Positions 1 through 33,279 of a stretch of DNA of 33,279 nt are shown in pieces. The first letter of the stretch is position 1; every line of letters begins with the position of its first letter. Position numbers and translations under genes: made by a program. Under the pieces are notes generated by a model. The model was given only the letters and a program-made list of their open reading frames with translations. It was not told the origin of the DNA and did not search any database. This stretch comes from Pyrobaculum sp. (GTDB taxonomy: Archaea; Thermoproteota; Thermoprotei; Thermoproteales; Thermoproteaceae): NCBI GenBank assembly GCA_046293555.1, contig JBKBOT010000010.1, positions 1 through 33,279 of the forward strand, written 5' to 3'.

Positions 1-545
1 AACAAGACTTGCGGAAATTCTCGCGTCTTCTCCAGCGCTATACGTATCGCCACTATGAACAACGCCAGAGTTAAAGAGAGGGCTGACAACAATGGCGCTG
101 TCGGCAATATGGCCAACGCAACTACGGCAGCTGCCACAGAGAAGAGAGACGCAAGGCGGCTGTCTATAGACGCCATAGCCATGGATAACAACACCACATA
201 CGCCGCCAACACGGGGAATAGGGCTGGCGGGGCTACATGGTACAGAGAATATGTAGTCAAAAACATCACGGGAATCAGAGATACCAAATTTACCAGAGTG
301 AGATAAAGCCGCGATACGTCAGAAAGGGGGAGGTGGCGCAGTGTCAAGACTTTAGAAACATCTCCAATAGAGATAGCTAAAAGGGCAAATAAGATGTAGT
401 ACACATAGATAGAAAACACCAATTCAGAAAGTACATCGACGCCAAAACTCTGAAGCCACCCCACGCCGACAAGAGGCAACATCATAAAGGCGTAGACGGA
501 CGAGCCTATAATAACAAACAAATATAGCGAAGTTCTAAATAACAT
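1..545 (-). CDS. Polytopic membrane protein, 3' end beyond the window (possible export permease or immunity protein)
   Basis: Not in the ORF track. Translated by hand from ATG 545: MLFRTSLYLFVIIGSSVYAFMMLPLVGVGWLQSFGVDVLSELVFSIYVYYILFALLAISIG...LALFIVAIRIALEKTREFPQVL. The frame is open to position 1 and has about 6 hydrophobic segments. TTTATAT box at 572-566. Confidence 0.8.
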   Translation of the reverse strand, partial: MLFRTSLYLFVIIGSSVYAFMMLPLVGVGWLQSFGVDVLSELVFSIYVYYILFALLAISIGDVSKVLTLRHLPLSDVSRLYLTLVNLVSLIPVMFLTTYSLYHVAPPALFPVLAAYVVLLSMAMASIDSRLASLFSVAAAVVALAILPTAPLLSALSLTLALFIVAIRIALEKTREFPQVL

Positions 546-591
546 ATTGATATAAATATATAGAAATATAAATACTCTATACAAAGAACCT

Positions 592-598
592 AAAAAAA
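592..598 (-). terminator. Oligo-T tract, candidate archaeal terminator for the 611-1036 gene
   Basis: T7 on the minus strand 13 nt after the stop at 611. Confidence 0.45.
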
Positions 599-610
599 CA
601 TTATCAAGAT

Positions 611-1036
611 TTATTTTGCACACGAACAATATATTGTTGTTGAGGGTGGTGTGTAGTTAAAGCTAACACCACAGCCTTCCATTGAGGCTCCTGCTGAAGA
701 ACAAGCAATAACGCATATTCCACACGCCGCTGCATATGTAAGAATAGAGCCGACAATTATTATTACGATGACAAACACTATGCCGTATAGGTATATCTTT
801 CTTCTAGGCGTCTTAAACGCCTTCTCTATCCCAAACGTGGAGCCAGCTGCTATTGCTACCGCAGCCATTAGGAGGGTCGGCGTGTTTCCATAAATTACAT
901 TATCTACTTTCTGTACAAAAAAGTTTGACCCAGGCACGCCGAGGATGTAGGCAAATGTGGCCAACTGCCACAGCGCTATAAACGTTAGAAAGGTAAGCGC
1001 CGCCACTCCCCCGGCGTCTATTAACTTTTGAATCAT
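611..1036 (-). CDS. Membrane protein with C-terminal 6-Cys peptide; putative secreted peptide precursor
   Basis: 141 aa with three hydrophobic segments. The last is preceded by KTPRRK and followed by YAAA, then C-x2-C-x3-C-x9-C-x14-C-x-C. BRE/TATA-like GCGAAATATTTATTAA upstream. The ORF is well supported; the function is inferred. Confidence 0.75.
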   Translation of the reverse strand: MIQKLIDAGGVAALTFLTFIALWQLATFAYILGVPGSNFFVQKVDNVIYGNTPTLLMAAVAIAAGSTFGIEKAFKTPRRKIYLYGIVFVIVIIIVGSILTYAAACGICVIACSSAGASMEGCGVSFNYTPPSTTIYCSCAK

Positions 1037-1083
1037 GGGGTGTTTTTTTTACTTAATAAATATTTCGCTATTATGAGGGGATC

Positions 1084-1147
1084 TTGTGGGCATACCGCCA
1101 TGTTGGCTAGCATCTTCTAGCCAACGCCTTTAGATAGTCACCCACAA
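1084..1147. repeat. Nested inverted repeat (long hairpin)
   Basis: GTTGGCTAG (1102-1110) and CTAGCCAAC (1117-1125) form a perfect 9-bp stem. It is enclosed by TTGTGGG (1084-1090) and CCCACAA (1141-1147). Confidence 0.6.
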
Positions 1148-1302
1148 AACTAGAAAAACTGCGCCGAGAACTCCTCCGAGGCAGAGGTCTACGCCGTTGT
1201 TACCTGTATGGCAGCCCGAAGTTTGCCGTATGTCGTTGTTGTAATAACTGCGACGTATGTGTGTCTTGCCATGTGGTTACGGGAGAAGTGGGGGCTGTCT
1301 TG

Positions 1303-1764
1303 TCAACACTGTTTTTCACATATCTTTACGCCTAGCGCGCCTAGAATGTCGAAGGGTAGTGTGGCTACGTGGGCCAGGAATGGGATTGCTGGGAGCGGGT
1401 CGTAGTGCCATATCGCCATGCCTGTAAAGAAGGGGGCTAGTGGGCCCGCTAGTGCCGATGTTATTGCTCTTACCCCATCTGTCTCCGCCTCTATTCTGAT
1501 CAAACCGCTTTCGTTTATAATCACCACATCTGTATCTAGTATAACGAAGTGTGTAAATTCATGTAACACAATGCTAGCCACAAGAGAGACTGCAGATAGG
1601 AGTAACAGCGGCGTGAGTGTGGGCAATATTAATAACGTCGCCAGCGACGCCGCCGCAAGGGTCAGTACCGTTAATTTAACGAGTCTATTCGATATGACAA
1701 TCGACGCGGCTAGCGTTATGAATTTCATATAGCCTCTTTTCTCCACAACAGCGACCTCAGCCAC
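1303..1764 (-). CDS. Small membrane zinc metalloprotease, M50/site-2-protease-like
   Basis: HEFTH (HEXXH) at the end of a TM helix, downstream ALAGP motif, and TLPFD as a candidate third-ligand motif. TTTTAAAT box at 1791-1784. Confidence 0.7.
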   Translation of the reverse strand: MAEVAVVEKRGYMKFITLAASIVISNRLVKLTVLTLAAASLATLLILPTLTPLLLLSAVSLVASIVLHEFTHFVILDTDVVIINESGLIRIEAETDGVRAITSALAGPLAPFFTGMAIWHYDPLPAIPFLAHVATLPFDILGALGVKICEKQC

Positions 1765-1892
1765 GAGGCGATATGTGTAATAGATTTAAAAGTCACGGAG
1801 ACTGAAGTCATGTCTGGCCTCCTGCTGTAAACCCGCCAGGCGAGAATATGTCAAATTTATATATTTGTCAAGAGGTTTTCAAGGGCGCCAAG

Positions 1893-2154
1893 GTGGTGAC
1901 TGTGCCTACTATCCGCCCTAGCGCTCAAGCCTCCTGGAGCTAAAGAGCAGCCAAGCCGCCTGAGCCTATGGGGGGTGTCGCCGTTGAGAGGCTTTTTGGA
2001 GGCAGAGGGAGCCGATGCCGGCTTAATAAAGGTGATGAGTAGATTGACACTGTTAATGCTAGACGCCGCTCATCACAGGGCATCAGGACATGCGGACAGG
2101 TATGAACACATTCCTGAATGGGCAGAGGTATCTAAAGTCGGGGCTAAACTCTAG
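1893..2154 (+). pseudogene. Probable degraded small DNA-binding regulator or antitoxin-like gene
   Basis: TTTATATA at 1856-1863, then GTG. Joining frames gives TIRP..LLELKSSQAA*AYG..VERLLEAEG..., reminiscent of archaeal RHH-type antitoxins. Needs several frameshifts (including G6 and T5 runs) and one stop. Confidence 0.3.
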
Positions 2155-2195
2155 CCGCAGAGCAAAAGGTAAAAGGCTTGTTTTTATTATCTATA

Positions 2196-2657
2196 ATGGG
2201 TTATATATATGGCGTACTTCCGCCGATGCCGCCTCTGAGGCCTTTTGTTGGGGTAAGGCCGGTTAAGCCACATATAACTTTGGTGAAAGTTGGGAGGCCT
2301 GTTAAGGTGGAGATTCGCTATAGGCAGTTTGTGGCTCTGGTGGGTCCGCCGGTCTTGTTGCCCAGCGAGGCAAGGCCCCGCTATATTGCGTTGAGAGTTG
2401 AGCCTCATGGCGAGTTCGCGGCGTTGAGGACTCTGCTGGCTTCTGCACTTGGGGGTTTGGTAGAGGAGAGATATCGGGACTTTAGGCCCCACATTACTGT
2501 ATATGAGGTGCGTATAAAACGTCCAACAGCTGGCGACATAGCCCCCGCGGTAGAGGAGATAGAGAGATTTGTGGGGACTGCATTTGAGGTGAAGGCTCTA
2601 TATCTCATAGATACTACAGGCGGCGTGTATAGTCCCATCTACACAATACAGCTGTAG
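2196..2657 (+). CDS. 2H phosphoesterase (2'-5' RNA ligase / RNA 2',3'-cyclic phosphodiesterase family)
   Basis: Two HxT motifs (PHITL, PHITV). ATG 2196 preferred over TTG 2178. Confidence 0.85.
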   Translation: MGYIYGVLPPMPPLRPFVGVRPVKPHITLVKVGRPVKVEIRYRQFVALVGPPVLLPSEARPRYIALRVEPHGEFAALRTLLASALGGLVEERYRDFRPHITVYEVRIKRPTAGDIAPAVEEIERFVGTAFEVKALYLIDTTGGVYSPIYTIQL

Positions 2658-2669
2658 CCACGTTGAGGG

Positions 2670-3299
2670 TTAAAAAGCTAGCTTATTGACGTAATAGAGG
2701 TATTCAGGCTTGTAGTTAGCTATGTCTATGTTTAGGTGGTGGTCGTCAGACACAAGGGTCACAAATCTTCCCCCATGTCTCTGCGCCTCGCAGATCGCCC
2801 CCTCAATTGCTCTACTTACATCATCTGGCGAGACGGCCCACATGTAGTCTATGTTGAAATTCCATCTGTTGAGATATGCCACGTAGGTTGGGTTCTCTAC
2901 GCCAGAAGACAACACGATGTGGTCTGGCCCCGGCGGTGGGTGTCCCTTCACGGAGGCGAGATGTATCCCCGTGGCGCAAGGCCTCGCCGTTGAGTATATA
3001 TAGACAAAGCCCCTGAGTTGGTAAAGCTCTTTTTCAAGCTGCTGGGGGGTGATCAGGATCTTCACGCCGCGCATAGACGTCAGGAAGTCTAGTTTTTTTA
3101 CACGTCTGAGTATTACTATGTAGGCCTCTTCGAGTCTCGGCTTTTCTACAGACCACCTGGCCTTTAAGACACAGCCGTCTACAAGTTTGTATAGTGGTAA
3201 CAACTCTACCACCGGCTTGGCCCAAAAAAGCTTGAGGCGGCCTAGGTGTCTGTACCAAGTGATGAATTCATCTGGGTGGAACGGCTCTAGGCAGGTCAT
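2670..3299 (-). CDS. Hypothetical protein (weak GNAT-like character)
   Basis: 209-aa ORF, start overlaps the stop of the upstream gene (TAATG). Confidence 0.7.
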   Translation of the reverse strand: MTCLEPFHPDEFITWYRHLGRLKLFWAKPVVELLPLYKLVDGCVLKARWSVEKPRLEEAYIVILRRVKKLDFLTSMRGVKILITPQQLEKELYQLRGFVYIYSTARPCATGIHLASVKGHPPPGPDHIVLSSGVENPTYVAYLNRWNFNIDYMWAVSPDDVSRAIEGAICEAQRHGGRFVTLVSDDHHLNIDIANYKPEYLYYVNKLAF

Positions 3300-3661
3300 T
3301 AAGCGAGGAGGGAGTTCCTACGTGTTATCAACTTTTCTAGTTCTGTCAACACAGGTAGGAGAGCAGCATAGTTCTTGTTGGCAAGTAGTGTTAGTAATGT
3401 GTTAAGCTTGTCGAAAATCGCGGCGTCTATCTGTTCGATGTCTTTTTTCGAATGGGGCTTCCCCTCTGCCGACTTTACCTTAACTGTGATCATGTTTACC
3501 GCCTTTAACGCCCTGCCGAGCTCCTCAACGTTATCTATATTGAGCATACGTTTACGTATTTCTGTCTCAATTTCCTTTAGGCCTTTATATATCAGCTGCC
3601 GGATTTTAGGCTCGTCTTCCACAGTCTTATAGCCTGGATATATAAAGAAGCGGGGCGCCAC
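3299..3661 (-). CDS. Hypothetical, largely helical protein
   Basis: 120-aa ORF, Lys/Glu/Leu-rich. GTG start 20 nt from TTTAAA at 3681-3686. Confidence 0.75.
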   Translation of the reverse strand: MAPRFFIYPGYKTVEDEPKIRQLIYKGLKEIETEIRKRMLNIDNVEELGRALKAVNMITVKVKSAEGKPHSKKDIEQIDAAIFDKLNTLLTLLANKNYAALLPVLTELEKLITRRNSLLA

Positions 3662-3680
3662 ATTGAGGTACTGAGGTCAC

Positions 3681-3686
3681 TTTAAA
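3681..3686. promoter_or_regulatory. Palindromic TATA box, candidate bidirectional promoter
   Basis: TTTAAA lies about 20 nt from both divergent start codons (3661 and 3707). Confidence 0.55.
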
Positions 3687-3706
3687 TATCTTTCTTATAC
3701 AAAGGC

Positions 3707-4330
3707 GTGTTGGGGTGGGTCGACCATTTTGATTACTACGGCCCTCTTGTGGACGCCAGGCTGCTAGAAGTTCCAGAATACCTAGTTTCTTCTCTCATAA
3801 TTACCCAATCTGAAGAGGGGTTTAGACACGCGGTGGAGGGGTGGAAAAAATTTGGGACACGTCACGTGGTTGAGGCAGTGTATTCCTATATCCTACAGAC
3901 ACAGCGCGGGCTATTAGACAGGCAGACCCTGTTGTACAAAATTCTCGAAGTTCTTCCAAAAGCCGGAGAGCTGGACATCTTGGCTTTACAACGTGCGTTA
4001 AAACTAGGCCTCGGCGTAACTACATGTGACTTAGGCGTTGTGATACTAGCCTACGTGCCGTTGCCAAACTCCCCACAGCCCCCAAGGCCTGTGGGAACAA
4101 TTTACGAAATTAGACAACACTCCACTATATATATAGCGCGAAATAACCAAGGGCCCCCGGTCTACGATTTTGAAACTATGTGTGTTCTACCTATGGGCGG
4201 CAGGGAGCCATTCCACCCACTTTACAAGGCCTACATGGAGGGGTATAAAATCCTCACGGAAAAAATCCCCACAGAAAGAGATCTCTGCGTTGTACACAAA
4301 AAACTAAATCTCCGGTGTGTATATCTATAA
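3707..4330 (+). CDS. Hypothetical protein
   Basis: 207-aa ORF with protein-like composition and no competing long ORF. Confidence 0.75.
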   Translation: MLGWVDHFDYYGPLVDARLLEVPEYLVSSLIITQSEEGFRHAVEGWKKFGTRHVVEAVYSYILQTQRGLLDRQTLLYKILEVLPKAGELDILALQRALKLGLGVTTCDLGVVILAYVPLPNSPQPPRPVGTIYEIRQHSTIYIARNNQGPPVYDFETMCVLPMGGREPFHPLYKAYMEGYKILTEKIPTERDLCVVHKKLNLRCVYL

Positions 4331-4351
4331 AATAAGTTAACAATCATACTC

Positions 4352-4576
4352 ATGGCACGCTATGTTTCTAGAGTCAGATGTCCCATATGTGGGGTAGAGT
4401 TCCCGCTCACACGTAACGAGGGAGGGGCAGAGGTGATATGTCCCAATGGACACGTTTTTTATATAGATCACGTTATGGATTGTGAGGGACTGGGAATAGA
4501 TTTGCCTTACTTCCATAAACTACGCAACAGACAATTCTGGAGGTTATTCAAAGTGGGAAAATCCCCAATGAACTGA
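4352..4576 (+). CDS. Small zinc-ribbon protein
   Basis: CPICG...CPNGH knuckles, 74 aa. Confidence 0.75.
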   Translation: MARYVSRVRCPICGVEFPLTRNEGGAEVICPNGHVFYIDHVMDCEGLGIDLPYFHKLRNRQFWRLFKVGKSPMN

Positions 4577-4642
4577 CTGTACTTATGAGAAGACTAAAAG
4601 AGGCCGGCATTGTGGTTTGTACATAAGATTTATAGAAGATAA

Positions 4643-5548
4643 ATGTACTTAAGATACCACAAGCCCTTTATCGAGGCAGGCGGCGGCGTTAAAGAGGTTG
4701 GCGTTGAGTGTATGGTATGCCGTAAAGTGGTGGGAAGAGATACTTCGGGAGTTGGGACTTCACCCTATTAGAGAAATTCGCCAGGGCGCTTTTTATATCT
4801 CTTAGACTCCGGGGTTTTGTGAAAGAAGATGGACAAATTAAAAAAGGCCGAACAGACCTGAGTTGCCTACTAATAGTTATGCCGTGGAGTTTGTAGAGCT
4901 CCACGAGTCTTTCAATAGGAGCAGTAAATGTGGCTACCAACAAGGTCGACGAAAATATTCTCGCCATACTATACTCCACAATGTTAAGCCAAGGCTGGTA
5001 TAGAATATTACGACATACCTTCTTAGATTTGGTAAACATACGGGGCTATCAGACAATTTTTGAGCCAATTATTAAGGAGGGACAGTTGGCTATGGCCGTA
5101 CTGGAGATACACAAGCCGAGGCGATACATAGGGTTTGACTAACCGTCAGGACAACATTGAGTTGGCGGCATCTTAACGTAAGGCCAGGGACATGTGATGG
5201 AGAGATATGTATCTTTCATGCTGTCTCAACATGTGATGTTATTAAACTCGTCAAGAGGTCCAGAAGGAGTTGAGGCAGTTCATTTCACACCCTATACTGG
5301 CTGCTTGACCCAGTAAAAGAGCTCCGGTGTGCGGCCTCCTTGTTAACTCCTGGCGGCAGAGTGCTTATAGGCCAACAGTTGTGGAATCCACACCAGGTCT
5401 TATGGCCATGGTTTCCGCTATGGGGGCAAAACATGTCTTTAGCTGGAAAGGGGTTGAGCAAATAGCTAAAGCCGCCGGTGTTGAGCTCGAAAGGCGTTAT
5501 TTAAGATTCGCCCAGTATTACATCGCGATTTGGAGACGGCAGACTTAG
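4643..5548 (+). pseudogene. Frameshifted class I SAM-dependent methyltransferase-like gene
   Basis: Successive frames give QAAALKRLALSVWYAVKWWEEILRELG / LEKFARALFISLRLRGFV / RPELPTNSYAVEFVELHESF / VNVATNKVDEN...TIFEPIIKEGQLA...YIGFD / RQDNIELAAS / YWLLDPVKEL / LTPGGRVLIG / VVESTPGLM...YYIAIWRRQT*. Track ORFs 4930-5142 and 5327-5548 are fragments of it. The 5' boundary is approximate. Confidence 0.7.
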
Positions 5549-6188
5549 CCACATATATATAAACTGCGCCAAGTCCCCTTTCCCTAAATATAAGGTGGCT
5601 TGTATATCTCTCTATGATTTTTTTAGTAACAGAGTTTATGGGTATCGACTTTATTATATCGTATATCTTTCTATATTCCATAGATGTGTCTCTAGAAGTT
5701 ACAAGACGTACAAGTGTTGGAACTACATACTTCACATATATATAGAGTAATCCTCTGAGAATTTTGTTGTCAGGCTTGCCTATAGAGACCACCACGTGGT
5801 AACTCGCCACTCTACTGAATTCACCCACTGCCCTCTCTATGTCTACTGCAGCATGTAGGGAATATCCGGCACACACCACGTCAAAACTCTGTGACCTAAA
5901 GGGCATTTGTTCAAAAACCCCCACAACTTTGTCATCTGCATTGCCGTTTGTTTTTAACATCTCTGGAGTGAGGTCTAGAGCCACCACATATTTTATGTCG
6001 CCAAAATGTCTGGCCATATTTCCAGGGCCCGCGCCTGCATCTAAGATCTTGAGGGGGGTATGTAGGTAGAGAAGCCCTACAGCCTCTCTTCTCCACCTAT
6101 CTACATGCCCCCACGTGATGAGAAAATTCGCCACCTCGTATCTCTTAACAATTTTTCTATAGGTCTCACGTAGTGTTTCCCACTTCAT
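5466..6188 (-). CDS. UbiE/MenG-like class I SAM-dependent methyltransferase
   Basis: RYEVANFLITWGHVDRWRR N-terminus, ILDAGAGPG motif I, EQMPFRSQSFDVV. The likely start is ATG 6188 (ATGA-type overlap with the upstream stop), not 6353. Confidence 0.85.
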   Translation of the reverse strand: MKWETLRETYRKIVKRYEVANFLITWGHVDRWRREAVGLLYLHTPLKILDAGAGPGNMARHFGDIKYVVALDLTPEMLKTNGNADDKVVGVFEQMPFRSQSFDVVCAGYSLHAAVDIERAVGEFSRVASYHVVVSIGKPDNKILRGLLYIYVKYVVPTLVRLVTSRDTSMEYRKIYDIIKSIPINSVTKKIIERYTSHLIFRERGLGAVYIYVAKSAVSKSRCNTGRILNNAFRAQHRRL

Positions 6189-6508
6189 AGATAGATGTAG
6201 AGAATCCACGTGATAAACAAAAGGCCCACAAGCCAAAGCCACGAGGCCTCTATACCCATGCGGGAAAGCCATAGGTAAAAACCGGCGACGCCATGTATAG
6301 TTGCGGTAATTATGGTGGCGATAGCTACCCAGCCTAAGTGCAGGCGGGAACATACAGCGTAGGAGCTAAAAACTCCAAGTGACGCCTTCTCTACGGCCTC
6401 CGGCTTTACTAGACATAAGCCTGAAACTGCCGTGAGGATCCCCAATAGCGTCAAAACTACTGATGTAACGTCAAGTATGAAAACACTTATAGCGACAGTC
6501 CGAGACAC
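6185..6508 (-). CDS. Small 3-TM membrane protein with two His (cytochrome b-like)
   Basis: Three hydrophobic helices; RLHLG and TIHG place His at each end of one helix. GTG 6508 preferred to avoid overlap with the divergent gene. Confidence 0.6.
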   Translation of the reverse strand: MSRTVAISVFILDVTSVVLTLLGILTAVSGLCLVKPEAVEKASLGVFSSYAVCSRLHLGWVAIATIITATIHGVAGFYLWLSRMGIEASWLWLVGLLFITWILYIYL

Positions 6509-6510
6509 AC

Positions 6511-7344
6511 ATGTTGAGAAGATCTGTCCTAAAATTTCTAGCGGGCACACCTCTGGGGAGACTTCTCGCCGGCGTGTTTACCTCATTTGTTACATCCATT
6601 ATGATTTATATCGACTTGTCAAACCTAGATGTGAGGCGGACCTATGGAAAAGGCGACTCTGTGGTAATGCTGCCATACCCCAAGCTGAAAGGCGTTGTGT
6701 CAGTAGAGGAGGCTTTAGCCAACAGGAGGTCCATACGGGAGTATAGAGACGAGCCCTTAACGCTAGAGGAGTTAGGACAGCTGTTGTGGGCTGCTTACGG
6801 CATCTCAGAGATCACACATGGACTAAGGACTGCGCCCAGCGCGGGGGCTCAATACCCACTAGAGGTCTACGTGGTGGTTAAAGAAGAGGGCGTCAAGACG
6901 GGGGAGGGCTATTTAACTCCGGGGGTGTATCACTACAGCCCACATACCCACAGCCTTTCTCTAATAAAGACGGGAGATTTTGGGAAAGAGCTTTATCACG
7001 CCGCTTTAGAACAAGAGTGGGTCTTAACCGCGCCGGTGTTAATAGTTTTCACGGCCGTGTACCAAAGAACTGTGAGGAGATACGGCGAGAGAGGGCGGGT
7101 GAGATATGTCCCCATGGATTTAGGACATGCCGGCCAGAACGTATACCTCCAAGCCACGGCGCTGGGGCTCGGCACTGTGGCAGTGGGGGCGTTTTATGAC
7201 GACAAGGTAAGAGAAATATTGAGCCTACCAGAGCGGGAGGTGCCGCTATATATAATGCCAGTGGGGCGGCCGGCGACACAGTATAGACTCACAGAGAGAG
7301 AGCTCGTACGGTATCTAGAAAAAAACAGGGGGCCTACCTCTTGA
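6511..7344 (+). CDS. SagB/ThcOx-family FMN nitroreductase with N-terminal twin-arginine-like leader
   Basis: RRSIREY, RTAPSAGAQYPLEVY, DLGHAGQNVYLQATALGLG and VGAFYDD motifs. Confidence 0.9.
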   Translation: MLRRSVLKFLAGTPLGRLLAGVFTSFVTSIMIYIDLSNLDVRRTYGKGDSVVMLPYPKLKGVVSVEEALANRRSIREYRDEPLTLEELGQLLWAAYGISEITHGLRTAPSAGAQYPLEVYVVVKEEGVKTGEGYLTPGVYHYSPHTHSLSLIKTGDFGKELYHAALEQEWVLTAPVLIVFTAVYQRTVRRYGERGRVRYVPMDLGHAGQNVYLQATALGLGTVAVGAFYDDKVREILSLPEREVPLYIMPVGRPATQYRLTERELVRYLEKNRGPTS

Positions 7345-8518
7345 TTAGGTTAAAATACACCTCTGCCACGTTTATCACCTGTCTGATTTCTACATATTCA
7401 TCTGGCGCATGTGCCATGCCGATTGGGCCGGGGCCATACGTAACTGCGGGGATTCCAGCCCTAACGAAAAACCGGGCGTCAAGCCCGCCAATACACACCG
7501 TCCTCCTGGGCCTTCTCCCCAACACTCTCTCAACGGCAGAGGAAAGCGTCTCCACCAGCGGGTGGGTTGTCTCCACCACCACGGCTTCTGACGTATTTAC
7601 AATCTTTACCTCTACTCTATGTGGTACCTCCCTGCTGGCTCTCTCCACAAATTCTATAAACTCCTGTTTTACCAACTCCAAGCTTTCTTCCGGTATTACC
7701 CTCCTGTCTACCGAAAAGGCGAAGTAGCCCGGCACCACGTTTGTCTTTACAGAGCCCCTCACCTCGCCCCCCATTGTCACCGTGGGGGTTGCCCCCCTCG
7801 GGTCGTCAAATTCGTACCTACTCACCCTACTGGAAGTCAGCCTTATGTATTCCTGGAGCCTACTGGCGATATATACGGCACCTTCGAAGGCGTTTAGGCC
7901 AAGCCACGGCGTGGAGCCATGGGCCTGTTTTCCAAAAACCTCTACTAGAAACCAGACGAGCCCCCTGTGTCCAATCCATATGTTGTCCTCGCCGGAGCCC
8001 TCGGCAATTACGACCCACGGCGCCCTTACCTTACCTGACCTCGCCAAATAGCCCGCGCCAGTCTCGCCGCCGATCTCCTCGTCGGGGACAAAAGAAATTT
8101 CGAAATCTCTAAGCCCCGCTCTTACTGCCCTTTCTACTGCAAGCATTATTGCAGTCAAGCCGCCCTTCATGTCCACAGCCCCTCTGCCATATAGCTTTCC
8201 ATCTCTATACACAGGCTCAAAGGGCTTTGTTACCTCCCAGCTTTCTAAAGGCCCTGGCGGCACTACGTCATAATGGCCGTTAAAATGGATTTTAGGCTCG
8301 CCAAGTCTAGCCAACAAGATGGGCCGGGGGTAGTCCGCACATTCTGGACAGTATCTAGCCACCTCTGCCCTGGGCACCTCTACCACCTCGGTGTCTAGCC
8401 CCAACGACCTGAAGTACCTCTCGGCGAAATCTACAAACTCGGCATACCTCTCGCCGGGGGGGTTTACCGTCGGTATTGAGACCAGCTTGCTTAAGAGAGA
8501 CACAGCGGTAGACTCCAC
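7334..8518 (-). CDS. M20 family metallohydrolase (ArgE/DapE-like)
   Basis: FNGHYDVVP, GRGAVDMKGG, DEEIGG, AHAPDEY. Confidence 0.92.
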   Translation of the reverse strand: MESTAVSLLSKLVSIPTVNPPGERYAEFVDFAERYFRSLGLDTEVVEVPRAEVARYCPECADYPRPILLARLGEPKIHFNGHYDVVPPGPLESWEVTKPFEPVYRDGKLYGRGAVDMKGGLTAIMLAVERAVRAGLRDFEISFVPDEEIGGETGAGYLARSGKVRAPWVVIAEGSGEDNIWIGHRGLVWFLVEVFGKQAHGSTPWLGLNAFEGAVYIASRLQEYIRLTSSRVSRYEFDDPRGATPTVTMGGEVRGSVKTNVVPGYFAFSVDRRVIPEESLELVKQEFIEFVERASREVPHRVEVKIVNTSEAVVVETTHPLVETLSSAVERVLGRRPRRTVCIGGLDARFFVRAGIPAVTYGPGPIGMAHAPDEYVEIRQVINVAEVYFNLIKR

Positions 8519-8574
8519 ACAGTGGACACATCTCTACTTTAAATTTGTTTTAATACCTCTGCCGTCTCTACCCC

Positions 8575-9330
8575 GTGAGGTGTGTCCTCGTGTTATCGCG
8601 TGGAGACCCTGTGTCTAGCACCCTTTTAGACATTCTCACATTGCCGCTGAAGGAGAGAGGTGGGGTAGAGGTGGGGCAGCTGGGCGAGATGCCTGTAATA
8701 GTTTTCGAGGGAGAACCCACAGAATTTAGTAGAGAGGACGTGGCGGCATCTCTAGGCGACTGTGCCGTCTTTATCTCCCGCCACGAGATGGCTAACCCAC
8801 GCCCGTTATTTGCCGTCCATACGCCGGGCTCGTGGCCAGAGGTGTCTATCGCAAATCCATGTCTTGTATCTACCCTATACCGAGAGTTATGTAGATCCGC
8901 CTATGGGGATTTTAAATGTGTCATAGAGGCTACCCACCATCCGCCAAACACCTCCCTCATTTCTGCGGTATTTCTAGAGGTGGGGAGTGGGGAGAAGGAG
9001 TGGAGAGACAGGGGGGCAGTAGCCACACTGCTGTCAGTACTACAAAAGGCCGTGGCTGGATACGGGGAATGCGCCAACCCCACCATGGTGATAGGAGATC
9101 TACATTACACAACTGTAGCCAGCCAGGTGGCCGACGGGACAATAGACGTGGGCCACATCGTGCCTAAATATATAGAAATTACTCTAGATGTTGTAAAAAA
9201 CGCCCTCGGGAGACATACGGCCCCCATAAGGAAGGCGATAATATTCCGAAAAAATGTAAAAAACCCACATAGAAGAGAGATATTGGAGTACCTGAGCGAG
9301 AGGGGGGTCGAGGTCGTCCTAAAGGGATAG
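8575..9330 (+). CDS. dtdA: Archaeal D-aminoacyl-tRNA deacylase (DTD2)
   Basis: FISRH, VHTPG, EATHHPP, FLEVGS, GHIVPKY. Confidence 0.88.
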   Translation: MRCVLVLSRGDPVSSTLLDILTLPLKERGGVEVGQLGEMPVIVFEGEPTEFSREDVAASLGDCAVFISRHEMANPRPLFAVHTPGSWPEVSIANPCLVSTLYRELCRSAYGDFKCVIEATHHPPNTSLISAVFLEVGSGEKEWRDRGAVATLLSVLQKAVAGYGECANPTMVIGDLHYTTVASQVADGTIDVGHIVPKYIEITLDVVKNALGRHTAPIRKAIIFRKNVKNPHRREILEYLSERGVEVVLKG

Positions 9331-9339
9331 CTGGCGCCA

Positions 9340-9960
9340 ATGAGCTGCAGACCTGTAATATTTGACCCCATGGAGTGGACATATGTCATGAAGCTTGCGT
9401 GGACGTTATTGCCGGAGCTTTCCTTTAGAGAAGACAGCACGGCGGCCCATAGGGCAAGTAGGCTCGGGGGGATGGACATAAGAGCCCTCAAAGATCTGGA
9501 CTGGGGCGAGCCGGTGGTATACATGCCGCCATTTGAGAAAACGGCCTACGGCACCGTGGTGGTGGCCGTAGAGGGATATACCGTGAGGAAACTCCATAGG
9601 CGTGGAGTAAAGGCAGACGTGGTGGTAAGCGATATGGATTTCGAGCCGGAAGGCCTCTCCGAGGTGCGACATGTGGTGATGCACGTACATGGCGACAACT
9701 ATTGGAAAGTCCCAAAAAGGGATTGGATATATACGGTACAGACTTGGCCCACCGGGTGTACACATAACATCTCCGGGTTTACAGATGGAGATAGGGCTAT
9801 ATACCTCGCATATTACATGGGGGCCAGGGGGGTGGCCATATCGGGTTTCTATCCACAGGTGGCCGTGAAGAGAGACGACTGGGTTAAAAGAAGAAAGCTA
9901 AAAATTGCGTCACATCTAGTGGAGAGACTCGCCAGAAGGATAGACGTCAAATTTTTCTAA
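9340..9960 (+). CDS. mptE: MptE-like 6-hydroxymethylpterin diphosphokinase (DUF115)
   Basis: VVSDMD, HVHGDN, GFTDGDRA, KRRKLKIA. Confidence 0.75.
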   Translation: MSCRPVIFDPMEWTYVMKLAWTLLPELSFREDSTAAHRASRLGGMDIRALKDLDWGEPVVYMPPFEKTAYGTVVVAVEGYTVRKLHRRGVKADVVVSDMDFEPEGLSEVRHVVMHVHGDNYWKVPKRDWIYTVQTWPTGCTHNISGFTDGDRAIYLAYYMGARGVAISGFYPQVAVKRDDWVKRRKLKIASHLVERLARRIDVKFF

Positions 9961-10221
9961 CAGGTAGCGTATGGTGTAGTCAAGACTTTTGATCTTCAAC
10001 CTGTCGTCCTCAACGGCGAGATATCTGTCTAGCGACATGTAAACTGGCGACATGTCTTGACCGGAGATCACCACACAGGGTTCGCCGCCACATAGCGCCA
10101 GTGTGTATACAGTCCTAAAAGGCTCCAGCTCGATAAAAAACCATATATTGCCGCCAATATCCTCTAGCGCCTTTTTCAACTTGGCCACGTCGTCACTCCC
10201 CAAATTTTTCAGAGAGGCCAA
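9916..10221 (-). CDS. Hypothetical protein
   Basis: About 100-aa ORF directly behind apgM. Start uncertain (GTG 10188 possible). Confidence 0.65.
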   Translation of the reverse strand: MASLKNLGSDDVAKLKKALEDIGGNIWFFIELEPFRTVYTLALCGGEPCVVISGQDMSPVYMSLDRYLAVEDDRLKIKSLDYTIRYLLEKFDVYPSGESLH

Positions 10222-11428
10222 GGTAACTCGCCAGTATGGGCATTACGTCTATTCCCCTAATTCTGCCAAGTGCCCCCCTCCAGCACGTAAGTTCTGAAAA
10301 CTTAGCCACCTCGTCTTGCACCACGTCGGGGCCATATATCAAGATGGGGACGGGCTCGCCAGTATGTTCTTTTATGGAGAGAGGCGTGGCGTGGTCTGAC
10401 GTCACCACCACGTAGTTCTCCATCAACATGTCTAGGTGGGGGGCAAGCGTCTTGTCGAGTCTCTCAATTACGGAGACTTTTCCTCTAAAATCGCCGTCGT
10501 GGCTGGTGCTGTCTGTACCCTTCACGTGGAGAAACACCACGTTGTATCTAGCCATGAGGCTGACGGCAAGTCTTACAGCTTCTTCAAACTGGTCGTCTTT
10601 TGTCCCGCCGAGTCCAGGCGCCGTATGGACATCTATACCCACCGCATGCGCCACGCCTTTGATAAGAGCCACACCCGCAATTGCCGCCACGTCGACCTTA
10701 TATCTCTCTCTAATGGGCTCTATCTGGGGCATATACCCCCCGCCTCTTAACAAAATGGCGTTTATAGGCGGCTTGCCCTCTAGCTGTCTGGCCCTATTTA
10801 CCTCAAGCTCTTTTGTAAGTTCTGTAAATCTTGTAGAAATCTCGTTTACCACCTCAGCTGTCAGCAAGGCCTCCATCCCCTCGTCTAGGGGGACCGCCTT
10901 TTGGACCGTAGCCCCGACCTTGTGGGGGTCTGTGTCGCTTACCTTATGGCTCACGGGGCCCCTCAGGACTAGAACGCCTCTGTGTTCTACAGTCGGCTTG
11001 TAGAAAACCTTAACCCCATGCCTCTTTTCTATCTCGTCGCCAATTTTCGCCATAATTTCTTCCACGGCTTTTACCTCCTCCGGCTTGACGTATCGCCCGG
11101 CCCTCCGGTCTATCACCACTCCGGCGCTGTCTATTGTGGCCAGGTTTGTCCTAAAGGCGACGTCTCCTGGCCTAAGCTCCATGCCGGCTCCCAGGGCCTC
11201 AAAAGCCCCCCTACCTGTATAATACCTGTAGGGGTCGTAGCCAAATAACGCCAGATGTGCTGTATCTGAGCCAGGTCTTACCCCAGGCGATATGGGGTCC
11301 ATGATGCCACATGAGCCTAGAGAGGTGAGGTGATCTATTACGGGCTTAAATGCCGTGTGAAACGGCGTCCTTCCCGCATTGGGCCTATCGCCGCCGCCAT
11401 CAAAAAGGATCCACAAAACGCTAGGCAT
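10193..11428 (-). CDS. apgM: 2,3-bisphosphoglycerate-independent phosphoglycerate mutase
   Basis: DGGGDRP, PGSDTAHL, YTGRG, HVKGTDSTSHDG, TSDHATP, HTGEPVP. Confidence 0.95.
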   Translation of the reverse strand: MPSVLWILFDGGGDRPNAGRTPFHTAFKPVIDHLTSLGSCGIMDPISPGVRPGSDTAHLALFGYDPYRYYTGRGAFEALGAGMELRPGDVAFRTNLATIDSAGVVIDRRAGRYVKPEEVKAVEEIMAKIGDEIEKRHGVKVFYKPTVEHRGVLVLRGPVSHKVSDTDPHKVGATVQKAVPLDEGMEALLTAEVVNEISTRFTELTKELEVNRARQLEGKPPINAILLRGGGYMPQIEPIRERYKVDVAAIAGVALIKGVAHAVGIDVHTAPGLGGTKDDQFEEAVRLAVSLMARYNVVFLHVKGTDSTSHDGDFRGKVSVIERLDKTLAPHLDMLMENYVVVTSDHATPLSIKEHTGEPVPILIYGPDVVQDEVAKFSELTCWRGALGRIRGIDVMPILASYLGLSEKFGE

Positions 11429-11732
11429 GAGTCTCTCTCTCCACCCAGCCTAGATATTCTCTATATCCTCCCACGATGGGGAGGGCCACTATTTCGGGGA
11501 CCTGGTATGGATGTACCGCCTTGGTCTCTCTCGTCAATTCGTCTAACTTGTCGACAGTGGTCTTAACTATCAACAACGTCTCTTGGGCCTCTTCTATCTT
11601 TCCCTCCCACCAATACATCGAGCTGACTGGCGCCATGTTTATACATGCAGCCAGCCTCTTCTCTAGTAGATGTCGTGCGATCTTCTTGGCGCTGTCAAGA
11701 CTTGGCGTTGTGATAAACACTGTTATGTACAT
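11421..11732 (-). CDS. cutA: Divalent cation tolerance protein CutA
   Basis: LAACIN, SMYWWEGKIE, HPYQVPEI. Confidence 0.95.
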   Translation of the reverse strand: MYITVFITTPSLDSAKKIARHLLEKRLAACINMAPVSSMYWWEGKIEEAQETLLIVKTTVDKLDELTRETKAVHPYQVPEIVALPIVGGYREYLGWVERETHA

Positions 11733-11758
11733 GGCTGATAAAATTCACAATTTTAAAT

Positions 11759-12589
11759 ATGTGTCAATTCCTAATAGTGCAGAAAGAGGTCTATGAGGTG
11801 GGGCCGCGGCTGGTAGAGAAGATACTGGTCGAGGGGAGGGCGAGAAAGGTCTGGGAGCTGCTTACTACAGACATAGAGACACAGGCCTACCTAAAGATGG
11901 CCAACGTGTTTGCCGTACAGCGGCTTAGATATAACGACCATGGCCCAGTTCACTCAAAAATCGTGGCTGGAAGCGCCTTAGCTATACTTAAGATCTTTAC
12001 AGAAAGGGGGTTTAAGCCAAATGTCGTTATTGACGGAGTGGGTGACCTGGAGGACGCTAAAGTTGTTACAATCATGGGGGCATATCTCCACGACATTGGC
12101 AACTCTATACATAGGACACACCACCCCATATATTCTGCCATGATTACAGACAGGCTGGCCCATAAGATCTTGTCTAAAGTCTACGGCGAGACAGAAGTAA
12201 TGTATATGATAAAACAGGAGGTGCTACACTCCGTGTTTTGCCACGATGAGGAGTACACATGTCTCACCCTAGAGGCGGCTTGCGCCAAGATTGCCGATGG
12301 CACAGATATGTCTAGCGGGCGGGCGAGATATCCCTATAGGGTGGGGAAAAACGACATCCATGCCCTAAGCGCCATGGCTATTGAGAGAGTAGAGCTGGCG
12401 ACAGAAGACAGCAGGCCTCTGGTAGTTAACGTATATATGTCTAACGAGACTGGTATCTTCCAGGTGGATTCGGTATTAGGAAGAAAGATCGCCACGTCTG
12501 GACTTGCGCCTTACATAGAGGTCAGGACATTTGTTAGAGGGAGGCTCTTCGCCACAAGGACTTTCGAGACGACGCACGTAATTAGGTAA
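11759..12589 (+). CDS. HD-domain metal-dependent phosphohydrolase
   Basis: YNDHGPVH, LHDIGN, CHD, IADGTD. The start may be GTG 11777. Confidence 0.88.
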   Translation: MCQFLIVQKEVYEVGPRLVEKILVEGRARKVWELLTTDIETQAYLKMANVFAVQRLRYNDHGPVHSKIVAGSALAILKIFTERGFKPNVVIDGVGDLEDAKVVTIMGAYLHDIGNSIHRTHHPIYSAMITDRLAHKILSKVYGETEVMYMIKQEVLHSVFCHDEEYTCLTLEAACAKIADGTDMSSGRARYPYRVGKNDIHALSAMAIERVELATEDSRPLVVNVYMSNETGIFQVDSVLGRKIATSGLAPYIEVRTFVRGRLFATRTFETTHVIR

Positions 12590-13535
12590 GTTTGACAAAT
12601 TTTGAAACACGTTCAAGATCTCCCCTCACCACCTCAAGTAACAACTTGGCCGACCTGCACCTCTCGTCGCCTTCAAGTATGGGGACTATCTTTATGTAGA
12701 CCTCGTAGACCCCCTCTTCAATTCTTTCATCTAGCTTAGCCAAGGCGTTTTTTATTTGTGGCAACATGTTTTCCACAGGGTCCGCCACGAGGAGTACGCC
12801 AATTTGTTTAGCCGTACCTCTAACCTTCAGGTGGTAAACCCCGCCGTCACGTCGCGTGACATCTAGATGTTCTGGGAGAAGCGATATGTCCAACTTCTCA
12901 AAGAGGTCTCTCACGTGGCCCATGGATATCTGTATAAGCTTGTCTTTACAGCTATATATTTTTTCTCTAGTAGAGCACTTAAAGTCACAATTCCCACATC
13001 TGGGGTCTATAGCCCGCAGAAACTCTGCGGTGTATTTCAACTCGTCTAGCCTAATGTTTTTGCCATATGCCGCCAATACGGCCTCCACCGATTTTTCCAA
13101 CTCGACGCAGTTTAGCCCCTCCATGACTTCCCTAAGGACACAGTTTTTGGCCGCCAGTCTACGCAGTCTGGCTCTCGCCTCGTCAAACTTCCCTTCGAAC
13201 AAAAGTCTCCCTACCTCTATGGCCTCTGGCGTAAACCTCTCTGCAGACCTTAGCCCCAGCGAGCTTAATGTGGGCGTAATTACACGCGACATGCTTCTAG
13301 ACAGCTTGTTTTCTTCTAGAAACTCTGAAATCACGTGGGCTACATTTACGACCCCTTGCGTATATTTTATATACGCCTTTCTAAGTAGGGAGAACAGTCT
13401 GTCGGGCGGCATTCTGATATACCAAGAATGGTATTGACACCTCTCAAGCTCTTTTCTAAGTTTTTCACAAAGTCTCTCAAGGTCTTCCACGGTGTTTATA
13501 TTCTCCACATGTTCGCCTACGCGCACTACCACCAC
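12582..13535 (-). CDS. Hypothetical protein
   Basis: 317-aa ORF, charged, several Cys, TATA about 21 nt upstream. Confidence 0.78.
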   Translation of the reverse strand: MVVVRVGEHVENINTVEDLERLCEKLRKELERCQYHSWYIRMPPDRLFSLLRKAYIKYTQGVVNVAHVISEFLEENKLSRSMSRVITPTLSSLGLRSAERFTPEAIEVGRLLFEGKFDEARARLRRLAAKNCVLREVMEGLNCVELEKSVEAVLAAYGKNIRLDELKYTAEFLRAIDPRCGNCDFKCSTREKIYSCKDKLIQISMGHVRDLFEKLDISLLPEHLDVTRRDGGVYHLKVRGTAKQIGVLLVADPVENMLPQIKNALAKLDERIEEGVYEVYIKIVPILEGDERCRSAKLLLEVVRGDLERVSKFVKLT

Positions 13536-13582
13536 AGTTTCTATAGACGCCAGAGTTAAAAACGTGGCTTAAGTAATATGTT

Positions 13583-13930
13583 ATGAAATCCACTGTAGTA
13601 AGGATTCTGAAAAGTGGAAATAAAGACGAGGTATTAAGCGCCCTTACGGAAGTCCATAGACATAAGGCTGCCGTCTTGGCGACATTTGAGCATTCGCCAG
13701 AGGGGCTGAAAGCCGCCGCTAGACTTCACGCATATCACCTGGCGTTGGCTTCTGTAATTCTGCCAGATGTCGAGATAGACGAGGAGAGTGTCACAGGTCT
13801 GGACTACCGCCTGGCAAAGCTCTTTAGAGATGGCGCCAAGAGGTGTGAAAAAATTACAGTTACTGGAGACGACTTTTATGGCGTAGTGGTAGAGGAGTTA
13901 AATGAGCTAATATCTTCTCTCTGTGTGTGA
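13583..13930 (+). CDS. Hypothetical protein
   Basis: 115-aa ORF divergent from 13535. Confidence 0.72.
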   Translation: MKSTVVRILKSGNKDEVLSALTEVHRHKAAVLATFEHSPEGLKAAARLHAYHLALASVILPDVEIDEESVTGLDYRLAKLFRDGAKRCEKITVTGDDFYGVVVEELNELISSLCV

Positions 13931-15417
13931 CTCCCCCTATATAAGTCCCTATAGATGACAAAGGTGAGGTAAGCCAGAACGATAATTACCGCAATGGCGG
14001 CATAGAAATGTATCTCTGCCACTCTAACTAATAACGCAAAGGAGACGTATGCCGCTAGAGAAAAGATGGAAGCCATTATCGCGGCAATTGTATACCTGGC
14101 TTCTCTCAGCTCGCCTAGCGCTATGAGTAAATCGCGGTAGATCTCTCTAGAGTACTTATAGAGAAAGTAGGCCGCGACGGCGACTGTCGCCAGAGAGTAA
14201 ATGCCTAGATAGGCTATAGATAGGGCAATTAGAAGTGTGAGTACGGCTAATTTAACTGATGTAATAAAGGCATGTGTAACAACCCTGTAGAGCTTTTCAT
14301 ATATCGCCGTGGTGTGTAACTCTCTGATGTATGTAGCTACATACCGCTCCACTGTTGTCCTATATTGCGAAAGAAGTGGGGCTAGAAACAAGGTTAGGAA
14401 GAGAGATATCGTCAAGGCTGAGACCATCTCCTCGCTAAATATTGATAACGTATGTGCCACAATTGGAATTGATAGAGAGACTTCTGACACATGTGCAGTA
14501 GACAAAGCCACGCCTGTAGAGAGCCTGGGCTGGCCTGTGGTCAACAAGCTGCTAAAAAAGACAGCCACGGCGCGGATGAAGACCGCCAGGAGGGCAATCA
14601 CGATGCCTAACGCTAGATATAGCGAGTGGATAGAGAGTGTGGGGAAAGAGAGGCCCGCTGCCAACATGTAGAGATATATTATCAGTCCAGACAACGCCAT
14701 GGTTTCTCTCTCATGTACCTTATGTCTGTCTGTTCTTGAAAACAAGTAGCCGCCTATAAAGGCGCCGATAAACGGCGAAGCCAGTTGGAAGTACTGGACT
14801 ATATACACAAAGCTAAAAGCCATTGCCAACGCAAATGGCAACGCATATTCACGCCCCACAATAAATCTGTACGTATAGTTAAATATGGCAAATGCGGCAA
14901 TGCTTAAGGCAAACAAGATGGTAAGATTAACTGGAAGAGTCTCTACGGTAACTCCTCCCAGCAGGAGGCTTAGAGAGAAGAACAACACCGCGTCTTCAAG
15001 TGCGGTAAGAGACAAGGCTACCGACCTGGCGTGTTCTGGAAGTGTTTGAGAAAGCCTTAACGTCATGATGCTAGAAGAGCTCAACATGGCGACTCCCACT
15101 ATCAACGCCTCTGTTATAGCTAGACCCACCAATCTAAACAAAACTATGGAAATACCCAATATCAACGCCGCCTCTAACAACACGGCGAAAAAAGATGCTG
15201 GAGACAAGCCGCTTGACCCCAGCTGTCTCCCCACCTCAAAAGCCACCAGCGCCAAAAGTATCTGTAAATATGTGCTAGGAAACGAGAGGCCAACTAGCTC
15301 CCTTACTACAACCCCCGCGATGAAAAAACCCAGAAATGGAGGTAGACCTATCTTGTCAATCAGATAGGCTAACAAAACCCCCAGCAGGATGGCCCCAGAG
15401 ACTACCCCCAGCTCCAC
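13876..15417 (-). CDS. Cation:proton antiporter (CPA2/Kef-like)
   Basis: Many TMs with motifs GFFIAG, AFEVG, MLSSSSI, ALEDA, GAFIGG, VSEVSL. Confidence 0.85.
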   Translation of the reverse strand: MELGVVSGAILLGVLLAYLIDKIGLPPFLGFFIAGVVVRELVGLSFPSTYLQILLALVAFEVGRQLGSSGLSPASFFAVLLEAALILGISIVLFRLVGLAITEALIVGVAMLSSSSIMTLRLSQTLPEHARSVALSLTALEDAVLFFSLSLLLGGVTVETLPVNLTILFALSIAAFAIFNYTYRFIVGREYALPFALAMAFSFVYIVQYFQLASPFIGAFIGGYLFSRTDRHKVHERETMALSGLIIYLYMLAAGLSFPTLSIHSLYLALGIVIALLAVFIRAVAVFFSSLLTTGQPRLSTGVALSTAHVSEVSLSIPIVAHTLSIFSEEMVSALTISLFLTLFLAPLLSQYRTTVERYVATYIRELHTTAIYEKLYRVVTHAFITSVKLAVLTLLIALSIAYLGIYSLATVAVAAYFLYKYSREIYRDLLIALGELREARYTIAAIMASIFSLAAYVSFALLVRVAEIHFYAAIAVIIVLAYLTFVIYRDLYRGSHTQREDISSFNSSTTTP

Positions 15418-16136
15418 TACTCAACTGCGTAATAAAGCCGTTTTTTCGTCTTACCTCTATTTTCAACCTTCAGAATCTTCACGACGCCTATCTCTCTAGT
15501 GTTTTTTACATGTGGCCCCCCATCTGCCTGGATGTCTACACCCGGTATCTCCACAATTCTCAACTGGGGGAGGTCGGGCGGAACTCTTTCGGCAAGTTTA
15601 ACCAAGCCTGGAATTTTTAAAGCCTCTTCTCTAGGCAGCCAATAGACCTTTACCTCTATACCTCTTTTTACAACCTCATTTGTCTCTGCGGCCGCCTCTT
15701 CAAAGGCCTTCCTGACTGTAGCCATGTCGCCCTCTATGTTAAAATCGTCACGGGCATACTCGTGTGTGATCTCGCCGCCGGTAATCAACGCGTTGTACTT
15801 ATTATATAATACCGCCGCCAATATGTGGGCGGCGGTGTGTAGCCGCATCTTTCTATATCTCTTCTCCCAGTCTAACACACCCCACACCACATCCCCCGGC
15901 TTGAAGGCCGGCGGCCTGTCTAACACGTGGATTACCTCATGTCCCCTATGCGCCGCCTTTGTGAAGTACTTCTCGCCTCCATAAATTATATATCCCTCAT
16001 CTGCCTGTACGCCGCCACTCCCGTCGTGAAAGGCAGTCTGGTCTAACACCACATTGCTGCCGTCTATTGACAATACCGAAGCCTTAAACTCCTTTACGTA
16101 AGAATCCAGCTGGTACAAAAGCCTTGTCACAAACAT
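15417..16136 (-). CDS. alaXM: Alanyl-tRNA editing protein AlaX-M
   Basis: LDQTAF..GGVQADEG, MRLHTAAH, QADGGPHVKNTREIG. Confidence 0.9.
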   Translation of the reverse strand: MFVTRLLYQLDSYVKEFKASVLSIDGSNVVLDQTAFHDGSGGVQADEGYIIYGGEKYFTKAAHRGHEVIHVLDRPPAFKPGDVVWGVLDWEKRYRKMRLHTAAHILAAVLYNKYNALITGGEITHEYARDDFNIEGDMATVRKAFEEAAAETNEVVKRGIEVKVYWLPREEALKIPGLVKLAERVPPDLPQLRIVEIPGVDIQADGGPHVKNTREIGVVKILKVENRGKTKKRLYYAVE

Positions 16137-16159
16137 TAGAAAGTATTGTTATAAATCTT

Positions 16160-17365
16160 TTAGGAGAGAGTGAAGTGAAAGCCCTGTCTCTCCAGTTCGT
16201 CTAGAAGCTCTCCTATATCTAACGTGGCGGGGACCTCCACTACAAAGACGAGCCTCACGTAGTAAGGCCTCTGTTCTGGGTCGTATCTCTCGTGATATAC
16301 CTCAAGTATGTTCACATGGCGTGCCGCCAATAGAGATGAGGCCTTAGCTAACGTGCCAGGTCTGTCTGGCACCTCACCTATCAGCCTTAACACCCTTCTC
16401 TGTCTCGCCAAGGCTTTCATCAACACGCGCATCAATATGGGGGCATCTATATTGCCGCCAGAAATCACGGCTACGACCTTCCTGTCTTTAACAGAGATTT
16501 TTCCAGACATAATTGCAGCCACTGCCGCAGCGCCTGCCCCCTCGGCGACAACTCTAGTCCTCTCCAGTAGGAGAAATATGGCGTCTACAATCTCGTTGTC
16601 GTCAACCAGCACTATGTCGTCTACATATTGTTGAATCATGTTAAAGGTGATGTCGCCCGGCCTTTTTACCGCAATGCCGTCAGCTATGGTGTCTACCCTT
16701 TCTATAACTACCGGCTTCCCCTCTCTTAGCGAGAGATATACGGCGGGGGCGCCGCCTGCCTGTACCCCAACAATCTTTACAGAAGGCCGGACCTTCTTAA
16801 TGGCATAGGCTATACCTGAAATAAGCCCACCGCCGCCCACTGGGACAACTACCACATCTACATCAGGGATATCTTCCAGAATCTCTACACCCAAAGTGGC
16901 CTGGCCTGCAATCACGTAGTAGTCGTCATAGGCGTGGAGGAACTTCACGCCCCCTGCGGCGAGTTCAACCGCCTTTTTCTCCGCCTCGTGATAACTCTCG
17001 CCGTGTAGTAACACAGAGGCTCCGTAGTCTTGCGTCTTCTTTACCTTAAGCCATGGCGTGTTTTCCGGCATAATTACTGTAGCCTTTACGTTATGAAGCT
17101 GGGCGGCATAGGCGACGCCTTGTGCGTGGTTGCCAGAAGAGGCTGTGACAAACTCCCTATAGCCCTCCTGTACGTATTTATGTATGGCGAAATATGCCCC
17201 CCTGATTTTAAAACTGCCGGTTTTTTGTAAAGCCTCCAGCTTTAAGAAAACCTCTCCTCCCGCCATTCTGGAGAGAGACTCGGATCTTAACGTAGGCGTC
17301 CTGTGTATCTTCCCCTCCCCCTGTTTTTTCCTGATTACCGACAGGGCCTCCTCAAGTAAGATCAT
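16160..17365 (-). CDS. ilvA: Threonine ammonia-lyase with C-terminal ACT domain
   Basis: TGSFKIRGA, ASSGNHAQG, VGGGGLISG, SGGNID, DRPGTL. Confidence 0.93.
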   Translation of the reverse strand: MILLEEALSVIRKKQGEGKIHRTPTLRSESLSRMAGGEVFLKLEALQKTGSFKIRGAYFAIHKYVQEGYREFVTASSGNHAQGVAYAAQLHNVKATVIMPENTPWLKVKKTQDYGASVLLHGESYHEAEKKAVELAAGGVKFLHAYDDYYVIAGQATLGVEILEDIPDVDVVVVPVGGGGLISGIAYAIKKVRPSVKIVGVQAGGAPAVYLSLREGKPVVIERVDTIADGIAVKRPGDITFNMIQQYVDDIVLVDDNEIVDAIFLLLERTRVVAEGAGAAAVAAIMSGKISVKDRKVVAVISGGNIDAPILMRVLMKALARQRRVLRLIGEVPDRPGTLAKASSLLAARHVNILEVYHERYDPEQRPYYVRLVFVVEVPATLDIGELLDELERQGFHFTLS

Positions 17366-18560
17366 ACGACCTCATGGCGAGAGAGAGACGTCTAATGCCC
17401 TCACTTATCTGCTCGAAGGTGGGATAGGTGAAGTTAAGCCGCATGGCGTTTTTTACAGACCGGTCTACGAAAAAGCTGTGGCCGGGGACAAACGCCACCC
17501 TGTATTGAGATACCGCAATTTTTAACATCTCCTTTGTGTCCACATGGGGCGGGGCCGATAGCCATATGAACATCCCGCCGGAGGGCCTAGTCCAGCTGAC
17601 GCCTGGAGGCATGTAGGTCTCCAGAGCTGCCAACATGGCGTCACGTTTTCTCTTATAAAGCTCCTTGACATGCGGCAAGTTTTTAAGGACCACATTACGG
17701 CGGAGGCCTTCGAGAAATATATACTGGACAAAATTAGAGGTGTGTAAATTAAGTGACTGTTTTGCCAAATTAAACCACCCTATAATCTCCTCGTTGGCAA
17801 CCGCCCACCCCAGACGGAAGCCCGGCGCAAAGATCTTAGAAGCTGTGGAGAGATATATCACCCTATCTGACTTGTCCAACGCCTTAATGGTGCTAACCTG
17901 TATCGGCTCGAAAAGAAAGTAGGAATATGGGTCGTCTTCCACCACAAGTAGGTCGTGCCTCTCGGCTATCTCCATGAGGTACTTTCTCCTCTCTTGCGAC
18001 ATGGTGATGCCGCTGGGGTTTTGGGCCGTAGGTATCGTGTAGATGAACTTTATCCTTTCCCCCTCCGACAGGAGCTTTTTTACCCTTTCCTCAAGCGTCT
18101 CTACCACCATCCCGTTTTCGTCCATAGGTATGCCGACAAATTTCGGCTGGTATATACGCCATGCCTGCAAGGCGGCGAGATATGTGGGGTTTTCTGTAAT
18201 CACCACATCTCCAGGGTTTATGAAGACTCTTCCAACTAGCTCTAACGCCTCTTGGCTGCCCACAGTGATGATTATGTTTTCCGGCCGCGCCTTAATCCCG
18301 GCGTAGCTCTCACTAAATTTCACAATCTCTTGACGTAGTTCCAACACCCCCTCGGTGGAGCCGTATTGAAGGGCCCTATGTGGATAAGCCTCTAGTACAT
18401 AGTTTACAATCCGTGCTATATCTTCTACGGGGAAGGTAGAGGGGTCTGGCAGACCTCCACTAAAGGAGATAACGTCTGCCGTCACCCAGCGTAATAACTC
18501 CCTAATCTCGCTGGGAGAAATGTGTTGAGCACGTGACGCGAGGAGCCTAGATATGTCCAT
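17352..18560 (-). CDS. PLP-dependent class I aminotransferase (LysN/ARO8-like)
   Basis: GGLPDP, QNPSG, EDDPY, SKIFAPGFRLGW, GGMFIW. Confidence 0.92.
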   Translation of the reverse strand: MDISRLLASRAQHISPSEIRELLRWVTADVISFSGGLPDPSTFPVEDIARIVNYVLEAYPHRALQYGSTEGVLELRQEIVKFSESYAGIKARPENIIITVGSQEALELVGRVFINPGDVVITENPTYLAALQAWRIYQPKFVGIPMDENGMVVETLEERVKKLLSEGERIKFIYTIPTAQNPSGITMSQERRKYLMEIAERHDLLVVEDDPYSYFLFEPIQVSTIKALDKSDRVIYLSTASKIFAPGFRLGWAVANEEIIGWFNLAKQSLNLHTSNFVQYIFLEGLRRNVVLKNLPHVKELYKRKRDAMLAALETYMPPGVSWTRPSGGMFIWLSAPPHVDTKEMLKIAVSQYRVAFVPGHSFFVDRSVKNAMRLNFTYPTFEQISEGIRRLSLAMRSYDLT

Positions 18561-18603
18561 GAAAGCAAGATAGCAAAGCTATATAAGCTTACTTATATAT
18601 ACT

Positions 18604-18849
18604 CTATATTGTTATATATGAACAATTTTTACATACCCTACCTAAACCTTTTCTTGTACTACATTTGTCACAAACAGGTCTTCCACATATCATACAGGTA
18701 GAAATGGCAAAATTTTTTCTACATACCTCACAGAGGGTGGAGATACAGGCCTCGCAGATGTCTCCCCTCCAGTCGTGTCTACAGACAAAACGGCCGCATT
18801 TTGGACATCTATACTCCGCCTCCTCAAGTCCACAGATTTGGCAAATCAC
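18604..18849 (-). CDS. Small Cys-rich double zinc-finger protein
   Basis: 81 aa with 15 Cys in two similar units. GTGA overlap with the sucD stop. Confidence 0.8.
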   Translation of the reverse strand: MICQICGLEEAEYRCPKCGRFVCRHDWRGDICEACISTLCEVCRKNFAISTCMICGRPVCDKCSTRKGLGRVCKNCSYITI

Positions 18850-19721
18850 AGACGTTTTAAAAGCCTGGCGAGAAGTTGCGGCACCTCAAAGGGGGTCTCG
18901 GCGACAGGTATGCCGACAGCCCTAAAGGCCTCGATCTTGCTCCTAGCGTCTCCAGTTCCCAACATCACAATCGCGCCTGCGTGGCCCATACGCTTCCCTG
19001 GAGGAGCCGTGCGGCCTGCCACATAGGCGACTACCGGCTTGTCTATTTCTGCATATAGCCTGGCCAACCTCTCCTCCGCGTCGCCTCCCACCTCTCCGAT
19101 TACCACAATGCCCTCCACCTCTGGGTCTTCTGCAGCCCTGAGGGAGGCCTCCATTAGGTCTAGCCCCACTATTGGATCTCCCCCCACGCCTATGGCGATA
19201 TTTATGCCAAAACCCGCCCTCACTAGTTGGTATGAGATCTCGTAGGTCAACGTGCCGGAGCGGCTGACCACCGCTATCCTCCCCGGCGTCTGGTATATAC
19301 TATTTGGCATGATGCCCAACTTTGTGCGAAACGGCGGCGACACGACGCCGGGGCAGTTGGGGCCAATTACCGTAACCCCCCTCGACCTCGCGTAATTTAT
19401 CGCCCTAAGCGCGTCGTGTATGGGTATATGTTCTGTAATTACCACCACAAGCCTCACGCCGGCGTCTACTGCCTCCAACACCGCGTCTGTGGCAAACCTG
19501 GCGGGGACAAAAACCACGCTGGCATTTGCCCCATGTCTTCTCACGGCTTCCTCCACGGAGTCATATATCGGAACCCCATGTACCGTAGTGCCGCCTTTCC
19601 CTGGTGTTACCCCCGCCACCACTTTGGTGCCGTATTCAAGCATGCGCTGTAGGTGGAAAGAGCCCTCACGCCCGGTGGCGCCCTGGACGACAACCCTTGT
19701 GTCGGGGCCTACTATCGTCAT
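18846..19721 (-). CDS. sucD: Succinyl-CoA synthetase alpha subunit
   Basis: QGATGREG, GPNCPG, SRSGTLTYE, MGHAGA. Confidence 0.96.
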   Translation of the reverse strand: MTIVGPDTRVVVQGATGREGSFHLQRMLEYGTKVVAGVTPGKGGTTVHGVPIYDSVEEAVRRHGANASVVFVPARFATDAVLEAVDAGVRLVVVITEHIPIHDALRAINYARSRGVTVIGPNCPGVVSPPFRTKLGIMPNSIYQTPGRIAVVSRSGTLTYEISYQLVRAGFGINIAIGVGGDPIVGLDLMEASLRAAEDPEVEGIVVIGEVGGDAEERLARLYAEIDKPVVAYVAGRTAPPGKRMGHAGAIVMLGTGDARSKIEAFRAVGIPVAETPFEVPQLLARLLKRL

Positions 19722-20860
19722 GCCCCAGCCAGCTCTACCGCCCTCCTTGCGGCCTCCTCCGCGTTTTCAAACAGCGGCACCCCCACCTCCGCCAAAATGG
19801 CTTTACCCAACTCCTCGTTTGTGCCCTTTATTCTCACCACGATGTTCTTATCTCTCCCCTCCTGGAGAGCCTCCTTTATCCCTAACGCCACCTCATCGGC
19901 TCTAGTAATGCCGCCAAAGATGTTAACAAATATCACTTTGACACGTGGGTGGTTTAACAACACCTTTACCGCCTCTCTAACCACCTCCCTACTTGCGCCA
20001 CCCCCAATGTCCAGAAAGTTGGCTGGCCTCCCCCCGAAGTGGTATACTAAGTCCATAGTGGCCATGGTTAGCCCGGCGCCGTTTCCAATAATGCCGATAT
20101 CTCCATCTAGCTCCACGTAGTGAAAGCCGATCTTTTTGGCATACGCCTCAAATTCTGTCACATCTCTCGGGTCTTCCTCCAGACTTTTCTCAAAGTCCTG
20201 GTGTCTAAAGAGGGCGTTGTCGTCAATTATCACCCTGGCATCCAGCGGGATCACGTCGCCCTCTTTGGAGACAGCTAGCGGGTTAGACTCCACAAGCTCG
20301 GCGTCGTGATCCGTCATGATTTTATACATGGCGTGTATAATTGAGGCAGTCTGGCGCCACTGCTCCGTGCCGGGCTTAAAGCCTAGCCAAGAGGCGATAT
20401 TACGGACGTGGTAATCCCGAAGGCCTACGGAGGGATCTACATAAACCCTCTTTATCTTCTCTGGGGTGGACCTGGCGATCTCCTCTATGTCCACCCCGCC
20501 TACGGGAGACGCCAGGAATAAATACCTGCGGGTAGCCCTGTCAATTATCAACGAGAGATACATCTCACGCGTCACCTCTACATATCTTGTTACATACAGC
20601 TTTCTAACCACCAACCCCTTTATGTTCATACCAAACATATTTTTTGACAGCTCGTAGGCCTCCTCCGGCGTGTTAGCCGCCTTAATCCCCCCGGCTTTCC
20701 CCCTGCCGGCTACCACCACCTGCGCCTTTAAGACCACCGGCGTGCCTAACTCTCTAGCTGCCTTAAGTACCCCCTCCGGCGTTGTGGTAACCACACCCGG
20801 CGGGATTTTTACTCCATATCTAGAAAAAAGCTCTTTAGCCTCGTATTCATGTAGCTTCAT
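19718..20860 (-). CDS. sucC: Succinyl-CoA synthetase beta subunit
   Basis: MKLHEYEAK, GRGKAGG, GNGAGLTMATMD, ANFLDIGGG, NIFGGITR. Confidence 0.96.
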   Translation of the reverse strand: MKLHEYEAKELFSRYGVKIPPGVVTTTPEGVLKAARELGTPVVLKAQVVVAGRGKAGGIKAANTPEEAYELSKNMFGMNIKGLVVRKLYVTRYVEVTREMYLSLIIDRATRRYLFLASPVGGVDIEEIARSTPEKIKRVYVDPSVGLRDYHVRNIASWLGFKPGTEQWRQTASIIHAMYKIMTDHDAELVESNPLAVSKEGDVIPLDARVIIDDNALFRHQDFEKSLEEDPRDVTEFEAYAKKIGFHYVELDGDIGIIGNGAGLTMATMDLVYHFGGRPANFLDIGGGASREVVREAVKVLLNHPRVKVIFVNIFGGITRADEVALGIKEALQEGRDKNIVVRIKGTNEELGKAILAEVGVPLFENAEEAARRAVELAGA

Positions 20861-20892
20861 ACTAAACTTCTTTAAAATAGTTTTTTAAAAAT

Positions 20893-21060
20893 TTAGTCAA
20901 CTGACATCAAGAGGTATATCCCGGGCTCTCTCGCCATGGCCACAGCCTCTTTTTTCTCCGCATATATCCCCACAATCTTGCCGTCTTTTACCAACACCCA
21001 GCCTCTCCTCCCGGCCCCCTTCCCCACCTCAGCCCACCTCTTGAGAGTTTCCTCAATCAT
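20893..21060 (-). CDS. 55-aa hypothetical protein (DUF5678-like)
   Basis: Below the ORF-track cutoff: MIEETLKRWAEVGKGAGRRGWVLVKDGKIVGIYAEKKEAVAMAREPGIYLLMSVD. ATGA overlap with the upstream stop; fills the gap to the sucC promoter. Confidence 0.8.
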   Translation of the reverse strand: MIEETLKRWAEVGKGAGRRGWVLVKDGKIVGIYAEKKEAVAMAREPGIYLLMSVD

Positions 21061-22307
21061 ATTACCAGCCGCTCTTCCTCAAAACATCTGTTACGTCGTA
21101 ACAAGCCGCTCTCTACAATCACGCCTCCATATAGCTCCGTCTTCTCGCGGCCTAGCGCCAAACTAGCCGCAATTCTCCCCACGGCGTCTGCCTTCATTAT
21201 GCCAGAGCCAGAGGTGCCCGCCGCGACGTAAAGCCCCTCTGCCAGTCTGTCCACTACAGGCTGGTAGTCTACCACGTTTTCGTCATAGTGGCCAGCCCAG
21301 GCGTTTTGAGGCATTCTGTTTTCAAAAGCCGGGATGTATTTAGACAAGACCGGATATATCCCAAAACGCCACAGGGCCTCTTCAGGCTCTGCGGGGTCTT
21401 CAAACCTGAAGGGCCTTCTGTCAGCCACGCCAATCCAAAAAGCGCCCTCGCTGGGCTCGGGCCGCAGGTATATCCCCTTGGGCAGTATCAACATGGGGCC
21501 CCAGTGGGGATCCGCAAGGCCCTTCTCCAGAAGTGTCCATAGCTCTCCATCTGCCTTTACCACAAAGACCTGGCGTTTTCTCGGCTTAAGCGGGAGCCCA
21601 AAGCCTATGGCGTCCATTAGCCCCTCTGTCCACGCGCCGGTGGCAAACACCACATTTCTCGCCTCTATAAGCCCCTCTGTGGTCTCCACGCCGGTCACTT
21701 TGACGTCTTGCCACACAAACGGCTCTCCGGGAATGCCAAGGGGGCGTCTTGGAGAAAACGCCACTTGAAGAACCTTAACGTTAAACTTTACCTCACCTCC
21801 CTCCTCCGTGTAGGCCTGGTGGTAATACTTCACAAGTTTTTCAGGGTCAATAATTCCCGCCTCTTTAATCAACATGGCGAAGGATACATCGGGGAGTCCC
21901 ATCTCTCTTGCCTCCACGTCGCTAGAGATGTTGAACCTAATGGGCATGTCCAGACTTCTAAACATTTCTATCTCCACGCCCATTAGTCTAAGTTCTTGCG
22001 CCGTTCTTGTCATCAACTCGCCTAGCTCTTCCGGCACGAGGAAAAGATAGCCAACACGCCGCATCCCCAAGTCAACGCCTCTATCTTGTAGCCCCCTATA
22101 GAAATCCACACTGGTCTTGGCAAGAACTCTGTTAACCCAAGAGGTGAAGATAGTCCTAAAGGCTGCGGCAGATTTTGCGGTATCGCCCATACCCACGCCG
22201 TGGCTCTGGTCTACCACAATCACTCTAGCTGTGGGAGAAAGCCGTTTGATATGATACGCTACGGACATGCCCACAATCCCGGCCCCAACAACTATATAGT
22301 CGTACAT
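21057..22307 (-). CDS. FAD-dependent oxidoreductase, dye-linked L-proline dehydrogenase (single-subunit crenarchaeal type)
   Basis: GAGIVG Rossmann motif, SAAAFRTIF, LGIPGEPFVWQ, WAGHYD, AGTSGSGIMKAD and C-terminal ERLVI. These closely recall the Aeropyrum/Pyrobaculum enzyme (from memory). Confidence 0.85.
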   Translation of the reverse strand: MYDYIVVGAGIVGMSVAYHIKRLSPTARVIVVDQSHGVGMGDTAKSAAAFRTIFTSWVNRVLAKTSVDFYRGLQDRGVDLGMRRVGYLFLVPEELGELMTRTAQELRLMGVEIEMFRSLDMPIRFNISSDVEAREMGLPDVSFAMLIKEAGIIDPEKLVKYYHQAYTEEGGEVKFNVKVLQVAFSPRRPLGIPGEPFVWQDVKVTGVETTEGLIEARNVVFATGAWTEGLMDAIGFGLPLKPRKRQVFVVKADGELWTLLEKGLADPHWGPMLILPKGIYLRPEPSEGAFWIGVADRRPFRFEDPAEPEEALWRFGIYPVLSKYIPAFENRMPQNAWAGHYDENVVDYQPVVDRLAEGLYVAAGTSGSGIMKADAVGRIAASLALGREKTELYGGVIVESGLLRRNRCFEEERLVI

Positions 22308-22337
22308 AGTTATTAAATTAATAGTATTATATATACA

Positions 22338-22387
22338 GTGATGTAAGTTCCGCGCTTATGATTGGTGATGACTAAACCCACTACTGA
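22338..22387 (+). ncRNA. C/D box guide sRNA
   Basis: C box GTGATGT (22338-44), 13-nt guide, D' ATGA (22358-61), C' GTGATGA (22365-71), 12-nt guide, D box CTGA (22384-87). Intergenic, with AT-rich TATA-like sequence upstream. Confidence 0.85.
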
Positions 22388-22776
22388 TCTCTACAAATCC
22401 CCTTGACTACAATAGAAGATGGATATATGCCGTATTTTTTCAACACCTCTACCACCTCCTCGTTATGTAGGTCAACTACCCTGTTTTTATCTACACACAC
22501 GACATTTATGTGGGGGGTAACGCTGTCGTAGTAGGTACGTCCGTTGTGTTCAAATGACACCACGAAGCCGCTTTCTTCTAGTAACTTAAGTATTGAATAT
22601 ACCGTGCTGGCGCTAATAGAGGGCATCCTCTGCTTTACCTCATTGAGTATGTCGTTAAACGTCGGGTGTTCCCTCTTGGAAAGTTTTTCAAGCACGATAT
22701 TTACAACCTCTAGCCTCTGTGGCGTCACCCTATATCCCCTCTCCTTAAGGGCGTTAAGGAGCTGTGTTCCTTCCAT
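22381..22776 (-). CDS. Fur/PerR-family transcriptional regulator
   Basis: GYRVTPQR, HPT, STVYSILKLLEESG, YDSVTPHINVVC. Confidence 0.9.
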   Translation of the reverse strand: MEGTQLLNALKERGYRVTPQRLEVVNIVLEKLSKREHPTFNDILNEVKQRMPSISASTVYSILKLLEESGFVVSFEHNGRTYYDSVTPHINVVCVDKNRVVDLHNEEVVEVLKKYGIYPSSIVVKGICRDQ

Positions 22777-22797
22777 TATTCACAATAATTCGTATTG
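22775..22797. promoter_or_regulatory. Candidate Fur-type operator (overlapping AT-rich inverted repeats)
   Basis: ATTATT-CAC-AATAAT (22775-22789) and CAATA-ATTCG-TATTG (22783-22797) lie between the TATA box and the start of the Fur gene. Confidence 0.4.
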
Positions 22798-22848
22798 ATA
22801 TAAAAATCTATTTGGACAACTATAAAAACCCCAAATTGAGATCTCCTT

Positions 22849-23343
22849 ATGGCTATAAAATTCGACGTGGTAGACATCCCCATCCCACATGGGGCCAACG
22901 TGATAATTGGCCAAAGCCACTTTATCAAAACTGTAGAAGATCTCTACGAGGCGTTAATGGCCTCTGTGCCGGGGGTTAAGTTTGGGCTAGCCTTCTGCGA
23001 GGCTTCTGGCAAAAGGCTTGTTAGACATGAGGGAAATGACGAGGAGTTAAGAGCTCTCGCCATCGACGTATGTAAAAAAATCGCCGCAGGCCACATTTTT
23101 GTGATATACCTAAAAAACGCCTGGCCAATCAACGTGTTAAACGCCATTAAAAACCTCCAGGAGGTAGTCACAATCTTTGCCGCTACGGCAAACCCGCTTA
23201 AGGTCATAGTGGCTGAGGTAGAGCCAGAGCGGCGGGGAGTTGTGGGCGTTGTAGATGGACACTCGCCACTGGGGGTAGAGACAGAGGCCGACAGAGAGGA
23301 GAGAAAGAGATTTCTCAGGGAGGTAACTAGATACAAGCTTTGA
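22849..23343 (+). CDS. DUF355 adenosine-specific kinase family protein (PAE2307-like)
   Basis: [49 protein letters not shown]. Confidence 0.9.
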
Positions 23344-24428
23344 ACTACGTAAATCTCGCCACTTTTCTCTTTTTTACAGCTAACGGAATTACTATAGTAG
23401 TACTGCCGCCCTACCTACGCGATCTCGGCGTCGCCAGCGAGACGGTTATAGGCGCCGTGATATCCACCGCGTTTTTTATCTCAATTGTGGTAAGGCCATT
23501 GGGGGGGTTTTTAGGCGAGAAGATAGGCTATATGGAGGCCATGAGGCTGGGGGCCGCTTTTGCTGTAAGCGCACAGCTCATGTACCTACTGGGTGACGTC
23601 CGGTGGGTACAAGCTGGGAGGGTGCTCCACGGCCTTGCGATAGCCACCTTTTTACCCATGTCTGTAGCGGCGTCGGTAACTGAGGGGACGCGCTCTATGG
23701 CCTCTAGATCTCTGGCTGTCGGTGTGGGAAATGTGGTGGGGCCTCTCATAGGGTCAACGACGTATGACATAGGCGGCGCCACCTCTTCTCTCGCCACAGC
23801 TCTTGTGCTACATGGGACCAACTTGGCGCTTGTCATCAGGTCGCCGCCGTTGGCCATGTGGGAACAGGGCGGTGGAGGGGGCGTGGAGCGCCGTGTCTAT
23901 CTATACATGGGGTTTCTAGCGCTATATTCTGCAGTGTACACAAGCCTATCTACTTTCGTGCCAGTACATCTTAAAGACTTGACACTCCCCATAGCCTACT
24001 GGGGGCTTTTTTCCGCCACGGCGGCGTTAATAAGCCTCCTGCCCAGAGCGGCGTTGGCGAGAAGAGGGTCTGTCAACACGTTAATGGCTGGAGGAGCTAC
24101 GGCAGGCGCCATGGTCGGCTTGGTTTTAGTAACTCTTGCCAAAAGCCCGCTGGACTTCGTCACTGCAGGTATGACATATGGCCTAGGACAGGGGGCTGTG
24201 GTGGTTACATACCAGATACTGGCCCTTGCTGGACACAAGAGGGCTGGAGTCGCCAGTGCCGTGTATACCACTGGCTGGGATCTTGGCGCCATAACGGGGC
24301 CCTTGATAACTGGGAGGCTTGTAGAAAACCTGGGTTACGACGTTCTTCACTATCTCCCCCTCCTCCTACTTATAAGTACCGCCACCCTCTTTTTTATGTA
24401 TCTAACGGAGAGGCGTGGAGTTTCTTAA
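23340..24428 (+). CDS. MFS transporter
   Basis: About 12 TMs; [12 protein letters not shown] motif [15 protein letters not shown]. Confidence 0.88.
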
Positions 24429-26643
24429 GGCGCTGTTAGAAGACCCGGGGCGGGAGGTGATATACATAAAGACAGATGAGGCAGAGACTCCAGAGGGGTG
24501 TTGCGACGTGGGCGAGGTGTTACGTCGGGAGGTAGCTGAGGCGTTTAGATCTCTGGGTATATACAGGCTTTTCCGCCACCAACATGACGCAATATTAAGC
24601 ATAAGGGCGGGAAAAGACACGGTAATAGTGGCAGGGACGGGGATGGGGAAGACAGAGGCATTTCTAGCGCCGGTGCTAGAGACCTCTCTCGACTTGTCTA
24701 AAGGCCCCGTGGCGTTAGTTCTCTACCCCACGAAAGCTCTGGCTAGAGACCAGCTGTCTAGACTTAGGCGGCTTGCAGACAGGCTGGGGGTAAGGACTAT
24801 GGTCTATGACGGCGATACGCCGCAGAGAGAGAGACGGCTGATGTACGAAATGCCGCCACATATAGTGATAAGCAACCCAGATATGGTAAGCCAAGCCCTC
24901 ATGCACGTGGCAAAATTCAGAGAGTTGTTAAAAAGAGTTAGGTACCTAATCCTCGACGACTTCCATGTATACAGCGGGGTGTTTGGCTCACATATGTACT
25001 ACCTCCTACGGCGTGTGAAGAGGTTTGTGAGACCTGTTTTTATAGCCACAAGCGCCACGGTGGGAAACCCGGCCGAGTTCTCACAAGCCCTTTTCGAAAG
25101 CCGTGAGGTAAATGTGGTCTGGGGGCCTCTGGGCAGGCGGGGAAAGCTTGTACAAATATTGTCGCGGCCTAAGTTTAGGTCTAAGTGGGCTGAGGCCACA
25201 AAACTCTCTGAGTTATGTATCGAGCTAGGCCTCAAGTGTCTAGTCTTTACAGACAGCCATAAATACGGCGAGGTGATCTACCGCGCCTTAAAGATGGCTG
25301 GACGCAACAGGATGGCTATACATAGGGCTGGGCTGACTCCAGAGGAGAGGCGGGCTGTGGAAGATGCCTTCAAGAGGGGGGAGATCAACGTGGCGATCTC
25401 CACGCCCACCCTAGAGCTGGGCATAGATATAGGCGATGTCGACGGGGCGATCTTGGCGTCTATACCCCCCTCCTTTAATAGATATCTACAACGCGTCGGG
25501 AGGGTGGGGAGACGGGGCCAGACGGGATATGTTGTACAGATACTGGGAAACGACCCAATTTCACAATACTACAGGAATTACCCCCACGAGTTTTTCACAA
25601 GGACGCCAGAGCCCCTGGGCTTTGAGAAAGAAAACGAAGACGTGGCCTCACTCCACGTGTTGGCCAAATCGCTTGACGCGCCGCCAAGAGTTGACGAGCT
25701 AGACGCCTTTGAGAGATCTATCGCCTCCATCTTGCTTCAAAAAGGCTATCTCAAAAAGGTGGGTAGCTTCCTCAGGCTTACACCTCCGGGCAGAGAGCAA
25801 CTCGCTGCGTTGAGCCTCAGGGGGTCTCCACATGTGGTAAAAATAAAAACCGCAGATGGCGAAGTAATTGGCGAGAGGGAATTACCTCTGGCGTTATATG
25901 AATTACATCCAGAGGCCATATATATGCACGGCGGGAGGACCTATCTCTCCAAGTCGCTAGATATGGGGAAAAAAGTTGCCATAGTGGAGCCGGTCGACGC
26001 TGAGGATTTAGTCACAAGCGCTCTAGAAGACATGAAGCCCGAGCTGGTAGAGCTATACGATGAAGGCGACGTGGAGGGAGTGAGTTATCAATACGGCAGA
26101 TTGAAGATAAGGATTACGGTATATGGCTACGCCCTGAAGCGTTTTACCACGGAGGAAACCCTGGGGGAGTACTCCATCGACCCATTGTCATACACCTTAG
26201 TGACAAAAGGAGTTGTGTTATACATGCCGCCTCTCCGCTTTAGCCCAGACGACAGCTTGGATTGGGAAGCCAAGGCGAGGGGGTATCACGCAACAGAACA
26301 CGTCTTAATATCTGCAGCAGAGATAGCCATAGGCGCCTCGAAGACCGATCTCGGCGGCATCAGCTATCCAGACGGCGTAATTGTGATATATGACTCACAT
26401 GTAGGTGGAAACGGCACCTCTAGGCTTTTATTAAAATATTTTAAAAAAGTATCTGAAGTCGCATTAAAGATAGTAAAGAGTTGTGATTGTGTAGACGGCT
26501 GCCCCAAATGTGTCTACTCGCCATATTGCGGCAATAACAACAAGATGCTGTCCCGACGGAATGCCATTAGGATACTAGAATCACTAAAATGGGGGGGCCA
26601 GCAAGCCGTTAGAGAGATACCAAAACGGGGAGGGATTGCCTAA
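24415..26643 (+). CDS. SF2 helicase with DUF1998 zinc domain (Hrq1/SftH/MrfA-like)
   Basis: GTGMGKT, YPTKALARDQ, DDFH, SAT, TLELGIDIG, QRVGRVGR, CDCVDGCPKC. Confidence 0.92.
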   Translation: MEFLKALLEDPGREVIYIKTDEAETPEGCCDVGEVLRREVAEAFRSLGIYRLFRHQHDAILSIRAGKDTVIVAGTGMGKTEAFLAPVLETSLDLSKGPVALVLYPTKALARDQLSRLRRLADRLGVRTMVYDGDTPQRERRLMYEMPPHIVISNPDMVSQALMHVAKFRELLKRVRYLILDDFHVYSGVFGSHMYYLLRRVKRFVRPVFIATSATVGNPAEFSQALFESREVNVVWGPLGRRGKLVQILSRPKFRSKWAEATKLSELCIELGLKCLVFTDSHKYGEVIYRALKMAGRNRMAIHRAGLTPEERRAVEDAFKRGEINVAISTPTLELGIDIGDVDGAILASIPPSFNRYLQRVGRVGRRGQTGYVVQILGNDPISQYYRNYPHEFFTRTPEPLGFEKENEDVASLHVLAKSLDAPPRVDELDAFERSIASILLQKGYLKKVGSFLRLTPPGREQLAALSLRGSPHVVKIKTADGEVIGERELPLALYELHPEAIYMHGGRTYLSKSLDMGKKVAIVEPVDAEDLVTSALEDMKPELVELYDEGDVEGVSYQYGRLKIRITVYGYALKRFTTEETLGEYSIDPLSYTLVTKGVVLYMPPLRFSPDDSLDWEAKARGYHATEHVLISAAEIAIGASKTDLGGISYPDGVIVIYDSHVGGNGTSRLLLKYFKKVSEVALKIVKSCDCVDGCPKCVYSPYCGNNNKMLSRRNAIRILESLKWGGQQAVREIPKRGGIA

Positions 26644-29015
26644 ATCCAGACAAGACCCTCGTCGTCAAGCTGTTCCTCCCCCCTGCCGGCCCTCACGTCT
26701 CTTACCTTGTGTGTATACCTGAGGTCTGCCGCGACCGCCATGGCCTCTTCTGGGACGTAGAGAATTACGTCAAGCGGACTGGCGAGACTTAGCCCTATCT
26801 TGTTCTTATGTCGCCACACGGCGCTGTTGATCTTCTTCACTAGGTTAAACAAGCCGAAGTCGCCACGCCACTCTTCTGGCGGGTCTTCTAGAGCCTCTGT
26901 GTGTATAGACTTCCCGTAGGCCTCGCGCCATATCTTGTCTGTAACAAAAGGCATTACGGGCGCCACCAGCTTTAGGCTATATTTAACCACGGCGTGTAAC
27001 GTCCAGATGGCTGCCTCCTGTTCCTCTTTCGTAAAGGCCCCCTCCCTGTTGTAGGCCCTGGATTTGACGAGCTCTATGTAGTGGTCAGCAAAGTCGTGCC
27101 AAATGAAGTTGTATAACAGGTGGGCTGGCTCATAGGCGTCAAACTCGCCATAGGCCGCGATGACCTTTTTTGCGACGTCGTAGAGCTTCGCCAAAACCGC
27201 CTTGTCTATAGGCGTTAGCCTAGGCGCAATCTGGGGCTCTGGAAACGTTAGAACAAACCTGGAGATATTCCATATCTTAGTCACAAATTCCTTCCCCTCC
27301 TTAATTATGTTTTCGTTATAGCGATAGTCGGTACCCAGTCTGCCCGCCACGGCGGCCCAGAAACGTACGGCGTCTGCGCCATATTTCTCTACAGGCTGTA
27401 AGAGATCTACCACATTGCCCTTAGATTTATGCATGGCTTCTCCCTTCTCGTCTAGACCCATGCCGTTTATCCTCACGTATCTAAACGGCACGTCGCCAAA
27501 CATGAGATACGCCCTAAGGAGGGAGTAATAAAGCCAAGTCCTAATGATGTCATAACCCTGAGGCCTCATTATGGAATGGGGATACACCCTGGGGAACACC
27601 TCCCTAGAGGCATACAGCCAGGAGATTGAGGAGTCAAACCATGTGTCAAACACACGCCTGTCGCCTTCCAGCCTCCCGTCTTTACAAGCCTCTTTAACCT
27701 CCGGCGGGGGCTCATCTCTCCAGGGGACGTAATACCCGCCGCCTTTGGGCAAGACGGCGACGCGGGTACCGTCGGCTTTTATACACCACCATATGGGGAT
27801 CTCCGTGGCGTAATAACGGCGGCGGGAGAGAGGCCAGTCTAACTCCAGCGACTTTATCCAGTCTACGAGCACCTGACGGTACTCCGGAGGTTTAAACTCC
27901 ATTTTTTCAGCTAGCTTAGTTAACACCTCTCTAAACTCCACCTGTTTGACAAACAGCTCTCTGGTTACAATAATCTCCAGTGGAGTTTTACAACGCCAAC
28001 ATACCGGCACGTTGTGTGACAAACTCTCTTGTCTTACCAACAACCCACCTGACTTTAGGTCCCCGACAATTTTAAGACGGGCCTCTCTTACCGTAAGCCC
28101 CTTGTAAGTACCTGAACTTATTTTGCCCATCTCGTCAAGAATAATCCGTGTGGGGAGTTTAAGCTCGTTGACAATCATGAGGTCTCTCGTGTCGCCAAAT
28201 GTGGAGATCATGACTAGGCCGGTGCCGTATTTGGGATTGGCGGCTTTGTGTGGTAAGATAGGCACCTCCTGCCCCTCTGGGGGCACTATTGCGTGGAGGC
28301 CTTCTAGCCTTTTATACCTCTCGTCTTCTGGGTGGAAGATCACAGCCACTGTGGCTGGGAGGAGCTCGGGCCTAGTGGTGGCTATGACGATATCCTCTCC
28401 AGTCTCCCTTACTTTAAACTTTATGTAGTTTAGGTAGGCCTCCTCTTCTCTATACTCGATCTCTGGCTCCGCCAGCGCCGTGCGACAACGGGGACACCAG
28501 GGGGTTGGCCTCTCGGCCTCATATACCAGCCCTCTTTTCCACAGCTCTATAAAAGTCTGTTGTGTCATCTTTCTATACTCGGGGCTGTCGGTACCTTGAG
28601 GCCAGTAGTCAAAAGAGAGTCCCCAACGCCTTAGCGAAGAGACGAACTCCACCTCATATCTATCAAGCTCGTCTTTACAAAGTTTTATGAACTGTTCGCG
28701 AGGTATCTCGTGGGCTGTTATGTTGTATTTCTTCTCTACCTGAACCTCAATGGGGAGGCCGTTTCTATCTAGATAAAATGGAAAGATCACATCGATACCC
28801 CTCATTCTCAGAAACCTGGCGATTATGTCAAAATGTGCGTAAGACGCGGTTTGGGCCACGTGAGGCCTATTGCTAGACAGATATGGCGGGGGCGTGTCTA
28901 TAACGAAGACTGGGCGGTCGCCAATCTTGGCCCTGAAGTGGCCTTCCTCCTCCCAGAGTTTTAACAGCTCTTCTTCCCACCTTATGTCCCACCTAGTGGG
29001 CAGCCGATGGGCCAC
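26640..29015 (-). CDS. valS: Valine--tRNA ligase
   Basis: IDTPPPY, ATTRPELL, VFDTWFDSS, RPQGYDIIRTW, MHKSKGN, YIELVKSR. Confidence 0.95.
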   Translation of the reverse strand: MAHRLPTRWDIRWEEELLKLWEEEGHFRAKIGDRPVFVIDTPPPYLSSNRPHVAQTASYAHFDIIARFLRMRGIDVIFPFYLDRNGLPIEVQVEKKYNITAHEIPREQFIKLCKDELDRYEVEFVSSLRRWGLSFDYWPQGTDSPEYRKMTQQTFIELWKRGLVYEAERPTPWCPRCRTALAEPEIEYREEEAYLNYIKFKVRETGEDIVIATTRPELLPATVAVIFHPEDERYKRLEGLHAIVPPEGQEVPILPHKAANPKYGTGLVMISTFGDTRDLMIVNELKLPTRIILDEMGKISSGTYKGLTVREARLKIVGDLKSGGLLVRQESLSHNVPVCWRCKTPLEIIVTRELFVKQVEFREVLTKLAEKMEFKPPEYRQVLVDWIKSLELDWPLSRRRYYATEIPIWWCIKADGTRVAVLPKGGGYYVPWRDEPPPEVKEACKDGRLEGDRRVFDTWFDSSISWLYASREVFPRVYPHSIMRPQGYDIIRTWLYYSLLRAYLMFGDVPFRYVRINGMGLDEKGEAMHKSKGNVVDLLQPVEKYGADAVRFWAAVAGRLGTDYRYNENIIKEGKEFVTKIWNISRFVLTFPEPQIAPRLTPIDKAVLAKLYDVAKKVIAAYGEFDAYEPAHLLYNFIWHDFADHYIELVKSRAYNREGAFTKEEQEAAIWTLHAVVKYSLKLVAPVMPFVTDKIWREAYGKSIHTEALEDPPEEWRGDFGLFNLVKKINSAVWRHKNKIGLSLASPLDVILYVPEEAMAVAADLRYTHKVRDVRAGRGEEQLDDEGLVWI

Positions 29016-29073
29016 AGTGCCTTAGAGTAGAGAATTTTTAAGTTTCTTTATGATAAAAATTTAAATATTGTAT

Positions 29074-29742
29074 ATGCTCCCCCTTATGCTTAGTCGTGAG
29101 ATTTACCTCATAGTTAATGGCAGTGGCTCTAGACTGGGGGAATTCCTTGTGGAGCTTCATTTTGACCAACCAGGCATTTTAGCCACATTGTCTAACATAT
29201 TTGCTGAACATGACGTCAATATAATAAACATAGCTATAGACAGCCAACGTAGACATCTACACTTTGTAGTTGATCTTACTACAGTTGTGGAGGACGACAT
29301 CAGAGAGATCGCAAAACGGTTGGGCATGTTTGCCTTTGTCAAAAAGGTGAGATACAGAGTTTCTAACGTCTCTGTCTTTGTCCCCCGGTGGATAGTACAC
29401 GTGATAAACGGCATGCCGAGTATCTCACTTGAGAGGGAACTGGTGGCATATCTACAGGAGCCCTCTAGGCTGGCTGAAGAGCTGGCGAAAAAAGACGCCA
29501 AGACTATAAAGGAATTAGTCACCCCCATTGACATAGCCACCCTAGAGGAGATACTATATCTCTCCCAGCTACGAGGTCTGGCGATAGTGGAAAACACGAT
29601 GTTAAAAGAGGGTAGACTAGTGGCAAGACTGTGTAAGCTGGCCTACCCCATGGCTAAGAGATATCTTGAATATTACCTAAGGGAGTTGGGATTTCAGCCT
29701 AAGACAGTAGAAGAGGGGGGCTGCATCAGGGCTGAAGTCTAG
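29074..29742 (+). CDS. ACT domain-containing protein
   Basis: DQPGILATLSNIFAEHDVNI ACT signature. Start ATG 29074 or 29086 (the track uses TTG 29068). Confidence 0.8.
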   Translation: MLPLMLSREIYLIVNGSGSRLGEFLVELHFDQPGILATLSNIFAEHDVNIINIAIDSQRRHLHFVVDLTTVVEDDIREIAKRLGMFAFVKKVRYRVSNVSVFVPRWIVHVINGMPSISLERELVAYLQEPSRLAEELAKKDAKTIKELVTPIDIATLEEILYLSQLRGLAIVENTMLKEGRLVARLCKLAYPMAKRYLEYYLRELGFQPKTVEEGGCIRAEV

Positions 29743-30692
29743 CTTTTTAAAAGCCCGGCCTTTTGTAATAAGTCACATACCCTACAGACCTCTCTAGAGG
29801 ATATATTTCCACAATATCTACAATGTCTCATCTCCACATGGCTGGCATGTCTTCTTAGATATCCGCCAAGCCTCTTGCCAAAAGACTCAAGGCTGTATTT
29901 CACCGACGGCATCTCTCTCTCGAGTTCTGCAAGGATAAACTTGAGGTTATACCGCGGGTTTGTGGTCACGTAGGGACACTCTAGCTCCATCAGCGGTATG
30001 TTGTGGTAATAGGCATATAACGCAATCTCCTCCTCTCTGATGTATCTAAGCGGCTTTATGCGTGGGATCATGTCCTTCTCTTCCGCGTCTTCATACACGC
30101 CGTACCACTGAAATCTGTCTAGATTTCCCATCAACACGTTTAACATCACGGTCTGGGCCTCGTCGTCTAGGTTATGCGCCGTGGCTACTTTAGTCCAGCC
30201 TCTCGCCTTCCCGACTATGTTCATCGCCCTTCGTCTCAAAACGCCGTCTATTGTACACATATGTACCTCATGTCCCCCCCTAGAGAGCCTCTCTGAGATC
30301 TCCATGGCGGTGACGCCAAAGATGTCCTTAAAGTGGTAGACGTTGTACTCAACGCCGAACTTCCCAGCTAGCTCTTTTACGTAGTCACGTCTAGACATCC
30401 TATAGAAACAACTATAGGGATGCCCCTCGTTTATTGTAAAGGCCTCTAGCCTCACGTCTCTAAGGAGCTTTCTTTCTTTCAACACGCCCAGTATGTATAG
30501 AAGTACCAAACTGTCCTTACCCCCAGAAACCGCCACGGCCACAAAATCGCCTGGAGTTATGAGGCGCTCTTTCCTAATGGTGTCTAATGTTTTCTGCTCG
30601 ATTGAGTTAAACAGACAGCGTAGACATAGCTTCTCTCCACTAACCTGGCGGTAGTACTGGGCAGGCCTTTTTCCACATTTACTACAATACAC
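29739..30692 (-). CDS. TtuA/Ncs6-family tRNA thiolation protein (PP-loop)
   Basis: N- and C-terminal CxxC zinc fingers, SGGKDS, TAHNLDD, ECPY. Confidence 0.9.
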   Translation of the reverse strand: MYCSKCGKRPAQYYRQVSGEKLCLRCLFNSIEQKTLDTIRKERLITPGDFVAVAVSGGKDSLVLLYILGVLKERKLLRDVRLEAFTINEGHPYSCFYRMSRRDYVKELAGKFGVEYNVYHFKDIFGVTAMEISERLSRGGHEVHMCTIDGVLRRRAMNIVGKARGWTKVATAHNLDDEAQTVMLNVLMGNLDRFQWYGVYEDAEEKDMIPRIKPLRYIREEEIALYAYYHNIPLMELECPYVTTNPRYNLKFILAELEREMPSVKYSLESFGKRLGGYLRRHASHVEMRHCRYCGNISSREVCRVCDLLQKAGLLKS

Positions 30693-30916
30693 TACCTCTC
30701 TCCGGGGTCTATATGTGGAATCTCGCCGTGTTTTCTCTCTGCCTTTTCTATCTCTAGGGTAAAGGTCTCTAGCGATGTGCGAAAAATGTAAAACACGATA
30801 TTACAATTTCTACACCGAGCTATCATCACAGTGTTTTCTGGGCCTCTGTAGCGGTAAGTATGAGGCACAGGCATGGGGTCCCACTCCGGAAGTCCACACT
30901 TGGGGCAAACTATCAC
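30692..30916 (-). CDS. Small zinc-ribbon protein
   Basis: CPKCG...CRNC, 74 aa, stop overlaps the next start. Confidence 0.75.
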   Translation of the reverse strand: MIVCPKCGLPEWDPMPVPHTYRYRGPENTVMIARCRNCNIVFYIFRTSLETFTLEIEKAERKHGEIPHIDPGER

Positions 30917-30938
30917 AGCCCAACTGCCTTATGTATAT

Positions 30939-31565
30939 TTAACTTTCTATATTTTCTTCTAGCCACCTCCTTACTTCACACAAGTCTGGGAGAGACAGGT
31001 GGCCCATGTCCCCCCTCCCCACGATGATGGTAAAAAGCCCCACAGCCATGGCGCCTAGGTCGTCCTCACTATCGCCTATATATATGGCGTCGCTGGGCCT
31101 TATGTTGAGCTTACGTAATACATATCTAAACACACGTCGCAACGGCTTTCTTCTAAGTAATAAATCTGATGTATATATGTTATTTATTTCAACTCCATGG
31201 CCACTTAGAAAGTTTTTAATAAAACATACACATGGACTATTTGAAACAATAGCCACGACCCCCCTGGCTTTGACCCACCGCAAGAACTCAAGTGAACATG
31301 GGGCAGGTTTGACCTTCTGCGAGATGTATCTAACGTAATCCCCCTCAAGCTCTAGGGGATCCACGCCGCTTCTCTGCGCCACAATTCTTACCACTGCCCG
31401 CAGTGGTACCTCATATCCAGTAGACCTAATGCCCTCCACCACCCACGCCACCTGTGTTATAACCTCCCACGGGTTAGATATGTGCCCCCTCAAAACCTGG
31501 CTGAGCTCACTCCAGAAGTCTACAGGAGGGGCCAAAAGCCCCCAGAAGCTCAAGAGGTAGTTCAT
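30939..31565 (-). CDS. HAD-superfamily hydrolase-like protein with degenerate motif I
   Basis: IVSN (motif II), RKP (III) and YIGDSEDD (IV) are present, but motif I reads LLSFWGLL. GAGGTGA Shine-Dalgarno-like sequence just upstream. Confidence 0.8.
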   Translation of the reverse strand: MNYLLSFWGLLAPPVDFWSELSQVLRGHISNPWEVITQVAWVVEGIRSTGYEVPLRAVVRIVAQRSGVDPLELEGDYVRYISQKVKPAPCSLEFLRWVKARGVVAIVSNSPCVCFIKNFLSGHGVEINNIYTSDLLLRRKPLRRVFRYVLRKLNIRPSDAIYIGDSEDDLGAMAVGLFTIIVGRGDMGHLSLPDLCEVRRWLEENIES

Positions 31566-31594
31566 CTCACCTCAGGTAGGACGCCTTTAGAGCT

Positions 31595-33279
31595 TCATGC
31601 AGATTGCTTAATGCTATAGCCGGCAATCCAGAGCCAGTTGTATCTACCCGCCAGCACCATTATTGCCGGGACGACAAAAGGCCTTATGACAAAGGCGTCT
31701 ACCAACGCCGCGAGGGCTATGGTGAACCCCACCTGTCTTAGAAGTAATGTCTGAGATAGTAACAACGTGGAGAAGGCCGCCGCTAGGATTACGGCGGCGC
31801 CGGTGATCACAGGCCCGGTGGCAACAATAGCCCTCTTTATAGCCTCTCTTTCTGTGGCCCCTCCTTCTAGCTCCTCTCTAATTCTCGTAACTATAAAGAT
31901 GTCGTAATCTGTCCCCACAGCCATTAGGAAGGCAAAAAGAACTATGGGCACAAGCCAGTATGTAGGCTGGCCCAACGCCTCTTGAAATATTAAGACCTCT
32001 ACTGCAAGACTCCATACAGTGGACATAAGGATTGTGGCAATTAGCCTAAGCGGTATTAAAAAACTTTTGAGCAGAAGTGAGAGTATTATAAAAATCGCCA
32101 AAATAATAATATATATCTGGACATTCCAAAATTTTACATATATTTCATTAAATATCACGTCTTTCCACGATGCGGCTCCCCCGATGAGAAAAGGGCCATA
32201 TGTAGACCTAAGGGCGTCTAGCTCCCTATATACCTCTAACAGCTCGTCGGAAGTGTCCTCTACTGAGAGCCTTATGGACACTACGTGCCACTCCCCCACG
32301 CTCTCTACTGTGTGGTTTACATAATGTGGGAGACTCTTTATTGCCTCTAACAAGCCCGGAGCGGGCTCGTCTCTAGACACGACGTATGTAGTGGAGAGAG
32401 CTGTGACGTTGGGGAAATACGTGGTGGCCACCTCCAGCGCCTTTTTATGCTCTGTCTCCGGCATTGCCACCACGGGGTTTGCCGTCACGTTAAGCGTCGT
32501 CACGAGAAATATGAAGGCAATTATTGTGACTGCCGCCGACGTGATGACTACGGCTAGAGGTCTCCCCAAGGCGGTAGACACAGCTGTCTCTAACAGCCTC
32601 GAGCGGGCAGAGTGAAGAGAGACAGTCTTCTTGGGCCAAAACAGCCTGTCGCCCAATATGTACAACAATGAGGGAAATACTACAAAGACTGTGGCCACTA
32701 TGAACGCCGTCGTTATGAGGTAGCCCACGCCTATAGTCTGCATAAATGGGAGTGTGGAGATGACAAATGAACCCAGGGATGCGGCCACAGCGGCGGCGCT
32801 GGCGGATATTGCCCTCCTGGCGTATTTTAACACAGACGCCACAGCCTCCAGCTTTCCCCTCCCTGCACCCCGTTCTTCTGCGTAGCGGCTGGCCATAAGC
32901 AACATGTAGTCTACCCCTATGGCAAACACCACAGGCGCCGCCATGTAGATAGTGAGGTAGTAAATCTTCTGCACTTCGCTAATTTGATACAAGAAGCCCA
33001 ATAGAGAGAGATATGTCAAGCCGATAGTGGAGATTATGGCAACTGGGGCGGCTACCGTGCCCATTATGTATAGAAGCACCGCGAAGAGAGCCAACGCGGT
33101 GGCTTTATCTATCTTCGAGACGTCTTCTACAACCACCTGTGTAAAGCTCTGGAGGAGAAATGATGAAGATACAGGCACGCCGAGGTGTATAGAGGTGGAG
33201 TTTATGTGCCCTCTGACAAACGCCAAGGCGTATCTCTGCTGATAAACAAGGCTTGAGGCAACTGAAAACAGGTTGGGTA
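31595..33279 (-). CDS. MMPL/RND-family transporter, 5' part beyond the window
   Basis: AIGVDYMLL..RYAEE and AVGTDYDIF..RIREE repeats. The frame stays open to 33279. Confidence 0.9.
   Translation of the reverse strand, partial: PNLFSVASSLVYQQRYALAFVRGHINSTSIHLGVPVSSSFLLQSFTQVVVEDVSKIDKATALALFAVLLYIMGTVAAPVAIISTIGLTYLSLLGFLYQISEVQKIYYLTIYMAAPVVFAIGVDYMLLMASRYAEERGAGRGKLEAVASVLKYARRAISASAAAVAASLGSFVISTLPFMQTIGVGYLITTAFIVATVFVVFPSLLYILGDRLFWPKKTVSLHSARSRLLETAVSTALGRPLAVVITSAAVTIIAFIFLVTTLNVTANPVVAMPETEHKKALEVATTYFPNVTALSTTYVVSRDEPAPGLLEAIKSLPHYVNHTVESVGEWHVVSIRLSVEDTSDELLEVYRELDALRSTYGPFLIGGAASWKDVIFNEIYVKFWNVQIYIIILAIFIILSLLLKSFLIPLRLIATILMSTVWSLAVEVLIFQEALGQPTYWLVPIVLFAFLMAVGTDYDIFIVTRIREELEGGATEREAIKRAIVATGPVITGAAVILAAAFSTLLLSQTLLLRQVGFTIALAALVDAFVIRPFVVPAIMVLAGRYNWLWIAGYSIKQSA

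Follow-up and report, generated by a model that had tools for sequence, protein, structure and literature searches.

A six-cysteine C-terminal domain with a predicted CS-alpha-beta-like fold in an archaeal family of small membrane proteins

Main finding

The window analysed here (the whole stretch of 33,279 nucleotides from Pyrobaculum sp., contig JBKBOT010000010.1) encodes P0001, a three-helix membrane protein of 141 aa, the product of a gene which will be referred to as gene A. The C-terminal tail of P0001 carries six Cys and is predicted to adopt an alpha-beta-beta arrangement which, as judged from structural models, resembles most closely that of the cysteine-stabilised alpha-beta (CS-alpha-beta) peptides, the scores being modest and the domain very small. 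Considering the conservation of the tail and the neighbourhoods in which gene A was observed, it is tentatively suggested, with a likelihood that comes near to even without reaching it, that the tail constitutes a tethered, disulfide-stapled ectodomain which acts together with an ABC-2-type exporter module. Three other readings of the same data are considered below, each where the evidence that bears on it is described.

Gene A and its cysteine tail

Gene A was identified from its open reading frame and translation at positions 611..1036 of the reverse strand, with nt 611-613 being its stop codon. An AT-rich, TATA-like box (1053..1065, reverse strand) was read from the sequence 17-29 nt upstream of the gene A ATG and may function as promoter, and a T7 tract (592..598, reverse strand), which locates 13-19 nt past the stop codon, is a candidate archaeal terminator. 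A search of sequencing runs listed one DNA run, from a hot-spring metagenome that is possibly the sample of origin, and no RNA run. Residues 105-141 (614..724, reverse strand), which read CGICVIACSSAGASMEGCGVSFNYTPPSTTIYCSCAK, make up the Cys tail, whose definition considers the AF2 secondary structure, pLDDT values, Cys conservation and structural matches. All six Cys of P0001 reside within these final 37 of 141 residues, for which, assuming uniform placement, P = (37/141)^6 = 3.3e-4 was obtained; the resulting Cys share of 6/37 compares to 0.88% (80 of 9076 residues) in those ORFs of the window that comprise at least 200 aa. The Cys spacing, determined by eye and by script, is C-x2-C-x3-C-x9-C-x14-C-x-C (gaps of 2, 3, 9, 14 and 1 residues). 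A first-pass annotation, made from the letters of this stretch, had reported the same residues, the six Cys and this spacing as a defensin-like pattern in an archaeal peptide, and in this respect it was borne out by translation and script. Its caveats that the peptide is not cationic and possesses no exact GxC were correct as well, given that the tail contains one E and one K, resulting in a net charge of 0, and that no G-x-C was found ahead of C4. An N-x-T glycosylation sequon (N126-T128; window 653-661, reverse strand) is located in the first hairpin strand of P0001; the family does not conserve it.

Distribution and conservation of the family

No match to P0001 was obtained in Pfam, NCBIfam, PADLOC or PHROGs. 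A single-protein search of a set of 5.8 billion proteins returned P0001 itself only, and that of 1.8 billion representatives yielded three weak matches besides self, one of which is a chance match to a repeat protein, while weak relatives of P0001 were found by six-frame searches of related genomes. Profile search of the order then located gene A in 10 of 62 genomes, with one copy per genome, all ten belonging to one family and two genera (5 of 17 and 4 of 9 genomes, respectively, and the window's own genome). When searched with the profile, the 5.8-billion-protein set contributed 82 family proteins, all of them being unnamed or recorded as 'hypothetical' or 'uncharacterized membrane protein' and one stemming from a record of Thermoproteus sp.; the carriers of the family are a few hot-spring archaea, among whose proteins P0001 is an outlier with 22-30% identity to the other members.

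In the 49-sequence alignment of complete members, C122, C137 and C139 were found in 49/49 sequences, C105 and C112 in 48/49 and C108 in 46/49. As the Cys columns are thus kept in 46-49 of 49 members, the Cys pattern of P0001 is, on the evidence of the alignment, selected and not due to chance. Losses of a single Cys affect C1, C2 or C3 in one sequence each and, these losses being unpaired, are uninformative on the pairing. The commonest spacing, C-x2-C-x4-C-x7-C-x12-C-x-C, is shared by 27 of the 49 members, whereby the gap between C2 and C3 measures x4 in 37 and x3 (CxxxC) in ten, the window protein included, with one of the two Cys missing in the remaining two. The CS-alpha-beta signature which the first-pass annotation had recognized therein divides into a terminal CxC, which holds for all 49 members, and a CxxxC, which holds for the window protein but for a minority of the family only. 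As CxxxC occurs in 10 of 49 members only, the canonical helix-to-strand register cannot hold family-wide. Mean pairwise identity within the family amounts to 0.65-0.69 from TM1 to loop 2, to 0.44 in TM3 and to 0.49 in the tail. Since the latter value falls to 0.38 when Cys-Cys columns are left out, which makes the non-Cys residues of the tail the most variable ones of the protein, the family appears to combine a fixed Cys scaffold with variable loops, and conserved Cys with variable loops is also what the earlier annotation had proposed to look for among homologues.

A scaffold of this kind, with its tail identity of 0.38 outside the Cys as compared to 0.65-0.69 from TM1 to loop 2, is likewise what would be expected from a pro-archaeocin, in which cleavage at the outer end of TM3, or inside that end, would set free the last 37-44 residues as a defensin-like toxin or signal with three disulfides, with the membrane part and/or the ABC module providing export and self-immunity. 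The patchy occurrence of gene A (10 of 62 genomes) points in the same direction. We consider this reading unlikely, yet deserving of attention at each step of the argument. The tails are not cationic, with net charges that range from -4 to +2 across the family, and a dN/dS excess of the tail, which would be in line with such a role, was not seen for the genome pair G014/G015, where the tail (33 codons) gave 0.57 and the membrane part (100 codons) 0.84, codon numbers that are too low for the comparison to carry weight. This pair was the one usable among ten genome pairs, nine showing saturation in the membrane part, the tail or both.

Membrane anchor and topology

The first 104 residues of P0001 are hydrophobic and are predicted to form three membrane spans. 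Regional identities mark the TM1-loop-TM2 module (residues 1-70; 827..1036, reverse strand) as the best conserved part of the family, and conservation of the N-terminal part beyond that of a usual leader argues against the pro-archaeocin. The module is followed by the basic loop IEKAFKTPRRK (residues 71-80; 797..826, reverse strand), in which the alignments reveal an almost invariant P-R-R motif and which is taken to be cytoplasmic, and by TM3 (residues 81-104; 725..796, reverse strand), for which a Kyte-Doolittle 19-residue mean of 2.4-2.9 was calculated and which is continuous with the Cys-bearing helix (AF2 helix 79-114). Because the P-R-R loop and also the N-termini of the P0001 relatives are basic, we infer by the positive-inside rule that P0001 adopts an N-in topology with three spans and C-out, which would place the tail outside the cell. 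As the helix bearing C105, C108 and C112 is modelled as an unbroken continuation of TM3, the Cys domain is predicted to sit directly on the membrane surface, without a linker.

The first-pass annotation had spoken of a three-disulfide peptide, possibly a toxin or signal. The idea of a separate peptide did not endure, as the tail is the C-terminus of a protein with three TM helices. When 120 genomes of the class were searched with a tail-only profile, the strong matches were those of nine genomes with the membrane-anchored gene, one copy each, and the four weaker ones (E 0.002-0.004) cover the profile partially, three of them containing stop codons. A free-standing tail ORF was not found in these 120 genomes, and a word-based search of the 5.8-billion-protein set identified no protein of 18-74 aa that matches the tail profile. 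Within the reach of these searches, the tail was met on a membrane anchor only, and the 'peptide' half of the earlier idea fails, the domain being part of a membrane protein, namely its ectodomain. The same results, including that neither free-standing nor multi-copy tails were encountered, weigh against the pro-archaeocin, as does the unbroken helix that leads from the membrane into the Cys region, with no linker and no recognisable processing or cleavage motif between TM3 and tail.

In favour of processing, the TM1-TM2 module of gene A was found fused to a CPBP/Rce1-like protease in one relative (G001). There, the N-terminus (about 80 residues) of a 291-aa protein (PF02517; L004:1486-2361, forward strand) shares 42% identity with residues 4-75 of P0001 (BLASTP E 1e-8), i.e., the N-terminal extension of this protease possesses the TM1-loop-TM2 module, whereas the protease core is absent from the gene A product and the CPBP homologues of the window's own genome come without the module. 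CPBP denotes the 'CAAX protease and bacteriocin-processing' family. Among the 61 other genomes of the order, one showed the fusion, which, being a single case, hints only weakly at a link in function. Next to the CPBP/Rce1-like gene of G001 there is a divergently oriented DUF1616 gene.

Predicted fold of the tail

The AlphaFold2 model of full-length P0001, which was run on the 49-sequence alignment, comprises three helices (2-31, 55-64, 79-114) and two strands (118-127, 132-140), and its pLDDT, averaged by block, is 88-95 over residues 91-140 and 40-61 over residues 31-80. Within this model, C105, C108 and C112 locate to the end of the third helix, C122 to strand 118-127 and C137 and C139 to strand 132-140. 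A model of the tail only (44 residues, same homologues) yielded helix and hairpin again, with a mean pLDDT of 83.3. The helix plus beta-hairpin that had been expected for the tail is thus recovered in the prediction, with the helix extending to residue 114. Strand register and helix periodicity of the model suggest C105-C122, C108-C137 and C112-C139 to be the most likely disulfide pairs.

For structural comparison, the first-pass annotation had proposed a Foldseek- or DALI-type search. Foldseek against the PDB revealed nothing at E <= 0.001, neither for the full-length model (39 weak rows) nor for the tail-only model (142 weak rows), and the matches listed are headed by ACT-like alpha-beta-beta pieces, with no defensin among them. 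VIA-align, which was run against 48,161 representative chains and is independent of Foldseek, identified AtLURE1.2 (5yah_C) as best match of the tail, with Z 4.8, rmsd 1.9 A, 35/39 residues and 23% identity, and termicin (Z 3.4, 33/36) and eurocin (Z 3.1, 37/42) were found among its best 50 matches. Also among the 140 aligned candidates coming from Foldseek, AtLURE1.2 (5y9w_C) ranked best (Z 5.0, rmsd 1.2 A, 34/37 residues, 24% identity), hence the predicted tail backbone superposes with this peptide at 1.2-1.9 A over 34-35 residues. In the structural account of PMC5673899, residues 53-89 of LURE1.2 are given as typical of the CS-alpha-beta fold, the helix having two strands packed against it. 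The Z values are to be read with the warning of the alignment tool that Z < 8 may mean a merely common arrangement, and AtLURE1.2 is set apart by no more than 1 Z unit from many alpha-beta-beta pieces of a generic kind (POTRA, baseplate proteins, the APP copper-binding domain). The attainable Z is low for a model of 44 residues, and the matches span almost all of the small target peptides. On the level of sequence, phmmer of the tail against the PDB sequences gave one chance match (E 0.9, a viral spike) and Pfam no family for P0001 at E <= 1, hence neither points to defensin homology, and the ESM Atlas returned for the gene A product feature matches of 0.78-0.80 with structural TM scores that were all < 0.4 and are leads only. 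The CS-alpha-beta-like fold, as predicted, would suit the pro-archaeocin as well as a tethered domain.

The six thiols of the tail could bind metal instead of forming disulfides. Accordingly modified, the model would assume that Cu, Zn, Fe or a thiophilic metalloid is coordinated by the six thiolates on the surface of the membrane, whereby the tail would feed or sense for the ABC exporter, a role we hold to be very unlikely. It is prompted by the six conserved Cys, which include CxxC and CxC pairs, by the APP copper-binding domain (Z 3.8-4.1) and HypA (Z 3.0-3.4) being among the structural matches and by the ABC ATPase of the operons described below, to which CcmA and metal-transport ATPases are among the nearest models, none reaching its cut-off. 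As judged from secondary structure, the Cys are spread over about ten helix residues and both strands and would form no single site, and the predicted location outside the cell would leave the thiols exposed to oxidation. To our knowledge, the spacing of the six Cys fits no Fe-S or zinc-ribbon motif, which further counts against metal binding, and no metal-handling genes were identified in the gene A operons by Pfam and NCBIfam. An Fe-S reading of the tail had been set aside for the reason that the tail is predicted outside the cell and that no matching motif is known to us.

Gene A in the operons of relatives

In 6 of the 10 gene-A genomes (G002, G008, G014, G015, G026 and G027), gene A directly adjoins, or overlaps with, the gene of a polytopic membrane protein of 336-382 aa (B), and in five of these six an ABC ATPase is encoded within the same operon. 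The order A, B, C, D, E was observed in G002, G014 and G015 and, with a longer C ORF, also in G008; the operon of G026 reads A-B-D-E and is devoid of C. Here, C is a membrane protein of about 141 aa with the motif HE[ST]xQY, D is the ABC ATPase of about 200 aa (PF00005, E 3.7e-17 in G002) and E, a protein of about 145 aa, comes last. The NCBIfam models nearest to D are those of GldA, DrrA, CcmA and of metal-transport and lantibiotic-protection ATPases, all of which scored below cut-off. Pfam and NCBIfam gave no family match for B, C and E and no permease match for B or its counterpart in the window (B', see below), and PADLOC and PHROGs revealed nothing for A, B, B', C, C' (the window counterpart of C) and E, and generic ATPase matches for D only. 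For B, the ESM Atlas provided feature matches of 0.85-0.87, among them 'ABC transporter permease' with 0.86, which are leads below the threshold of 0.9. Complex prediction with the B and A proteins of G002 resulted in a score of 0.01, which weighs neither for nor against binding.

Two copies of gene A were found without ABC genes alongside, namely that of G001, which contains an in-frame TAG, and that of G021, which is distributed over two overlapping frames; both look decayed on the sequence level. In G022, the contig ends inside gene A.

The A-to-E operon of G015 is flanked by inverted copies of a gene coding for a coiled-coil-like protein of 180-191 aa (L020:3566-4327 and 8702-9470), the arms of the inverted repeat reaching 251 nt in length and a complementarity of 98%. 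As these inverted gene copies bracket the operon, it is suggested to be an invertible or mobile cassette. The decayed gene A of G001 resides between the genes of a peptidase M20 and a D-aminoacyl-tRNA deacylase (L016/L028). In the window these two genes are adjacent (7334-9330), with 56 nt between them, and gene A is found 6.3 kb away, hence the gene has changed its place between close relatives.

The window locus

In the window, gene A is neighboured by C' upstream and by B' downstream. B' (3..545, reverse strand), identified as ORF, comprises the N-terminal 181 aa of a polytopic membrane protein and is cut by the end of the contig; it gave no Pfam match, and since the contig ends inside B', the window has no ATPase within it. 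A paralogue of B', a protein of 437 aa, is encoded on contig C39 (BLASTP 33% identity over 127 aa, E 2e-11), where it directly precedes an ABC ATPase (PF00005, E 5e-23) which, at 40-44% identity, is the best D homologue of the genome. This pair (C39:1817-3783, L023) is without gene A alongside and is followed by a DUF1616 gene. A second copy of the ATPase gene, with 90% DNA identity to the C39 copy and its N-terminus cut, was located at the end of contig C18 (C18:29750-30304, L024). The C18 copy may be the missing continuation of the window locus, and the ATPase repeat probably broke the assembly just before base 1 of the window. B' is not regarded as a homologue of B, as hhalign probabilities of 0.4-0.6% were obtained for both the window piece and the full C39 paralogue against the B alignment.

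C' (1303..1764, reverse strand) is a membrane protein of 153 aa with the motif HEFTH and was assigned by comparison to gene C, with an hhalign probability of 90.9% (E 1.1e-6) against the alignment of four C sequences and 36% identity over 72 aa in tblastn; for C and C' alike, Pfam gave no match. The metalloprotease-like HExxH is peculiar to the C' of the window, and in 4 of 4 aligned relatives the second His is replaced by Q (HE[ST]xQY or QEATQY). The HExxH of C' counts in favour of the pro-archaeocin; against it stands that the C proteins of all four relatives, with Q for the second His, are unlikely to be zincins.

An AT-rich spacer separates the T7 tract of gene A from the B' start at 545, and with its own promoter-like box and T-tract gene A of the window appears to be a transcription unit of its own. 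Such an arrangement would be in accordance with the view that the gene product is a stand-alone small membrane protein, whose disulfide-rich cap is merely stabilising and whose proximity to ABC genes is without functional meaning. That B and B' are unrelated and that the copies of G001 and G021 lack neighbouring ABC genes fits this view too, to which we nonetheless give little credence, given that A runs directly up to or into B in six genomes, that a C-type gene and an ABC-type neighbourhood persist through the rearrangement that distinguishes the window from the relatives, and that both orphan copies look decayed.

For the tethered ectodomain acting with an exporter module, the points in favour are that the tail is always found on the anchor, that A and B are adjacent in six genomes and that the ATPase belongs to the operon in five. 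It is confronted with structural matches whose Z of about 5 differs by less than 1 unit from that of many generic alpha-beta-beta matches, with the lack of a Foldseek match at E <= 0.001, with CxxxC in 10 of 49 members, with the promoter-like box that gene A possesses in the window and with the G001 and G021 copies, which are devoid of ABC genes. The missing relation between B and B' also stands against it, as such a lack of similarity would be odd for a fixed structural partner of A.

Just upstream of the locus and on the opposite strand, the window encodes a 2'-5' RNA ligase / LigT-like phosphoesterase of 159 aa (2178-2657, forward strand; PF13563, E 1e-8). Four ORFs of 116-209 aa without Pfam match at E <= 1e-5 (2670-5039) lie between the locus and the housekeeping genes, which fill the remainder of the window.

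Comparison with known systems

The CS-alpha-beta peptides AtLURE1.2, termicin, eurocin and actifensin likewise comprise about 40 residues with six Cys, and a helix with two antiparallel strands behind it, the last of which bears a terminal CxC. Their CxxxC on the helix is shared by the window protein, while C-x4-C is found in most family members. The tail differs from defensins in being fused to the end of a three-TM anchor instead of being secreted behind a signal or leader peptide, in carrying its C1 on the same helix as C2 and C3, in being neutral and not cationic, in its archaeal host and in the lack of sequence similarity. A search of the open-access literature brought up reviews and unrelated papers only, and no account of a CS-alpha-beta domain from Archaea, an absence which is not proof. 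What is new here would thus be a known type of fold, as predicted by modelling, in a new domain of life and in a new architectural context.

Two antimicrobial systems provide precedents for the pro-archaeocin. The halocin C8 product contains ten Cys. Pfam found nothing for P0001, and no similarity to the halocin precursor ProC8 was seen. For actifensin, a bacterial defensin-like bacteriocin, the description of its loci in PMC6989792 places ABC transporter and protease genes in the cluster. Halocin C8 is, according to the account given in bioRxiv 10.64898/2026.07.27.741052, cut from the C-terminus of the 283-aa ProC8, the N-terminal part of which serves as immunity protein, with ABC genes alongside. 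ProC8 of haloarchaea hence resembles the gene A product in its archaeal origin, in joining a Cys-rich, very stable C-terminal part to a larger N-terminal part and in its adjoining ABC genes. It differs in that the same account portrays it as Tat-secreted and soluble, with 283 aa and a product of 76 aa, in having no three-TM anchor, and in that its cleavage was demonstrated, that of the gene A product being hypothetical.

With respect to the neighbouring genes, ABC-2-type exporter and self-protection modules such as DrrAB, CcmAB and the lantibiotic LanFEG with its membrane-anchored LanI offer themselves for comparison. Like the gene A operon, these combine a short ATPase of about 200 aa, to whose kind (DrrA, CcmA, GldA and lantibiotic-protection models) D comes nearest, with polytopic membrane partners and a small membrane-anchored extracellular component in one operon. 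The gene A operon departs from them in that its ATPase scores below the curated cut-offs and that B, B', C and E are without family match. We know of no ABC accessory subunit with the fold predicted for the tail.

Proposed model and its meaning

The suggested model assumes that the gene A product is a small integral membrane protein with N-in orientation, three TM helices and C-out. The third helix would exit the membrane carrying C105, C108 and C112, and the hairpin with C122, C137 and C139 would fold back onto this Cys helix, whereby three disulfides (C105-C122, C108-C137 and C112-C139) would staple the hairpin to the helix. The outer face of the membrane would thereby directly bear a mini-domain of about 40 residues, CS-alpha-beta-like and very resistant to heat. 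Finally, the mini-domain is suggested to remain tethered and to partner the neighbouring ABC-2-type exporter module, consisting of the polytopic protein, the HExx[H/Q] protein and the ABC ATPase, where it would likely serve as an extracellular recognition, self-protection or gating element.

A more far-reaching version, in our estimation rather improbable, holds that the tail is the first archaeal CS-alpha-beta domain in a membrane-tethered pro-form, in which the triple-disulfide tail of about 40 residues would be cut at the outer end of TM3 to yield a hyperthermostable archaeocin or signal, with the three-TM part and the ABC module protecting and equipping the producer.

Should the tail turn out to be a stabilising cap only, what is left is that a membrane protein family confined to one lineage has been annotated. 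In eukaryotes, few scaffolds of defence and signalling are as widespread as the CS-alpha-beta peptides, and the few bacterial examples have fed a debate on a prokaryotic origin. If a released archaeocin were true, Thermoproteaceae would possess a peptide weapon of a kind known so far from eukaryotes and a few bacteria, and this would bear on the origin of the defensin fold. Being small and probably stable near 100 C, the domain lends itself readily to synthesis, to mass spectrometry and to the determination of its structure. As an archaeal family with a predicted CS-alpha-beta fold on a membrane anchor beside an ABC exporter, the gene A products would represent both a new context for this fold and a new kind of component of an uncharacterised ABC system of hyperthermophiles.
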